From the IMG/VR virus record IMGVR_UViG_3300017818_000007, positions 64,001-128,000 of that record: a stretch of 64,000 nucleotides of DNA, one strand, 5' to 3'. The notes below the pieces were generated by a model. The model ran no database searches. It saw only the letters and a list, made by a program, of their open reading frames with translations, and had not been told where the DNA came from. Origin of the DNA: a virus. Shown here in pieces: positions 1-64,000 of the stretch; within the stretch, counting starts at the first letter, position 1; each line of letters begins with the position of its first letter. The position numbers and the translations under genes were made by a program.

Positions 1-1583
1 TCTACGTGAATAATTGCCGGAATTTTTTGTTCAACTCCTTCTTGGCAATTTACAGCATACATCATACTAGGCGAACTCTCCATGCCACGTAAATCAAACC
101 ATTCGTGTACATCTTCTTCAAGAATTGTACCAGCAAATGGACGGAAATATTCTCTGCGTTTTACTTGATTAACGTGATCTTTACCTTCAGGATCGCGTGG
201 ATCATAAAGAATACTTCTATTACCTAATGCTCTAGGACCATTTTCTGAACGTCCTTGGAACATTGAAACAATATTTTTATCTGTAATTAAATCAATTACT
301 GTTTCGTGTGTAGCATCACTAACTTCTGCTTCATATTCTTCTGCAAGTTTAGAAATATCTTCATTGGTGTATTCGTATTTAGGACCAAGATAAAGTTTGT
401 GTGTAATAGGAGAAACTGTATTGTCCTGTGTAATACTTCTATGAATAAACATTGCCGCACCCATTGCAGTACCTGCATCGTTTGAAACAGGCTCAACATA
501 AATGTTAATTCCTTCATCTTTTAATGCATCTAAGTAGTGATAGTTTGCAACACAATTGAGTGCATAACCTCCTGAAATAACAATATTCTTTTCACCTGTC
601 ATTTCAACAGCACGTCTAATTAGATTAACAACTTGATCTTGTGTTTGTGTTTGCACAGCATAAGCCATATCTCTACGGTTTGTTAAATATGTTCTATCTG
701 CCATATTAGATTGTGATTTTTGCATATCAATATCTTCTTCTAAGAAATCGTATGCAAGTCTATTAACCATTGCGCCATTTGGATAGTTAGGAATAATCAA
801 CTGTCTATTAACAGTTGGATGTTTACCTTCATTACTAAACAATGGTGGAATTTTATCATTCTCTTTACCATATGGAAATAGTCCCATAGTCTTACCTGCT
901 TCAATAGAACTAAATCCGCAATATTCTGTGACTGCTTCATAAGATTTAGTAATACCTGCTCCGTCAGTAATTACACAAGTATGTGTACCATCTTCGTTGT
1001 ACATTGAACTATCAAAGTTTGGATTTACTAAGTGTACACTAGGTTGTTGTACACCAATATGTTTCCAAATAGTTTTAAAGTTTCCTGGGTAGTCACAAGT
1101 AAAAATACTTTCAGTTTCCCAACCCATAATCATTTCGCCATTAAAGTTTAATGGAATGAAAGTGCCAGCACCGTCAACTACGACTGCTGTTGCTTTTTCA
1201 AAACCTGAACGATAAAACGCCAGTGCCGCGTGTAGTTTGTGGTGAACAAAACTCATGTCAATAACTTGACTATGCTCATATGGGTTATCTTTTCTATTGA
1301 TTAAACCAATTTTTCTTGCAAGACCTGTATAAACATCGTCACCTGTATAATCAACTTTAGGTGCTGTTTCTTTTAGATTTTGCGTATGAGCAACTACAAG
1401 ATAGTCAATTTTATCTGTATACTCTTTAATTTTAATCATTGAGGCAAAAGGGCCGCCGTCATACTTTTGTCTAGAAAGTCTTTCTTCTTCTACAGAAAAA
1501 ACTACTTCTCCGTCTTTTAACAAGCATACACCAGAATTATGACCTCTGGCAATACCTGCAATCCATACTGGTTTCTTACTCAT
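1..1583 (-). CDS. Carbamoyltransferase (NodU/CmcH family), 3' end runs off the window start
   Basis: Not in the ORF track because it has no stop in the window. Translated by hand from ATG at 1583: MSKKPVWIAGIARGHNSGVCLLKDGEVVFSVEEERLSRQKYDGG... and near the window edge GRSENGPRALGNRSI...KRREYFRPFAG...PAIIHVD, typical NodU N- and C-terminal motifs. Start overlaps the upstream stop (TAATG). Confidence 0.9.
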   Translation of the reverse strand, partial: MSKKPVWIAGIARGHNSGVCLLKDGEVVFSVEEERLSRQKYDGGPFASMIKIKEYTDKIDYLVVAHTQNLKETAPKVDYTGDDVYTGLARKIGLINRKDNPYEHSQVIDMSFVHHKLHAALAFYRSGFEKATAVVVDGAGTFIPLNFNGEMIMGWETESIFTCDYPGNFKTIWKHIGVQQPSVHLVNPNFDSSMYNEDGTHTCVITDGAGITKSYEAVTEYCGFSSIEAGKTMGLFPYGKENDKIPPLFSNEGKHPTVNRQLIIPNYPNGAMVNRLAYDFLEEDIDMQKSQSNMADRTYLTNRRDMAYAVQTQTQDQVVNLIRRAVEMTGEKNIVISGGYALNCVANYHYLDALKDEGINIYVEPVSNDAGTAMGAAMFIHRSITQDNTVSPITHKLYLGPKYEYTNEDISKLAEEYEAEVSDATHETVIDLITDKNIVSMFQGRSENGPRALGNRSILYDPRDPEGKDHVNQVKRREYFRPFAGTILEEDVHEWFDLRGMESSPSMMYAVNCQEGVEQKIPAIIHV

Positions 1584-2779
1584 TATTTCTCCTTGGTAGC
1601 ACTTGGATTAAATTTAGGTGGTACAACACCAAACTGTGAACTCATTGCAGTTGATGCCGCCATTGCTTCATTCATAGCCTGCGGAGGAGCCATCATTGGC
1701 ATACCTTGCTGTGGCATATGATGTTGATGTCCGTGTTCGTGTACTACGCCATGCACAGGACAAACTTCACCTTGCTGTTGCTGGCCTTCACCTTGCAACT
1801 GTGCTTTCATTTTAATTTCTGTTTGTTTTGCTGGATATTTTTTAAGTCCATTTTGTACACTCTTAACAACTTCTTCAACTCGTGCTTCAGACATCTTCAT
1901 AATACCGTCATTGATTCTGTCGCACATTTCGTCAGGTGTAATTCTAATAGGAGCATATTCTCTTTCTTTTTCACCTAGATCAATAATATCAAACTTTTTA
2001 TGGTTAACGTGTGAAATGTTAATAGGATATGTACTTCCTGTAATTACTGTTGCTGGTGTATCAGTAGCATGGGCAATATGTTGTCCAACACTATCACAAC
2101 CAATAAAATAATCACAGCCTTTGATTAGACCTGCCCATTGTCTTAGTGTAATTCCTTGCGGAATTGGAACCGGGACTTCGATTTTCGCAACACTAAAATC
2201 AATAGGCATTTCGGCCATAACCATCACTGCGTGATTCTTTTTCTGTAATTTTTTAATTAGATTGACTAGATCTTCATATTCAATACTTCTTGATGTGCTA
2301 TCATTAAACACACCATCTCTATAACTAACACCTCTACCAAATGGTTGAATAATAATTACTTTTTCTTTTCCTGTAATTTGTCTTACTTCATTAAGTGTAA
2401 TTTCACCATTAAGAACTTCTTCTCGATTTAACTTAATTGTAGGTATTGATAGTTCTCTTGGTTCATCAAGATTATTAATAATCATATCAAAGGCTTGTCC
2501 TAAACTTGCCTTTTGATTATAATAATACCAATTTCTGTATGGTTCTGGACTTACACAATTTCTATCTTTGATCTTGTCATTGAATAAGTGTTTGTGCCAC
2601 AAATCGTATGCACGTTTGTCTAAGTCCGGGTGTCCTTTGTAAAATTCAGTACCACCCTCACAAACGATAATAAAATCATCGTCTGGATTTGCTTCTCTAA
2701 ATTTTTCCAATGCTGGAATAGAAGCAATTACACGGCCAGCGCCACCGTTAATAAAAAATGCTGTTGATCTAGTCGTCAT
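1583..2779 (-). CDS. Glycosyltransferase family 9-like (heptosyltransferase fold) protein with low-complexity C-terminal tail
   Basis: 398 aa; N-terminal GGAGRVIASIPALE resembles the GT9 G-x-G-D..P-x-L motif; QWAGLIKGCDYFIGCDSVGQHIAHA matches the GT9 G-x-D-S-G-x-x-H-x-A-x-A motif. Confidence 0.7.
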   Translation of the reverse strand: MTTRSTAFFINGGAGRVIASIPALEKFREANPDDDFIIVCEGGTEFYKGHPDLDKRAYDLWHKHLFNDKIKDRNCVSPEPYRNWYYYNQKASLGQAFDMIINNLDEPRELSIPTIKLNREEVLNGEITLNEVRQITGKEKVIIIQPFGRGVSYRDGVFNDSTSRSIEYEDLVNLIKKLQKKNHAVMVMAEMPIDFSVAKIEVPVPIPQGITLRQWAGLIKGCDYFIGCDSVGQHIAHATDTPATVITGSTYPINISHVNHKKFDIIDLGEKEREYAPIRITPDEMCDRINDGIMKMSEARVEEVVKSVQNGLKKYPAKQTEIKMKAQLQGEGQQQQGEVCPVHGVVHEHGHQHHMPQQGMPMMAPPQAMNEAMAASTAMSSQFGVVPPKFNPSATKEK

Positions 2780-2853
2780 TTAAGCCCCTTGTAAATTACT
2801 ATTCGTACGAATATTTACCGGGCATATTTTTTAGTGGATTAGAAAGTGGTTAG

Positions 2854-3612
2854 TTAAAACTTACGTTCTGGATCGTTTGCTTCGTCACGCTCAAAAGGAT
2901 TACCTTCTAGGATATCACCTCTTGGGTTATCTGGAAAAGGCACCATCCATGGATCCCATTCATCTACAGGAAACTTGTTGCGTAGATTCTTAAGTTCTGC
3001 AATGTGATCAACTACCTTTTGTCTGTGTTCTGCATTAGCAGGATCTGACAGGCTTTCATCATTAATTAATTCTTGTTCACAATGCCAAACTAGATTATCG
3101 CGGGTTTGTAAGAATAATTCTTCGTTCATTGAAGGTTTTTCCCACGGAAATGGTTTAACAAATTCTTTTTTATCAAAATCGTATTTGATTTCATCTTGAG
3201 CATATGCTTCATTTGGAATAAGAGGTTCTGATTTCCAATAGTATACAGTATCATCGCCATCAATTTTCCATGTTTTACAAGGATAATTTGCTTCATCCCC
3301 CATGTCCATCCAACATAATGTTGCCAACAAAGGTTCTTTAGTAGCGTCAACTAAAATAGCATCGTGTCCTTGTCCTGCCCAACGTTCAATTTCTTCTTCT
3401 TGACTTTTGTTCTCAGGATCATATGCAAAAGCATCCATGCCCACTTCAAGCAATGATGTTTCTTTGTTAATAAATACCCAAATTTTTTCAGGGCCTTCGT
3501 ATGTAAATGTTCCAGTCTTACCTAAGTCATTAGTTTGATATCCAAACTTATCAGGAACATCATATGTAAATTCAACTTTTACTTTAGGTAGCCATGATGG
3601 ATGTTCGCTCAT
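2854..3612 (-). CDS. Hypothetical protein, paralogue of 3612..4343; possible tail-fibre assembly chaperone
   Basis: 252 aa; aligns by eye along its length with the neighbour (FTYDVPDKFGYQTNDLG / FEYDIPDKYLYQTNELG; WDPWMVPFPDNPR / WDPWMVPFPDDPR). The chaperone role is inferred from position and the helical C-terminus. Confidence 0.6.
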   Translation of the reverse strand: MSEHPSWLPKVKVEFTYDVPDKFGYQTNDLGKTGTFTYEGPEKIWVFINKETSLLEVGMDAFAYDPENKSQEEEIERWAGQGHDAILVDATKEPLLATLCWMDMGDEANYPCKTWKIDGDDTVYYWKSEPLIPNEAYAQDEIKYDFDKKEFVKPFPWEKPSMNEELFLQTRDNLVWHCEQELINDESLSDPANAEHRQKVVDHIAELKNLRNKFPVDEWDPWMVPFPDNPRGDILEGNPFERDEANDPERKF

Positions 3613-4343
3613 TATCTATCCTCCTCAGGTACAACACTGTTTTCTGTTGTATCAACTCTTGGATCATCTGGAAATGGAACCATCCATGGATCCCAATGTG
3701 TTGATGGAAATTTTTCTTCAAGTCCATTTAACTCATCAATGTAGTCATTTAAATCAGCAATAACATCGTCAAATTCACCATCAGCATTATCACGTGTTAA
3801 ATCAGTAATACTTGATTGTGCTGAAGCAATAATTGCATCTTTACCGCTCCATAATTCATCCCATGTCATGTGCGGTTTTTTCCACGGATATGGTTTATTG
3901 AATACTTTATTAATTGGATCATAAGTAATTTCTCCAATTTCGTATGTATGATCTGGAGTAGGATTAGCCGCTCTTGAATAGTATACTGTTGTATCACTAG
4001 CATCTTGTTGTTCTCTAGTAAATTCTACTTGAGGATAATCTGCTTGATCAATGTTCATACTAAATGCAGAAGCAAGTACAGGATCTGTTTTTGCATCTAC
4101 TAATACTGCATAAGCGCCGGCTCCGGCTTGTAATTCTTGTTGTTCTTGTGTGTTTGGATCACCGTCATCTGCAATCCAGCCATTTTCTGGCATAACTCTA
4201 TTTGTTTCTGAATTGCAAACAATCCATAACTTTGCCGGACCAGTATAGGTAAAAGTAGTAGTCAAACCCAACTCGTTTGTTTGATACAAATACTTGTCTG
4301 GAATATCATATTCAAATGTAAATGTAATTTCTTTAACTGCCAT
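3612..4343 (-). CDS. Hypothetical protein, paralogue of 2854..3612; possible tail-fibre assembly chaperone
   Basis: 243 aa; same shared motifs; TAATG stop/start overlap with the downstream paralogue. Confidence 0.6.
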   Translation of the reverse strand: MAVKEITFTFEYDIPDKYLYQTNELGLTTTFTYTGPAKLWIVCNSETNRVMPENGWIADDGDPNTQEQQELQAGAGAYAVLVDAKTDPVLASAFSMNIDQADYPQVEFTREQQDASDTTVYYSRAANPTPDHTYEIGEITYDPINKVFNKPYPWKKPHMTWDELWSGKDAIIASAQSSITDLTRDNADGEFDDVIADLNDYIDELNGLEEKFPSTHWDPWMVPFPDDPRVDTTENSVVPEEDR

Positions 4344-4363
4344 TTTCTATCCTATATCTTTAA

Positions 4364-5212
4364 TTATGATGTATACCATGTAATTCTAATCATTCCTGGA
4401 GTTCCATATGAACCACAGTGACATCCGCCTGACCATCTTACGTAAGTTGCTCCACCTTGTCCTGGAACATACTGTGAGTGTAGTCTAGCAAAACCTGTAT
4501 AGTCTGCCGCCGCACAGTTAACAAATGTACTAAAGCCTCTATCGCCGCCTTGTACACCAACTGTACCACCGCACTTGTTAAATAATCCGCCTGGATATGG
4601 GAAGTGAATCTTGTGACAGCAATGTCCGCCACAGGCTCTGTGTTGCATCCATCCACGTACACCACATACCATAAAGTCACCACCACTTGCTTCAGCAGGG
4701 TTATCGTTAATACAACAATTACAGTTCCAAGCACGGCAACAGCAATAACCTGTCACATAACATCCGCAACCTGGGAAACAGAATGAACAGCCTGGTTTAC
4801 CACCACCTGCACACATATTAACATTACAACCACTAATTCTTGAACGGCATCCTCTAAATCCATTTCTACCGTTGTGACAACAACTTTGTTGTCCTAAACA
4901 TAAATCATAACACCATCCCTGTGATACTGAAATAGTTTTACGTGCATAAGCACCGCCACCACCTGGTGCACCATTCATACAACAACAAGATACACCACCT
5001 CCGCCTCCGCCTCCGAAGGTTTCAAATGTTGCTCTTACTGCATCTGCAGGAACAATAAATGCAAAACAACAATCAAACTGATAGTTATCGTGTGCATTGT
5101 CGCCGTTAAAGCAGTGTCTTTTGTATATAAATGTACATCCATTAGGCAAATCTGTGACTGACTGTCCTTGATTTAACTTTAATTCGCTTACATATGAACT
5201 TAGTGTTGCCAT
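4364..5212 (-). CDS. Cys/Gly-rich virion-associated protein (paralogue 1 of 3)
   Basis: 282 aa, about 32 Cys counted by hand; FGGGGGGG..CCC..GAPGGGGAYARK core and C-terminal G.PGMIRITW of phage glycine-rich fibre domains. Confidence 0.7.
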   Translation of the reverse strand: MATLSSYVSELKLNQGQSVTDLPNGCTFIYKRHCFNGDNAHDNYQFDCCFAFIVPADAVRATFETFGGGGGGGVSCCCMNGAPGGGGAYARKTISVSQGWCYDLCLGQQSCCHNGRNGFRGCRSRISGCNVNMCAGGGKPGCSFCFPGCGCYVTGYCCCRAWNCNCCINDNPAEASGGDFMVCGVRGWMQHRACGGHCCHKIHFPYPGGLFNKCGGTVGVQGGDRGFSTFVNCAAADYTGFARLHSQYVPGQGGATYVRWSGGCHCGSYGTPGMIRITWYTS

Positions 5213-5217
5213 GTTAA

Positions 5218-5223
5218 TATTTA
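5218..5223 (-). promoter_or_regulatory. T4-type late promoter core TAAATA, 5 nt before ATG 5212
   Basis: Minus strand TAAATA TTAAC ATG; gp55-like sigma factor present in the window. Confidence 0.55.
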
Positions 5224-5227
5224 CCCC

Positions 5228-6088
5228 TTATGTTGTACAATCATTATAAGTTATTCTTACCATACCTGCAGTACCAGGGAAGCCATAACAGCATCCGTCA
5301 CCACAAGCAGTAGCAGTTGGTCCACCTAATCCTGGAGTCCAACCAGATGTTCTACCAGTTGTCCATTGTCCAATAACCGGATTACATCTTGCCCATTCCT
5401 GATTACAAGCATTACCGTTATTTTGTGTACTTGTAAATCCGCCTGTCATGTTGTTTAATCCGCCTGGATAATGATATAAAATTTTCCACCAACACGCACC
5501 ACAAGTACATTGTGCCCATGTAGCACTTGGTCTTCCTGGTGATCCACCGTCAGCACCGTAATAACATCTGCAACACAAACAACACATTCTATCTGTGTAA
5601 TAGTATCCGCAGTTATTACCTAAACAGTTAAATGCACCCCAGTGTACAAAACAGCACGACTGACCGCCATTACCGCCGTCTGCACAGAAATTAGTTAATC
5701 CGTTTCCTGTGATATAACCTTTACATCCTAAAATTCCGCAACAGCATTGGGCACAACAAGTAGCAGGTCCTGGATAAAGATTATAACAATCACCCGGACT
5801 AAAATCTCCGTCACCTGAATTTAAACATTTATATGCCCATGCACCTGAACCGCCTGGAGGTCCGCCTGAACATCCACACGAGCCGCCACCTGAGCCACCG
5901 CCGCCCCATACTTCCATTTTTAGACAGGTCATGCCTTGTGGTACACACCAGTAAAGCATACACGTATCACCGTATGACGAATCACAATAACAAGTACAGA
6001 AAGGTCTGAATGTCATTGTACATTGTTTTTCCATCGGCTTTAAATCTTCTACGGATACTGAGCCAATTAATGATCTTAAAGTTGCCAT
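5228..6088 (-). CDS. Cys/Gly-rich virion-associated protein (paralogue 2 of 3)
   Basis: 286 aa, about 36 Cys; EVWGGGGSGG..GGSGAWAYK, NFCADGG, C-terminal GTAGMVRITY. Confidence 0.7.
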   Translation of the reverse strand: MATLRSLIGSVSVEDLKPMEKQCTMTFRPFCTCYCDSSYGDTCMLYWCVPQGMTCLKMEVWGGGGSGGGSCGCSGGPPGGSGAWAYKCLNSGDGDFSPGDCYNLYPGPATCCAQCCCGILGCKGYITGNGLTNFCADGGNGGQSCCFVHWGAFNCLGNNCGYYYTDRMCCLCCRCYYGADGGSPGRPSATWAQCTCGACWWKILYHYPGGLNNMTGGFTSTQNNGNACNQEWARCNPVIGQWTTGRTSGWTPGLGGPTATACGDGCCYGFPGTAGMVRITYNDCTT

Positions 6089-6100
6089 TCCATTCCTTCC

Positions 6101-7000
6101 TTACGTTAAGTTAATCCTTACAAAGCCTGGTCCGCCTGGGCCACCGCAATAACAGTTGCCACCTTGTGCAGATCCTGAAGAACCACCTTTACCTGGTGCC
6201 GCGTGGTGATCATCACCAGCACCCATTAATCCTCGTCCTGTTGCACAACCTGCAAATGAACCATGGTGGTTATATGCACAGAATCTAATAAAGTCATATC
6301 TATATCCGCACTGGTCAAGCATTCCTGGTAGAATGTTTAAGTGCTTATACCAACAAGCGTTGCTATCTTTTTGATGTGTTTGTATTCCGCCTAATCTTCC
6401 TGGGAAGCCGAAGTCAGCGTCGAACCAACAAGCACAACAATTTTCATATCTTGGATCCATAAATGTACCACAACCGCTTGTACCGCAAGAACATTGGCTA
6501 TCTAAACATTCAAACATAAAGCATTTAGAATCGCCTGGTTGTCCGCCTTCTGCACAGAAGTTAGTCACTGCTGTAAGTTGATCGTTTCTTGTCATGTATC
6601 CATTATTAATGTAGGTTTTACAACCTCTGTATCCACAGTCTCTATTTGGTGAACAACAAGCCGGTGGAGCAATACAAATTCTATATTCTGTCTTACAACT
6701 CTGTACATTAATACAATCTAATCTAGCATAAGCACCTGATCCAGCACCAAAGCCCCACATACAGCAACAGACGCCAGCACCGCCTCCGCCGCCGCCCCAC
6801 ATTTCAATTCTTAAAAAACGAATGTCAGGTTCAGGTGTCCAGCAAAACTCGTGTTTACATTCATCTCTAGCATGAGTGATTCCACAAGTTGTAGCAAATG
6901 CAACAGTACAATCGTCGTATTTCCACTTAGGCATCGACGGATTATCAGTATCGAAATCCTCTTTTAATGCTTTGTCTAGTAAACTTTTTAAGTTTGCCAT
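6101..7000 (-). CDS. Cys/Gly-rich virion-associated protein (paralogue 3 of 3)
   Basis: 299 aa, about 29 Cys; EMWGGGGGGAGVCCC..GAGSGAYAR, NFCAEGG, C-terminal GGPGFVRINL. Confidence 0.7.
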   Translation of the reverse strand: MANLKSLLDKALKEDFDTDNPSMPKWKYDDCTVAFATTCGITHARDECKHEFCWTPEPDIRFLRIEMWGGGGGGAGVCCCMWGFGAGSGAYARLDCINVQSCKTEYRICIAPPACCSPNRDCGYRGCKTYINNGYMTRNDQLTAVTNFCAEGGQPGDSKCFMFECLDSQCSCGTSGCGTFMDPRYENCCACWFDADFGFPGRLGGIQTHQKDSNACWYKHLNILPGMLDQCGYRYDFIRFCAYNHHGSFAGCATGRGLMGAGDDHHAAPGKGGSSGSAQGGNCYCGGPGGPGFVRINLT

Positions 7001-7035
7001 TTAAATCCCCTATACGTTAATCACAAGTCTAAGTA

Positions 7036-7368
7036 TTATGATGATAACAATACCCAACCATAGTTTGCACCAGAGTACATAATTGTCACAACAGCGTTGT
7101 TAATGTTCAAAGTCAAATCTTCTGTTAAGTTTTGAATTTTTGAACCATTACGAGCGATTGTACAGTTGTTTGTACCAAATGAACCAGTGACATCAACTAT
7201 TTGAATAGTATCACCTTTAACTAAACTTGCGTTAGCCGGTAAAGTAATGGTAAATGCCGCACCGCTTGTATCTGCTAAAATACGGTCATTAACTCTTGCA
7301 GTTAACGCTCCGCTTGCTTCAACAATTACTGCACCGCTTGTACCAGTAGTTGTAATGTATCTTCCCAT
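7036..7368 (-). CDS. Small tail-fibre-associated beta-sandwich protein
   Basis: 110 aa; DTSGAAFTITLPA...GDTIQIVDVTGSFGTNNCTIARNGSKIQNLTEDLTLN...YSG.NYGW, a module commonly seen in myophage fibre proteins. Confidence 0.65.
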   Translation of the reverse strand: MGRYITTTGTSGAVIVEASGALTARVNDRILADTSGAAFTITLPANASLVKGDTIQIVDVTGSFGTNNCTIARNGSKIQNLTEDLTLNINNAVVTIMYSGANYGWVLLSS

Positions 7369-7400
7369 TGTAGTTTCCTTTTTCTAATTGTATTTAGCCA

Positions 7401-7718
7401 TTACGCCGCAGTTTCAATACCCATCACTACTACGGATGTCGCATCCGCACTTGAGTATGCTACGATCTTCTTACCTGCATCTAGCACTAAACCTGTTCTT
7501 TCTAGAACTCCTTTTGCCATGATCTCAGTGTCATATTCTACCCACTCAGCATCTGTTGGCGTATCTGCCGATGCAACCGCAAGTCTTAGTGACGCGGCTG
7601 TGTTAGATCTATTACAAAAAGATACCGTGACAACGGCATATGTGCTGGCAGGAACAGTGTAAGCAGTGGTATTAACACCTGCCGCTAACGAGTTTGCACC
7701 TAATCTTCCTGTTGCCAT
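7401..7718 (-). CDS. Small virion protein (family shared with 21244..21573 and 25909..26253)
   Basis: 105 aa; YTVPA...FCNR...GVLERTGLVLDAGKKI pattern; lies directly downstream of the 2170-aa fibre. Confidence 0.65.
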   Translation of the reverse strand: MATGRLGANSLAAGVNTTAYTVPASTYAVVTVSFCNRSNTAASLRLAVASADTPTDAEWVEYDTEIMAKGVLERTGLVLDAGKKIVAYSSADATSVVVMGIETAA

Positions 7719-7736
7719 TGTTTTTTTCTCCTTTGT

Positions 7737-10700
7737 TTAACTTAATAAAAACCTTTGTAATGCTACTGCATCACCGTCAATGCCGCCTGTAAAGTTCATT
7801 TTGGCTTTGACTTTAATCTCAACTCCAGTAGTGGTATCAATTTGATCTTCTTTAATTTCAATAACACCTGCTGTCAAGATATTTACGTTCAATTCGGAAT
7901 TACCGCCACCAATTTGAGCATTAATAAATGTTCTAATTGCTTTTTGTGTTGGAACAATACTGTCCGAATCTGCCGCAAATGTGCCGTCAGTACTAAATTC
8001 AGTAATAACAGCGCCTGTTCCACCAAGTTCAACTGAACCTAATGAAAGTTCGTTTAGACCTGCAACGTTAAATGCATCAGCATCTAGTGTTGCAACACCT
8101 GTTGACTGTTCTACCGAGAACAAGTCACCTACTCTAAAGTTTCCGTCTTGGTCAGTAGATGTAAAGAACACTCTACCGCCGCCACCGACAACTGTTTCAT
8201 TAGCAGGAACTGGATTCTGTAATGGAATGCCAGGATAATTAGTTTGTGTATAGTTTCCTGTACCAATGTCTAGGAAGTCATGACCAGTTAGACGTACTTG
8301 AGAATATCTAATACGCATTTCTACTGGATCAGCGTGTGGTGGTGCAGTGTTTACAGGAATATCCGGAGACACTTGCAATTTACACGCATATAGTCCTTGT
8401 GCATTTGGTCCGGTTAATTCTCTAACAACAACCAGTTTGTAATATTCGCCTGGTAAGTTGTCAAATGTCACGTTTGAACCTGCTTTTGGTGGTTCTGTTA
8501 AATTTTCAACAAATATGTTTGAACCGTTTTGGTACTTGTCAATAGTACCGCTACCTGAAACAGTAGCACTTGCAGTTTCGTACCCTTCACCTCTGTTTAG
8601 AATTGTTGGATTAGCAAGTGCGCCGTCTCCAACTCTAACTTGTACTGGTGCTTCAATTGTGTTGCTTGGATCAGTAATTGTAATGTTTGGTGTTGAAGAA
8701 TAGCCTGAACCTGGTTCCCAAATTCTCATTCCTGGAATTTTACCAGTTGCTACTCTTGCTCTAACAAATGCTTGAGCACCTGCTCTTACTAATGCACCGT
8801 TTCCTGAACCACTTTGTAGTGCAAACCATGTAGGTCTACGTCCAGGATTACCAAATGCTAGTGCAGAATATACACCATCTGTTTTACCGTTTGTTTTACC
8901 TTTCCAACTAATACCGTCTTTTGTTAATGATGTTTGTGAAGTATCAATAATTGTTTCAACATCAAATGTTAAGTCAACGGCTCCGCCGCCACCTAACTGT
9001 GCATCAAGAATAGTAATTGTTTCATCAACAACAAATCCTTGTCCTAGTCTGTCAACTGTAATAGTTGCCGCACCTGTTCCATCTACATCAACTGTAAATT
9101 CTGCGTTAGCACCACTACCGTCTGATGTCCAATCACTTGTAGTAATTGTGTAAGAACCTTCTGTTCTAGAAGCGTCTGCGCCACCTACGTTATAAGTTGA
9201 TTTGATTTGACCGTTTGTTGCCGCAAACCAAAGGAATACACCTTGTCCGTATTCTAAGTATCCGTCGCCACCACCAATTGATGAATCAGCAGTAGTATCA
9301 ATTTCTGTTTCAACCCAGTTAGAACCATCAAGACTATAATAACCTTGTGTTCCTTTATCGCCAATCATTAAGTAGCGACCATTACCATATGCAATATCTT
9401 TTACGTTTGTGTTTGTGTCAGTAAATGCTGGAAATGCTTTTGAGTTCCAATCAATACCATTGCTCGATTGCAAGTATGTAGCACCATCACCAATTACAAT
9501 AAATTCGTCTCTACCGTAAATAATTTTCTTCCAGTTGCCTGTTGATGGTAATGTTGCTGAAGTCCATGTCACACCGTCTGCGGAGTATGCCGCTTGTGTT
9601 CCACCTGATGCAACTGCTACATATACTGCTTTTGCATAGATACTTGCTGACCATGTTGCTGTTGCTGGTAGTGTTGCACTAGACCAACTAGCACCATCAT
9701 CTGTTGAATATGCCGCATCAGTTGAATCTTCTTTAAGAACAACCCAAGTCATTGTACTATCTTCACCAGCACCATAACTTAATCCTACCCATTTTCCAGT
9801 AGCAGGTAGTGTTCCCCCTGCTGACCAACTAGCACCATCTTGTGAATAAACTGTTTGATTGGTGTTATAACCTGCGATAATAAATCTATCATTACCGTAT
9901 GCCATATTATTACGTTTACTTTGTAGACTTACACCATAACTTTGTTGAGCACTTGAGAATGGAGGTTCGCTAATTTCAACTCTTGGTTCAATAACATATT
10001 TTGTTGTTCCGTCTAGTAGTTCTGAAATAGCAGTTCCTGGAATAAAATGATCCCATCCAGGTTGTCCGTCTGATTCTCTAAACACTGTTGCATCTTTATT
10101 ACCAGCATTAAACTGTCCAATAAATCCATACTGTCCAACACCTAAACCACTTGTAAGAATAATTCTCATTCCATCATAGTCACCTGTGTTAGCAGTGTCT
10201 GTATTTGAAATTCTAATTTTAGTAGTATCACCTGTTTGTGCAGTATTATTTGCATAACCATAATCAGCACCACCAAAGTCGCCTTCACCATCTGCGTCAA
10301 CGTCTGTGTTTAACATTCTAATATCAAATACTGCTTGGTCTCTATATTCATCACCTAAGATATTAGCATTAACACCGTCGCCAGTGACTGTGTAAGTTGA
10401 TGTTTCATAGTTAATACCAGCATTATCATAGAAGAAAGTTAAAATTTCATTTTGGTCTGTTAGTACATCACCGATTAATGCTTCAGAATATCTATTATTA
10501 ACTGTACCACTAATTACTGTTTCTGTTGCGTCTACCCCTTCTGCTACACAACCATATGTACCATAAGATGAGTTTCCGTTTGTAGCACGGATTTTACCGC
10601 CGTTTTCTGCTAGGTATCCAATGTGTCCGTAGTATGAGAACACGGAAACTAATTCTACCCTTGCTAGGTTAGTGACCCAACAACCAATACCATCACTTAA

Positions 10701-13700
10701 AATTTGTGTAAAGTCGTTAGCAACAATTGAGTCATTGCCGCTATCGTGTAGTTCGCCGTCAACTTTTAATCCAACACACGCTGTACCAAAGTTTGAAACG
10801 TTTTGTACATAAGGTGACTTAGAAATAATCCATGTTCTATCGTCTGCTGTACCCCAGCCTGGATCAAGCGATACAAACGCACCCGCTGTTGGTCGTTTTG
10901 TACCATATGAGTTAGCAGTACCTAGTACACCTGTTAATCCGTTTAATGAACAGTTGCGTAAACCACAACCGTTTCTTAAGTAGAACATATCTTCTGTGAC
11001 TGAACCTTCAACTGCGTTTGCATAGAATCTTGCCGCATAATGTGAAGCATATGTGCCACCGTATGTTAAATCATGTATTACAGCGTCGATATAATCTTTA
11101 ACATCGTCTTTACAACTTGCAACACTGTAAGTATATGAAGGATATGTTGCTGTAATATAAGCAGTTGCTTCTTCTGCTAGGAAATCTTTGTTTAACGTTA
11201 ACTGTCTAACTGCATTATGTACGTTTTGATCTGTACTTCTTACATTACCGTTATAATAAACAGTACCATTAGAAGTGTATTCTTCAAACGTCGAACTATC
11301 TAATGCAATAGTCATTTTATAATCTTCGTATAATGCAAACGTTGTAGTTGTAAGTACATCTACATAGAACATTCTGTCGTTTAGTTCTATCATTCCGTTT
11401 ACATTTTTAATGTTTACTAGTGTTCTATCTTGTAAACCGTGTGCTGATGTTGTTTCGATTACACAAGGGTCTGCCTTTGTAATTGAATTAATGCTTAGTG
11501 TTGACTGTCCTGTTGTTAATGTAGGAGCAGTAGAGTCTTGCGAATCATTACCTGCATAGTAAGTGATATAATCAAGTACGTGTTGTAGTTTTGCTACGGC
11601 CGCAGTACCTTCTGTTGCAGTACCATACGGAAGTGCTTGTACTTGTGATTGTGTGTTAGTACCTGTTTTAGTGACAGCACTACCTTGAATAATATCGCTT
11701 AGTAAACCTTGTACTCTTGTGATACCTGCTAAACTGTAATCAACATCGCTTCTTGAAACGTAGTCAGTATCTTCACTTGGTCGAATTCTAGTTGAACGCA
11801 ATTCGTCACCAACAACTGCTGTATTTGCAGGAACTCTAATAGGAAGAACTTCTTTATATTCTCCTGTTTTAACAAACACAGTTTTTTGTACTTGTTCTTC
11901 TGTTGGAATACCTGATGCACTACCTGCTGTAATAGCATCAGTAATAATTGCAACTAAACTTTCAATAACGCTCTGTGCTTCAGATTCTTCAACAAGAGCA
12001 GTATCTTTTCTTTGTGTAATTGCCGGTGTATAACTGTTTAATGTTTGGTAGTTTGATGCCGGATCAAGACTGCTAATAACAGCATCAATTACTTCAATAC
12101 CGTAGTTAATAGAAGCAACTGTTTCTGATTCTTGACCGTTAATATAACTTCCGCCTGCTTTTGTAAAGTAAGCATATGCGGCTTTTCTTGATTCTGTATT
12201 GCCACCATGTGATAAATCCCAAATAACAGCATCAATAATAATGCCCATGTCTCTATAACATTTTGCACTGTCATATGAGAAAGCACTAGTAAATGGTGCA
12301 ATGTCATTTGCAATTTGATAATCTGTCCATTCAACAATTTCTCTTTGAATAAATTGTCTATTCTCTTTTAATAGTTGTACTGCATTAGGTCTTAGTACAC
12401 CTTTTTCAATTGCTTCACAAGCAAATCTTACAGATTTAAAAGGTCTATCAAGTGTAGAACCTCTATTTGGATATGCGCCGTCAACACCATCAGGACCAAC
12501 ATAATAAACGTGGTCTGTTCTGCCCCAGTATTTCCATGCTGGTAGTCCAGTTGTGTCAACTGTTAATACTTGTCCTTCTTCACCAATTGGTAAACGTGCA
12601 GGACCTGCACCATTGTAAATTAATAGGTCACCGTCTGTTGTTAAGTTAGAACCTTCAGCACCACCTGCTAATAATTTGTAGTAGGTACCTGAAACATCTA
12701 AGTCAGGACGCTTTTGACCAATTGCTTGGTTTGATTGGTGTGCTTGAATTACTACGTATGAGTTCACACCATAGTAAACAACATCACCTAATACATAATC
12801 TGTAATGTTTGTCCAGTTGCCTTTCCAAGCAAAACCTTCGTTTAATTTTGTCCAAAAAGTTGTTTCACTTGCAGGATTTTTTGCAACACCTTGATGGTCT
12901 TGAATACACATATAAGTGTATCCACCTAGTCTTACTACATCTCCTACTAGATAATCTTGTAATGAAGAGTCGTCACCATAGTCGCCTCTAAAGTTATAAC
13001 CTTTTAGGTATAACTTCCAATCGTTTGCGTTTGCATACGGTGGCTTACCAGTGTTGTTAGTATTTGCAATATAAGAATAACCGCCGTATGTGACAATGTC
13101 TCCTGGTTGATAAACTTCACCATTGCTCCACGAATCTTCGTATTCTAATCCTGGAACAAAAATTGACCAATTGCCTTCATCTGTTGCAAAACTATTAGTT
13201 GCTGTATGAGCCGCTGTACAAATCCAAATGTTTGCGCCATATTTTACAATGTCATTAATTCTATAACGTGTACCTGTTGACCAAGTTTCTCTGTATTCAA
13301 TACCTTTATGAAAGTGTTGCCATTTTGCTTGATCTACTTCTAATCCATCTGCTAAATCTGTTGCAGACTGGTGGCCTTGAATACAAACATAAATTTGACC
13401 ACCATACTTAACAAGGTCATTTAGTTTGTACCTAGTTGAAATTGCCCAGTTGTTTTTCCATTCAAAACCTTCTGTAAAAATATTCCATCTGTCTGCAACT
13501 GAAGCAATTCTAAATGTCACATTAGGAGCGCCACCACCACCAAGTTGTGCATCAGTAATTGTTAATACATCGCCAACTGCATATCCTGTACCATTGCTTG
13601 TTAATGTAATCGCAACACCACCAATGTTATCAACTGTGGCATCTAAAACTAATCCTGATCCAGAACCGTCTGTTGGTGTAATTCCTGTATATGTTCCCTG

Positions 13701-14249
13701 ACTTCTAGAAACGTTTGCCGCTGATATCGAATCAATTGTTAATGCTTTACCATCGTTGTCGTTTTCTAAACCATCACTGTCTGAAGATGCTGTTGCACTT
13801 GATGTATGATCATCAATACAAACATAAACTGTTCCGCCATACTTGGCAATATCATTAACTTTATATCTTGTGCTAGTTGCCCAAGCGCCGGTATAATTAA
13901 AAAATTCTGCGTATGTGTCCCAGTCGCCTTGGTTAAACTCTAAACCTTTTGTTGTTGTATCGGCTGAAGTGTGGCCATTATTTGCAATATATAGATAACC
14001 ACCATATTTTACAACATCACCTGTTTTATAATAAGTGCTAGTTGCCCAGTCTTCCTTCCATGCAGAACCATCAGCAAACGTATTCCAGTTTGCACTATCT
14101 ACATAAAAGTCAGCGTCTGCGGTATGTGCTTCAGTACAAATATATACTTTACCACCGTACCTTACAACATCGTCTTTAACGTATGCTGTACTGGTTGTCC
14201 AGTCGCCTTTCCATACAAATTTAATTCTTCCTAATAGAAATTCAGCCAT
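7737..14249 (-). CDS. Giant tail fibre/adhesin, 2170 aa
   Basis: Eight N-terminal W-x5-Y-x2-(G/N)D-(I/V)V-x-YGG-x2-Y-x-C-x3-H-x-S (CBM5/12-like) repeats; beta-helix-like region (VQNVSNFGTACVGLKVDG..ANDFTQILSDGIG); BNR-type propeller repeats (YS.DG..W); C-terminal GHDFLDIGTGN..TDQDGNFRVG module. Confidence 0.8.
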   Translation of the reverse strand: MAEFLLGRIKFVWKGDWTTSTAYVKDDVVRYGGKVYICTEAHTADADFYVDSANWNTFADGSAWKEDWATSTYYKTGDVVKYGGYLYIANNGHTSADTTTKGLEFNQGDWDTYAEFFNYTGAWATSTRYKVNDIAKYGGTVYVCIDDHTSSATASSDSDGLENDNDGKALTIDSISAANVSRSQGTYTGITPTDGSGSGLVLDATVDNIGGVAITLTSNGTGYAVGDVLTITDAQLGGGGAPNVTFRIASVADRWNIFTEGFEWKNNWAISTRYKLNDLVKYGGQIYVCIQGHQSATDLADGLEVDQAKWQHFHKGIEYRETWSTGTRYRINDIVKYGANIWICTAAHTATNSFATDEGNWSIFVPGLEYEDSWSNGEVYQPGDIVTYGGYSYIANTNNTGKPPYANANDWKLYLKGYNFRGDYGDDSSLQDYLVGDVVRLGGYTYMCIQDHQGVAKNPASETTFWTKLNEGFAWKGNWTNITDYVLGDVVYYGVNSYVVIQAHQSNQAIGQKRPDLDVSGTYYKLLAGGAEGSNLTTDGDLLIYNGAGPARLPIGEEGQVLTVDTTGLPAWKYWGRTDHVYYVGPDGVDGAYPNRGSTLDRPFKSVRFACEAIEKGVLRPNAVQLLKENRQFIQREIVEWTDYQIANDIAPFTSAFSYDSAKCYRDMGIIIDAVIWDLSHGGNTESRKAAYAYFTKAGGSYINGQESETVASINYGIEVIDAVISSLDPASNYQTLNSYTPAITQRKDTALVEESEAQSVIESLVAIITDAITAGSASGIPTEEQVQKTVFVKTGEYKEVLPIRVPANTAVVGDELRSTRIRPSEDTDYVSRSDVDYSLAGITRVQGLLSDIIQGSAVTKTGTNTQSQVQALPYGTATEGTAAVAKLQHVLDYITYYAGNDSQDSTAPTLTTGQSTLSINSITKADPCVIETTSAHGLQDRTLVNIKNVNGMIELNDRMFYVDVLTTTTFALYEDYKMTIALDSSTFEEYTSNGTVYYNGNVRSTDQNVHNAVRQLTLNKDFLAEEATAYITATYPSYTYSVASCKDDVKDYIDAVIHDLTYGGTYASHYAARFYANAVEGSVTEDMFYLRNGCGLRNCSLNGLTGVLGTANSYGTKRPTAGAFVSLDPGWGTADDRTWIISKSPYVQNVSNFGTACVGLKVDGELHDSGNDSIVANDFTQILSDGIGCWVTNLARVELVSVFSYYGHIGYLAENGGKIRATNGNSSYGTYGCVAEGVDATETVISGTVNNRYSEALIGDVLTDQNEILTFFYDNAGINYETSTYTVTGDGVNANILGDEYRDQAVFDIRMLNTDVDADGEGDFGGADYGYANNTAQTGDTTKIRISNTDTANTGDYDGMRIILTSGLGVGQYGFIGQFNAGNKDATVFRESDGQPGWDHFIPGTAISELLDGTTKYVIEPRVEISEPPFSSAQQSYGVSLQSKRNNMAYGNDRFIIAGYNTNQTVYSQDGASWSAGGTLPATGKWVGLSYGAGEDSTMTWVVLKEDSTDAAYSTDDGASWSSATLPATATWSASIYAKAVYVAVASGGTQAAYSADGVTWTSATLPSTGNWKKIIYGRDEFIVIGDGATYLQSSNGIDWNSKAFPAFTDTNTNVKDIAYGNGRYLMIGDKGTQGYYSLDGSNWVETEIDTTADSSIGGGDGYLEYGQGVFLWFAATNGQIKSTYNVGGADASRTEGSYTITTSDWTSDGSGANAEFTVDVDGTGAATITVDRLGQGFVVDETITILDAQLGGGGAVDLTFDVETIIDTSQTSLTKDGISWKGKTNGKTDGVYSALAFGNPGRRPTWFALQSGSGNGALVRAGAQAFVRARVATGKIPGMRIWEPGSGYSSTPNITITDPSNTIEAPVQVRVGDGALANPTILNRGEGYETASATVSGSGTIDKYQNGSNIFVENLTEPPKAGSNVTFDNLPGEYYKLVVVRELTGPNAQGLYACKLQVSPDIPVNTAPPHADPVEMRIRYSQVRLTGHDFLDIGTGNYTQTNYPGIPLQNPVPANETVVGGGGRVFFTSTDQDGNFRVGDLFSVEQSTGVATLDADAFNVAGLNELSLGSVELGGTGAVITEFSTDGTFAADSDSIVPTQKAIRTFINAQIGGGNSELNVNILTAGVIEIKEDQIDTTTGVEIKVKAKMNFTGGIDGDAVALQRFLLS

Positions 14250-14270
14250 GTTTTGCTCCGATATCGTAGT

Positions 14271-14276
14271 TATTTA
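14271..14276 (-). promoter_or_regulatory. Late promoter core (A)TAAATA upstream of the 2170-aa fibre
   Basis: In the short intergenic gap, upstream of a GGAG RBS. Confidence 0.55.
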
Positions 14277-14281
14277 TTATA

Positions 14282-17200
14282 TTATGCTCCGTAGTTATCA
14301 TTCGTATTCCCTCCGGACTCATCTTGTCCTCCAAAATCATCTGAAATAGCAATGTCAGTACCAAATGCAAAGAACGCTCTAGCCGCCATATCACCGCCTA
14401 CACCGCCTTCAAACGATATTTTTGCTTTTGCTTGTATAACACTACCGTCGGTAGTATCTATTTCTTGACCACTATCACCTGATGTAATAACACCAGCAGT
14501 GACTTTGTTAACATTAACACTAGAACCACCACCTGTAATACGTGATTTAACGTATGCCGCTATTGCTTTTTGTGTTGGTACTACGTTATCACTGTTTGCT
14601 ACAAACAGCGGATCAATTGAGAACTCTTTAATTACTGCACCCGTACCACCAAGTGTCACACCACCTAATGATAATTCTGTTAATCCTGATAAATCAAACT
14701 GATCAGCATTAATAGTAATAATACCCGATGCCTGCTCAACTTCAAATAGTTCACCTACTCTAAAGTTTCCATCTTGGTCAGTGGACGAGTAAAACACTCT
14801 ACCACCATCACTAAAGTCTGTTTCGTTTTGTTGTTTTACAGCATCTTCGTCTGCTTCAGTAAATCCTTGTAAGTATCTTACAGGATATCTAGTTGAATTT
14901 TTATTACCAGTACCAATATCTAGGAAGTCATGGAATGTTAAACGAACCTGACTGTATTGTTCACGCATTACTAGTGCTGTGTTATGATCTGGTGACTCGT
15001 CAACTCCTAATGTTGGACTAATCTGTATTGTTGCTGACAACGTTGGTTCAGATCCTGTAATATCAGTGACTTTTGTGACCAAATATGTTTTTCCGTCAAT
15101 ACCTGTAATTGATAAGTTAGCACCCGGACCTGGTTCTCTAGTTAAATCAGTGACCTTAATTTTGTTTCCTGTTTGATATACATCAGCATATCCGTCGCCT
15201 GTGACACTTGCTGTTGCACTTCTAAATTTAGTACCTCTATTTCTAAATGAAGGTTGAGGTAATACACCATTTGCAATTCTTAATTTAACATAAGGATCAA
15301 CAGTTGCTAAAGGATCACTAACTGTCATACTCATAGCATCTGTTTCTTCAATTGTAATTGCTGTTGCGCCAGCATCTTCTGTGCTACCATAATACAGACC
15401 ACTTGGTGCATCATATTGAATTTCAATTTCAACTGTACGATTTGCATAATCTGCAAAATCTCTAAGGAACACGTCTCTGCTTACAACTGTTGTTCCAAAA
15501 CGATATACAACATTATCGGACCAAACAATAGTTTTAGCCGCATCTTGATAGATATTCAATGGATGAATGTTATCTTCAACTACACCGTCAACAACTGCAC
15601 CACCATAGTTTTTAAGTGATTCATCACTTAAATCAAAAGTATATCTTCTACCTTCAGTAAATGTTAATGTTGGGTTTTCGCTTCCGTCGATAAAATAAAC
15701 ATCTGCTGTATCTGCCGCATTTCTACCAAATGTGACAGCAAACGTATTATTAACATTCAATAAATCGCTTTCGTAGTTTGAACCTGGATCATAAATCCAA
15801 AACTCGCCTGCTCTTGTATTTTTAACAAACATTCTAGCAAATGGTTTTCTACCTGCTTGAATTACAACAGCATTTTGTTCGCCTGAACCTTGTAGAGGAC
15901 TACCACTTCCCATTAATACAAATTTACATGAGTTTCCAGGAGTACCAATTCCACAAGTGGTCCAATTAGCAGTAGTTGGAAGAGTTTTTGCTTCCCAAAA
16001 AATTCCATTTTCTGAAATTGCAAATTCGTCCGTATTAGGTTTAAATGCTACATATACACCTTGGCCGTATCCTAAGAACCAGTTGCCTGTTGATGGTAAA
16101 ACATTTTCTTGTCTATACCACGCACCATGGCCGCCTGTTGGATTAATCCATACATCGTCGCTATTTGTTTCTGTTGCAAGGAAAATGTTATTACCATAAA
16201 CCATGCTTTCAACATTTGACATATCTCCCATGCTAACAAAGTTTTCAGCCCATTCAGTATTACCAGGTGTTTTTGTATAAATTCTCATTTTAGAAGAATC
16301 CCAGTCACCCGCTACTGCAACAAACTTGCCGGATCCGTATGCCATTCCTCTAACGCCGCCGTCAAAACTTTCTGCTGACGGTAATTGTCCTGCTGTCCAT
16401 GTATTGCCATAATCTAAACTTTGGAAATATTCAGGCGAGCCGTTTGATGTCACTAACCATTCTGAACGCCCATCAACTCTTACAAGTGCATACGAACTAT
16501 CTGGTTGTACACCTGATCCTGTACTATTATAGTTTACATAATACATAGGAACACCAACTAACGAGTTGGGTACTGTCCATACTACTTTTCTTGTTTGCGC
16601 CGCATTAAATCCTGATACATAAGCCGCTAAATCTGCAACTTGTTTATTATTAAGATAATATTTTACGCCTTCTGTATATTCGTCGCCGCCGCCATTAATA
16701 CCTTCCGGAGTTGAACTAAAATAAATTGGGCAGTTGTTATTTGAGCCATCGTTTTGATTAAACGTATAAGTATTTCCTTCAACAACAGAAATATCTGGAG
16801 CAGTATTTACTGCGCCATCAAAGTGATAAAGTGGATTGTCTCCAGGTACAGAAACTGTGACTTTAAATGTCTGCTCAATTGTTGGGTTATCACCAAATGC
16901 AATATATCTTGTTTGAACTCCTGTACTATCGTTAGTGACCTCGTACATTGTCCAGTTTTCGCCGTCGCTTGATACCGCAACAATACCTTCTTTAGCAACA
17001 GCAACAAACTTACCGCCACCGTAATCTAAATCTTGCCAAGACCAACGACCGGTTGATTGTGGAAGATTACTTCCATCCATATTTCCGGCAGTCCAACTAG
17101 TACCGTTTGTAGAATAAACAAACTGATCTGTTCCTGAATTACCAAATTCACTTTGTGCAATAGCAACGTATCTATTATTACCAAACACAACTTTTTTATA

Positions 17201-20200
17201 GTCTAATGGAGTGTTAACATTGATGCTTTCAGTTGCAAACGGAGGTTTACTAAATTCAACTCTTGGCTCAATTTGATAAAATGCAGTATCGTCAAGACTT
17301 GTTTGAATTGGAGTCCCTGGAATCCAATGATCCCAACCTGGTAAGTCGTCACTTTCTCTTAGAATATATGCAACTTTACTTGACGGATCGTATGATTGGA
17401 TATAACCGTATTGTCCTTTACCTTTACCCTGCGTAATAAAAATACGCTTTCCATCATAAACACCACTACTATCTTCAACAGTATCAGTTGCACTTAATAA
17501 AAGTGTAGAACCTGTTCCACCTTGTGACTGACCTGTAGTAATACTAAATCCTGAACCACCAGGTGTAGATGAATCACCCGGATCAAGCATTCTAACTTGT
17601 GATAGTGATTTGTTTCTAAATTCTTTAAATTCTGCTTCTAAGTTAGAACCAGTACCTGAAAATGCATCAATATCTGCACTTGTATAATTTTGTCCAGCGT
17701 GTGCATAACCAAACAAATAAATTTCGTTGTCTAAATCTGTTAATACGTTTGATACTGTTGCGTCATTATCTCTGTTGTTTACATTTGCTGTAATTGGTGT
17801 TTCTAATAAGTCATACCCTTCAGCAACAGAACCGTAATCACCGTATGAGTTGTTTCCGTTTGTAGCACGAATCTTTCCGCCTGCTTCAGACAAGTATCCA
17901 ATATGACAATAATATGTAAACACTGATACAAGTTCTGATAATGCACCGTTAGTGACCCAAATACCAATACCGCCACTTATTACTTGTGTAAAGTCGTTAG
18001 CAACAATAGATTTATTACCACCTAAATGCAACCCACCGTCAATTTTCATTCCTACACAATTAGTACCAAATGTTGTGACATTTTGCACATAAGTAGATTT
18101 AGATGTGACCCACACATTACTATCACTTGGACCTGTTCCTGGATCTAAACTAACAAACGCAGGATGTCCTCCTACTGGACGTTTAGTGCCAAACTCGTTA
18201 ACAGCACTCATAGTTCCTACAAGGCCTTGTAGAGTACAATTTCTAATACCACAACCATTCTTTACGTGGAACATATCTGTTCCTTCGTATCCTGCGGCCG
18301 GAACAATTCTAGTTGATCTTAATTCATCTCCAACTACTGCAACATTAGCAGGAATTTTTAAAGGTAATATTTCTTTAAATTCACCAGTTGAAACAAATAC
18401 TGTTGCTGGTGTTCTGTTTACTGTATCACCTGCAATGTGATCTAGTGCATACTTAACAGTTCTAAACGGATTTTGTTTTGTGGCGCCGCGTGTTGCTTCG
18501 TCAACACCGTCAAGTGCTACATAAAAATTATTTTTAGAATCTCCTAAAAGATCCCATTGTGGACCTTGTCCTAAACTTGAGTCTGCATTTGTTTGTGGTA
18601 AACCTTTAAGTACAGTTCCTAGGTCACCAATTTCTAAACGCTCATTTGATCCTGCACTGTAAGTTTTAATATCGCCAGGTCTTGCAAGTACGTTTGTTCT
18701 AATACCTTGTACGTATACTTTCCAGTATACTGGAATAGTTTTTCTTGTATCTTGATCCGGTCTACTATTAGCACTATTAGCATCATGTCTTCTAATACAC
18801 TGATAAGCAGTTCCTGCCCAAAGTACAATGTCGCCTAATTCGTATGCATTAAGTGTAGAGTCTGCATCAAAATCATTCCAAGGTCCTTTAAAAGAAACAC
18901 CAGGCATTAATAAATCCCAATTAGATGTTCCACTAACTGAAATTACTTGAACACCACTTGATCCTGTGTTATTATAATCTGCAAAATAAATTGCATCTGG
19001 ACAATCAGGTTCAAGTTTAACAATAACTTGTCTAACTGTTGCTGTATTAAATCCTGAATTATAATCTTCTAAACTTGCTACAATTTCGTCATCTAAAATA
19101 TAAGTTGTTTGCACTCCAGTAAATAATTCATTACCACCATCTGCTACATTTAAGAATCCGTCTGTTGTATCTGCTGGATAAATTGGATGAGAATCGTTTG
19201 AACTATGCGATTGATCTAAAATTAATGTAGTGCCACGTGTATAAGTTTTATTTGGTGTTGTGACTCCGTCCCAATTAAAGGCTGTTCCAAATGTAATACT
19301 AACATCTGTTTTAATACCGCTGTCTGGTTTACTACCAACGTTGTCGATAACTGCCCAGTACAAATAACCGTGATTTCTTACAACATCACCTACTTTATAA
19401 GGTTGTACCGCAGACCAATCATTTTTAAAATTATACCATTCACTTAAAAGTTCCCAATCATTTACTTCTACTGAAGGAACTTTATTAGTATGGAACGTTT
19501 TACAATAGTATGTATATCCACCATATTCAACAATATCACCGGGTTGGTAATTTGTATCTGCGTTCCATTGTTCTTCATATGCCATTCCTGCAACATATAA
19601 ATTCCAATAAGATTCTGTGTCTCTAAATAACGGATCATCAGTTTCCTCGTCAGTGCCTGTGACAGTATGTGTAGCATTACAAACATAAATTGCTTGACTA
19701 TGCCTAACCATATCACCAACTTTCCATTTAATTGTGTTTGGTGTTCCGCCTTGAACGTGTGCTGTTGGTGCTGTCCAGAGACCTTTGTATTCAATACCAG
19801 GAACAACTAAATCCCACCAACCTTCTACGTCTACTTCGTTTTCAAAATTACTTGTTGAAGTGTGTTGAGCATTTGCTCTATAAACATATCCTCCATAACG
19901 AACAATGTCTTGTGGTTTATAATTTGTTGCAGGTGCCCATTCGTTTAACCAATCATCACCTGTGACTATTCTTTCCCAATATCCTTGATCGCCTGCTAGT
20001 CCTTCGGCATTTGTTCCTGAAGTGTGTGCAGTTGTACATCTCCAAGTTGAACCGCCGGCTCTAACAACATCACCGACTTGATATGGTGTAAATCCAACCC
20101 AATCTCCAGACCAATGAGATCCAAATACGTGAGTTGTCCAAAATCTAATGTTATTTGCGTGACCAAAATCAGCATCTGTTAGTGCCTGGTGTCCTTGTGT

Positions 20201-20866
20201 ACAACGGTAAATTATGCCGCCTCGTTCTACTAAATCGTTTATGTAATATAGTTTAGGCGTAATAGTAATAACATTGTTTCCGGTTTCAGGATCAATTGAA
20301 CTTACTGAAGTACTGTTTTGCCATGCACCCTGCCAACTATATCCTTCAGACATAATTTCCCATCTAGTAGTAGCAGGAGTACCGCTAACTTCTAAACTTT
20401 GAACTACACCAGGTACAACTAACGCACCTTCGTATGCATTATCAACTGTGGCTACTGTGACTGTTGCATCATTTACTCCGCGGACGCCGCCTACTTGATC
20501 GCCTGGAATTACAAAATATTCTTTAGCAACATAGTTTCTACCACCAGCAACAAGTGTCACAGAATATTTCTTACCGCTTCGTGTGACTGTAAAGTCAATT
20601 CCTGTTCCGTCTACTGTTGTATTTTGACCGCCAGCATTTGCAGATAGGTTAAATTCGTCATCAACACCGTTTGGTGCACTATATGGCTCTGGATATGTAA
20701 AGTCATATAAAAAGTCGCCATAAAAATCATCTTGTGATGTGTGTGCCGCTGTACAGAAGTAAACATTACCATTAACTGTCACAATGTCATCTAGTGCATA
20801 TGCGACATCAGGCGCCCAATCGCCTCTGTATTTGTAAGTAAATCTGTCTAGTTTAAACTGTGCCAT
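14282..20866 (-). CDS. Giant tail fibre/adhesin, 2194 aa, paralogue of 7737..14249
   Basis: Same architecture: eight CBM-like repeats, beta-helix (VQNVTTFGTNCVGMKIDG..ANDFTQVISGGIG), BNR propeller, FHDFLDIGTGN..TDQDGNFRVG C-terminus; also three degenerate cupredoxin-like inserts. Confidence 0.8.
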   Translation of the reverse strand: MAQFKLDRFTYKYRGDWAPDVAYALDDIVTVNGNVYFCTAAHTSQDDFYGDFLYDFTYPEPYSAPNGVDDEFNLSANAGGQNTTVDGTGIDFTVTRSGKKYSVTLVAGGRNYVAKEYFVIPGDQVGGVRGVNDATVTVATVDNAYEGALVVPGVVQSLEVSGTPATTRWEIMSEGYSWQGAWQNSTSVSSIDPETGNNVITITPKLYYINDLVERGGIIYRCTQGHQALTDADFGHANNIRFWTTHVFGSHWSGDWVGFTPYQVGDVVRAGGSTWRCTTAHTSGTNAEGLAGDQGYWERIVTGDDWLNEWAPATNYKPQDIVRYGGYVYRANAQHTSTSNFENEVDVEGWWDLVVPGIEYKGLWTAPTAHVQGGTPNTIKWKVGDMVRHSQAIYVCNATHTVTGTDEETDDPLFRDTESYWNLYVAGMAYEEQWNADTNYQPGDIVEYGGYTYYCKTFHTNKVPSVEVNDWELLSEWYNFKNDWSAVQPYKVGDVVRNHGYLYWAVIDNVGSKPDSGIKTDVSITFGTAFNWDGVTTPNKTYTRGTTLILDQSHSSNDSHPIYPADTTDGFLNVADGGNELFTGVQTTYILDDEIVASLEDYNSGFNTATVRQVIVKLEPDCPDAIYFADYNNTGSSGVQVISVSGTSNWDLLMPGVSFKGPWNDFDADSTLNAYELGDIVLWAGTAYQCIRRHDANSANSRPDQDTRKTIPVYWKVYVQGIRTNVLARPGDIKTYSAGSNERLEIGDLGTVLKGLPQTNADSSLGQGPQWDLLGDSKNNFYVALDGVDEATRGATKQNPFRTVKYALDHIAGDTVNRTPATVFVSTGEFKEILPLKIPANVAVVGDELRSTRIVPAAGYEGTDMFHVKNGCGIRNCTLQGLVGTMSAVNEFGTKRPVGGHPAFVSLDPGTGPSDSNVWVTSKSTYVQNVTTFGTNCVGMKIDGGLHLGGNKSIVANDFTQVISGGIGIWVTNGALSELVSVFTYYCHIGYLSEAGGKIRATNGNNSYGDYGSVAEGYDLLETPITANVNNRDNDATVSNVLTDLDNEIYLFGYAHAGQNYTSADIDAFSGTGSNLEAEFKEFRNKSLSQVRMLDPGDSSTPGGSGFSITTGQSQGGTGSTLLLSATDTVEDSSGVYDGKRIFITQGKGKGQYGYIQSYDPSSKVAYILRESDDLPGWDHWIPGTPIQTSLDDTAFYQIEPRVEFSKPPFATESINVNTPLDYKKVVFGNNRYVAIAQSEFGNSGTDQFVYSTNGTSWTAGNMDGSNLPQSTGRWSWQDLDYGGGKFVAVAKEGIVAVSSDGENWTMYEVTNDSTGVQTRYIAFGDNPTIEQTFKVTVSVPGDNPLYHFDGAVNTAPDISVVEGNTYTFNQNDGSNNNCPIYFSSTPEGINGGGDEYTEGVKYYLNNKQVADLAAYVSGFNAAQTRKVVWTVPNSLVGVPMYYVNYNSTGSGVQPDSSYALVRVDGRSEWLVTSNGSPEYFQSLDYGNTWTAGQLPSAESFDGGVRGMAYGSGKFVAVAGDWDSSKMRIYTKTPGNTEWAENFVSMGDMSNVESMVYGNNIFLATETNSDDVWINPTGGHGAWYRQENVLPSTGNWFLGYGQGVYVAFKPNTDEFAISENGIFWEAKTLPTTANWTTCGIGTPGNSCKFVLMGSGSPLQGSGEQNAVVIQAGRKPFARMFVKNTRAGEFWIYDPGSNYESDLLNVNNTFAVTFGRNAADTADVYFIDGSENPTLTFTEGRRYTFDLSDESLKNYGGAVVDGVVEDNIHPLNIYQDAAKTIVWSDNVVYRFGTTVVSRDVFLRDFADYANRTVEIEIQYDAPSGLYYGSTEDAGATAITIEETDAMSMTVSDPLATVDPYVKLRIANGVLPQPSFRNRGTKFRSATASVTGDGYADVYQTGNKIKVTDLTREPGPGANLSITGIDGKTYLVTKVTDITGSEPTLSATIQISPTLGVDESPDHNTALVMREQYSQVRLTFHDFLDIGTGNKNSTRYPVRYLQGFTEADEDAVKQQNETDFSDGGRVFYSSTDQDGNFRVGELFEVEQASGIITINADQFDLSGLTELSLGGVTLGGTGAVIKEFSIDPLFVANSDNVVPTQKAIAAYVKSRITGGGSSVNVNKVTAGVITSGDSGQEIDTTDGSVIQAKAKISFEGGVGGDMAARAFFAFGTDIAISDDFGGQDESGGNTNDNYGA

Positions 20867-20883
20867 TTATTTCTCACCTATAT

Positions 20884-21231
20884 TTAACTGTAATCATATG
20901 GTTGATTTACTCTTGCGACTAAATTTCCATCTTCGTTGATGTAGTAATTAATCTTTTGGTAATCCCATCTGTATTGTTCATATTTTAAGTTGTTATAAAC
21001 CTTTTCGTGGTTTACATCTCTACCTTCAAAAAAGTCTTGTCCAATATCAAAATCGTTATAGTTCTCTGCACTATTACCAGGAACGTTAATTTCAATTTGA
21101 TCATTTGGATTTAATTGGTCAACAATAGCAAGGTAAATTGTACCGTCGTCTAGTTTTCTTAAACCATAGAAGTATCTGGTATTCATACCATCTATTAGTT
21201 GTTCCATATTTCCGCCGATATAATTTGCCAT
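20884..21231 (-). CDS. Hypothetical protein
   Basis: 115-aa ORF tightly packed in the operon with a GGAG RBS. Confidence 0.6.
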   Translation of the reverse strand: MANYIGGNMEQLIDGMNTRYFYGLRKLDDGTIYLAIVDQLNPNDQIEINVPGNSAENYNDFDIGQDFFEGRDVNHEKVYNNLKYEQYRWDYQKINYYINEDGNLVARVNQPYDYS

Positions 21232-21243
21232 CGTTATCTCCTA

Positions 21244-21573
21244 TTAAGTTTGTTCCGCATAACTTATTACTGCGTCAACGCTATCTGCATAACTTGACGA
21301 AATTTGTAAAGTATGATATTCATCTAGTACTAATTTCTCACTACCATTTAATGCTCTTAGTGATCCGTTTGGTGGTATTGGAACATCTTTTGCGTAATAT
21401 GCTACAACACTACCTGCGTCTTTAACCATAACACTTCCTAACACTGTACTATCTTTTGTATTTGCTAGTGAAATGCCCATAATTACAACTTTTCTATTAA
21501 CAGGAACATTGATCGCATCAATTGGTAATTGACCTACGTCTTTTATAATTGCATTTTTTAATATCGTTGCCAT
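21244..21573 (-). CDS. Small virion protein (family shared with 7401..7718 and 25909..26253)
   Basis: 109 aa; ISLAN...VPIPPNGSL...EKLVLD pattern; follows the 1228-aa fibre. Confidence 0.65.
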   Translation of the reverse strand: MATILKNAIIKDVGQLPIDAINVPVNRKVVIMGISLANTKDSTVLGSVMVKDAGSVVAYYAKDVPIPPNGSLRALNGSEKLVLDEYHTLQISSSYADSVDAVISYAEQT

Positions 21574-21582
21574 CTATTTTCT

Positions 21583-24500
21583 CTATCCATATATTAATGC
21601 GTTTAAGAATGATAGTTCTTCCGCTTCTTGGAATGTAATACCACCCTGTTGTCCAACAACAGATGCCCATACACTACCATCCCACACTTCTAATCTACTC
21701 TGCTGAGTGTTATATCTTGTTAAACCTACAGCAAGATTAGACACTGGTCTATTGTTGTTATCACCTACTGGAAACTTAAGACCATATGTTCCATTAAAAT
21801 CCACATATCCTTCGTCTGTTCCAGCAAAGTTAATCTGTGAATCACTTACTACATTAGTTATCGTATTTGTGCCCTGATCCCACTCTACATCTCCAATTAC
21901 TACTTTACCTGTACCGTTTGGAGCAATAGTTAAATCTGCATCTGTAGCCTCTGTACTAAGTGTATTAACGTGAATTGTGTCAGTATTAAAACGTGTTGCA
22001 TTTAAATCTGCTGTTAGTCCTGCCGCGCCATTATAAAATCTAAATGTATCGTCGTCATTACCTTGTGTTAATTCTGCTGTGATATAAGTGTCTAAGTCTT
22101 GGTCAACAACACCACTTACACTACCACCAACTGCATTCCAAAATCCGTCTGCATATAATTCAAATACGTTTGAACTTGTGTTATATCTAAACATACCATT
22201 AACAGGTGTGCCCGGTCTTTGAGCAGTTGTACCTGCAGGAAGTTTAATAGCATCATCACTGTTAAAGTCTACATATCCGTCGCCGTGTGCAAAAATTTCT
22301 AAATTAGTATCGTTTCTAAATGTTTGTACAGAGTTGTTAATTAATTTAACTTCGTCTGAAATAAATGATGTTGTTTGTAAACCATCACTATCGATATAAG
22401 CAATAGTTGTTCCTGCAACATCAAAAGTAATAACATCATTGTCTGCACCAAGTGTAGTTTCAACGTTTACTTTAGTATCACCATCTTGGTCACGGATTTC
22501 ATTAAATCCGCCATTAATCACTAAGTTTCCGTCAATTACAACATCTGATGATCCATCTGGATTAATTGTTAAGTCACCGCTTGTAGTAATGATTTGATTA
22601 CCACTAATTCTAATATTTCCTGTTTCAACTCTGCTAGGATCTACAATAGTTGTATTTCCACCGTCAGTAAATGTTAAACCAGATAATGAACTAATATCAA
22701 AACTTTCTGCTTCAAATGTGACGTTTCCTGTTTCTTGGTCAACAGTAAATGCATTACCAACTCTAAAGTCACCGCTTTGGTCAATTGAACTGAATAATAC
22801 TTTACCGTTGTTTGTTTCAGTAATTTCGTTTGCTTGAATTACTCTAGAAACATCATTTTCTAAATTCTTTCCAACGCCTACGTATCCAAAGTTATGATTG
22901 ATCAATCTTAGGAGAACACCGTCGCCGTCTGCAATAACACCTTGATTTCCGTAAACGTTTGCACTACCAATTGCTCTTAGTTCAGCACCAAATTGTTTAA
23001 GATCAATAAATTCAATGCCTGTTGCACTACCACCACTTGAAGAAGAAATATCAACTTGAACTGCTACATCTTCTGTGACTGTTGTACTAGCATTTGCACC
23101 ATTAAAGTGTGTTAAAAATACTGTTGTGCTATCTCCAACAAACTCTGCTGTTGGTGTTGAAAAACCTGACAAATATCTTGGTAAACCTTTAGTGACTCTT
23201 AGTTCGTCTACATATCCTGTAAACAAGTTTGTGTTATTATAGTCGCCACCAATACCAAACATTCTTGCTGTACCATAGTTGTTTGTATCACTATATGTTG
23301 ATCCGTCTTGATTTCCGTTAACAAACAATTTTGTTCCATCGTTTGATCTAGAAACAGCAATATGGTACCAAGTGTTTGTTAGTAGTACATCTGTTCCAGT
23401 AATAACATCACTACCAGCAACAGCAACTCTTACATTAGCACCGTTAGTATAAACACTAATTGCATTATCACTTGCTTCTGTTCTCATATCAAACAAGTAT
23501 TGTGTTCCTGTGACTCCGTCAAATCTAAAGAAGCCTTCAACTGTAAAGTTTCCTTCTCCAAATCCAAAATCATTTGAACTAGGCACACTTGCATAATCAC
23601 CTGTGCCATCTAGGTATAAACTTGCTGTACCAAACTTTTTCTGTGTAGTACTTAAAGAACTATTTCCTGTTAGGTTAATAGTTTTACTTTTTCTATCAGT
23701 TGTTGTAGACCAACCTGAAACTTTACCATCAAATGTTAATCTTAATCTGCCGTCAACTGTTTCTTTTGATTCAATAGTACCTTGTGCTAGTACTGTTGAT
23801 CCGTCTTCTGATGTTAAAGTGACTGTGTCGGTGACATTAAACGTTCCTGTGTATCCCGATAAATCAACAATAGTTTTTCCGTCGCCGCCTCTACCAGCAC
23901 TACCTGATTCGCCAACAATGCCTTTGTCAGCAAAATAAACAAAACTGTTTAACCACTCACATCTTGCACCATTAGTCATATACAAACCAACGGAATTTGG
24001 TACAAAGAAAGTAGTATCATTAAACAACATTGCCGCTTCAATTGAACTTGCAGAAACTAAACTACCATCAATTTTTGCACCACGTCCTGCATCTCCACTA
24101 TCAAAACCATAAGGATCACTAGCACTAGTTGTAGTACCTTTGTTTAATACTGTACAGTTTATTATATATGGTGATTGCAATGGAACACTTAATGATCCAG
24201 CAGGATCAAAACTAAAAGCATAACCTGTGTCGTTTGACGAGTTATACTTCATATTTTTAATTGCTAAATGTTGAATAGTTGTAGCACTGTTTAAGTGAAA
24301 ACAATCTAAATCTTCTGTTGCAACAGTTGGACTAACAACAGTTGCACGTAAGCCTGCGCCGTCTACTGTGACTCCTGCTGGTACTACTAGTGGAAATTCT
24401 TCTGTATAAATTCCTGCAGAAACTTTAATAATATCACCTGAACTTGCTTGACTCAAAGCGTGTTTGATTGTTGCAAATGCACTGTCAATACTAGTGCCTT

Positions 24501-25269
24501 CTTCTGCGTCGTCACCGTTTTGTGTCACAAATAATGTCTGACCTTCTTCATTTAAAAGCAAGTTTTCAATTCTTACTTTACCTGTTCCGTTAGCACGAAT
24601 AGTTAAATCTGCATTACTGTCAATAGTTTCAATTGTTGAATCTGTAATTTGAATATTATCAATATTTGCTTGTCTAGAGTTTAGTGTTTTCCAACGTTTG
24701 CTAGGAGTACCTAGTGTGTAAATTTGATCAGCATCTGGAATAATATTTGAAACAACATCTGCTTTAAAATTAACAGTGTCTGTGTCAGCATCACCTAAAT
24801 TAATATTTCCGCCAGCAGTAATATTGCCAGTTGCATATAAGTTTCCTGTGACGTTTGTGTTTCCTAATAGTTCAATAGTACCTGTTCCATTAGGAGCAAG
24901 TTCGATAGGAGCATTACTATCAATTGTACTGATAGTGTTGTCATTCATTTCTAATGAATCAACTTGAATTCTTGAATGGTAAATTACAGGATCACCACCT
25001 GAAGGTGTAAGTTCAATAGTACCTAGTGTACTACTAATTGTGTTTCCTTGAAAAGTTAAATTACCTGTTGTTGCTGAATTTGTTGCAATCCAGTCTGTGA
25101 CTTGTACTGTACCGTTTACATCTAGTTCATAGGAAGGATTGGTCTTTTTGATACCAATGCGACCATTGTTAACATCCAAATATAATAAATCCGTTTCAAA
25201 CGCCAAGTCCACACCATTACGGAGCAGATTTGCCTTTAACAACGGACCCGAAATACGACCGACGGCCAT
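21583..25269 (-). CDS. Tail fibre/virion structural protein with beta-helix and LamG (concanavalin A-like) domain, 1228 aa
   Basis: AFATIKHALSQA..IIKVSAGIYTE beta-helix cap; KKFGTASLYLDGTGDY...FTVEGFFR...WYHIAVSR...GYVDELRVTKG LamG at about 23095-23690; DQSGDFRVG module shared with the two giants; two (L/F)P-x-G-x4-RP...RYN repeats at the C-terminus. Confidence 0.8.
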   Translation of the reverse strand: MAVGRISGPLLKANLLRNGVDLAFETDLLYLDVNNGRIGIKKTNPSYELDVNGTVQVTDWIATNSATTGNLTFQGNTISSTLGTIELTPSGGDPVIYHSRIQVDSLEMNDNTISTIDSNAPIELAPNGTGTIELLGNTNVTGNLYATGNITAGGNINLGDADTDTVNFKADVVSNIIPDADQIYTLGTPSKRWKTLNSRQANIDNIQITDSTIETIDSNADLTIRANGTGKVRIENLLLNEEGQTLFVTQNGDDAEEGTSIDSAFATIKHALSQASSGDIIKVSAGIYTEEFPLVVPAGVTVDGAGLRATVVSPTVATEDLDCFHLNSATTIQHLAIKNMKYNSSNDTGYAFSFDPAGSLSVPLQSPYIINCTVLNKGTTTSASDPYGFDSGDAGRGAKIDGSLVSASSIEAAMLFNDTTFFVPNSVGLYMTNGARCEWLNSFVYFADKGIVGESGSAGRGGDGKTIVDLSGYTGTFNVTDTVTLTSEDGSTVLAQGTIESKETVDGRLRLTFDGKVSGWSTTTDRKSKTINLTGNSSLSTTQKKFGTASLYLDGTGDYASVPSSNDFGFGEGNFTVEGFFRFDGVTGTQYLFDMRTEASDNAISVYTNGANVRVAVAGSDVITGTDVLLTNTWYHIAVSRSNDGTKLFVNGNQDGSTYSDTNNYGTARMFGIGGDYNNTNLFTGYVDELRVTKGLPRYLSGFSTPTAEFVGDSTTVFLTHFNGANASTTVTEDVAVQVDISSSSGGSATGIEFIDLKQFGAELRAIGSANVYGNQGVIADGDGVLLRLINHNFGYVGVGKNLENDVSRVIQANEITETNNGKVLFSSIDQSGDFRVGNAFTVDQETGNVTFEAESFDISSLSGLTFTDGGNTTIVDPSRVETGNIRISGNQIITTSGDLTINPDGSSDVVIDGNLVINGGFNEIRDQDGDTKVNVETTLGADNDVITFDVAGTTIAYIDSDGLQTTSFISDEVKLINNSVQTFRNDTNLEIFAHGDGYVDFNSDDAIKLPAGTTAQRPGTPVNGMFRYNTSSNVFELYADGFWNAVGGSVSGVVDQDLDTYITAELTQGNDDDTFRFYNGAAGLTADLNATRFNTDTIHVNTLSTEATDADLTIAPNGTGKVVIGDVEWDQGTNTITNVVSDSQINFAGTDEGYVDFNGTYGLKFPVGDNNNRPVSNLAVGLTRYNTQQSRLEVWDGSVWASVVGQQGGITFQEAEELSFLNALIYG

Positions 25270-25373
25270 TGTGTTCTCCTATAAACCGGGCATCCTGTGC
25301 CTCTAACCACCTTACATAGCGGGTTAACCACTGTTTGTCCTGCAAACCTAAACGGTCAAGTTTGCATTAATAG

Positions 25374-25379
25374 TATTTA
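25374..25379 (-). promoter_or_regulatory. Late promoter core TAAATA upstream of the 1228-aa fibre
   Basis: GACTAAATAC context, also seen at 27836-27841. Confidence 0.55.
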
Positions 25380-25415
25380 GTCTTTATTGGAAAAACCGTA
25401 AGTATGTAGTTAAAA

Positions 25416-25904
25416 TTAACCTACGATACTACCGTCGAAGCCGTGTATAACGGTGACGTCTTTACCTAAAGGAACAGGAGAATCAAACTTAATATATTTG
25501 TTGCCGTTAACATCAACAGTCATAGTATAGTTTACACCTGCAATTTGCACAACGTTTTCAACAAGTACAAGTACATTCTCAGCCGCGGCTGGTGATGGAC
25601 TTAGTACACCAAATTGTGTTTCAGAGGCATCGCCAGTTCCTAAGTTTTGAACTTGAATGTTTCCTGGACGATCAGATCTAATTGTTTCCCAAGCATTATT
25701 AATATATGCTTCAATCTCATTAATTTGACTATTATAACGAATTGTTCCGTTAACAGGTGCGCCACTACGTTGGCTAGTATCACCAGTACCAAGTTGTAAA
25801 CCACCAACAGCACCTTGGAAACTTACAGAGCCGTCAATGTCAACAAACACTGATTTGTCAACTATCATTTTTCTGTTAATCTGTTGTTGTTTTACAAAAC
25901 GCAT
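25416..25904 (-). CDS. Virion structural protein
   Basis: 162 aa; LGTGDTSQRSGAPVNGTIRYNSQINEIEAYINNAW repeat also found in the 1228-aa fibre, followed by an Ig-like VLVLVENVVQ...Y..F segment. Confidence 0.6.
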   Translation of the reverse strand: MRFVKQQQINRKMIVDKSVFVDIDGSVSFQGAVGGLQLGTGDTSQRSGAPVNGTIRYNSQINEIEAYINNAWETIRSDRPGNIQVQNLGTGDASETQFGVLSPSPAAAENVLVLVENVVQIAGVNYTMTVDVNGNKYIKFDSPVPLGKDVTVIHGFDGSIVG

Positions 25905-25908
25905 ATTA

Positions 25909-26253
25909 TTACACCGCTATTGTTGAAATAGTGACTGAAATAGTTGCTGGAGATGTTGTTTGACAAATGATTTTGTCACCCGACTCCATTACAAACTTTT
26001 CAGTATCCATGATAAAAGTTTCACCTGCTGGAACTTTTAACTGATGTAAAATTTTGTTAACATCAGTTGCACTTTGTCCTGATTGTACAACGTGTACGTC
26101 AAGATATGTGTCAGCATCAGTTAGAATATTATCACCTGGAATGTTATCTGCATCAGCATAATTACAGAAAATCATACTAGTAATAGCATTTTCACCTGTA
26201 GATGTGTATACTGTTGTTAATGTTGCATCTATAAAACTATTCGTTATTGCCAT
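25909..26253 (-). CDS. Small virion protein (family shared with 7401..7718 and 21244..21573)
   Basis: 114 aa; TTVYT...IFCN...VPAGETFIMDTEKFVMESGDKI. Confidence 0.65.
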   Translation of the reverse strand: MAITNSFIDATLTTVYTSTGENAITSMIFCNYADADNIPGDNILTDADTYLDVHVVQSGQSATDVNKILHQLKVPAGETFIMDTEKFVMESGDKIICQTTSPATISVTISTIAV

Positions 26254-26262
26254 ATCTTTATC

Positions 26263-27192
26263 CTAAAATATCATGCTCATTAGCATGGCTTTTCGTTTAC
26301 TTGTCACCTCTCCACTAGTACTGTTATTTACAAAAAATAGGCCAGTTCCACCGAATCCTTCTGAATCAACATAGACTTTTAAACGCCCTGCAACACCAGT
26401 AGGAGTAGCACTTGCAGTAGGTAATGTTAACACCTCGTCAACAACTACATTTCCGCTACCGTTTGACTGTAAAACTAAATCTTCGTTAGTATTAGTAGGT
26501 CTAATAGTTGTACCATCAAACTCTAAATCACCAAATGTCATGATATCACGTCTAATGTCTACTCTTGTGACATTATCAATTTTACCTAACAGTCTAGATA
26601 CAGCATCGCCTTCTTGTATGTCTTCTGCTTTAAAGATTGTGTTATCTGCTTGAATTTGTGGAATATTAATAGTTTGGAAAGCGTTATTAACATATCTTAC
26701 GTTTGGAATATCGTCATCAGTTAAGCCTGTTTCATAATTAGTAGTACCTCTAACACTTAGTTTTGCGTTAGGAGCATTTGTGCCTAAGAAAACAATATCG
26801 TCGCCTGTTGTACTAATATGATTAGTTCTAATTGCGGCTAATCCTGAACCAACTTTAAACGTAAAAATACCTTCGCCAGTACCACCGTTTGGTCTAGTAT
26901 AACTTAGTGTATCATCCCAAAGAATAGTTGCGTTATCAGCAGTTCCTCTTTCAATATCAATACCGCTTTGTCCAAGTGAAACACCATTTCCTGTTTCATT
27001 TTTGTTTAACGTAATGATAGCATCTTCAATTGCAAGTTCTTCAGTATCTACACTAGTTGTAGTACCTTCAACAATAAGATTACCTGTGACTCTTGTAGTA
27101 CCTTTTCTATTGCCCGTATTGAGGGTGATTTCTCCCGCACTTACGGTAGTAATTTTGTAGTCACCAGTGAGTTTTAAAACATCAGTTGCCAT
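26263..27192 (-). CDS. Fibre-like virion structural protein
   Basis: 309 aa; VTGNLIVEGTTTSVDTEELAIEDAIITLNK...SGIDIERGT..NATILWD motif typical of myophage fibre shafts; hydrophobic C-terminal helix KAMLMSMIF. Confidence 0.65.
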   Translation of the reverse strand: MATDVLKLTGDYKITTVSAGEITLNTGNRKGTTRVTGNLIVEGTTTSVDTEELAIEDAIITLNKNETGNGVSLGQSGIDIERGTADNATILWDDTLSYTRPNGGTGEGIFTFKVGSGLAAIRTNHISTTGDDIVFLGTNAPNAKLSVRGTTNYETGLTDDDIPNVRYVNNAFQTINIPQIQADNTIFKAEDIQEGDAVSRLLGKIDNVTRVDIRRDIMTFGDLEFDGTTIRPTNTNEDLVLQSNGSGNVVVDEVLTLPTASATPTGVAGRLKVYVDSEGFGGTGLFFVNNSTSGEVTSKRKAMLMSMIF

Positions 27193-27235
27193 TCTATTAG
27201 AATCCTATACAAGTATAGTGTTATTTAGTCAAGAG

Positions 27236-27260
27236 AAAAGGGCAAAGCGAATTTGCCCTC
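27236..27260 (-). terminator. Rho-independent terminator after 27287..27733
   Basis: Minus strand GGGCAAA-TTCGC-TTTGCCC followed by TTTT. Confidence 0.75.
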
Positions 27261-27286
27261 TCTCCAAGTTTTGGTAAAAACTACGA

Positions 27287-27733
27287 TTATGCGTTAGTAA
27301 AATCGTCGTCATCAACACCAGCCGCGTCATCGTCACCAGCCTCTTCAACTTGTGCCGCGCCATCTACTAGTGATGTGCTAAAGTTCCATGGCACTGACTT
27401 ACCATCATATGCGTTAGAACCTGTACCGTCTGGAGCAACTAGTGTTGCTTTACGACCTGAAATTTTAGAAACTTGATAAGTTTCAGAATCGTCCATTTTA
27501 AACGTGATACCCATTTCACCAGCCGCTAGTGCTGACATTAGTTTACCAGTTGTTAATGTACAAGTGTATTCAGTGTCTGAAGCACCAATTTCTGCTACTA
27601 CAAACTTTTTGCTACCTTTTTGTTTTACAATATGTCCTTCAACTACACTAGTGCCGTTGTGAAAATCAACTTTGATTTCATTTCCGCCCGCAGTAGGTTC
27701 GCCGAAGTATCTTTTATTAAGTGGTCTACCCAT
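27287..27733 (-). CDS. Conserved hypothetical (probable virion/capsid-associated) protein
   Basis: 148 aa, MGRPLNKRYFG start; strong AAGGAG RBS, own TAAATA promoter and own terminator, suggesting high late expression. Confidence 0.7.
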   Translation of the reverse strand: MGRPLNKRYFGEPTAGGNEIKVDFHNGTSVVEGHIVKQKGSKKFVVAEIGASDTEYTCTLTTGKLMSALAAGEMGITFKMDDSETYQVSKISGRKATLVAPDGTGSNAYDGKSVPWNFSTSLVDGAAQVEEAGDDDAAGVDDDDFTNA

Positions 27734-27753
27734 TTGTTTTCTCCTTTTTAGAA

Positions 27754-27831
27754 GTCCGATCCGGGTTCTATCCGGTACGCAGTGGGTTTAATACTGCATA
27801 AGTCCATTACTTCAAATGGAACATATCTGAC
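27754..27831 (-). promoter_or_regulatory. Structured 5' leader (four-way junction) of 27287..27733
   Basis: P1 GUCAGAU/AUCGGAC encloses hairpins UCCAUU/AAUGGA, UAUGCAGU/ACUGCGUA and CCGG/CCGG; begins right after the TAAATA promoter and ends before the RBS. Confidence 0.55.
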
Positions 27832-27835
27832 AATG

Positions 27836-27841
27836 TATTTA
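27836..27841 (-). promoter_or_regulatory. Late promoter core TAAATA for 27287..27733
   Basis: GACTAAATAC context immediately upstream of the structured leader. Confidence 0.55.
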
Positions 27842-28114
27842 GTCAACCCTGCTAAACAGGTGTAATAAGTGTGTTTGTGAGAACAATTTTATTGCATCGT
27901 TTATTTCACGTGCTTTTTCTTTGTGTTTAAGTTGTAAACTGTCTGTTGGTCTTCTACGGATTTCTATTTCTATATCAGATAGTTTTCTAACTTCTCTTCC
28001 TATGCTTGAACAAAACTTAATAACATTAAATTTAAACTCAGGAGCAGTCTTAGTTAACTCTCTAAGTTCTTGTTCAATGTCTTTCCAGTCTAATGAAATT
28101 TCTAATTCTTTCAT
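27839..28114 (-). CDS. Hypothetical protein
   Basis: 91-aa helical ORF between two late units; TAAATA lies 5 nt before its ATG. Confidence 0.5.
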   Translation of the reverse strand: MKELEISLDWKDIEQELRELTKTAPEFKFNVIKFCSSIGREVRKLSDIEIEIRRRPTDSLQLKHKEKAREINDAIKLFSQTHLLHLFSRVD

Positions 28115-28119
28115 AACTG

Positions 28120-28125
28120 TATTTA
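28120..28125 (-). promoter_or_regulatory. Late promoter core TAAATA, 5 nt before ATG 28114
   Basis: TAAATA CAGTT ATG, just downstream of the capsid terminator. Confidence 0.55.
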
Positions 28126-28131
28126 AGTCGT

Positions 28132-28161
28132 AAAAAAAGGGCGACCTAAGCCGCCCTTTTT
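28132..28161 (-). terminator. Rho-independent terminator after the major capsid gene
   Basis: AAAAAGGGCG-loop-CGCCCTTTTT inverted repeat with T tracts on both strands. Confidence 0.85.
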
Positions 28162-28181
28162 AATTCCTCTAATACTAGATA

Positions 28182-29354
28182 TTAAGAGAATGATACGTTG
28201 GCAGAAGTAATTTGTACTTTACCAAGGTAGTCAGCCGCATTACCTAGTGAAGATGCAGTGTTTGTCAACTCTACATAACCATATCTAGTCATAAATGACA
28301 CAACTGGTTCGAAAGTTGATGGATCTAAAACAACACCTGAAGACATTAGCGGAATGTATGGGCAGTAGAATGCCGCCGCATCTGCTTCTGATGAACCTTT
28401 ATATCCAACAAGCACTTGGTTAGCATCTTGACCTGAATCAGCCAAGTAAGCGTCAACGTAAACTCTCATAGAGTTATTTAAAGTACCAACATACTTAGTG
28501 TTTGTTGGGCCTTCAAAAGTACCTTCAGTTGTTCTTGCGAACGCAGAAGTTGTAGCAGACTGTAGGATTGTCAATGCTTGGTTTGAAACCACTGCAAAGT
28601 TTCCTGCGCCTCTACGTGTACGTTGAGCAATTTTGTTAGCAACTCTGTTAATTTGAACTGCTAAAGCCGCGTGTTCGTCACCAACGAAAGTTGCAGTACC
28701 ACTTACGCCTGCTTGGTCGTAAGTTTCTTCAACTGATGCTAATGAACGAAGTGATTGGATGATCTCTTGATCGATTTCAGCAGTAATTTCTTGTGCTAAA
28801 GCCGCCATGATTTCAGCCTCTACGTCGATGCCTTGCTGTGCTTGAGCATCTTGAGCCGCTTCAAATGTCCAACGAGCAGATAGTTTACGAGTTTTCGCTT
28901 CTACTGCTTGTTTTAAGATTTGAATGCTTAACTTTTTACCTGCAGAACCTTCTAATGTTGCAGTCGCATCTGCCGCATTAGTAGTTGCATTACCTGAATA
29001 ACCTTCAGCAATTTTAAATGGTGAAAGTGCTTCTTCGCCTGCTGTTGCAGAATCGAAAGTTTCAGCATAACGTACTCTTAGTGTGTGGATCTGTGCTACA
29101 GGTCCAGTCATTGGTTGTACACCAACAATCTCGTTAGCGATTGTAGTTGGCATAACACGTCTAATTACTGGAAGGATAACTCTGTTTAGAGTTGCTACGT
29201 TCCCTGCGGAAGTTGCCCCAGCGGTTGCCGCCTCAGCGAGATACTTGCGAGTGTTCTCGAGAGTGACATCCATAACACCTTTTTTAGAACCTTGAAGGCC
29301 TTCTAAAAGTGCTTCTTTGGTTTCCTGCCAGTTGTTGTTGATATTTTCTGACAT
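28182..29354 (-). CDS. gp23: Major capsid protein, T4 gp23 family
   Basis: LPVIRRVMP...EIVGVQPMTGPVAQIHTLR; IL KQAVEAKTRKLSARWTFEAAQD; EITAEIDQEII; AAFYCPYIPL; FMTRYG. Followed by a strong terminator. Confidence 0.97.
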   Translation of the reverse strand: MSENINNNWQETKEALLEGLQGSKKGVMDVTLENTRKYLAEAATAGATSAGNVATLNRVILPVIRRVMPTTIANEIVGVQPMTGPVAQIHTLRVRYAETFDSATAGEEALSPFKIAEGYSGNATTNAADATATLEGSAGKKLSIQILKQAVEAKTRKLSARWTFEAAQDAQAQQGIDVEAEIMAALAQEITAEIDQEIIQSLRSLASVEETYDQAGVSGTATFVGDEHAALAVQINRVANKIAQRTRRGAGNFAVVSNQALTILQSATTSAFARTTEGTFEGPTNTKYVGTLNNSMRVYVDAYLADSGQDANQVLVGYKGSSEADAAAFYCPYIPLMSSGVVLDPSTFEPVVSFMTRYGYVELTNTASSLGNAADYLGKVQITSANVSFS

Positions 29355-29371
29355 TTTTTTGTCTCTCCTTT

Positions 29372-30457
29372 TTAGTTTAATCCCGCTAATCTGCGGAGTT
29401 CAATTAAGTTTGAAGTAGTATCTTCCTTAATTGTGTTTTCTTTATTGCCTGTGATTTCAACGCCTTCGTTTAACGCCTTTTTAACTTTTGGAGCCTTATC
29501 TTCCATCACTGCTGGTAGATACTTCTCAAACGCTGTGTGCAACTTATTAGTTTGCACCGACTCCAAAAGTTCAGACATAATTTCTTTTTTGTCTTTACCC
29601 AATGGAGATAGCAACTCATTCATCACTGCTACTCTTTCTGCTTTGTCTTTAGCCGCAGTAATTTCTGCTTCCTTAGACTCAACAAGAGTTTCCTTCTCTG
29701 TGATGGCTTTCTTAGCCTCTGCTAACGCTTCGTCTTTCTCTGAAACAAGTTTCATTAACTTCGCAGTTTCTGATTTCTCATTTAAGTAAGATGAACCATA
29801 TTCATTAGCAAACGCTTCGAAGATTTTTCTACCAAAGTGGTTTTCTCTAGAAGCCGTGATGTCTTCTTTGAGTTGTTTGATTTCTTCTGCCAACTTAGTG
29901 TTAACAGCGTCCTCAACCACTTTAGCGGACTTAGCAACAAACTTAGATTTAAGTTCATTGAATTTTGATTTTGCTTCTTTAACAAGTTTAACCTTAGTTT
30001 CAGCAAGATCTCTTTTGTCAACTGCAAACTCGTTGATTTCTTTTGCAAGTGCTTTAACTACAAAGTCTTCGAGTTTTACAAAGTTTTCTGTGACTTTTTG
30101 ACGGTCTTCATTTAACTCTGCAATTTCTTTGGTCAATTGCTTGAGCATAAACTCTTGCAATTTCTCAGAATGCTCTGAAACTTTCTTCTTATATTCAACT
30201 CTTGCTTCTGCAAGTGCCTTCTTATCTTCAGAAAACTCAGAAATTTCTGATTCCAAACGCTCGGAAACCATGCGATCAATTGCTTCAACCATGTTTTGTT
30301 TGTCATGCTCGTAGCGATTTGCAAATTCTTCACGTAGTTCAGCAGTCACACTATCACGGTGTTCTTTAATCTTTTCGTCCCAAGCACCAGTAATTTGGTC
30401 TTTGACCTCTTCACTGATAATTCCAGTTTCAAAAAGTTTATTAAAAACATCACTCAT
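29372..30457 (-). CDS. gp22: Prohead core scaffolding protein, T4 gp22-like
   Basis: 361-aa coiled-coil, Glu/Lys-rich protein between protease and capsid genes; FGRKIFEAF motif. Confidence 0.85.
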   Translation of the reverse strand: MSDVFNKLFETGIISEEVKDQITGAWDEKIKEHRDSVTAELREEFANRYEHDKQNMVEAIDRMVSERLESEISEFSEDKKALAEARVEYKKKVSEHSEKLQEFMLKQLTKEIAELNEDRQKVTENFVKLEDFVVKALAKEINEFAVDKRDLAETKVKLVKEAKSKFNELKSKFVAKSAKVVEDAVNTKLAEEIKQLKEDITASRENHFGRKIFEAFANEYGSSYLNEKSETAKLMKLVSEKDEALAEAKKAITEKETLVESKEAEITAAKDKAERVAVMNELLSPLGKDKKEIMSELLESVQTNKLHTAFEKYLPAVMEDKAPKVKKALNEGVEITGNKENTIKEDTTSNLIELRRLAGLN

Positions 30458-30473
30458 CGTGTTTCTCCTAATA

Positions 30474-31100
30474 TTACTTCAAGCCTTTAATGACTCTTAG
30501 CATTGCTTCTTTAAGATACTTTTGTGCTTTAGCATCTTGTTGTACCTCTGATGCAGTCCTAAACGCACTATAACCACCTCGTGTATTCATGATGTGTTCA
30601 TAGATTGGTGTAGGATATGCACCTGGGGCACTAGGTTGTGCTACCACGTCTACCGTGATAATTTCGAAATCGCTAACTTCGCCGTTAGACTCGTTAACAT
30701 TTCCACTACCCCTGCTGGATACACCTAGTTTAACTCCGCTTTGCAACATAGTTTCAACTAGTTTACCCATGGGAGTCGGCAAGATTTTCATCTTGCCAAA
30801 CCCGTTAGGACCATCCATCCACATATCAGTAATCATATGCGATACACGATCCAAATTTACTTTCAAATCATCTGGGTGATCTACTTCACCTAGTACAGAA
30901 TAACCGCCTGAGATTTGATCCTTGAGTGTTTTAACAGCGTTGCCTATCTCGGAAACAGGGTACACACGCTGGTTAGCGTTTTTGACACCACCCTGAATAC
31001 AGATGCCTTTAAGATAGAGATCCTTGCTATCTCCATCTCCCTTTGACTCAAGGGTGACCTGTGCTTGGTCGAATGTCAAATTCTCACGTAAGTAAGCCAT
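30474..31100 (-). CDS. gp21: Prohead protease, T4 gp21 family
   Basis: YLKGICIQ..KNANQRVYP, GEVDHP (His), KLGVSSRGSG (Ser), TVDVVAQPSAPGAY. Confidence 0.95.
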   Translation of the reverse strand: MAYLRENLTFDQAQVTLESKGDGDSKDLYLKGICIQGGVKNANQRVYPVSEIGNAVKTLKDQISGGYSVLGEVDHPDDLKVNLDRVSHMITDMWMDGPNGFGKMKILPTPMGKLVETMLQSGVKLGVSSRGSGNVNESNGEVSDFEIITVDVVAQPSAPGAYPTPIYEHIMNTRGGYSAFRTASEVQQDAKAQKYLKEAMLRVIKGLK

Positions 31101-31119
31101 GTGGCTTTCTCCTTAACAA

Positions 31120-31989
31120 TTATTCAGCACTCTTTGGTGCAGATGCTTTCTTAAAAGAGTCCCCCGCGTTAGCACCTGGTTCATTCTCGAAAGATTTTCC
31201 CATGTCCTTAACTTTTGGAGCACTACCGCCCTTTTCTTCACCACTTTGTGCAATGTTTTTACCATTAGCACCTGAGTCTTTACCACCTTTCGATGCTACA
31301 GGACTCGTAGTGTTATCAGCGCCTTCTGAATTCGATGGTGCAGAAACCTTTTCAACATATTCTCTCATGGTTTCGCCAGCGGATTTACTTTTTGCACCCT
31401 CTTCAACTTCTTCACCATCTTCTTCTGTTGCTTCAAATGGTGCTTCAATTGCTTCTTCGGCTTCTTCTGATTCTTCTTCGTCGGCTTCAGGTGCTTCGTC
31501 TTCACCTTCTTCTCCGCCGTTGTCGCCCATCATGGCTTCAAATTCTGCTTTAAGATCATCAAGTGCGTCTTCTAAGTCAACAACACGATCTTCAAGTTCT
31601 TCGTTTCCACCCATGTCAGCGTGGTGATCTTCTTCATCACCCATATCCATTTCAGGTTCGTCACCTGCTTCAACGTCATCAATCATGTCGTCAGCGGCAT
31701 CTCCGCCTACTTCTTCAACTGATTCTTCGTCAAATGACTCATCTGTTTGTTCTTCTTCATCGTCTGATGCTTCAGCAACTTCCTCAACTGATTCCTCTAC
31801 TTCATCTTCTTTTTCTTCAGTAGACTCTTCAACTTCGTCTTCCTTTTCTGATTCATCAGATTCAATTAATCCTTGATAAATTTCTTTTGACTTCTCTACA
31901 ACGATATCATGGAATAAAGACTCGGCTTTATCCTGCTCTTCGTTGACAAGCAAGTCTAATAACTGTTCAAATTTAGTTTTATCAGACAT
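31120..31989 (-). CDS. Highly acidic prohead core/internal protein
   Basis: 289 aa with long Asp/Glu runs, in the position of T4 gp67/gp68 between portal and protease; role inferred from position. Confidence 0.6.
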   Translation of the reverse strand: MSDKTKFEQLLDLLVNEEQDKAESLFHDIVVEKSKEIYQGLIESDESEKEDEVEESTEEKEDEVEESVEEVAEASDDEEEQTDESFDEESVEEVGGDAADDMIDDVEAGDEPEMDMGDEEDHHADMGGNEELEDRVVDLEDALDDLKAEFEAMMGDNGGEEGEDEAPEADEEESEEAEEAIEAPFEATEEDGEEVEEGAKSKSAGETMREYVEKVSAPSNSEGADNTTSPVASKGGKDSGANGKNIAQSGEEKGGSAPKVKDMGKSFENEPGANAGDSFKKASAPKSAE

Positions 31990-32096
31990 CTTCTTATCTC
32001 CTTTAGTTTGTTAATTGGCAAGGCTGTCATAATATATTTACAAAAAAACCAGTTTTACCGGTACAAATAGGCCGAAAAACGCTAGTTTTATCAATA

Positions 32097-32684
32097 TTAC
32101 TTATCTAATATGTTTTCGAATTCTTTATAAGTGATAGTTTTGTAGTTGCTATACGGTGCAAAATTGTTAGGATTATAACATTTCTTTGTTATAACACGTA
32201 CAAAACTAGTGCTAGAGTGTGCTTTTAGTATGGTTTCTGTTTGTCTTAACCAGTTTCCATAGTAGGTTGCAGGCTCGTGTGCGCCTTTGTAGTTGGGTGA
32301 TCCTGCATAAATGTTGTTTACTCGCTTACCGCCTTCTAAACCAACATAATCAAACCCTAAAATATAGATAGTTTGACAGCCATCAGTGCAGGCTTTATTC
32401 AATGCTGTTGGTCCACTGCTCCATCCTTTGCTCGGATTAAAGTAATTTAAACCAACATATGTTTCGTATGCTTTGTTATAGTTGGTCCATACTTCTGTGT
32501 CGAATTGTGCTCGTTTAGCAACTATTTCATGTACCATCTTAGGGTCAACTGCTATTAATACGTTGGGTAAAAACTCGCGATAAACGGCATTGCAGGCATA
32601 CATTATACCTTTATCAACAAGTTTATTAAGATCAAATTTTTTGCGGGACGTTCCGTTCCCTATTACAAAGCCTGTTCTGTGCAT
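32097..32684 (-). CDS. DUF115/MptE-like (Maf-type glycosyltransferase-like) protein
   Basis: 195 aa; FVIGNGTSR, YACNAVYR, LIAVDP, WSSGPTAL, IYILGFDY motifs characteristic of this fold. Confidence 0.6.
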   Translation of the reverse strand: MHRTGFVIGNGTSRKKFDLNKLVDKGIMYACNAVYREFLPNVLIAVDPKMVHEIVAKRAQFDTEVWTNYNKAYETYVGLNYFNPSKGWSSGPTALNKACTDGCQTIYILGFDYVGLEGGKRVNNIYAGSPNYKGAHEPATYYGNWLRQTETILKAHSSTSFVRVITKKCYNPNNFAPYSNYKTITYKEFENILDK

Positions 32685-32689
32685 TGTAA

Positions 32690-32695
32690 TATTTA
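32690..32695 (-). promoter_or_regulatory. Late promoter core TAAATA, 5 nt before ATG 32684
   Basis: TAAATA TTACA ATG. Confidence 0.55.
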
Positions 32696-32708
32696 AACGA
32701 AATAAAAA

Positions 32709-32957
32709 TTAAAGGCCTGTAGCCTGGTCTGCTGGTGGTTGACCGTACATTGTTTTTACAAACTCAACATCTTTTGCGTGTTCAAGTTCACGTGCTTCTG
32801 CTGTACGTCTAATTTGATTAATTTGTGAAAGTTTTAATCTTGTTTTTCTTGTATCATCAGAACGGACCACTGAAATATCTCTTTCAGCATCGTATCTGTT
32901 ATCGGTAGTAAATTTATTACCGTCAGTATCAAAATAAAAGAATTCTTTTAACAACAT
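32709..32957 (-). CDS. Hypothetical protein downstream of the portal gene
   Basis: 82 aa (DTRKTRLKLSQIN..R...MYG); TAAATA 5 nt before its ATG. Confidence 0.65.
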   Translation of the reverse strand: MLLKEFFYFDTDGNKFTTDNRYDAERDISVVRSDDTRKTRLKLSQINQIRRTAEARELEHAKDVEFVKTMYGQPPADQATGL

Positions 32958-32962
32958 AAAAC

Positions 32963-32968
32963 TATTTA
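32963..32968 (-). promoter_or_regulatory. Late promoter core TAAATA, 5 nt before ATG 32957
   Basis: TAAATA GTTTT ATG. Confidence 0.55.
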
Positions 32969-32972
32969 CCTT

Positions 32973-34706
32973 CTATGCGCCTGGAGTGCCGCCTGGTGGT
33001 GGTGGTGTTGCTCCGCCTTCGCCTCCGCCTGCTGGAGTAGTATCTCCGCCTTCTTCTGCTGGTGGTGGTGCTTCTGCATCTGGTGATGCATCACCAAGAT
33101 TATCTATATCACTAGCAATTCCGCCTGCTGTGACTCCTGCACCTCTCATTTCCATACTTGCACTTTCATTGTTTGGAATTTGATCACCGTTTTCTTCTTT
33201 CCATAGTGATTCATTCTCTGCCATTTCTTCAGGTGTTAGTCCTAAGAAACGTTTAAGTGCAAAACGTTTACTCATATATGGAATTTCTTGTAATGAAGCA
33301 AATGTGTTAACCCTTGCATTATCCATTTCACTTTGTCTGTATGAAGCAAAGTTCATTGGAGGTTGGAATACTAGATCAAATAAATCGTTATCAATGTTTA
33401 CACCTTTAGCATTTAGATACATTTTAAACTCTTTATCAAAGATAAATGCCATTAAGTTTTGTAAACGTTCGCAATATTTGTTAAATCTTAACTCTTGAAT
33501 GTATGCTGTGCCAACTCTACCGTCATTATATTGTGAAGCACTGTCATCTGCACCTGTTGGTAGATAAGAACTTGGAATACGTAAACCACGGAATAGTTTA
33601 TTAGTAAAGAATTTCAAGTCATCAATTTCACCTAGGTTAGTACCACCGGGCAATGTTTCAACCTTAGAACCTCTACCTTCAGCCGTTTGTGGAAAGAAGT
33701 AGTCCTCATTGATAGACAGCGGATTGAAACTAGCATCAATTACATTGGTGCCGCCACCTGAAGTACTTGGAATACGTCTTTGGTTAATTTCATTTTTAAC
33801 TCTTTCAACAAATCCCATAGCAAGGTGTGTTGGCATATTACCTACGTCAATATAGAACACACGTCTTTCAGGTGCTCTTTGTACACGATAGATAATAATC
33901 GCATCTTCTAATAACTCTTTTTGTTTGTAAACTTTAAAAACTGATTCTAATAGTGAATTACCAAATGGAAAGTTTCTATCTAGTCCTTCACTTAAACTGA
34001 TATGTACAAAATGTGCCGCATCAATGGCAAACTGGTTTAGGTTATTTTCAAAACGTGTGCCTGAGTTAGTATTAGCACCACCTACATAACCTCTACCAAG
34101 TGAACCGCCAGCAGTAGTATACTCAACTTGTGAATTAGTTGACTTAGCATCAATTTGTGTCACTGATAAATTTTGAAAATTAGGATTAATATCTCTAACT
34201 ACATATTGCTCAGGCTCTTTGCCTTCACTTTCGTTTACAATAATCTTGTCTAGTTTTGCAGGGTCAACGTGCATCCACTTAAATGTTTCTGGATCACGTA
34301 CAAAAAATGCATCACCGTATTTGAATACATTACGTACAATTTTAAAAATACGTCTTTCAAAATTATTTAGGTCTGCCCACTGTTGTAGATAACCTTTTAG
34401 TACTTTAGTTTCTGTACTAGTACCTTGTTTTTTGTAGTTAATTTTAAAAGGCGTGTTGTTTTCTGGATTTTTCTGTGAACAAAATTCAGCAAGAATATCC
34501 AGTGCCGCATTTACTTCACTGTCCATGTCCATTGTTTCGTACTGACCATAGCGTTCAATACGATTTGGATGACCTGTATAAACATCAGGAAGAAATGATG
34601 AATAGTTGGTACGTGCAGGACCGGCTCCGCCTGATCCTGGAATAGGACTAGTTTGTCCTGAAGTGTCTTTAGGTGTATAATCTGTGAAGTATCTTTTCCA
34701 ACTCAT
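32973..34706 (-). CDS. gp20: Portal protein, T4 gp20 family
   Basis: LEDAIIIYRVQRAPERRVFYIDVGNMP, EDYFFPQTAEGRGSKVETLPGGTNLGEIDDLKFF..KLFRGLRIP. Confidence 0.97.
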   Translation of the reverse strand: MSWKRYFTDYTPKDTSGQTSPIPGSGGAGPARTNYSSFLPDVYTGHPNRIERYGQYETMDMDSEVNAALDILAEFCSQKNPENNTPFKINYKKQGTSTETKVLKGYLQQWADLNNFERRIFKIVRNVFKYGDAFFVRDPETFKWMHVDPAKLDKIIVNESEGKEPEQYVVRDINPNFQNLSVTQIDAKSTNSQVEYTTAGGSLGRGYVGGANTNSGTRFENNLNQFAIDAAHFVHISLSEGLDRNFPFGNSLLESVFKVYKQKELLEDAIIIYRVQRAPERRVFYIDVGNMPTHLAMGFVERVKNEINQRRIPSTSGGGTNVIDASFNPLSINEDYFFPQTAEGRGSKVETLPGGTNLGEIDDLKFFTNKLFRGLRIPSSYLPTGADDSASQYNDGRVGTAYIQELRFNKYCERLQNLMAFIFDKEFKMYLNAKGVNIDNDLFDLVFQPPMNFASYRQSEMDNARVNTFASLQEIPYMSKRFALKRFLGLTPEEMAENESLWKEENGDQIPNNESASMEMRGAGVTAGGIASDIDNLGDASPDAEAPPPAEEGGDTTPAGGGEGGATPPPPGGTPGA

Positions 34707-37012
34707 TACATATTTCTCAATTCTGCTAACATTTGTTTATTAATTCTTATCAATTCGTCCATTTTGCCGCCTGACATTGTATTTACCGATGTGCCAGAAC
34801 TCACAGTATTATTTGATTTTACACTCTCTTTCTCCATCCTGTCAAGATCTGCATCAGTCAAATTGGTCATAGATTTTACCAAACCGCGGCTTTGGTCTTT
34901 AATAGCACCTTCATTTTCTTTTGCATAAGTGTCATATTTCTTGCCCATTTCCTGTGCAGACGATATCATTCCAGAAACATTCATTTTTCCATCAGCAGTA
35001 AACATATTTTGTTTAAGATTTCCTAAATCACCTTGCATCATATTAAGCATTCCACCTAATGGTGAATCTTTAGGAATAACTGCTTCTTCGTTATGAAGCA
35101 CTGAAAGTTGACCTTTACCAAAGTTTTGGAATAAACTGCCAAAACCTCCAGTACCGCCAGCAAACGTTTTAATTTTTCCACTAGCAATACCTTGTTGTAC
35201 CATGTCAGCCATTTCTTTGCCACCGCCATATCCTACTGCTGGATTTAGTGCCGTATTTCTAAGTGCTTCTAATGTTAAACGTTGAGCCTCTTGTTGAGAT
35301 CCTGTTTGAGCAAGAAACATTTGAAATACATCTTGTACTGCTTTGTTTTGACTTATATCAGCCGTACCGCCATTTTGCAATCCTATTGCAAGTTCTTTTT
35401 GTATATTTGCTAGTGCTTTTTTATCAAATGCCGCCGCAACACCTTCTTTACCGAACAATCTTGAAAATGCGTCTCTAATATCTTCTAAAATGTTTGCAAT
35501 ATTTTTAAGAATACCATCATCCATTGTGTTTTCAATGGCTTCTTTTGTTGCCGTGGTTTCGTCTGTTTTGCCTGACGCTGTGTCTCCTGCTGATGTTGAA
35601 CCTTGTGCTTGTAATAGTGCTTTCATTGCATCATTAAAGTTTTCTAAATTAGAGTTAATTTCTTTAATGATAAAACTCATATAAGTTGTATCGCCTAATT
35701 GTTCTACTAGTTCTTCTGCAATTAACAAACGTGTATCACGAATGTTTTTATTCATTTTGGCCATTTCATTTAGATTGTTGTTTTGGTCATCAACATTCCT
35801 GCCTAAAATCTCATTAATTTCTTCTTGTGACTTTGTTCCCTTTAGCATAGCACCGTATATGCTTTGTAGTGGTAGATCTGCTCCTTGGAACGATGCCGCT
35901 AACATAGTTTTCATCATTCCTGGTTGGCCATATGTTTCTTGCAATCCTCTACTACGTGCCGCTACATCGCCAAACAATGTACTTGTAAATTGATCCATAT
36001 TCTCAGCACTGTTGTTTGCATATTGTCTATGCATTCGTAAATCACCATCTAGGCCTTGCACCATGGCACCAAGTTGTTGAGCACCTTTGGTCATAGGTTC
36101 AAATCCTGCAATTACGGCCATTGCTTTTTCACGCCCTTCGTCGCCATACATTTGTCCATATGCCGCTACAATAGCATCATATTTGGCTCTAGTAGCAGGG
36201 TCTTGAATTGTTTGTAGAAATGCGTTGTACACATTATTTGCTCTAGCCTTTTTGATTTGATCTTCTGCTTCATCAACTTGATCACCTGTTAGTTCTGCTA
36301 GGCGTTTCAAATACACACTGTATGATTTTGCTCCTTTGGTTAGATCAACATTCTCTTTGCCATACAAACGCATTGCATAACTGTTTTGATTTAAAAACGA
36401 GAAAAACTTTTCACTAGATTCTTCAAAACTATATCCATACTTCATTAATGATTCTGCGTTTGCTTCAAAGGCTCGTTTACTTTCTTCTACTGCAAAGTCT
36501 AATCCACCTTTGCCTAATCTAGCAATATCTCCACTTGCTGATTGAATATTTGTAGTAAACTTTTCAAGATCAATACCTAATGCGGCCGCATCACGACTGA
36601 GCATATTAAATCTTTTTCCAGCATAAACACCAGCGCCTGTCATACTCTGGAACGATTTCATGTTGTCGTCAAGCACACTAATAATAGAACTTGCCGCAAC
36701 ACCTAGACCCTTCATGATTGGAATAACACTGCTAAAATCTTTTACTACTTGTGTGGCTTTACGTTGTTCTTTAGAAAAGTCAACAACTGATTCAACCATA
36801 CTACCAAATTTGTTAGTAAGTTTGTCTGCAACATTAATTCCTTTAACAATACTACCAACCCAACCATCAAAGGACTTTTTGCTACTGATTACTGTTGCAT
36901 CACCTGCAGAAACCTGTACTCCTAGTGCCCTTGCAAGGCTTTCTATAGAAGCATTGGAAGCAGGGCCTTTTCCGCCACCCAAACTTTTAAGATATTCAAT
37001 TAATTCATCCAT
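34706..37012 (-). CDS. Tape measure protein (T4 gp29-like role)
   Basis: 768-aa helical Ala/Gly/Met-rich protein; YLKRLAELTG motif; C-terminal FAGGTGG...VLHNEEAVIP typical of tape measures; adjacent to the tail chaperone gene. Confidence 0.8.
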   Translation of the reverse strand: MDELIEYLKSLGGGKGPASNASIESLARALGVQVSAGDATVISSKKSFDGWVGSIVKGINVADKLTNKFGSMVESVVDFSKEQRKATQVVKDFSSVIPIMKGLGVAASSIISVLDDNMKSFQSMTGAGVYAGKRFNMLSRDAAALGIDLEKFTTNIQSASGDIARLGKGGLDFAVEESKRAFEANAESLMKYGYSFEESSEKFFSFLNQNSYAMRLYGKENVDLTKGAKSYSVYLKRLAELTGDQVDEAEDQIKKARANNVYNAFLQTIQDPATRAKYDAIVAAYGQMYGDEGREKAMAVIAGFEPMTKGAQQLGAMVQGLDGDLRMHRQYANNSAENMDQFTSTLFGDVAARSRGLQETYGQPGMMKTMLAASFQGADLPLQSIYGAMLKGTKSQEEINEILGRNVDDQNNNLNEMAKMNKNIRDTRLLIAEELVEQLGDTTYMSFIIKEINSNLENFNDAMKALLQAQGSTSAGDTASGKTDETTATKEAIENTMDDGILKNIANILEDIRDAFSRLFGKEGVAAAFDKKALANIQKELAIGLQNGGTADISQNKAVQDVFQMFLAQTGSQQEAQRLTLEALRNTALNPAVGYGGGKEMADMVQQGIASGKIKTFAGGTGGFGSLFQNFGKGQLSVLHNEEAVIPKDSPLGGMLNMMQGDLGNLKQNMFTADGKMNVSGMISSAQEMGKKYDTYAKENEGAIKDQSRGLVKSMTNLTDADLDRMEKESVKSNNTVSSGTSVNTMSGGKMDELIRINKQMLAELRNM

Positions 37013-37048
37013 TCTGTTCTCAAATCTAAATTCTGAATAAACTGCGTA

Positions 37049-37089
37049 TATAAATAAACATACTACATATTATTGTATACTTTTATTTA
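37049..37089. promoter_or_regulatory. Overlapping divergent late promoters: TATAAATA (+, 37049-37056) for gp26 and TAAATA (-, 37084-37089) for the tape measure/portal unit
   Basis: Exact T4 late consensus TATAAATA on the plus strand; CATAAATA on the minus strand in the same intergenic gap. Confidence 0.6.
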
Positions 37090-37105
37090 TGGAGATTAAA
37101 AACCA

Positions 37106-37960
37106 GTGTCAGAACTTTTAAAATCGTACAGTAGACAACCAAAGATCTACCTTAGATTGCCCAGCGGTGGTCAGTTCTATGCTAATAATCCTACTGAAAA
37201 AACAGGTACAGGCGAATTGCCAGTGCTTAGTATGACAGCAAAGGATGAATTAATTCTACGCACACCAGATGCACTTATGAACGGTGAAAGCGTACACGCC
37301 TGCATTAAAAATTGTATACCACTAATTGATGATCCATGGGAAATTCCATTAATTGATCTAGATGCAATCCTAATTGCGATTAGAATCGCAACCTATGGTG
37401 AAAAAATGAAAATGACTGTTCCAGTGCCAAGAGTGGAAAACGAAGATCTAGAAATTGAAGTTGACCTAGTAAGTATGTTGGACAGTTTTAATGGCAAAGT
37501 ATGGGAACCTATTGTAAAATACGGTGAACTAACACTACACACAGCACCATTAAAGTTTCAAGATCAAAACATTTACGAACAGCAAAACTACGAAACACAG
37601 AAGTTTATTTCTCTAATGCGTGATAATGATAGACCTTTAGCAGAACGTAAAGGCCAAATGACACAGTTATTTGAAAGCATTAGTGATATGAACGTTGATA
37701 TTATTGCAAAACAAATCAAAGCAATCGAAACACCAGACGGTGAGTTTGAATACAATGCTGTTGCTATTAAAGAGTTTTTAAATTCTCTAGCAGTAAAAGA
37801 GTTTGATATTATTAGAGATCAAATGCAACAAAGAAGAGAGTTATTTGATCTTCCACCACAAAAAGTAGTAGTTCCACAAAACCTAATCGAGGAAGGAGCG
37901 CCAAAAGACTTTGAAGTCCCAATGGTGTTCAATCAAGCAAGTTTTTTCGCATTGAAGTAA
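37106..37960 (+). CDS. gp26: Tail assembly chaperone / baseplate hub protein, T4 gp26-like
   Basis: GTG start with GGAGA RBS; RQPKIYLRLPSGG, MTAKDELILRTPDALMNG, DLDAILIAIRIATYGE; ends NQASFFALK. Confidence 0.8.
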   Translation: MSELLKSYSRQPKIYLRLPSGGQFYANNPTEKTGTGELPVLSMTAKDELILRTPDALMNGESVHACIKNCIPLIDDPWEIPLIDLDAILIAIRIATYGEKMKMTVPVPRVENEDLEIEVDLVSMLDSFNGKVWEPIVKYGELTLHTAPLKFQDQNIYEQQNYETQKFISLMRDNDRPLAERKGQMTQLFESISDMNVDIIAKQIKAIETPDGEFEYNAVAIKEFLNSLAVKEFDIIRDQMQQRRELFDLPPQKVVVPQNLIEEGAPKDFEVPMVFNQASFFALK

Positions 37961-38181
37961 AACAATGTCAATCGCCTGACCAAATTACCCAATTAATCAA
38001 ACGTTATGATGATGAGTACAGCACACTAGAAAAAGATCTAGTCGATGTATGTTGGTATATGCGTGGAAGCGTTTCCATTACAGAAGCATACAATCTTACT
38101 CCTGTACAAAGAAAATTCATATTCGAATTAATCAAGAATAACGCAGAAATGTCTAAGAAAACTGGTAATCCTATATACTAG
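37942..38181 (+). CDS. gp51-like extension in the -1 frame of gp26 (predicted programmed -1 frameshift product)
   Basis: Hand translation of the -1 frame from the T TTT TTC run (37942-37948): FFRIEVKQCQSPDQITQLIKRYDDEYSTLEKDLVDVCWYMRGSVSITEAYNLTPVQRKFIFELIKNNAEMSKKTGNPIY*. First in-frame ATG is only at 38059; this frame is closed upstream by TGA at 37912. Confidence 0.7.
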   Translation, partial: FFRIEVKQCQSPDQITQLIKRYDDEYSTLEKDLVDVCWYMRGSVSITEAYNLTPVQRKFIFELIKNNAEMSKKTGNPIY

Positions 38182-38182
38182 T

Positions 38183-38686
38183 AGATGAACTGCGTTCATC
38201 TGTGTTATCGCTATCGCTCAAACACATTTATTTCTTTTATATATGAAAGATAATTGCGAAGCAATTTAGCATCATGTAGATTGTTTCAGTCAGACGGAAC
38301 CTGTTTACGGTTCCATCTAATCTTGAACATCATGTGAGTTCGTCACAGCCAAGACTTGGAAGTAGGTTGTTTTGTTTATACACCTGTTTGTAGGGCTCTG
38401 ACCTTTCCCCTACCTACGTCGACATCACGTAAAAATCTGCTTTAACCGCTTTGCTATCGCAAACCGCTTCGCGGATTCTCCGCTACCTCCCGCTTCGTTC
38501 CGGTGCGTGGAGTTTTTTCAAACACAGTGTTTTCGACTGACAGCATTCAATCTACATCAACCAGTGAGCCCAATTCTTTTGCTGGCTTCCTCCCATGGGG
38601 GGTCGATCAATGTGTACGAGTGTCCTTTTCAAGGGTACCTTTTACTCAGCGGTATTTGCAAACTGGCCCGCCAACCTTATGTGCTG
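38183..38686 (-). ncRNA. Candidate ~500-nt structured non-coding element (RNA or ssDNA), family unassigned
   Basis: Largest intergenic gap in the window, locally GC-rich; many hairpins and a long-range duplex (38548-38557 with 38274-38283; 38535-38540 with 38286-38291); the hairpin at 38292-38318 needs a G-U pair that only forms on the minus strand. Confidence 0.65.
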
Positions 38687-39118
38687 TTATATTGCCTTTA
38701 AATTTTCTAGTGCTTCTTTTAGAATTTTTGAACCGCCAACTCTTACATTAATAATTCCGTTATAATACTCATCTGTTTCTAATACACGACGGTCAAACTG
38801 TTCTTTAGCCTCAAGATAACTCATCAAGCCTCTGCTATTACAAATATAAAGTATTTCTCTTGTGAAGTTTTCAGGTCCTAGTTTTTCTACATCAGCCTTA
38901 AGATGGTCATTTGAGCCCCAATATTCTCGCCAATCAGATTCCTTTGTGCCTCTGCGTTTATTCTTTTTGCCCTTAAGAGGTGGCTTTGTTGTTTTAAATT
39001 TTGCTAGTTTTTTGCCTACGTATTTGCGGTTGTTGGTGGTGTTTGTTATCAGATAGACAAAGCCTTCGCAATCTTGCGGAAGTTCTTTAACTATTTTGCC
39101 CTGATAAGTCCACTCCAT
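38687..39118 (-). CDS. Stand-alone GIY-YIG family endonuclease (catalytic domain only)
   Basis: 143 aa; GFVYLITNTTNNRKYVGKK (GIY-YIG variant), DWREYWGS, YLEAKEQF (Glu), YYNGII (Asn). Confidence 0.8.
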   Translation of the reverse strand: MEWTYQGKIVKELPQDCEGFVYLITNTTNNRKYVGKKLAKFKTTKPPLKGKKNKRRGTKESDWREYWGSNDHLKADVEKLGPENFTREILYICNSRGLMSYLEAKEQFDRRVLETDEYYNGIINVRVGGSKILKEALENLKAI

Positions 39119-39123
39119 GTAGA

Positions 39124-39145
39124 TACTTACCTGCGCCTGTATTTA
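39124..39145 (-). promoter_or_regulatory. Late-type promoter cores upstream of the GIY-YIG gene (TAAATA 39140-39145; TAAGTA 39124-39129, 5 nt before ATG)
   Basis: Read directly from the sequence; suggests an independent nuclease plus downstream-element transcript. Confidence 0.45.
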
Positions 39146-39370
39146 CCTGGTCTCGGATTTGACTGCCTTGTTATGCTGTTTTTCTTCTTTGAGTTCTTTT
39201 CGCCTGTCTTGTACTTCTGCTCGCCTTTGTGTGCATAGCCTTCTAATGTCGCTTAGTATAGAACGAACCTTGCGTCCGTTTTCATCAAAGCCTTTTGCTT
39301 CAAAACGCTCGTTCATATTGTAGTAGTCCATGACTGCTTGTACCAATAGTTCGTGCGTTGTTTTAGCCAT
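39143..39370 (-). CDS. Small basic helical protein, possibly Hc1 (histone H1-like) family
   Basis: 75 aa; NERFEAKGFDENGRKVRSILSDIRRLCTQRRAEVQ resembles the Hc1-like F..KG.K.A..R.RK.L..I.....R.E pattern. Confidence 0.5.
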   Translation of the reverse strand: MAKTTHELLVQAVMDYYNMNERFEAKGFDENGRKVRSILSDIRRLCTQRRAEVQDRRKELKEEKQHNKAVKSETR

Positions 39371-41144
39371 TTACAACCTCTGTGTCTGTTTCATAACTTG
39401 TGAAGCCGTTTTCTTTTATAACTTTTAATATAGTGTTAACACGAGAACTTAGTTCGTCTTTATGTGAAATCAAATAGATGTTTTTATGACGTTCACGTGC
39501 CATTTTCTTAAGAATACCAATTGAACTTTCAACACCAGCACTGTCCATACCACTATCAATAAGTTCGTCAATAAACAGCAAATTAATGCTTTGATATAGG
39601 CTTTCCCAAACATCACGGAACGCCCAACTCATTGATAAGATGAGTCTATTTCGTTCACCTCTACTGAGGTTATCAAAGTCTAAGTCACGTCCTAGTTCTG
39701 TAATTTCTACCGTTAAATCGTTTAAAAACTTAACTTGATGTGGTAAACCAGTCTTATCAAGATAGTATTTTAATCGTTGATTTAACACAGTAAGGTTTTG
39801 ATCAATAATACGTTTACGTATAAATGAATCTTTACTTGTAAGCAACTTGTACAAGAAATCCATATGTGCTTTCATGTTTTGTAGATCATTCATGTGATCC
39901 CAACTGACTTCTTTTATTGCTGTATTTGTTAGTTCATCCATTTGTTCTGTGTATGGATTAACTTCTGTATCTTTTTCTTTTTTACGTTCTTCTAGTGTTG
40001 TGAGATTGTTTCTATGATTATATGCTTCTTCTGCACTGTCATAAAACGTTTTAGGCTTACTGCTAAGTTCGCCAATATCCGTAATCTTTTTAACAACATC
40101 ATCTAGTTGTAGTTGTACACCATCAAGATACTGTTTGCTTTCTTTTACATCGTTTTCTTTTTCTGCAAGTAAATCTGCATGAGTATCGTCGTGTAAATCT
40201 TGTCCGCAAGTAAAACATTTTTTACTGCCAATATCTTCTAGTTCTTTTTGATATTTTTTAGTTTCACGTTCAGCACGTAAGATACTTGCTTCTAAACTTG
40301 CTTTTTCTTTTTGAAGATTAGTAAGTTCAGTGTTTTTAGTATCCCACTCTGCTAAATCGTTGTGTGCTTGAATTTCAGCCTCAATATCAACTTGAACTAG
40401 TTGCATAATTGCTTTACTCAAACGAGAAATTTCTTCTGCCTGAGAAGCGTCCCAAGCCTTGCTTTTTAATTCAAGGGCATTAATAGATTCTTGTACAGCC
40501 TTGTTAGCACTTTCAATTCCTTTAATACGAGCATCTTCTTCAGTAATACTATCACGGACTTCTTTTTGTTGCTCCTTGAGGTTTTCTGCTTTCTCTGACA
40601 GAATGGTGATACCTAACAACTGTTCAATAATTTCGCGTTGTGCGTTATTACTGAGAGATAGGAAAGGCTCTGTATATGTGTTAAGTGCCACCAAGTGTTT
40701 GAACATACCGTGACTCATGTCCAAAAGACGTTCTATTTCTTGCTGTGTTTTGCGTGAATCGCCTTGCGACTCGTCAATATCATCAGCAGTTGCATCAACA
40801 TCTTCAACGTAAAACTTTAATACATTCTTTTTACGTCCACGTTCAATTCTATATGTTTTACCACCTTTTTCAAACTCAACTGTGACAAGCATATCCTTGC
40901 CGTTAGTTTTGTTAATAAGGTTTTCTTTTCTAATTTTTGTTAATGCTTCGCCATACAATGCATAACTTAACGCATTAATAATTGTTGTTTTACCTGTACC
41001 GTTTCTAGAACCTGCGTCATCGCCGCCTAGGTCCATATTTTCACCTAGCACAAGGGTTAGTAAATTTTTATCAAAATCTACTGCTTGTGTAGCATTACCT
41101 ACACTCATAAAGTTTTTAACTGTAAGTGTTTTAATTTTAAACAT
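39363..41144 (-). CDS. gp46: Recombination endonuclease ATPase subunit, gp46/SbcC/Rad50-like
   Basis: Walker A RNGTGKTT, coiled coil with zinc hook CFTCG, signature LSRGE, Walker B LFIDELIDSGMD. Confidence 0.95.
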   Translation of the reverse strand: MFKIKTLTVKNFMSVGNATQAVDFDKNLLTLVLGENMDLGGDDAGSRNGTGKTTIINALSYALYGEALTKIRKENLINKTNGKDMLVTVEFEKGGKTYRIERGRKKNVLKFYVEDVDATADDIDESQGDSRKTQQEIERLLDMSHGMFKHLVALNTYTEPFLSLSNNAQREIIEQLLGITILSEKAENLKEQQKEVRDSITEEDARIKGIESANKAVQESINALELKSKAWDASQAEEISRLSKAIMQLVQVDIEAEIQAHNDLAEWDTKNTELTNLQKEKASLEASILRAERETKKYQKELEDIGSKKCFTCGQDLHDDTHADLLAEKENDVKESKQYLDGVQLQLDDVVKKITDIGELSSKPKTFYDSAEEAYNHRNNLTTLEERKKEKDTEVNPYTEQMDELTNTAIKEVSWDHMNDLQNMKAHMDFLYKLLTSKDSFIRKRIIDQNLTVLNQRLKYYLDKTGLPHQVKFLNDLTVEITELGRDLDFDNLSRGERNRLILSMSWAFRDVWESLYQSINLLFIDELIDSGMDSAGVESSIGILKKMARERHKNIYLISHKDELSSRVNTILKVIKENGFTSYETDTEVVNG

Positions 41145-42169
41145 TATAAGTTCCTATAGATATCTAAAAGTGTACTAGGTCGATACTGCTCACTTTGAAT
41201 TTTTGTTATTTGGTCAGTCACGATTTGATCAACACTTTCAAACTCTATTTCACCACGTTCAAGTGTTAGTGCTTCGTCATTTTCTTCTGTATTTGGAAGT
41301 AAACTTATTTCTCTAATGTCGTATTGTTTGGTAAAGTTTTCTTTAATAAAGTTTGCTTCTTCATACGAAATATCGATATCAAGTACAACACGCAAATATA
41401 AGTTTGAAGGTTTAAGTATTGATTCAGTTTCGTTTAGTAGTTGACTTAATTTAACTGTACGATACTTAGGACATTCTGGCCAATCAATAAACTGAGGTTG
41501 ACCGTCCCATTCCAAAATCATCATACCACGTTCGTCATCCCAAGCATCGGCGTAATTGTGTGGAAAGGCATTGCCAATGTAGTAGATGTTATTGTTATGC
41601 TGACGCTTATGGAAGTGTCCTGTAAAAACTAGTTCTTGATTTTGAAAATCACTTGCTCTTACTTCTCCTGTGTCAGGCATTTCAACCATAGCATTCATTT
41701 TGAAATGAGGCAGTTCAAAGTGTCCAAACATATATTTGCACTTCATTTTTACTATGTTTTTCCATTCGTCGCCAACCATCCAAGGCACTAATCCTACATC
41801 TTTAATAATAGTAGGTTCGTTAATAACCTTAACACCAGGAACGTGCTTACCAAATACTACAGAATGAACATCTCGCTTATCTTTATAGTATAAATCGTGG
41901 TTGCCTGGAAAAAAGTAAAACTCTTTAAATGCTTTACCAAGTTTTTCAAGTGAACGTAAACTTGCATCCATTGTGGTTAAATTTAACGCACTTCTGTTGT
42001 GATGCCAGTCACCTGTAAAAATTCCAACGTCACAGTTGTTTTCTTTGGCTTGTTCAATAAACCAATCTACAAATTTTTCACAGTCACTATTGTGTATTCG
42101 GCTGTTTGATTTAAGTCCAAAATGAATGTCCGTAAATACAGCCGCTTTTTTAAATAATTGCTCTGTCAT
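41144..42169 (-). CDS. gp47: Recombination endonuclease nuclease subunit, gp47/SbcD/Mre11-like
   Basis: Metallophosphoesterase motifs DIHFG, GDWHH, GNHD, GHFE, GHFH. Confidence 0.95.
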   Translation of the reverse strand: MTEQLFKKAAVFTDIHFGLKSNSRIHNSDCEKFVDWFIEQAKENNCDVGIFTGDWHHNRSALNLTTMDASLRSLEKLGKAFKEFYFFPGNHDLYYKDKRDVHSVVFGKHVPGVKVINEPTIIKDVGLVPWMVGDEWKNIVKMKCKYMFGHFELPHFKMNAMVEMPDTGEVRASDFQNQELVFTGHFHKRQHNNNIYYIGNAFPHNYADAWDDERGMMILEWDGQPQFIDWPECPKYRTVKLSQLLNETESILKPSNLYLRVVLDIDISYEEANFIKENFTKQYDIREISLLPNTEENDEALTLERGEIEFESVDQIVTDQITKIQSEQYRPSTLLDIYRNL

Positions 42170-42194
42170 GCCTTTCCTTAATACTAATCTACAT

Positions 42195-42224
42195 ATTATA
42201 CGAGAATTAGTAGTAGTTTGTCAA
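42195..42224 (-). promoter_or_regulatory. Host sigma70-type early promoter for gp47-gp46
   Basis: Perfect TTGACA (42219-42224), 18-nt spacer, perfect TATAAT (42195-42200). Confidence 0.8.
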
Positions 42225-42226
42225 CC

Positions 42227-43078
42227 TTAATAGTCCGCTTTTGGACGTCTCATATTTTTATAGAACTCTGCTAATTTTTCTTTATCTTCTTTGAACACTT
42301 CTTGATTCTGTCTTGTAAACGATGGATTAAGTCCGTTTTCTTGCAAGATGTCATCACGAATGTTTTGATTCTTTTTCTCAATGTTTAGTACTCTTGTAAA
42401 TGAATTAGTCACTGCCGCAGTGTAATAAGCAAACGGATTTAAACTTTTGCTTTCGTCAAACTGTAAACCAATTTGTGAAAGTTGTAGTACCGCTTGTGCT
42501 CTCATCTCGTCATTATAAGTGTATCCACGCCAATTGCTTCGTGTACCATACCGATCAGCAAGTTTAAGGAACATACGTCCTAGATCTTCAGTCATACGTC
42601 CGTGATCCTTACTAAAGTGTCCGTTTAACATTCCACCCTGCCAATGGCTTTTACCTACACAAATCAAGTTATCGTTTTCGTCATACTTCCAATGCTGGAA
42701 TGGTGGAAAGTTAACTTTAGTGTGTTCGTCTGCAATAGTTTTTGTTTTGCGTTTACGTCCTGGTTCTTCAGGAATATGATCAAATGTCATAATTCTAAAG
42801 ATTAATTCTGTTTTTTCAATTTTTTTCCAATCAGGCAAACATTCTGCTTGTTTTACCTTTTTCTTTTGTTCTTTTGCTAGTTCATATGCCGCTTTACCAA
42901 TTCTGTCTGCACGATTGCGTTTTGCTTGTGCAACAGTTAGTCTATTAACTTTGTCTAAACTAGGCAAAATAATGTCGTGTTGTGCATATTCATCTTCAAC
43001 AAACGAACAGAAGGAAACCTTGCTTCTATGGATCTCTGCTAGTAGATCTTTGTTAGTTAGATATTTCGTTCTTTTCAT
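42227..43078 (-). CDS. gp55: Late-transcription sigma factor, T4 gp55-like
   Basis: YLTNKDLLAEI N-terminus; WRGYTYNDEM; QFDESKSLNPFAYYT..NSFTRVLNIEKKNQ. Confidence 0.8.
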   Translation of the reverse strand: MKRTKYLTNKDLLAEIHRSKVSFCSFVEDEYAQHDIILPSLDKVNRLTVAQAKRNRADRIGKAAYELAKEQKKKVKQAECLPDWKKIEKTELIFRIMTFDHIPEEPGRKRKTKTIADEHTKVNFPPFQHWKYDENDNLICVGKSHWQGGMLNGHFSKDHGRMTEDLGRMFLKLADRYGTRSNWRGYTYNDEMRAQAVLQLSQIGLQFDESKSLNPFAYYTAAVTNSFTRVLNIEKKNQNIRDDILQENGLNPSFTRQNQEVFKEDKEKLAEFYKNMRRPKADY

Positions 43079-43107
43079 TAGATTCTCCGATTAATATAAG
43101 TATTATA

Positions 43108-43136
43108 AACTACGTAGTTAAAAAAAGCAATAAATA
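43108..43136 (+). promoter_or_regulatory. Palindrome AACTACGTAGTT plus late core TAAATA heading the baseplate operon
   Basis: 12-bp perfect palindrome at 43108-43119; TAAATA at 43131-43136. Confidence 0.55.
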
Positions 43137-43163
43137 TTATAAAGAAAAGGAACCAAAATAGAT

Positions 43164-43967
43164 ATGGCTGGAAGTACTAACGCAAATAGTTTTGTAGACA
43201 AGATCGGAAGTTTCGGTAGCAAGTTTGTAAAAAATGCCGCCCAAGCAACCGGTATTGGCCAAAACCCTGGAGCAGTAAAAGGTTTAACTGCATTAATTGG
43301 TGATGGCGCCGCAAAGCGGTTAGGGTTTGATTTAGCAAAAGGAGGCAATGCTCCGTACGCTGAAATTCCGTCTACACATTTAGCAACTATTGATAATAGA
43401 GTCAAAATAAAAATTCACGAACCATACTTAAAAGGTCCTGCTGAGAAACTTGTAAGTTTAGGTGGAGTAGTATTTCCATACACGCCACAAATTGTTGTCA
43501 CAACAAGAGCAAATTACAGTCCTATTCATCCTACACATAGTAATTATCAGTTCCAAGCATACCAGAACTCAAGTTTGGATTCTATTTCTGTTGTAGGAAC
43601 ATTTACAGCACAAAACACGGGAGAAGCAGAAATGCTATTAGGTAGCATTCATGCATTACGCACAGTGACCAAAATGCACTTTGGCGGCGGCTCTTATGTT
43701 GGCGCACCACCACCAGTTGTAAGACTTTCTGGTTATGGCGAATATATGTTTAACGATATGCCTGTTGTAATAGGAAACTTTTTCTATACATTAAACGAAG
43801 ATGTTGATTACATTGATGTAATGACAACAAGCGGAGCAAAAACAACTGTGCCAACTAGAGCAGAGTTTACAGTTGAATGTTTACCTGCATTCTCAAGAAG
43901 AGATCAAGCAAGTTTCAGTTTAGATGCTTATGCAAAAGGTGACATGAGATTTAAAGGAATGATATAA
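43164..43967 (+). CDS. Baseplate tail-tube cap/initiator-like protein (gp48/gp54-like)
   Basis: 267 aa; GVVFPYTPQI, APPPVVRLSGYGEYMFNDMPVVI; first gene of the baseplate operon. Confidence 0.6.
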   Translation: MAGSTNANSFVDKIGSFGSKFVKNAAQATGIGQNPGAVKGLTALIGDGAAKRLGFDLAKGGNAPYAEIPSTHLATIDNRVKIKIHEPYLKGPAEKLVSLGGVVFPYTPQIVVTTRANYSPIHPTHSNYQFQAYQNSSLDSISVVGTFTAQNTGEAEMLLGSIHALRTVTKMHFGGGSYVGAPPPVVRLSGYGEYMFNDMPVVIGNFFYTLNEDVDYIDVMTTSGAKTTVPTRAEFTVECLPAFSRRDQASFSLDAYAKGDMRFKGMI

Positions 43968-44260
43968 TGTATAACGCTTCTAGTCTTTATGGTACAACAC
44001 AAATAACAGAAAATGGTTTAGGTTTTTTAGACTATAGAAAAATTCCTGAAGTTGTAAGCGATATAAAATATATTATTAAACCGCAGTATAATTATCGTCC
44101 TGATTTGTTAGCCAGCGATTTGTATGATGATCCTAACCTATGGTGGGTGTTCAAATCAAGGAACCCTAATGTTTTAGAAGATCCTATCTTTGATTTTGTT
44201 GCTGGAGTAGAAATACAAATTCCAAATATTAGCACGATTAAAACTGTCCTAGGAGTTTAA
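43967..44260 (+). CDS. gp53: Baseplate wedge protein, gp53/LysM-like
   Basis: 97 aa; YNYRPDLLASDLYDDPNLWWVF..N...DPIFDF..G..I.IP. Confidence 0.75.
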   Translation: MYNASSLYGTTQITENGLGFLDYRKIPEVVSDIKYIIKPQYNYRPDLLASDLYDDPNLWWVFKSRNPNVLEDPIFDFVAGVEIQIPNISTIKTVLGV

Positions 44261-44262
44261 TT

Positions 44263-47200
44263 ATGGCAGGATTTATTGACGAGGTTGGCAGAAATCATAA
44301 CCCCGGTGGAGGCACGGTTAAAGAAAACACCGATGCTGTTTCTAATGGAAAAACTAATCCTAATGCAGTCAGCGGTATGGAAGACGAATATGAAGAGGAT
44401 TTTTTTGGTGAAGACCAAGCGTTCATTAATGAAATTGAAGCCGAGTGGAGAAACGACGATCGCTTAGAATCATTTTATAACGGCAAAAACCCTAACATTT
44501 TACACGACTATAATTCTTACAACTATATTTTTACCCTTGCAAGTTTAACAATGGCGGATCTAAAAGATCCAACAAAGTATAAAAACAATAGTGGCGGCAT
44601 TGAATCACAAAACAGTTATATTGTTTTAAGATCAGGAGGGTTTGAAAGATTAAATGGAATTAGTTCTGCTAATTTTTATAAGAATGTTTACGGTGAAGAT
44701 TCGTTATCGGACTTTGGCGGACCTTCAGCAATGGTTAGCCGAAAAACCCAAGAAGCGGCGGCTGGCAGTGGCACTGCTGGATTCAAAGGATTTAAAGAAG
44801 GAGGCGCCAGAAATAAAGACCTTTTTATCGATAATGTTAATATGAACTGCACAATGGACCTAGGCGCAAATGGTAGCGGAAACCTAACAACAGGAAGTTT
44901 TGAAATTACAGAACCATACAGTGTTGGAGGTTTTTATGAGGAGTTATACAATGCATCAAGATTTGCCGGCCATGAACATTATTTAGGTGCACCATTCCTT
45001 TTAACACTTTCTTTTGTAGGACACAGGTTTGAAGAGGGCGATTTAATTACAGAAGTTATTCCTCGTGCAACAAGATATTTTCCTATTTTAATAACAACTA
45101 GTTCTATGAACGTCACCGAAGCAGGCTCAAAATATAAAGTAGAGTTTACGGCGATAAACGCTCATGCAAATAAAACTATTGTAAACAAATTACCAGCAAA
45201 CATAGTTGGCCCAAAACAATCTAAGCCAACAGTTGCAAGTGTACTGTTAACGCTGTTTAAAGGTATTAATGCTAATCTTCAATTACAAGCCGAAGTCGAA
45301 GCCGATGCAGAAGATAAAGATGCAAAGGTTAAAGAAAATACTGCGGCAAGTTCAGCAAAGATAGAATCAGTAAAAACACAAGGTGGCGAGGTTGCACCGT
45401 TCCAGCATGATAGATATATGATTTGGTTTCCAGAAAAATATGGAACAGGATCTAAAGGAAAGTCAGCACCAACTGCTTTTGACTCAATGTTGGCTGGCAA
45501 ATCCGGTGATGCATATGACTCTTGGAAAACTAATACAGACCAATTTTTAACTAAAGAAGGTCCTGCATCAGACCCACTTAATCAAAAGGATTTTGCAGTA
45601 GCAAACGATTCTTTAATTGTTAAAAATCCTATTGGTGGCTCAAAAATGGTTGCTGGAGAGAAACAAACATTTACTGGGTTTTATGCTGTAAATGATCTTG
45701 ATAAACAACTTGAAGCGGCAGAAGAAGATCGCAAAGCCGCAGAAGAAAAATTAAAAAAAGCAAAATCAGATTTTTTCAACGCTACTAAAAAGGCAGACGG
45801 AGAAAGATTAAAGTTTGAAAAACTTGCCGAAAAGTTTTTTAAATTAAGTCAAGCAGATTTAAAAGCACTATTTCCTGAAGAAGGAGAAGGAGAAGGAACT
45901 CCACAACTTAAACAAACATTAACGTATCAAGACTTTAATGAAATTGATCCCGATGATGCAGATGGGTCGGGGAACGTAAAAGTTGATCCTAATGTTGACC
46001 AATCAAAGATAGATAAACTAAATGAACTTAGACAAAACTGGATGGATGCTGTTGCTAAACAAAACACGGCGCAGGTTGCATTAAAACTAGCAGAAGAAGG
46101 AATTGAAAATGCCGGCAAAGCCAAAGAAACTGTTTATAATACAGAATATATTAGATATGGATCTGATGCTAGAAGTTGGAACTTTAAAAAAGATACTCGA
46201 GTAGATGACAACATTCATAAGGTTATTTTTGATAGCGTTTATGCTACCGAACTTGACGGAGCCGAAGGAGCATTAACAACAGAGTATCAAAAAACAGGAT
46301 ACATTCCGTGGTATAGAATTGAAAAGATAGCACACATTAGAGGCTTTGACACATATAGAAATACAGAAGTGTGGGATTATCACTATATTATTCAACCATT
46401 TAAAGTGCATTACAGTAGTATGCCTTTACCTCAAGATGTGTTTAACTATGATGTTTTAAAACAGTTAGCGGTTAGAGAATACAATTATATCTATACAGGA
46501 AAAAATTTAGATGTATTAAACTTTGATTTAGATTTTAATAACTTGTATCATGCAACAGCATTATATAGAAAACAACAGACTGCTGAAGGATCTCAAGGTA
46601 CAGCATCAGGAGAAAAGACTGATGTTAAACCACCAGAAATTTCTCAAATTTTAAATTATTCAAAGCAAAATCGTGTTGGAGCAAAAAGAACAGCACCGGT
46701 CAATCAAGGATCGTCAACTACACAAACTGCACCAACAGCAAACAACGCAAGTGATACAGCAAAATTTTTACACGATGCAATTTATAGTGGTGTGCATGAA
46801 AAGGGATTAATCTCAGCAGACATAACCATTGTGGGTGATCCTGTTTATCTATTAAGTAGTGGAATTACTAACAGAGCGGCAATTGAAGCGACTGAGTCAG
46901 AAACCGACATTGGTGAAATAAACTGTTTTAGTAGAGAAGGTGATGTTATTTTTAGATTTGGTACAGCAGAAGATAATCCAACTTGGGATGAAATACAAGG
47001 CGGCGAAAGCACTATGTTTTTAGACGAAAGTGTTTATAGTGGAGCATATAAAGTTATTCAAGTTGATAGTACCTTTTCCGGTGGACAATTTACACAACGA
47101 CTTTCAACATACAGAAGACCCAATCAAGCAACTGACTATGCAGAAAAACGAGAGGCAAGACCGGTTGTCACTGCACCAAAAGTAGATCCAAAACACGCAC

Positions 47201-47601
47201 CGTCAAGTGAAGAAAACTTAGAAAAAATGAAAAAGGCTCCTGTTAAAAAGTTAAGTGAAGAAGATCTTAAAAATTTAAGTATACACGGTCCAGGAGCATT
47301 ACCTGGAATTAGTCAACAAGCACAAGTAGAAATACCATCATCTGCTCTTGGTTTGCAACCAAATGCATTAGGTGGAAGTGTGTTTGCTAGTGTTGCAGAG
47401 GCACAAGAGATTGGAGCATCTTTAAATGCTGGAACTTTTAATGCGGCAAACTTTGTTCCTGAATCTGCACAAAAAGCAATTGAAACAAATAAATCTATTG
47501 GTACTAATGTGTCAACAGGCGAAACATTCTTTAGTAGTGTAAGCAAAGGTATTAGTTCAGTAGGACAATCGGTGAGCAACTTTTTAGGATTTGGTGATTA
47601 A
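44263..47601 (+). CDS. Baseplate hub protein (gp27-like position), 1112 aa
   Basis: NILHDYNSYNYIFTL, FEITEPYS, APFLLTLSFVG, REYNYIYTGKNLDVLNFDL, ITIVGDP, YSGAYKVIQVDSTFSGGQFTQRL; sits between gp53 and gp5. Confidence 0.6.
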   Translation: MAGFIDEVGRNHNPGGGTVKENTDAVSNGKTNPNAVSGMEDEYEEDFFGEDQAFINEIEAEWRNDDRLESFYNGKNPNILHDYNSYNYIFTLASLTMADLKDPTKYKNNSGGIESQNSYIVLRSGGFERLNGISSANFYKNVYGEDSLSDFGGPSAMVSRKTQEAAAGSGTAGFKGFKEGGARNKDLFIDNVNMNCTMDLGANGSGNLTTGSFEITEPYSVGGFYEELYNASRFAGHEHYLGAPFLLTLSFVGHRFEEGDLITEVIPRATRYFPILITTSSMNVTEAGSKYKVEFTAINAHANKTIVNKLPANIVGPKQSKPTVASVLLTLFKGINANLQLQAEVEADAEDKDAKVKENTAASSAKIESVKTQGGEVAPFQHDRYMIWFPEKYGTGSKGKSAPTAFDSMLAGKSGDAYDSWKTNTDQFLTKEGPASDPLNQKDFAVANDSLIVKNPIGGSKMVAGEKQTFTGFYAVNDLDKQLEAAEEDRKAAEEKLKKAKSDFFNATKKADGERLKFEKLAEKFFKLSQADLKALFPEEGEGEGTPQLKQTLTYQDFNEIDPDDADGSGNVKVDPNVDQSKIDKLNELRQNWMDAVAKQNTAQVALKLAEEGIENAGKAKETVYNTEYIRYGSDARSWNFKKDTRVDDNIHKVIFDSVYATELDGAEGALTTEYQKTGYIPWYRIEKIAHIRGFDTYRNTEVWDYHYIIQPFKVHYSSMPLPQDVFNYDVLKQLAVREYNYIYTGKNLDVLNFDLDFNNLYHATALYRKQQTAEGSQGTASGEKTDVKPPEISQILNYSKQNRVGAKRTAPVNQGSSTTQTAPTANNASDTAKFLHDAIYSGVHEKGLISADITIVGDPVYLLSSGITNRAAIEATESETDIGEINCFSREGDVIFRFGTAEDNPTWDEIQGGESTMFLDESVYSGAYKVIQVDSTFSGGQFTQRLSTYRRPNQATDYAEKREARPVVTAPKVDPKHAPSSEENLEKMKKAPVKKLSEEDLKNLSIHGPGALPGISQQAQVEIPSSALGLQPNALGGSVFASVAEAQEIGASLNAGTFNAANFVPESAQKAIETNKSIGTNVSTGETFFSSVSKGISSVGQSVSNFLGFGD

Positions 47602-47603
47602 TA

Positions 47604-49463
47604 ATGGCAATTTTTAACAAACAACTTAAATCAGGAGGACAGTCAAGCAGTGAACGCTCTGAAAAGATGTCCCAGGCTTCGGGCGGTATTGGCCCGTATC
47701 TAGCAGTTGTTGAATCTAACAGTGATTATACAAAGCATGGTCAACTATCAGTGACATTGCTTGGAAATCAAGACGATCAAAGAAGTATTACCAATAACAG
47801 AGTCAACTGTAGAATATTATTGCCGTATTATAGTGTTAAGGATTATGTTAATGGAGGGAAAGATCCTCAAAGTTTTGAACACGCACAGCAATCGCATGGT
47901 ATGATATTTCCTGCTCCACAAGTAGGAACAAAAGGTTTAGTAATACTAGTAAACAAAAACATTGAAGAAGCAATATGGCTTGGTGCAGTTGTAGAACCAG
48001 AGATGAATCATAGTATTCCAGAGCCTGCGGCAAAAACAGATATTGCGGCAACAGATGATAGGTACAATGAATTATCACCTGGTGAATATGGTTTACCTGT
48101 AGAAAATTTTGTTAAAGCCGCTTTTATAGGACAAGCACCTTCTACTAAAATTAAACATCCAATTCATCCTCTAGCAGATGTATTAAAAGCACAAGGCCTA
48201 CTGGCTGATAACATTCGTGGTTTATCAAGTAGTAGTGCTAGACGAGATAATATTAATCAAATATTTGGAATTAAAACACCAGGTAGGTACACTGGAGAAA
48301 CAAAAATTGTTGGTGCTGAAAAAGCAAAATCAAAAGTGACACAACCAGGTGGCCACGCATTTGTAATGGATGATGGCGACGGCCTAGGTAAAAATAATTT
48401 AATTAGATTAAGAACTAAAGCCGGACATCAGATACTTTTACACGACACTGATGATTTAATTTACATTGGAAATTCAAAAGGTACTGCTTGGATTGAACTT
48501 ACATCAGATGGTAAGATGGATGTGTTCTGTGATGACAGTATTAGTATGCGTACTAGAGGTGATTTCAACCTTTATGCTGATAGAGACTTCAACGTAGAAG
48601 CAAAAAGAAACATTAATTTAAAAGCGGCAAATATTTTTAGAACAGAGTCTGATCACCATAGACAGATTGTAAACGGTTCACAAAGAATTATGGTAAAAGG
48701 TAATAGCGATATTAAAACTCTTAATTCTCGCTTTGACACTAATGATTACCAAGTAAACACAAACAATTTAAGTATTGCTAACAGAATTGATACTAAACTT
48801 GAAACAGGAAATTTTGATCTTGCTACAATTTTAGGAACAAGAATTACAGCAGGAACAAGTGTAAACATTAAAGCAAATAGTTCTACTGAAGTTATGGAAA
48901 CATTTGATCCAGCAGAGATCTACAGTAAAGGATATACAACTTCATGGATCAACGACGATGATGAATTGAAATATTATCAAGCATTAAAGAGAACACAAGA
49001 TCCAGATACATTACAACCTATACCGCCAAGTGACACAGACTATTGGGCAGAGTTTCCTGGTCCAGCAAACAAAGCAGGCTCCGCTAATGGACAGATTAAT
49101 ATTTCAACAACAGAGCATGACATTTCAATAGCAACATCAGGCGCTAATGTTAATGTTGAAACAGATAAAGTTGTTTATGTAGATGGTACTGAAGCAGTGC
49201 ATTTAAACTTACCTGGACCTGGTGCAAAACCAACTATTTCTGCAAATGGATCAACACCGGCTCCAAGCAGGCATATTCAGCATATGGGTGTTATTCAGTT
49301 GTGGGAGAAAGAAATTACTTCTAAGTGGGAGAACTTTAACTATTATAGGTCAGCACAGTTTGAAACTATTCTAAAACGTGTTCCAACACACGAACCGTGG
49401 GACGGGCATGAGAATAAAGCACCAAACACCAACAAGAAATCATCAACCGATAGAGAAGTGTAA
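47604..49463 (+). CDS. gp5: Baseplate central spike, gp5/VgrG-like (OB fold plus beta-helix)
   Basis: GPYLAVV, HGMIFPAPQVGTKGLVI (OB fold), GGHAFVMDDG, IRLRTKAGHQILLHD, WIELTSDGK.DV; C-terminal RVPTHEPW. Confidence 0.8.
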   Translation: MAIFNKQLKSGGQSSSERSEKMSQASGGIGPYLAVVESNSDYTKHGQLSVTLLGNQDDQRSITNNRVNCRILLPYYSVKDYVNGGKDPQSFEHAQQSHGMIFPAPQVGTKGLVILVNKNIEEAIWLGAVVEPEMNHSIPEPAAKTDIAATDDRYNELSPGEYGLPVENFVKAAFIGQAPSTKIKHPIHPLADVLKAQGLLADNIRGLSSSSARRDNINQIFGIKTPGRYTGETKIVGAEKAKSKVTQPGGHAFVMDDGDGLGKNNLIRLRTKAGHQILLHDTDDLIYIGNSKGTAWIELTSDGKMDVFCDDSISMRTRGDFNLYADRDFNVEAKRNINLKAANIFRTESDHHRQIVNGSQRIMVKGNSDIKTLNSRFDTNDYQVNTNNLSIANRIDTKLETGNFDLATILGTRITAGTSVNIKANSSTEVMETFDPAEIYSKGYTTSWINDDDELKYYQALKRTQDPDTLQPIPPSDTDYWAEFPGPANKAGSANGQINISTTEHDISIATSGANVNVETDKVVYVDGTEAVHLNLPGPGAKPTISANGSTPAPSRHIQHMGVIQLWEKEITSKWENFNYYRSAQFETILKRVPTHEPWDGHENKAPNTNKKSSTDREV

Positions 49464-49466
49464 ATA
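49461..49466 (+). promoter_or_regulatory. Late promoter core TAAATA, 5 nt before gp25 ATG
   Basis: TAAATA GTATT ATG; overlaps the gp5 stop. Confidence 0.55.
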
Positions 49467-49471
49467 GTATT

Positions 49472-49906
49472 ATGGCAAGATATACGGACATTGTAATTAA
49501 ACCAAACCCAACTAATAAGGGAAACGAACTTAGACGTTCTAATGTCTATCGTGGTGTTAGTACGGTTAATCCACAAAATTCTTCAAATCAAACATACGAC
49601 ATTGAGTTAATAAAACAGGATATAATCAATCACTTCAACATTAGACGAGGTGAAAAGATTTATAATTCAAGATTTGGAACAATTATATGGGACGCTATAT
49701 TTGAACCATTTACAGATGTTCTTAAAGAGCAAATATTAGCCGATGTTAGAAGTATTGTTGATGCAGATCCAAGAGTTAGAGTTGACAGTTTAGCATTGGT
49801 TGAAAGAGAGTACGGACTACAAATTCAGTGTGTTTTGTACTATGTTGAGTTTGATGTTTCTGAAGCATTACAGTTTACTTTTGATAAAGCAAATGCTTTG
49901 GGATAG
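49472..49906 (+). CDS. gp25: Baseplate wedge subunit, gp25 family
   Basis: DIELIKQDIINHFNIRRGEK...FGTIIWDAIFEP, DPRV.V. Confidence 0.9.
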   Translation: MARYTDIVIKPNPTNKGNELRRSNVYRGVSTVNPQNSSNQTYDIELIKQDIINHFNIRRGEKIYNSRFGTIIWDAIFEPFTDVLKEQILADVRSIVDADPRVRVDSLALVEREYGLQIQCVLYYVEFDVSEALQFTFDKANALG

Positions 49907-49911
49907 AAATA

Positions 49912-49940
49912 AACCACGCAGTTTATAAGGTGAATAAATA
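49912..49940 (+). promoter_or_regulatory. AACCACGCAGTT box plus late core TAAATA, 5 nt before gp6 ATG
   Basis: Box at 49912-49923, TAAATA at 49935-49940, then TTGTT ATG. Confidence 0.55.
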
Positions 49941-49945
49941 TTGTT

Positions 49946-52900
49946 ATGGCAAGTGTAGATAGACAAAATTCTCTATTAGCGAATCAGGATTGGGACAAGG
50001 TATATAAAGCCTTTGCCAACGCTGATTTTAGTTCTTATGATTTTCCTACTTTACGTAGGACGATGATCAATTATCTAAGGGCAAACTACCCAGAAGATTT
50101 CAATGATTATATTGAATCAAGCGAATACCTAGCATTGATTGATATGATTGCTTTCCTAGGTCAAAGTTTATCATACAGATTTGATTTAAATGCTAGAGAA
50201 AACTTTATTGAACTTGCAGAAAGACGTGAAAGCGTATTACGTCTAGCAAGACTAGTTGGCTATAATCCTACACGTAATCAGCCATCAAATGGGTACTTAA
50301 AAATTCTTGGTGTACAGACTACTGAGAATGTACAAGATAGTTTAGGTAATAGACTTGAAAATGTTTTTATTAATTGGAACGACGATACTAACAGCAACTG
50401 GTTAGAACAGTTTCAAGTTATTATTAATAGCACACTTGAAGGTGCTACGGTTATTGGAAAACCATCACAAGATGCTATAATTGATGGTATTAAAACAGAA
50501 CAATATAAAATTAATTCACAAAACACTGACGTTCCGCTTTATCAATTTGCTAAAACAGTCACAGGACGTTCTATGAATTTTGAAGTTGTCAGTGCTGAGA
50601 TTTATGACGACGAAGTGGTTGAAGAATCACCACAGCCAGGAAACAGACTAGGATTTTTATATAGAAACGATAAACGAGGAAACAGTTCACCTAACACAGG
50701 ATGGTTCTTCCATTTTAGACAAGGACAATTACAAAGTTCTCCGTTTACAATACTAGACCCAAGTCCAAATGAAATTGTTAACATTGATATTCCTAGTATT
50801 AACAATACAGATGTTTGGCTATGGCAATTAGATAGAAACGGTTTGCCTGCAACAGAATGGACAAAATTAAATTCTATTTACGGAAGCAATGTTATCTACA
50901 ACAGTGTTAATAAAAATATTAGAACATTGTACAATGTCACAACTAGAGATCAAGATCAAATTAGTTTAAATTTTGCAGACGGAAGTTTTGGCGATTTACC
51001 TAAAGGAAACTTTAGAGTTTATTACAGAACTTCAAATGGTTTAACTTACACAATTAGACCTGCAGATATGCAGAATATTATTTTAACAATTCCTTACTTT
51101 AATAAGAAAGGACAAGGACATACATTAACTGTACAGTTAGGATTAGAAGCAAGTTTAACAAATGCAAGTGCAACAGAAACTACTGAAGATATTAGAACTA
51201 ATGCACCGCAAAGTTATTACACACAAAATAGAATGATTACTGGAGAGGATTATAATTCATATCCTCTTACAGCAAGTAATACTGTTATTAAAGTAAAAGC
51301 AGTAAACAGAGTTAGTTCGGGTATTTCTAGACAGTTTGAAATCCAAGATCCAACAGGAAAATATAGTGCTGTTAATTTAATGGCAGATGATGGTATCATT
51401 TACAAAAATCCTTACGATAGTGATTTTAATTTTACATTTCAAACACGTAATGATATCTTAGGTGTTATTAGAAATACTATTGAGCCTATTGTTGATAGTT
51501 TACCAACTAAGGCATTTTATTATGATAAATTCCCTAGAATTATTACTAGTGATATTAATATTGATTGGGTAAGATCTACAGAATCAGGAACTGACAGTAC
51601 AGGTTATTTTAGAAATATAATTAATGGATCTCCAATTACTGTAGGTACATTTACAACAAATAACTTTAAATTTATTACACCAGATACACTTGTTAAGTTT
51701 GTTCCACCAGAAGGCAAGTACTTCTTAAGTGATGGAACACTAACAACGACTAAAACAAAAAATTCTTTAAACTATATTTGGGCAAAAGTAGTTCAAGTAA
51801 GTGGCGACGGATCTAACGGCGGTCAAGGTGAACTTGACGACGGTACTGGTCCAATTGTGTTTAGCGAAAACATTCCTTCACTTGCTGTTCCTAGTTTAGT
51901 AGTTCCAAGTATTGTGACAAACTTTCCAACAGATTTAGAATTACAATTAGTTGATTTAATTTTCAACTACAAAACGTTTGGTTTAAGATATGATCAAAAC
52001 AACAAAGAATGGAAAATTATTGTAAACGCTAATCTAAACACAAAAGATGATTTCAGTTTAGAACGCCAAGGCGATATAACAGGATCTAAACTAGATAAAA
52101 GTTGGTTTGTGTTATTTGAAACAGACGGTGAAACTTATACTATTACCTATAGAGGAATGGATTATAGATTCGAAAGCGAACAACTAATCCAGTTCTTTGT
52201 TGATAAAGGTATTAAAAAATATGATAGTGAAACAGGAAAAGTTATTAAAGACCAAATTAAAGTTTTAAAAATTAACGAAGATCCACTGTTAGATACTATT
52301 TTAGAAAAAGACTACCAGTGGGAGATTGTTGGTAGCATTTTAAATGACGACGGTTTTGAAGAAACAAATAAAATTAGAATTAATTTTTACGATTCAGACG
52401 ATGACGGAATGATTGATGATCCTGATAGTTTTGAGCAAATCGTTGCACCTGATTCTTTAGATACAAGAGGGTACAATGACAAGTTTGTATTTTTTCAAAA
52501 AACAACAAATGACGGAATATCAACAACAACTAAAATTCCTGCTTCGCAATTTTTAATTTTTGATAAAGAAGCAAGTGTATCGTCATTTACAGGAATTGAA
52601 AACGGCCAACTATTTTATTTTTATGACAGTAGAGAAGATGTTGTTAAATCATATGATGCTACATCAGGTACATTACAATTAGATACTTCATACTTTGCTC
52701 GATTTGGAAGAGACGAGTTAAAATTCCAATACAATCATAATGCACAAAACGATAGACGTCTTGATCCTGGAAAAACAAATATTATTGACTTGTATGTTTT
52801 AACAAGAGCATATGATGAAGATTATAGAATATTTGTTAACAACGGTGGTATCGAGCCTGTCAAACCAACAAGTGCAAATTTAAGACTTGAATTAGCAGGT

Positions 52901-53404
52901 GTGCTAGATGGAGTAAAATCTATTAGCGACGAGATTATATATCATGCTGTTAATTATAGACCACTATTTGGTGTAAATGCTGATGCTTCATTACAAGCAA
53001 CATTTAAGATTGTTAAAAGCGATAATAGCACAATTAGTGATAATGAAATTAAAAGTAAAGTTATTAGTGCAATAAATGATTTCTTTGCTATTGATAATTG
53101 GGACTTTGGTGAAACTTTTTATTTTACAGAGTTAGCAACTTATGTGCAACAACAAACAGCACCAGATGTTGCAAACTTTGTAATTGTTCCAAGAAGTGGA
53201 TCACAAGTATTTGGAAGTTTATATCAAATTAAATGTCGTGCAGATGAAATTTTTATTAGTACAGCCAGCGTAGACAACATTGAAATTATTGATCAAATTA
53301 CAGCAAATAATTTGAAAGCAGATGGAAATGTTGTGACATCAGTTGACAGTACTGGTTCAGTTTCTGTATCGACAAGTAGTAGTACTACAACAAGCAGTTA
53401 TTAA
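49946..53404 (+). CDS. gp6: Baseplate wedge subunit, gp6 family (extended, 1152 aa)
   Basis: SYDFPTLR..MINYL...FNDYIESSE, RENFIELAERRESVLRLARLVGYNP, IRTNAPQSYYTQNRMITGEDY, WDFGETFYFTEL. Confidence 0.9.
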   Translation: MASVDRQNSLLANQDWDKVYKAFANADFSSYDFPTLRRTMINYLRANYPEDFNDYIESSEYLALIDMIAFLGQSLSYRFDLNARENFIELAERRESVLRLARLVGYNPTRNQPSNGYLKILGVQTTENVQDSLGNRLENVFINWNDDTNSNWLEQFQVIINSTLEGATVIGKPSQDAIIDGIKTEQYKINSQNTDVPLYQFAKTVTGRSMNFEVVSAEIYDDEVVEESPQPGNRLGFLYRNDKRGNSSPNTGWFFHFRQGQLQSSPFTILDPSPNEIVNIDIPSINNTDVWLWQLDRNGLPATEWTKLNSIYGSNVIYNSVNKNIRTLYNVTTRDQDQISLNFADGSFGDLPKGNFRVYYRTSNGLTYTIRPADMQNIILTIPYFNKKGQGHTLTVQLGLEASLTNASATETTEDIRTNAPQSYYTQNRMITGEDYNSYPLTASNTVIKVKAVNRVSSGISRQFEIQDPTGKYSAVNLMADDGIIYKNPYDSDFNFTFQTRNDILGVIRNTIEPIVDSLPTKAFYYDKFPRIITSDINIDWVRSTESGTDSTGYFRNIINGSPITVGTFTTNNFKFITPDTLVKFVPPEGKYFLSDGTLTTTKTKNSLNYIWAKVVQVSGDGSNGGQGELDDGTGPIVFSENIPSLAVPSLVVPSIVTNFPTDLELQLVDLIFNYKTFGLRYDQNNKEWKIIVNANLNTKDDFSLERQGDITGSKLDKSWFVLFETDGETYTITYRGMDYRFESEQLIQFFVDKGIKKYDSETGKVIKDQIKVLKINEDPLLDTILEKDYQWEIVGSILNDDGFEETNKIRINFYDSDDDGMIDDPDSFEQIVAPDSLDTRGYNDKFVFFQKTTNDGISTTTKIPASQFLIFDKEASVSSFTGIENGQLFYFYDSREDVVKSYDATSGTLQLDTSYFARFGRDELKFQYNHNAQNDRRLDPGKTNIIDLYVLTRAYDEDYRIFVNNGGIEPVKPTSANLRLELAGVLDGVKSISDEIIYHAVNYRPLFGVNADASLQATFKIVKSDNSTISDNEIKSKVISAINDFFAIDNWDFGETFYFTELATYVQQQTAPDVANFVIVPRSGSQVFGSLYQIKCRADEIFISTASVDNIEIIDQITANNLKADGNVVTSVDSTGSVSVSTSSSTTTSSY

Positions 53405-53413
53405 GGTAGATAA

Positions 53414-56400
53414 ATGGCTTTTAGTGATAGACAAGGTACGCCTGTAAACATAGAAAACAAAGATAAGTTGCGTAATAGTGCTGATCTTTTACCTATGTAT
53501 TTTCGCACAGAAACTAATAGAAAGTTTCTTGGTGCAACTGTTGATGCGTTAATTAGTAAAGGAAACTTAGATCGTCTAAATGGTTTTGTTGGCGCAAGAA
53601 ATACAGAAAATGCAAAACCAACTGATGTTTACATTCAAGAACCAACAGCAAACAGACGTCAATATAACTTCTTACCGTCAGCAGTCACAAAAAATCCTAT
53701 TGACAATTCAAATAAGTGGACAGGAACATACGACGATTTAATTAATCAAATTGATTTCTTTGGTGGAATAACTGACAATCATAACAGATTGTTTGAAGCA
53801 GACTACTTTGCATGGAATCCATTGTTTGATTTTGATAAATTTGCCAACTACAGACAGTATTATTGGTTGCCACAAGGACCAGATCCTGTATCAATTAGTG
53901 GCGATCCTGGAAACACACAAAGCGAATACTCAGTTTCTAATAGCGGAGAAAACTCATTTGTGTTTACTCCAAACGGGTTTAGTGAAAACCCAACAGTAAT
54001 TTTATACAGAGGCGGCACATATAAGTTTAAAGTAAATGCTCAAGGGCATCCTTTCTTTATTAAAACAGCCAACACAGTAGGCATTGGTGACCAATACAAC
54101 AACGGTGTTGAAAACAATGGTGCTGAACAAGGAACAATTACATTTACAGTTCCAGTTGATGCTCCAGACTTGCTTTATTATGCTTGTCAATATCATCAAA
54201 GTATGCAAGGTGTACTTGAAATTAGAAATACCTCTGATGATTTAAGTATTGATGTTGAAGAAGATATTATTAGTAAGGCAACATTTAAAAGTGCAAACGG
54301 TGTACAGTTAACAAATGGTATGAAAGTTAATTTTGTTGGAGATGTTTTACCAACAAAATACAGAAATAAAAATTGGTATGTTGAAGGTGTAGGCGAAAGT
54401 ATTGTTTTAATTGACGAAACAGAACTTGATACTCCTGAACTTTATGCTAAAAATGAAGAATATGAGTTTGATGTTGATCCGTTTGACGATACTCCTTATG
54501 ATGATACAGAAAATAGTCCTTTAACAGCAGAATATATTACAATTAATAGATCAAGTAAGGATAAAAATCCTTGGTCACGGTATAATAGATGGGTACATAA
54601 AGATGTAATTGAATTAAGTGCAGAGTATAATAATACTTCTCCTGTGCTTGATGAAAATTATAGAGCAGTAAGACCTATTATTGAATTTAAACCTAACTTA
54701 AAACTTGTAAACTTTGGTACTAATGGTATTGGTAATATTGACTTAATTGACACTGATACTAAAGATGCTATGAGTGATGTTGAAGGGTCATTTGGATACC
54801 ACGTAGACGAAGTTCTTTTACGTAAAGGTATGCGTGTTATTTTTAATGCAGATCCTGACATTACAGTAAAAGGTAAAGTATACGAAGTTGACTTTGTTGA
54901 ACATAACGGTGTTAAAAGAGTACATCTTGAAGAAGTATATGAACCGTTAGTTAATGACAGTGTTGTTGCAACATCGGGCGAAACACACCAAGGGTCAAGT
55001 TGGCACTTTGACGGTACTAGTTGGATTAATGGTCAACAAAAGACAATATTAAATCAAAGTCCTTTGTTTGATCTTTATGATAGTGCAGGTAATAGTTTTG
55101 CTGATACAGATTATTACTTTTCATCTACATTTAATGGGAATAAACTTGCAAGTTATAAGATTGGAACAGGATCAGATGACCCTGTTTTAGGATTTCCTAT
55201 TGCATATCAAAACATTAATAATGTTGGTGATATTACATTTGAGTTTAATTGGGACGACGGGTTGTTTACTTACCAAGAAGGAACAACACAAAAGACAGTT
55301 GATACTGCAAGTGGACTAGTAAAAGATTATGCTAAAGATAAGTTTATTAGTGGATGGGAACTTGTTAAAGGAAAACAAACTGTTCAACGTATTTTACAAG
55401 TAGTCGATACTGTAATTGACACTGACACTGTTGCAGTTAACGCAATTAATCAACCTCATAAGTATGATCTAGACATTGTAGTTGAATATAATGGTAAGAC
55501 ATATAAAGAAACAACAGATTTTGAAAAGGTTATTGATAGAGAAAGACAAATTTATGAACTTAAATTTAATTCTATAATTCCTCAAGGAACACGAATTACT
55601 TTAAAAATTAAAACAAATCAAAAACCAAACGAAAATGGGTTTTATGAACCGCCTATTAACTTAACTAATAATAGTGAAAACAATGATCTTAAAACATTTA
55701 CATTAGGTAGTGTTAGTGATCACTTTAAAACTATATTCCAAAACAATAGTTTTATTACAGGTAATTCTGTAGGTCCTAATAACTCTCGTGATATTAGCGA
55801 GATTCATTTAGATGGTAGCAGATATGTAAAACACAAAGGCAGTGTTTTACCTGCAATTATGTTTTTAGTTCAAGAAAATTTAAACTTTGTTAATTCAATG
55901 CGTAAAAACGCAAATGATTACAACTTCTTTAAAGATCAGTTTATTGAAAAGGCTGGAGAAATTGAAAGAACAACTAGTGTTGCAAATGATGTTGATAAAA
56001 TTTTATACGAATTAGGTTCAAATAAGATTACAACGTCTCCGTACTTCTATTCTGACATGGCTGGCTTTGGTAGAAAAGTTGAACGTTTAGAATTTGAAGT
56101 TAAAAACGGAACTCAAAATGTTTTTGCAATTAATAATGCATTTGATACAACAAAAGTAAGTGATCGTGCAGTTTATGTTTACCTAAATGATGTACAACTT
56201 TATTTAGATGCAGACTATGAGTTTGATGCAGTAGACAATACTGTCACAATTAAAAAAGAATTATCAGTTGGAGACAAAGTTAAGGTTAACGATTATGATA
56301 CAACAGGTAATGTTATTCCTCATTCTCCTACTAAATTAGGTTTATATCCAGCATATGTTCCAGAAATTTTTGTAGATAGCAGTTATATTAATCCTACAAA

Positions 56401-59400
56401 GGTAATCCAAGGACACGACGGATCAATAACAAAAGCATATAACGACGAAAGAGATGAATTAATTCTTGAATTAGAAAAAAGAATTTATAATAACCTTAAA
56501 GTAAAATACAATCGTGATGTTTTTGATATTCTTAAGGAACAACCTGGACATTATAGACCAGATGCTTATACCAGAGACGAATTTAATAAAGTTTTAAGGA
56601 CTGATTTTGGTTATTGGAAGAGTTTATTTGATGTAGATTTTGAAACTAACAATGTTTCTCAGAGCGGTGACGCATTTACATATAACTTCAACACAATGAT
56701 CAATTTACAAGATCAAAAACTTCCAGGAAACTGGAGAGCAATTTATAAAGATTATTTTGATACAGATCGCCCTCACACACATCCATGGGAAATGTTAGGT
56801 ATTACTCTTAAACCTACATGGTGGGACGAACAGTATGGTGAAGCACCATATACTAGTGGTAATAACTTGTTATGGAACGACATTGAACGCGGTTTAGTTA
56901 GAGATCCTAACGGAACAAAAATTTATCCTGCATATGCAAGACCTAATTTGTCTAAAAATTTACCTGTTGACGAATACGGTGAGTTGATTGATCCTAGCAA
57001 AATCAATATTGTAAAAGCAATTTTTATTACAGAAATTAAAAATGCTTGGAAATTTGGTGACGAAGGCCCAGCAGAAACTGCTTGGAGAAAGTCAAGTTGG
57101 TTTCCGTTTGCATTACAAGTAGCAGTAGGCTTAACAAAACCAGCACAATACTTTGGTAGTTTATTCGATGTTAACCAAAACGAAATTACACCAAGTGGAA
57201 ACGTTGTTTATGCAGATAATGGAAAAATCTTTAGTCTTAAAGAAGCAAAAATTAAAGACTTAAGATTTAACAATGAACGTTTCTTAGGTTTAGGTTATCA
57301 TGTTCCTATTGTAGAATACATTAAAAGTTTTGATAAAGATGTAAAAGAAACATTTTACGATTATCTTACAAATACATCAAGCAACTTAACATACAAGTTA
57401 GGTGGATTTGCAAACAAAAATAGATTGCGTGTATTAGCAGAAAGTTCAAATCCTAATACAGCAGATAATAGTATTTTCTTACCAAGTGAAAACTACCAAC
57501 TTACATTAAGAAAAAGTAATCCTATAAGAAATGTAAGAGTTTCAGGTATTATTGTTGAAAAAACAGCAAAAGGATTTTTAGTTAGAGGTTATGATAATAT
57601 TAAACCTTGGTTTAGCATTTATAAGCCTAAGCATGGAAAGAATGATATTGCTGTAAATGTAGGTGGCAAACAAGCAAAATTTGTTATTTGGGATTCAGAG
57701 AAGTTTTATGGAAAAGGACAGATTGTAGAATTTGGTGGAGAATATTATAGAGTTTCAATTAACCATACATCAACTGAAACTTTTGATAATAGCAAGTTTA
57801 CAAAACTTGGAGAGTTGCCGGTCACTGGCGGAACAGAAGTTGCAAAAGCAAAAGCATTTGAATCTAAAATAACTGAAGTGTCTTATGGAACAGTATATCC
57901 TAGAGCACAAGAGGTATATGACGTTATTTTAGGATATCAAGAATACCTAAAAGAACAAGGTTTTGTATTTGATATATTCCAACGTGAAACAGCAACAATT
58001 CAAGACTGGGATTTATCTGGTAGAGAGTTTTTGTATTGGACAACACAGAATTGGGCAGAAGGCAGTGTTATTTCACTAAGTCCTTTTGCAGATAGTTTAA
58101 GTTTTGAATACAAGTATGCTACTGTTGACAATGTTTTAAACAGTTTTTATGAATACAGTATCTTAAGTGCTAACGGAACTCCACTACCAAAAGACAATAT
58201 TAGTATTGTTAGAGGTTCAGGCAAGTTTAATATAACAACAAAGAATACACAACGAGGTATTTTCTTTGCTGTGTTAAATCTTGTACAATGGGAACACATT
58301 GTAGTCTTTGATGATAAGAGTCAATTTGGCGATGTGATATATGATCAAGAAGCAGGATACAGACAAAAACGTATTAAATTAGTTGGATTCAAAACAAGTG
58401 AATGGGATGGTGATTATGTAAGTCCGGGTTTTGTGTTTGACGAAGCGGTAGTAGCAGATTACATTGATGGTAAAGATTATAATCTTGGTGATGTTGTAAG
58501 ACACAAGAGTAAGTTTTACAGTGCTAAGAAGTTTTTACCAGCCACAAAAGCATTTAATTTTAGTGAATGGGTGTTTATAGGAGATAAACCTGTTGCTGAG
58601 TTATTGCCTAACTTGGACTATAAAGCAAGTTCATACGAAGATTTTTATAGTTTAGAAAGTGAAAACTTTGACAGTGAAACTACTAAACTGAGCCAACACT
58701 TAACAGGTTATCAAAAGAGATTATATCTTGATAATATGGTTAGAGATGATATTGCTCAGTATAAGTTTTATTCAGGATTTATTAAAGAAAAAGGTACAAG
58801 AAACTCTTTAGAAAAATTAAATCGTTTAACTATTGACGGAACGTCAACTGATCTAAGCATTACAGATAACTGGGCAATTAAGATTGGATCTTTAGGTAGT
58901 GGATCTACAACAAAAGAACTTGAAGTAGTTTTAAGTGAAAAAGATAATGTTGAGAATCCACAAGCATACGAATTTGTGACTGCAAAAACTTCAAATTCAG
59001 ATACAAATACTATAGAATTATTGTCAAGCGATTTAACATTAAAACCAGATAACTTTAGTGTTGATGTTTGGAAAAACTTTGATACAACACAAGACGGTGT
59101 AAGTCTTAATTCAATACAAAAAATACCAACAGCGGGTTTTGCTAGGTTAGATGATGTTGATCACACAGTGTTTAACAGTGAAGACTTGTTAACAGATACT
59201 ACACTTCCTACTTTAAATGAGGGAGCATCTGTATGGGTAGCACGTGATAAAAGTGATACATGGAACATTTATCGTTTAACTGCTAATCGTGCAAGACTAG
59301 TACAAACAGAAGATAACCAAGTGTCGGTTGATAATGGTACCATAACTTTACATACAAATATACCTCATGGATTAAAAGAAGGCGATACTATTGTTATCAA

Positions 59401-62400
59401 ACAATTTGATAATCAAATTAACGGAACACATTTAGTTAATAGTGTTTTAGGATTAACTTCTTTTACTATTACAACAGAATTATTAACTATTACACTTGCA
59501 GAAGATAGTGCTTCAGGTACAATACTAGAACTATTACCTGTTCGTGTAAGTAGTCCTGACAAGATTAATGATATTAAAGACGTAGCAGAATTTGCTGAAG
59601 GAACAAAGATATGGGCCGACGATGTTAGTGACGGTACTTGGAGAGTTTTTGAGAAAACAAAAGCATATGCTGAAAATCAAGTTCAACTTATTGCTAGTGA
59701 TGCAAAAACTTATGCTTCAACTGTAAAATACGGTGACCAAGGAAGAACTATTGTTGTTGGTAATCCAGGACAAACTGTTGAAGGTGCTGTTTTAATTCTT
59801 AGACGTAAATTTAATACGGACATTAGCACACTAGAAGGAAGTTCTGGTTTTAATATTAGTGAAAGCCTTGTAGACCAATTAGTTTCACCATCAGTACCGG
59901 CCGGTCTAGGTTCAAGTCTTAGTTTATCGCAAACAACTAATACATTAGTTGCTGGTGCTCCGTATGCTTCTTTTGTAAAAACAATTACAGATCCTGAAAA
60001 GCCAAGATTTAATACTGTTGGCTTAACAGGTACGGCTAGCAGTTATACAAAGCAAGGCGTTGTTAAACTGTCAACATATAATTCTTTAACAAACATTTAT
60101 GATCCAACACATATTATTGCAAGTCCAAGACCTGCAAACAACGAAGAATTTGGTTCAAGTGTTGCTGTAAGTGATACAAGAATGGTAGTTGGTGCTCCTG
60201 GCAGAGCAAATAACGCTGGCGGAGTATATGTTTATACAAAAGGAACAAACGGTTGGGATCTAAATGCAGAATGGGAATTAACTGCTCCATCTGATCATCC
60301 TAATGATAGATTTGGTGAAAAACTTACAGCCTCAATCGACATGAGTATACTTGCAGTTTCTGCAAGGAACAAAGAACTTGAGTCTGATAGTACAACAGTG
60401 GATACCGGTGCTGTTTACATTTACTATTGGGACGGTACAGGTTATAATTTAATTCAAACTATTGATGCAACAACAGTTGACACTCTTAGCAAATCAGATT
60501 TATTTGGATCTTCGTTGTCGTTAAGTAGAAATGGCGATGTGCTTGTTATTGGTGCACCATTAAATGATGATGACAGTATTAACCAAGGTGCTGTTTATGT
60601 ATTTGAAAGACAGACACAAGGTGACTCAACGGTTGGTTATACATATAAACAAAAACTTACAAGTCCAACTAACCTAAGTGGCGAGCAGTTTGGTAGCAAT
60701 GTTTCAGTTAACCCAGACGGTTTAAGTTTTGCAGTTGCAGGTAAAGGCGGATCGAATAGTGCTATTACTTTGTTTGATAATAACGAAACTTCTTTTGATG
60801 CTAAATCAACATCGTTTGTAGATACAGAAACAGGTACTGGTAGTGTTTATACATTTACAAAGTTAGGCACAACATATGTATTTGGACAAAAACTTTCAAG
60901 CAACGATTTACAATCAAATGATGCATTTGGTACAGGTCTCGATTTTAGTACAACAAGTTTATATGTAGGTGCACCATACTTTACATACAATGGCAACGAC
61001 ACTGGTATGCTATTTGTGTATCAGAAAGAAGCGTCAGCAGGCTGGAATACTCTAAGACAACAAGACAGTTTAACTGATCCGTTTAGTGTTGAGAAGGTAA
61101 TGACGTATCGTACAGATTCACAAACTGTTGTTGATTTCTTAGAGACTATTGATCCTATAAAAGGAAAAATACCTTACATTGCAGAAACAGAAATATCTTA
61201 TAAGAGTGCAAAAGATCCTGCAATTTACACAACAAGTGATCGTGGCCTTAATGTTGATCCAGATACAAACTGGGGTGCAACACACGTAGGACAAATTTGG
61301 TGGGATCTAAGTACTGTAAGATATGTTTGGTACGAGCAAGGCGATGTTGAATTTAGAAAAAATAACTGGGGTGGATTGTTCCCAGGGTCAACTATTGATA
61401 TTTACGAATGGGTAGAAAGCGATCTAAGTCCAGAAGAATGGAATAATATTTCAGATACAACAGAAGGTATTGCGGCAGGATTTAGTGGACAATCAAAATA
61501 CGATAACAATACTTTTGTATTAAAGCGTGTCTATGACACAGCAACAAATAACTTTGTTAATAGATATTATTATTGGGTTAAAAATAATGTACTTTTACCA
61601 CAACGTGTTAGTACACAAATTGCTGTTGGTCTAAGTGAAAAGATTGCAGTTGATACACGTCGTTTGCCTGCAAACGAAATCGCAAACGTAATTGCAGATC
61701 CTAAAGGATATGGTATCAAATCGTTGCAACTTTTAGACACTAACAGTTTTAGTCTTACCAATATTAAAACAAGTTTAAGTGATACTGACGTAAGTTTAAA
61801 TGTACAATATAAGAAAGTAAAAACTAATATTCCAAATCATAATAGTTGGTTATTATTAGATGAACAACAAAGAGACAAAATTGACAATCCATTGTTAATT
61901 AAAAAACTTTATGACAGTTTAGTAGGTTTTGATGATGCAGGTAATACAGTACCAGACTCACAACTTCCTGTACAGAAAAAATATGGTTTACAAATTAGAC
62001 CAAGACAAAGTATGTTTGTTAATAGACTGGGTGCATTAGAAACACTGTTTACATACACAAATAACTTACTTGCAAAAAGTAGAATCGTTGATGAAAAAGA
62101 TCTAAGTGGTTTATTTGAATCAGACCCTCAGCCAACACTAATTAGTGGGCGTTATGATGTTAAGGTTGATGAGTTTAATGATTTAGATAATATTAAAACA
62201 CAGGATTTAGAACAAGCAACTGCTACTGCAACTATTGTTAACGGTAGAGTTAAATCTGTAGAAATTACAAATCCTGGGTTTGGTTATGTTAATCCGCCAA
62301 ACATTGAAATTACAACAGAAGGTTGGGGAGCAAAATTCCAATCAACTATTGATGCTCAAGGAAGAGTCACATCAATTGAAGTGTTAAAAGAAGGACGAGA

Positions 62401-64000
62401 TTATACAAACGGTGCTATTAGAATTAGACCATTCAAAGTTCTTGTTGATGCTGATAGTACAGCAAACAACTATTGGACAATGTATGAATGGAATATTGCA
62501 TCTGAAGAATGGATTAGAACAAACACACAAACATATGATGTTAATAGATTTTGGAAATATAAAGATTATGTTGTTGAAGGATTTGATGTTGACAGCATTA
62601 TAGACTTTAAAGTTGCAGAGCCTTATCTATTAAAAACAATTACTCCTGCAACAGGACAACTAGTTGAGGTAGCAAATGTTGGCGATGGAAACAAAATTGT
62701 TCTTAGAAAAGTTGAAGCAAATGGTACTTGGAATAATAATTATGATATTTTGTTCAAAGCAAATAGCACAATTGAATTTGATTCGTCTATCTATGATTAC
62801 ACAGGACTAAACTTTGGCTTTGCTGGCGCAGAAAACTTTGATATTAACTTATATGATGAACAGCCAACACAAGAAACACGAGTTATTTTAGAACAACTGT
62901 ATTCAAACATTTTTGTTGATGACTTAAAATATGCTTGGAATGAATTTTTGTTTACAGCAATACGTTATGCAATCAGTGAGCAAACATTTACTGACTGGGC
63001 ATTTAAAACAAGTTTAATCAGTGTTAAGAATAATTTAGGCGGCTTTACTAAAAAGATTAATTATAATCTTGACGATCCTGGAAATATACAATCTTACGTT
63101 GAAGAAATTAAACCATATAGTGTCACAATTAAAGACATGATTACAAGTTATAATAATCGTGAGCCTAGCAGTATTTTTACTACTGACTTTGATTTGCCAA
63201 GCCGTTATAACGAAACCAAAGAAGAGTTTGAAGTATTAAACGAAACAAGCGAAGATATAACAACTGAGCCATTTAATCAATGGTTTGAAAATTATAAATT
63301 TAATGTTGACAGCATTGAAATTGCTGAAGCAGGAGACGGGTATACACAAAGACCGATTGTTGTAATTAGCGGCGGAAGAGAAGATAAACCTGCTATTGTA
63401 CAAACAACACCGTTTAGGGTTCTTACTACTACAGACTATGACAACTTGTATGTGTACGTTAATACTACAAGTGTTCCGGATCACTTCTTTAATACAACAA
63501 ATGTAGTTTCACAAAATCTTGTTTATCAGATTCCAAGATTCCCAAGTGTTCCTGAAGTTAAAGTTCCAACACCACTAGGTGCTATTGGTGTAGCAGTTAA
63601 CGGAGTAAGTATTTTTAATCCTAGTTCTGCAGTCACAGAATTACTTAATGGTACAACATATACTGTAAATGCAGTATTCAGTCATGAAGAATTAGGTATT
63701 GATGACGGTTCAGGTCATCCGCAAGAAGATGGAATTTACCATTACCATAGCGATCCTACCTTTATGTACACTAAGGATCCAGAGAATCACAGTCCAATAT
63801 TAGGATACGCCTTTGACGGTTTCCCAATTTATGGACCGTACGGTTTTATTGCTACAAATGATAAAACAGTTAAATTAATTAAATCAAGTTATAAACTTAG
63901 AACAACACCTCGTGCAGATGGTAGTATGCCAACTGGAAGATACAACGAGGATTATGAGTTTGTACAAGGACACGGAGACCTAGACGAAAACAACGGTAGG
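53414..64000 (+). CDS. Giant baseplate wedge/structural protein (gp7-like), at least 3529 aa, runs off the window end
   Basis: ATG at 53414 (MAFSDRQG...LLPMYFRTETNRKFLGATVDAL). The ORF track reports no terminated ORF in this frame, and spot translations at 53940, 57660, 60120 and 63960 are all in frame. Contains a cupredoxin-like domain, CBM-like repeats, FG-GAP repeats and a YHYH domain. Confidence 0.8.
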   Translation, partial: MAFSDRQGTPVNIENKDKLRNSADLLPMYFRTETNRKFLGATVDALISKGNLDRLNGFVGARNTENAKPTDVYIQEPTANRRQYNFLPSAVTKNPIDNSNKWTGTYDDLINQIDFFGGITDNHNRLFEADYFAWNPLFDFDKFANYRQYYWLPQGPDPVSISGDPGNTQSEYSVSNSGENSFVFTPNGFSENPTVILYRGGTYKFKVNAQGHPFFIKTANTVGIGDQYNNGVENNGAEQGTITFTVPVDAPDLLYYACQYHQSMQGVLEIRNTSDDLSIDVEEDIISKATFKSANGVQLTNGMKVNFVGDVLPTKYRNKNWYVEGVGESIVLIDETELDTPELYAKNEEYEFDVDPFDDTPYDDTENSPLTAEYITINRSSKDKNPWSRYNRWVHKDVIELSAEYNNTSPVLDENYRAVRPIIEFKPNLKLVNFGTNGIGNIDLIDTDTKDAMSDVEGSFGYHVDEVLLRKGMRVIFNADPDITVKGKVYEVDFVEHNGVKRVHLEEVYEPLVNDSVVATSGETHQGSSWHFDGTSWINGQQKTILNQSPLFDLYDSAGNSFADTDYYFSSTFNGNKLASYKIGTGSDDPVLGFPIAYQNINNVGDITFEFNWDDGLFTYQEGTTQKTVDTASGLVKDYAKDKFISGWELVKGKQTVQRILQVVDTVIDTDTVAVNAINQPHKYDLDIVVEYNGKTYKETTDFEKVIDRERQIYELKFNSIIPQGTRITLKIKTNQKPNENGFYEPPINLTNNSENNDLKTFTLGSVSDHFKTIFQNNSFITGNSVGPNNSRDISEIHLDGSRYVKHKGSVLPAIMFLVQENLNFVNSMRKNANDYNFFKDQFIEKAGEIERTTSVANDVDKILYELGSNKITTSPYFYSDMAGFGRKVERLEFEVKNGTQNVFAINNAFDTTKVSDRAVYVYLNDVQLYLDADYEFDAVDNTVTIKKELSVGDKVKVNDYDTTGNVIPHSPTKLGLYPAYVPEIFVDSSYINPTKVIQGHDGSITKAYNDERDELILELEKRIYNNLKVKYNRDVFDILKEQPGHYRPDAYTRDEFNKVLRTDFGYWKSLFDVDFETNNVSQSGDAFTYNFNTMINLQDQKLPGNWRAIYKDYFDTDRPHTHPWEMLGITLKPTWWDEQYGEAPYTSGNNLLWNDIERGLVRDPNGTKIYPAYARPNLSKNLPVDEYGELIDPSKINIVKAIFITEIKNAWKFGDEGPAETAWRKSSWFPFALQVAVGLTKPAQYFGSLFDVNQNEITPSGNVVYADNGKIFSLKEAKIKDLRFNNERFLGLGYHVPIVEYIKSFDKDVKETFYDYLTNTSSNLTYKLGGFANKNRLRVLAESSNPNTADNSIFLPSENYQLTLRKSNPIRNVRVSGIIVEKTAKGFLVRGYDNIKPWFSIYKPKHGKNDIAVNVGGKQAKFVIWDSEKFYGKGQIVEFGGEYYRVSINHTSTETFDNSKFTKLGELPVTGGTEVAKAKAFESKITEVSYGTVYPRAQEVYDVILGYQEYLKEQGFVFDIFQRETATIQDWDLSGREFLYWTTQNWAEGSVISLSPFADSLSFEYKYATVDNVLNSFYEYSILSANGTPLPKDNISIVRGSGKFNITTKNTQRGIFFAVLNLVQWEHIVVFDDKSQFGDVIYDQEAGYRQKRIKLVGFKTSEWDGDYVSPGFVFDEAVVADYIDGKDYNLGDVVRHKSKFYSAKKFLPATKAFNFSEWVFIGDKPVAELLPNLDYKASSYEDFYSLESENFDSETTKLSQHLTGYQKRLYLDNMVRDDIAQYKFYSGFIKEKGTRNSLEKLNRLTIDGTSTDLSITDNWAIKIGSLGSGSTTKELEVVLSEKDNVENPQAYEFVTAKTSNSDTNTIELLSSDLTLKPDNFSVDVWKNFDTTQDGVSLNSIQKIPTAGFARLDDVDHTVFNSEDLLTDTTLPTLNEGASVWVARDKSDTWNIYRLTANRARLVQTEDNQVSVDNGTITLHTNIPHGLKEGDTIVIKQFDNQINGTHLVNSVLGLTSFTITTELLTITLAEDSASGTILELLPVRVSSPDKINDIKDVAEFAEGTKIWADDVSDGTWRVFEKTKAYAENQVQLIASDAKTYASTVKYGDQGRTIVVGNPGQTVEGAVLILRRKFNTDISTLEGSSGFNISESLVDQLVSPSVPAGLGSSLSLSQTTNTLVAGAPYASFVKTITDPEKPRFNTVGLTGTASSYTKQGVVKLSTYNSLTNIYDPTHIIASPRPANNEEFGSSVAVSDTRMVVGAPGRANNAGGVYVYTKGTNGWDLNAEWELTAPSDHPNDRFGEKLTASIDMSILAVSARNKELESDSTTVDTGAVYIYYWDGTGYNLIQTIDATTVDTLSKSDLFGSSLSLSRNGDVLVIGAPLNDDDSINQGAVYVFERQTQGDSTVGYTYKQKLTSPTNLSGEQFGSNVSVNPDGLSFAVAGKGGSNSAITLFDNNETSFDAKSTSFVDTETGTGSVYTFTKLGTTYVFGQKLSSNDLQSNDAFGTGLDFSTTSLYVGAPYFTYNGNDTGMLFVYQKEASAGWNTLRQQDSLTDPFSVEKVMTYRTDSQTVVDFLETIDPIKGKIPYIAETEISYKSAKDPAIYTTSDRGLNVDPDTNWGATHVGQIWWDLSTVRYVWYEQGDVEFRKNNWGGLFPGSTIDIYEWVESDLSPEEWNNISDTTEGIAAGFSGQSKYDNNTFVLKRVYDTATNNFVNRYYYWVKNNVLLPQRVSTQIAVGLSEKIAVDTRRLPANEIANVIADPKGYGIKSLQLLDTNSFSLTNIKTSLSDTDVSLNVQYKKVKTNIPNHNSWLLLDEQQRDKIDNPLLIKKLYDSLVGFDDAGNTVPDSQLPVQKKYGLQIRPRQSMFVNRLGALETLFTYTNNLLAKSRIVDEKDLSGLFESDPQPTLISGRYDVKVDEFNDLDNIKTQDLEQATATATIVNGRVKSVEITNPGFGYVNPPNIEITTEGWGAKFQSTIDAQGRVTSIEVLKEGRDYTNGAIRIRPFKVLVDADSTANNYWTMYEWNIASEEWIRTNTQTYDVNRFWKYKDYVVEGFDVDSIIDFKVAEPYLLKTITPATGQLVEVANVGDGNKIVLRKVEANGTWNNNYDILFKANSTIEFDSSIYDYTGLNFGFAGAENFDINLYDEQPTQETRVILEQLYSNIFVDDLKYAWNEFLFTAIRYAISEQTFTDWAFKTSLISVKNNLGGFTKKINYNLDDPGNIQSYVEEIKPYSVTIKDMITSYNNREPSSIFTTDFDLPSRYNETKEEFEVLNETSEDITTEPFNQWFENYKFNVDSIEIAEAGDGYTQRPIVVISGGREDKPAIVQTTPFRVLTTTDYDNLYVYVNTTSVPDHFFNTTNVVSQNLVYQIPRFPSVPEVKVPTPLGAIGVAVNGVSIFNPSSAVTELLNGTTYTVNAVFSHEELGIDDGSGHPQEDGIYHYHSDPTFMYTKDPENHSPILGYAFDGFPIYGPYGFIATNDKTVKLIKSSYKLRTTPRADGSMPTGRYNEDYEFVQGHGDLDENNGR

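What the first reader, a model, noticed from the sequence alone, without database searches (positions are those of the whole stretch)
38183..39145. Stand-alone GIY-YIG nuclease followed immediately by a ~500-nt ornate structured element: candidate nuclease-RNA system
Seen: in a genome packed with 0-100 nt gaps, 504 nt of non-coding sequence starts at the stop codon of a 143-aa GIY-YIG protein on the same strand. It is locally above 50% GC (39/70 at 38451-38520) against an AT-rich background. The minus strand folds extensively: a long-range helix AUGUAGAUUG/CAAUCUACAU (38548-38557 with 38274-38283) stacked on UCAGUC/GACUGA closes a ~270-nt domain. That domain contains CAGU/ACUG, CCGC-GAA-GCGG, UUUGC-GAUA-GCAAA, a nested GUAGGU/ACCUAC plus UAGGG/CCCUA arm, and a 10-bp AGAUGGAACC/GGUUCCGUCU hairpin whose G-U pair works only on this strand. 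Several more hairpins follow at the 3' end. Established: homing GIY-YIG enzymes such as I-TevI and Seg proteins carry a separate C-terminal DNA-binding region, which is absent here; large phage ncRNAs (GOLLD, ROOL) and nuclease-associated RNAs (HEARO/omegaRNA) exist. Inference: nuclease and RNA are co-transcribed from the upstream TAAATA/TAAGTA and the RNA may act as scaffold, guide or regulator. The short GIY-YIG is common in T4-like phages, so the linkage could be positional only.
Basis: partly seen in the sequence, partly recalled or inferred. Interest (0 to 1): 0.85.

Follow-up and report, generated by a model that had tools for sequence, protein, structure and literature searches.

The report
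Twin-box phage RNA beside nuclease gene
The gene-free stretch after a small nuclease gene of this uncultured marine T4-like phage encodes a real, large, knotted non-coding RNA shared by hundreds of related phages; nothing shows that it guides the nuclease, and its job is unknown.

Summary
The 505-nt gap (38182-38686, minus strand) is real and non-coding. It holds a structured RNA conserved in over 200 IMG/VR loci. A hand-curated fold of 75 pairs in 14 helices, with two pseudoknots, is 95% paired. It has 41 pairs with changes on both sides, and no shuffle reached it (0/500). G-U outnumbers A-C twelve-fold, which fixes the minus strand. A covarying local hairpin, whose loop pairs with the RNA's first five bases, replaces it. 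Two 7-nt boxes (38329-38335 and 38271-38277) are identical in 104 of 106 relatives across 10 variants, and no complementary partner was found. No Rfam family matches here. In a sister clade the equivalent 5' third is Rfam's orphan Polynucleobacter-1 motif (83-119 bits), followed by the same twin-box module. The RNA always follows the GIY-YIG gene (107/107 and 109/109 RNA-first retrievals), but synteny with gp46 explains this. The nuclease occurs without the RNA: in phage Melnitz at 78% identity, and in about 16% of loci. It also does not co-vary with the boxes. So this is a neighbour, probably co-transcribed, and not a shown guide. Earlier follow-ups in this scan found the same family on other DNA.

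The parts
38687..39118 (-). GIY-YIG catalytic-domain-only protein, 143 aa
   Evidence: Pfam PF19835 SegE_GIY-YIG at 120.6 bits. Y22, Y33 and N120 are invariant and E88 is kept in at least 90% of the 23-sequence alignment; a 223-sequence set shows the same blocks. AF2 model pLDDT 86, with weak Foldseek matches to the I-TevI catalytic domain.
38687..38699 (-). Conserved AGGCAA lead-in just upstream of RNA position 1, overlapping the last codons and stop of the nuclease gene
   Evidence: Kept in nearly all full-length relatives. It is also kept where extra DNA lies between the nuclease gene and the RNA (L069).
38554..38686 (-). 5' domain (RNA 1-133): hairpin 15-19/35-39, helix 40-42/67-69 enclosing hairpin 49-65, and long helix 74-82/125-133 enclosing two variable hairpins
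   Evidence: Double changes in helices 2-5. Absent in the 'short' form (35 of 137 hits). Replaced by RF01718 in a sister clade.
38535..38552 (-). Hairpin 135-139/148-152, whose loop 142-146 pairs with RNA 1-5 (pseudoknot; window 38682-38686 with 38541-38545)
   Evidence: Hairpin 98.8% paired, with all 5 pairs changed on both sides. Pseudoknot 100% paired: G3-C144 in 28 sequences against A-U in 55.
38358..38530 (-). Pseudoknotted core (RNA 157-329). Its elements are long-range helix 157-168/297-307; hairpin 175-200 with invariant loop GGAACGA; hypervariable hairpin 204-260; GUAGGU 270-275 with ACCUAC 320-325; and GGG/CCC hairpin 277-295 with invariant 11-nt loop AAAGGUCAGAG
   Evidence: Helices 7-11. 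270-275/320-325 crosses 157-168/297-307, is invariant, and is 100% paired.
38329..38338 (-). Box 1: CUC then ACAUGAU (RNA 349-358)
   Evidence: Its 7-mer equals that of box 2 in 104 of 106 relatives.
38294..38316 (-). Hairpin AUGGAACC/GGUUCCGU between the boxes (RNA 371-393)
   Evidence: 8 pairs, 99.1% paired. Replaced by other hairpins in other subtypes.
38287..38295 (-). Invariant GUCUGACUG (RNA 392-400), complementary over 6-7 bases to the AAAGGUCAGAG loop (38396-38406)
   Evidence: The exact complement is present in 95 of 103 loci of this subtype. In the 106-sequence alignment the variants seen at the loop's C287 and at U399 are wobble-compatible (C287U faces G396; U399C faces G284; read). 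Both sides are nearly invariant, so this pairing is inferred and not shown.
38271..38280 (-). Box 2: UCU then ACAUGAU (RNA 407-416)
38251..38266 (-). UUCG-capped hairpin after box 2 (RNA 421-436)
   Evidence: All 6 pairs changed on both sides (helix 13).
38205..38222 (-). Conserved UUGAGCG-AU-AGCGA-UAAC motif with a tandem AGCGA
   Evidence: Kept even in loci where the rest of this subtype's core is not detected.
38183..38200 (-). Terminal hairpin abutting the stop of the convergent + strand ORF
   Evidence: 6 pairs, 100% paired, 3 with double changes (helix 14). No U tract follows it on the minus strand.

Best explanation
This is the marine architectural variant of a large, modular phage non-coding RNA family, the 'twin-box RNA'. 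The RNA is probably made as the 3' end of the gp47-gp46-GIY-YIG transcript. It folds on its own into three parts:
- an exchangeable 5' domain;
- a multiply pseudoknotted core with invariant loops;
- a 3' module that presents two identical single-stranded 7-nt boxes, about 58 nt apart, each after a fixed flank (AACUC or AAUCU).

I take it to act as RNA in trans. In this view the scaffold displays the two boxes to one common external reader, which is more likely a nucleic acid than a protein. The GIY-YIG gene is then its conserved neighbour and not its effector.

Shown: the structure, the strand, the family, the lock-step boxes and the one-way linkage. Inferred: co-transcription, action in trans and the external reader.
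For: - Conservation: found directly after the nuclease gene in 49 of 80 protein-retrieved loci.
- Structure: 95.0% of cells paired against 85.1% in shuffles; 41 pairs with double changes; covariation score 0.230 against 0.111 (0 of 500 shuffles) and against 0.04-0.05 when partners are slid.
- Strand: G-U 8.7% against A-C 0.7%.
- Boxes: identical in 104 of 106 relatives, with 10 variants; shuffled mean 47, maximum 62. The edges are sharp: the three bases before each box always differ, and bases after it are uncorrelated. The same change arose in unrelated lineages.
- No internal partner for the boxes, and none in the flanks.
- Modularity: a twin-box signature lies downstream of the nuclease gene in 167 of 206 unique loci. 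These carry at least three kinds of 5' domain or core.
- RNA-first retrieval of the RF01718-type 5' domain gives a twin box within 520 nt in 105 of 107 loci.
- Independence from the nuclease.
Against:
- No reader of the boxes was found.
- The RNA has never been seen without the nuclease gene upstream (107/107, 109/109 and 2/2), which leaves room for a functional tie.
- 45 of 96 relatives carry a conserved gene of unknown function right after the RNA on the same strand, so a cis role in those loci is possible.
Confidence: 0.6

Rival explanations
1. Nuclease-RNA system. The RNA binds the domain-only GIY-YIG protein and supplies the nucleic-acid recognition that the missing DNA-binding domain would give, with the variable 7-nt boxes acting as guide-like elements.
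For: - The protein has only the catalytic domain plus a basic hairpin insertion.
- The RNA always lies downstream of this gene on the same strand, in two architectural clades and down to about 50-59% protein identity.
- The boxes are the only short, variable, apparently single-stranded segments set in fixed flanks.
Against: - The nuclease gene occurs without the RNA: in Melnitz's complete genome and in 33 of 206 loci.
- No protein column tracks the frequent box variants.
- Seven bases is very short for a guide.
- 8 RF01718-type loci have about 0.7-1.1 kb between the nuclease gene and the RNA.
- Conserved gp46 synteny explains the adjacency.
Confidence: 0.12
2. Cis-acting element. Either a 3' UTR that stabilises or terminates the early transcript and insulates it from the convergent baseplate genes, or a 5' leader controlling the gene of unknown function that follows the RNA in about half of the relatives.
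For: - It sits at a convergent junction and ends in a hairpin that abuts the opposing ORF.
- 45 of 96 relatives have one homologous 170-250-aa gene after the RNA on the same strand.
- The exchangeable 5' domains with a constant 3' module recall an aptamer-plus-platform layout.
Against: - The RNA is fully kept here and in about half of the loci that lack that gene.
- About 400 nt of pseudoknotted structure with invariant loops is far more than a terminator or stabiliser needs.
- No U-tract terminator was found on the minus strand.
Confidence: 0.15
3. Element that works through DNA as well as RNA. The two boxes are read as direct DNA repeats, or box-1 RNA pairs with the template strand at box 2. 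This would form an R-loop or primer device, such as an origin transcript, beside the recombination genes.
For: - Identity of two direct repeats with no third partner is what a two-party interaction through the element's own DNA would need.
- Seven bases is close to the length of the RNA:DNA hybrid in a transcription bubble (general knowledge).
- The locus adjoins gp46/gp47.
Against: - Purely inferential.
- No deleted or multiplied inter-box units were seen in 181 loci.
- The strong RNA covariation shows that the RNA fold itself is selected.
Confidence: 0.06
4. Remnant or variant of a known catalytic or housekeeping RNA: a group I intron carrying its GIY-YIG homing gene, a tmRNA, or a small self-cleaving ribozyme.
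For: - GIY-YIG genes often sit in phage group I introns (general knowledge).
- Related phages carry a two-piece tmRNA (PMC9004378).
- CUGA and GAAA strings occur before box 2.
Against: - No Rfam hit at E up to 10, even on 186-901-nt slices.
- ARAGORN finds no tmRNA in the window or in the 181-kb record.
- There are no flanking exons.
- The helix order differs from group I P3-P7: here a hairpin sits between the two crossing strands.
- The hammerhead core order is not met.
Confidence: 0.03

Closest known systems
Polynucleobacter-1 RNA motif (Rfam RF01718; Weinberg et al. 2010, PMC2864571)
   Same: - In a sister clade (nuclease 52-60% identical to this one) the RNA directly after the orthologous GIY-YIG gene scores 83-119 bits against RF01718 in 13 of 20 loci.
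- Those RNAs carry the same 3' twin-box module as this window.
- The first hairpin of this window's 5' domain resembles RF01718's: GGYUAGC, a stem, then a loop starting GCCAR.
   Different: - No RF01718 hit in this window at E up to 10, nor in 23 close relatives.
- RF01718 covers only 141 nt and does not include the core or the boxes.
- Its function is unknown. It is listed as Burkholderiales and fresh water/estuary, whereas here it is clearly a phage RNA.
GOLLD, ROOL and other large ornate RNAs often carried by phages
   Same: Several hundred nucleotides, many helices and pseudoknots, phage-borne, function unknown.
   Different: No Rfam match. The architecture differs, and those RNAs have no twin boxes.
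HEARO/omega RNAs of IscB and TnpB (OMEGA systems)
   Same: A structured RNA encoded next to, and co-oriented with, a small nuclease gene.
   Different: - The nuclease family differs (GIY-YIG, not RuvC/HNH).
- There is no long variable guide.
- The nuclease occurs without the RNA.
- No protein-RNA co-variation was found.
nutL/nutR boxB sites of lambdoid phages
   Same: Two copies of one short RNA element in one phage that differ between phages yet stay alike within a phage, because one reader binds both (general knowledge).
   Different: Here the copies are 7-nt single-stranded boxes 58 nt apart inside one folded RNA. No reader is known.

Membership tests
Rfam RF01718 Polynucleobacter-1 | Covariance-model score at or above the gathering score of 37 bits | tested here: not met
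   No hit at E up to 10 in window 38000-38900 or 38525-38710, or in the whole 181-kb record. None in 23 relatives. Positive control: 13 of 20 sister-clade loci score 83-119 bits.
Rfam RF01718 Polynucleobacter-1 | Homology shown through shared context and a shared downstream module | tested here: met
   Same position after the orthologous GIY-YIG gene. The same twin-box module follows RF01718-type 5' domains in 105 of 107 loci.
GIY-YIG nuclease superfamily | GIY and YIG motifs with conserved catalytic Glu and Asn on the GIY-YIG fold | tested here: met
   PF19835 at 120.6 bits. Y22, Y33 and N120 invariant and E88 kept in at least 90%. Best fold matches are the I-TevI catalytic domain, but weakly (E 0.13-0.16). 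Activity is not testable here.
Homing endonucleases of the I-TevI/Seg type | A separate C-terminal DNA-binding region, and patchy, mobile distribution | tested here: not met
   The Pfam match to the catalytic domain covers residues 3-123 of the 143 aa. The gene is near-universal in this clade and more conserved (75-89% aa) than gp46 (45-87%) in the same loci.
RNA-guided nuclease systems (OMEGA-like) | The nuclease is always accompanied by its RNA, the RNA carries a variable guide, and protein and RNA co-vary | tested here: not met
   The nuclease occurs without the RNA in Melnitz and in 33 of 206 loci. The only variable single-stranded segments are 7 nt long. No co-varying protein column was found.
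Group I intron | RF00028 match, P3-P7 pseudoknot order, flanking exons | tested here: not met
   No Rfam hit. A hairpin lies between the crossing strands. The region is flanked by a stop codon and a convergent gene.
tmRNA (one-piece or two-piece) | tRNA-like domain plus a tag reading frame | tested here: not met
   ARAGORN finds none in the window or the record, but finds Melnitz's tmRNA as a control. No Rfam tmRNA hit.
GOLLD / ROOL / HEARO | Rfam covariance-model match | tested here: not met

The most novel reading that the evidence does not exclude
The two lock-step 7-nt boxes are programmable recognition elements. The folded RNA would present them to an external nucleic acid and recruit a nuclease, either the neighbouring GIY-YIG or another. 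That would be a new kind of RNA-directed system in T4-like phages. Alternatively, box-1 RNA re-pairs with the DNA template at box 2, making a self-templated R-loop or priming device beside gp46/gp47.
Probability: 0.08. Interest if true: 0.9.

Novelty: new variant of a known kind. Interest (0 to 1): 0.6.

Why it matters
- This is one of the largest and most widespread unassigned RNAs of aquatic T4-like phages. Each of two 120-row searches hit its limit.
- It shows that an orphan Rfam motif from 2010 is only the 5' third of a much bigger phage RNA.
- It carries an unusual evolutionary signature: two direct 7-nt boxes that change together with no complementary partner. Ordinary RNA base pairing does not explain this.
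- That signature gives a sharp, testable handle on function. Single-box against double-box mutants are the obvious test.
- For annotation, it warns against reading 'small nuclease plus adjacent RNA' as an RNA-guided system on adjacency alone.

Tried and rejected
- A third copy of the box at the nuclease start codon (UAUCUACAUGG): present only in this window, not in relatives.
- TAGGC/AGGCA as a general promoter motif: not enriched in the window.
- An internal partner for the boxes: mutual information, group-specific columns and a direct complementarity scan all found none.
- A cis partner in the flanking kilobases: none.
- A trans partner in the 181-kb record: CATCATGT occurs 0 times in minus-strand sense. 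The six plus-strand-sense sites outside the RNA were not informative.
- A covarying pairing between the core loop and the UNUGAC segment across subtypes: the exact complement is found only in this subtype.
- Considered by eye and rejected: a target-site duplication of a mini-element (the left end is variable, and copies would then drift apart); a box C/D-like K-turn (variants lose the GA); pairing with a tRNA anticodon loop (position 37 does not fit); gene-60-type ribosome hopping (no reading frame).
- blastn of the element against 50,697 phage records: no match.
- PDB sequence search with the protein: none.
It was redone correctly.
- MAFFT misaligns the window's own clade by 1-2 columns in two helices, so 68 of the 75 curated pairs read as formed in the window row.

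Full report
**Context**

The window is part of a 181,867-bp IMG/VR record of a T4-like phage. On the minus strand lie a gp47-like phosphoesterase and a gp46-like Rad50 ATPase (39363-41144). After them come a 75-aa ORF, a 143-aa GIY-YIG protein (38687-39118) and then 505 nt without a credible ORF (38182-38686). Facing them on the plus strand are a baseplate-hub gene and a 40-aa ORF that ends at 38181. The closest cultured relatives of the nuclease are the Methylophilales phage Melnitz isolates (Kyanoviridae), at 78% identity.

**The observation**

The gap, its raised GC (39/70 at 38451-38520; 44.6% against 36.6% for the window) and an above-chance fold (z -3.2) are as described. Rfam gives nothing in the gap at the gathering threshold. 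It also gives nothing at E up to 10 on 901-nt and 186-nt slices. ARAGORN finds no tRNA or tmRNA.

**Is it conserved?**

A protein-based search with the nuclease returned more than 599 loci, of which 80 were kept. The gap sequence recurs directly after the stop codon in 49 of those 80.

From these I aligned 106 distinct RNAs. A hand-curated structure has 75 pairs in 14 helices, including two pseudoknots. Measured against controls:

| Measure | Observed | Control |
|---|---|---|
| Cells paired | 95.0% | 85.1% in shuffles |
| Pairs with changes on both sides | 41 | 30.7 in shuffles |
| Covariation score | 0.230 | 0.111 in shuffles (0 of 500 reach it); 0.04-0.05 with partners slid |

G-U pairs make up 8.7% of cells against 0.7% for A-C, so the RNA is read from the minus strand.

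The long-range closing helix does not. All 16 of its pairs form in this sequence, but across relatives pairing is no better than shuffled columns and nothing covaries. Its 5' bases belong to two covarying structures instead: helix 74-82/125-133 and hairpin 135-139/148-152. The loop of that hairpin pairs with the first five bases of the RNA (G3-C144 in 28 sequences, A-U in 55).

A second crossing pair of helices, 157-168/297-307 and 270-275/320-325, knots the core. Two further loop contacts are complementary but invariant, so they are only inferred: AAAGGUCAGAG with UCUGACU, and GGAA with UUCC.

**The twin boxes**

ACAUGAU occurs twice, after CUC at 38329-38338 and after UCU at 38271-38280. In 104 of 106 relatives the two 7-mers are identical, although 10 variants exist. 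Shuffling gives 47 on average and at most 62. The three bases before each box always differ, and the bases after it are uncorrelated.

The same change arose in lineages only 65-74% identical in RNA. No column of the RNA is complementary to the boxes, and none tracks their changes. No partner lies in the flanking kilobases.

Most variants read a sense codon followed by UGA or UAA (read by eye from the variants). There is no conserved reading frame.

**Relation to Rfam**

Earlier follow-ups in this scan named Polynucleobacter-1 (RF01718) as the nearest family, and I tested that. It does not match this window or 23 close relatives.

I then searched with a more distant nuclease (L135, 58% identical to the window's). 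That reached a second clade in which 13 of 20 loci score 83-119 bits against RF01718 directly after the nuclease stop codon. These RNAs share the twin-box module with ours. Retrieval by the RF01718-type motif alone gave these counts:

- 109 loci had enough upstream sequence, and all have the nuclease gene upstream on the same strand.
- In 101 of them the gap to the motif is 49-113 nt; in the other 8 it is about 0.7-1.1 kb.
- 105 of 107 have a twin box within 520 nt downstream.

The only two hits in 185,579 prokaryotic genomes are short MAG contigs, each with the nuclease gene directly upstream. So RF01718 is the 5' third of one branch of a bigger phage RNA family, and this window is another branch with a diverged 5' domain. 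A 'short' branch lacks this 5' domain altogether. The held literature mentions RF01718 only in the 2010 list. I found no description of the full RNA.

**Is it a nuclease-RNA system?**

For:
- The RNA is never seen without the gene upstream (107/107, 109/109 and 2/2).
- Nothing like a promoter or terminator separates them on the minus strand.
- A conserved AGGCAA lead-in overlaps the stop codon.

Against:
- gp46 lies upstream in both clades, so the order is inherited.
- Melnitz keeps the nuclease, in a different place, and three profile HMMs find no RNA in its complete genome.
- 33 of 206 unique loci lack any twin box, including all 7 unique loci with the nuclease gene inverted relative to gp46.
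- No amino-acid column follows the frequent box variants.

The protein itself looks like an intact GIY-YIG catalytic domain with a basic beta-hairpin insertion.

**Verdict**

This is a real, large, doubly knotted non-coding RNA of unknown function. It is the nuclease gene's conserved neighbour and probably shares its transcript, but nothing shows that it guides the nuclease. The lock-step boxes are the most striking unexplained feature. Expression could not be checked.

Noticed in passing
window 27731-27820 (-): Rfam freshwater-2 RNA (RF02980) at 75.4 bits, against a gathering score of 49.9. It is the only Rfam hit in the window.
   Followed up: no
window 39119-39140 (-) and the same place in relatives: A strongly conserved GGTAAGTA lies 5-6 nt before the nuclease start codon in most relatives, often preceded by TAGGC. 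It could be a ribosome-binding site or a late-promoter-like box giving a near-leaderless mRNA.
   Followed up: partly
relatives, e.g. L017:3202-3762, L034:3881-4447, L069:4207-4725: In 45 of 96 relatives one homologous gene of 170-250 aa follows the RNA on the same strand. It has no Pfam or PHROG family and is absent from this phage's 181-kb record.
   Followed up: partly
window 38687-39118 against 39363-41144: The small nuclease is more conserved between phages (75-89% aa) than the neighbouring gp46 (45-87%) in the same loci. That is unusual for a selfish homing gene.
   Followed up: partly
window 38205-38222 (-): A tandem AGCGA motif (UUGAGCG-AU-AGCGA) is kept even in loci where the rest of this subtype's core is not detected. 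It may be a separate signal at the convergent junction.
   Followed up: no
Melnitz MZ577097.1 45984-46436 (L285): Melnitz carries a 453-nt permuted tmRNA and no twin-box RNA. This phage's 181-kb record has the twin-box RNA and no detectable tRNA or tmRNA, but it is only about 50% complete.
   Followed up: partly
window 37900-38181 (+): Earlier first-stage notes propose a -1 frameshift joining the gp26-like hub gene to the 40-aa ORF region. I saw only that the 40-aa ORF is conserved after the hub gene in relatives.
   Followed up: no
loci L301, L327, L334, L347, L351, L356, L359, L398: In 8 RF01718-type loci about 0.7-1.1 kb lies between the nuclease gene and the RNA. The content of the insert was not examined.
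   Followed up: no
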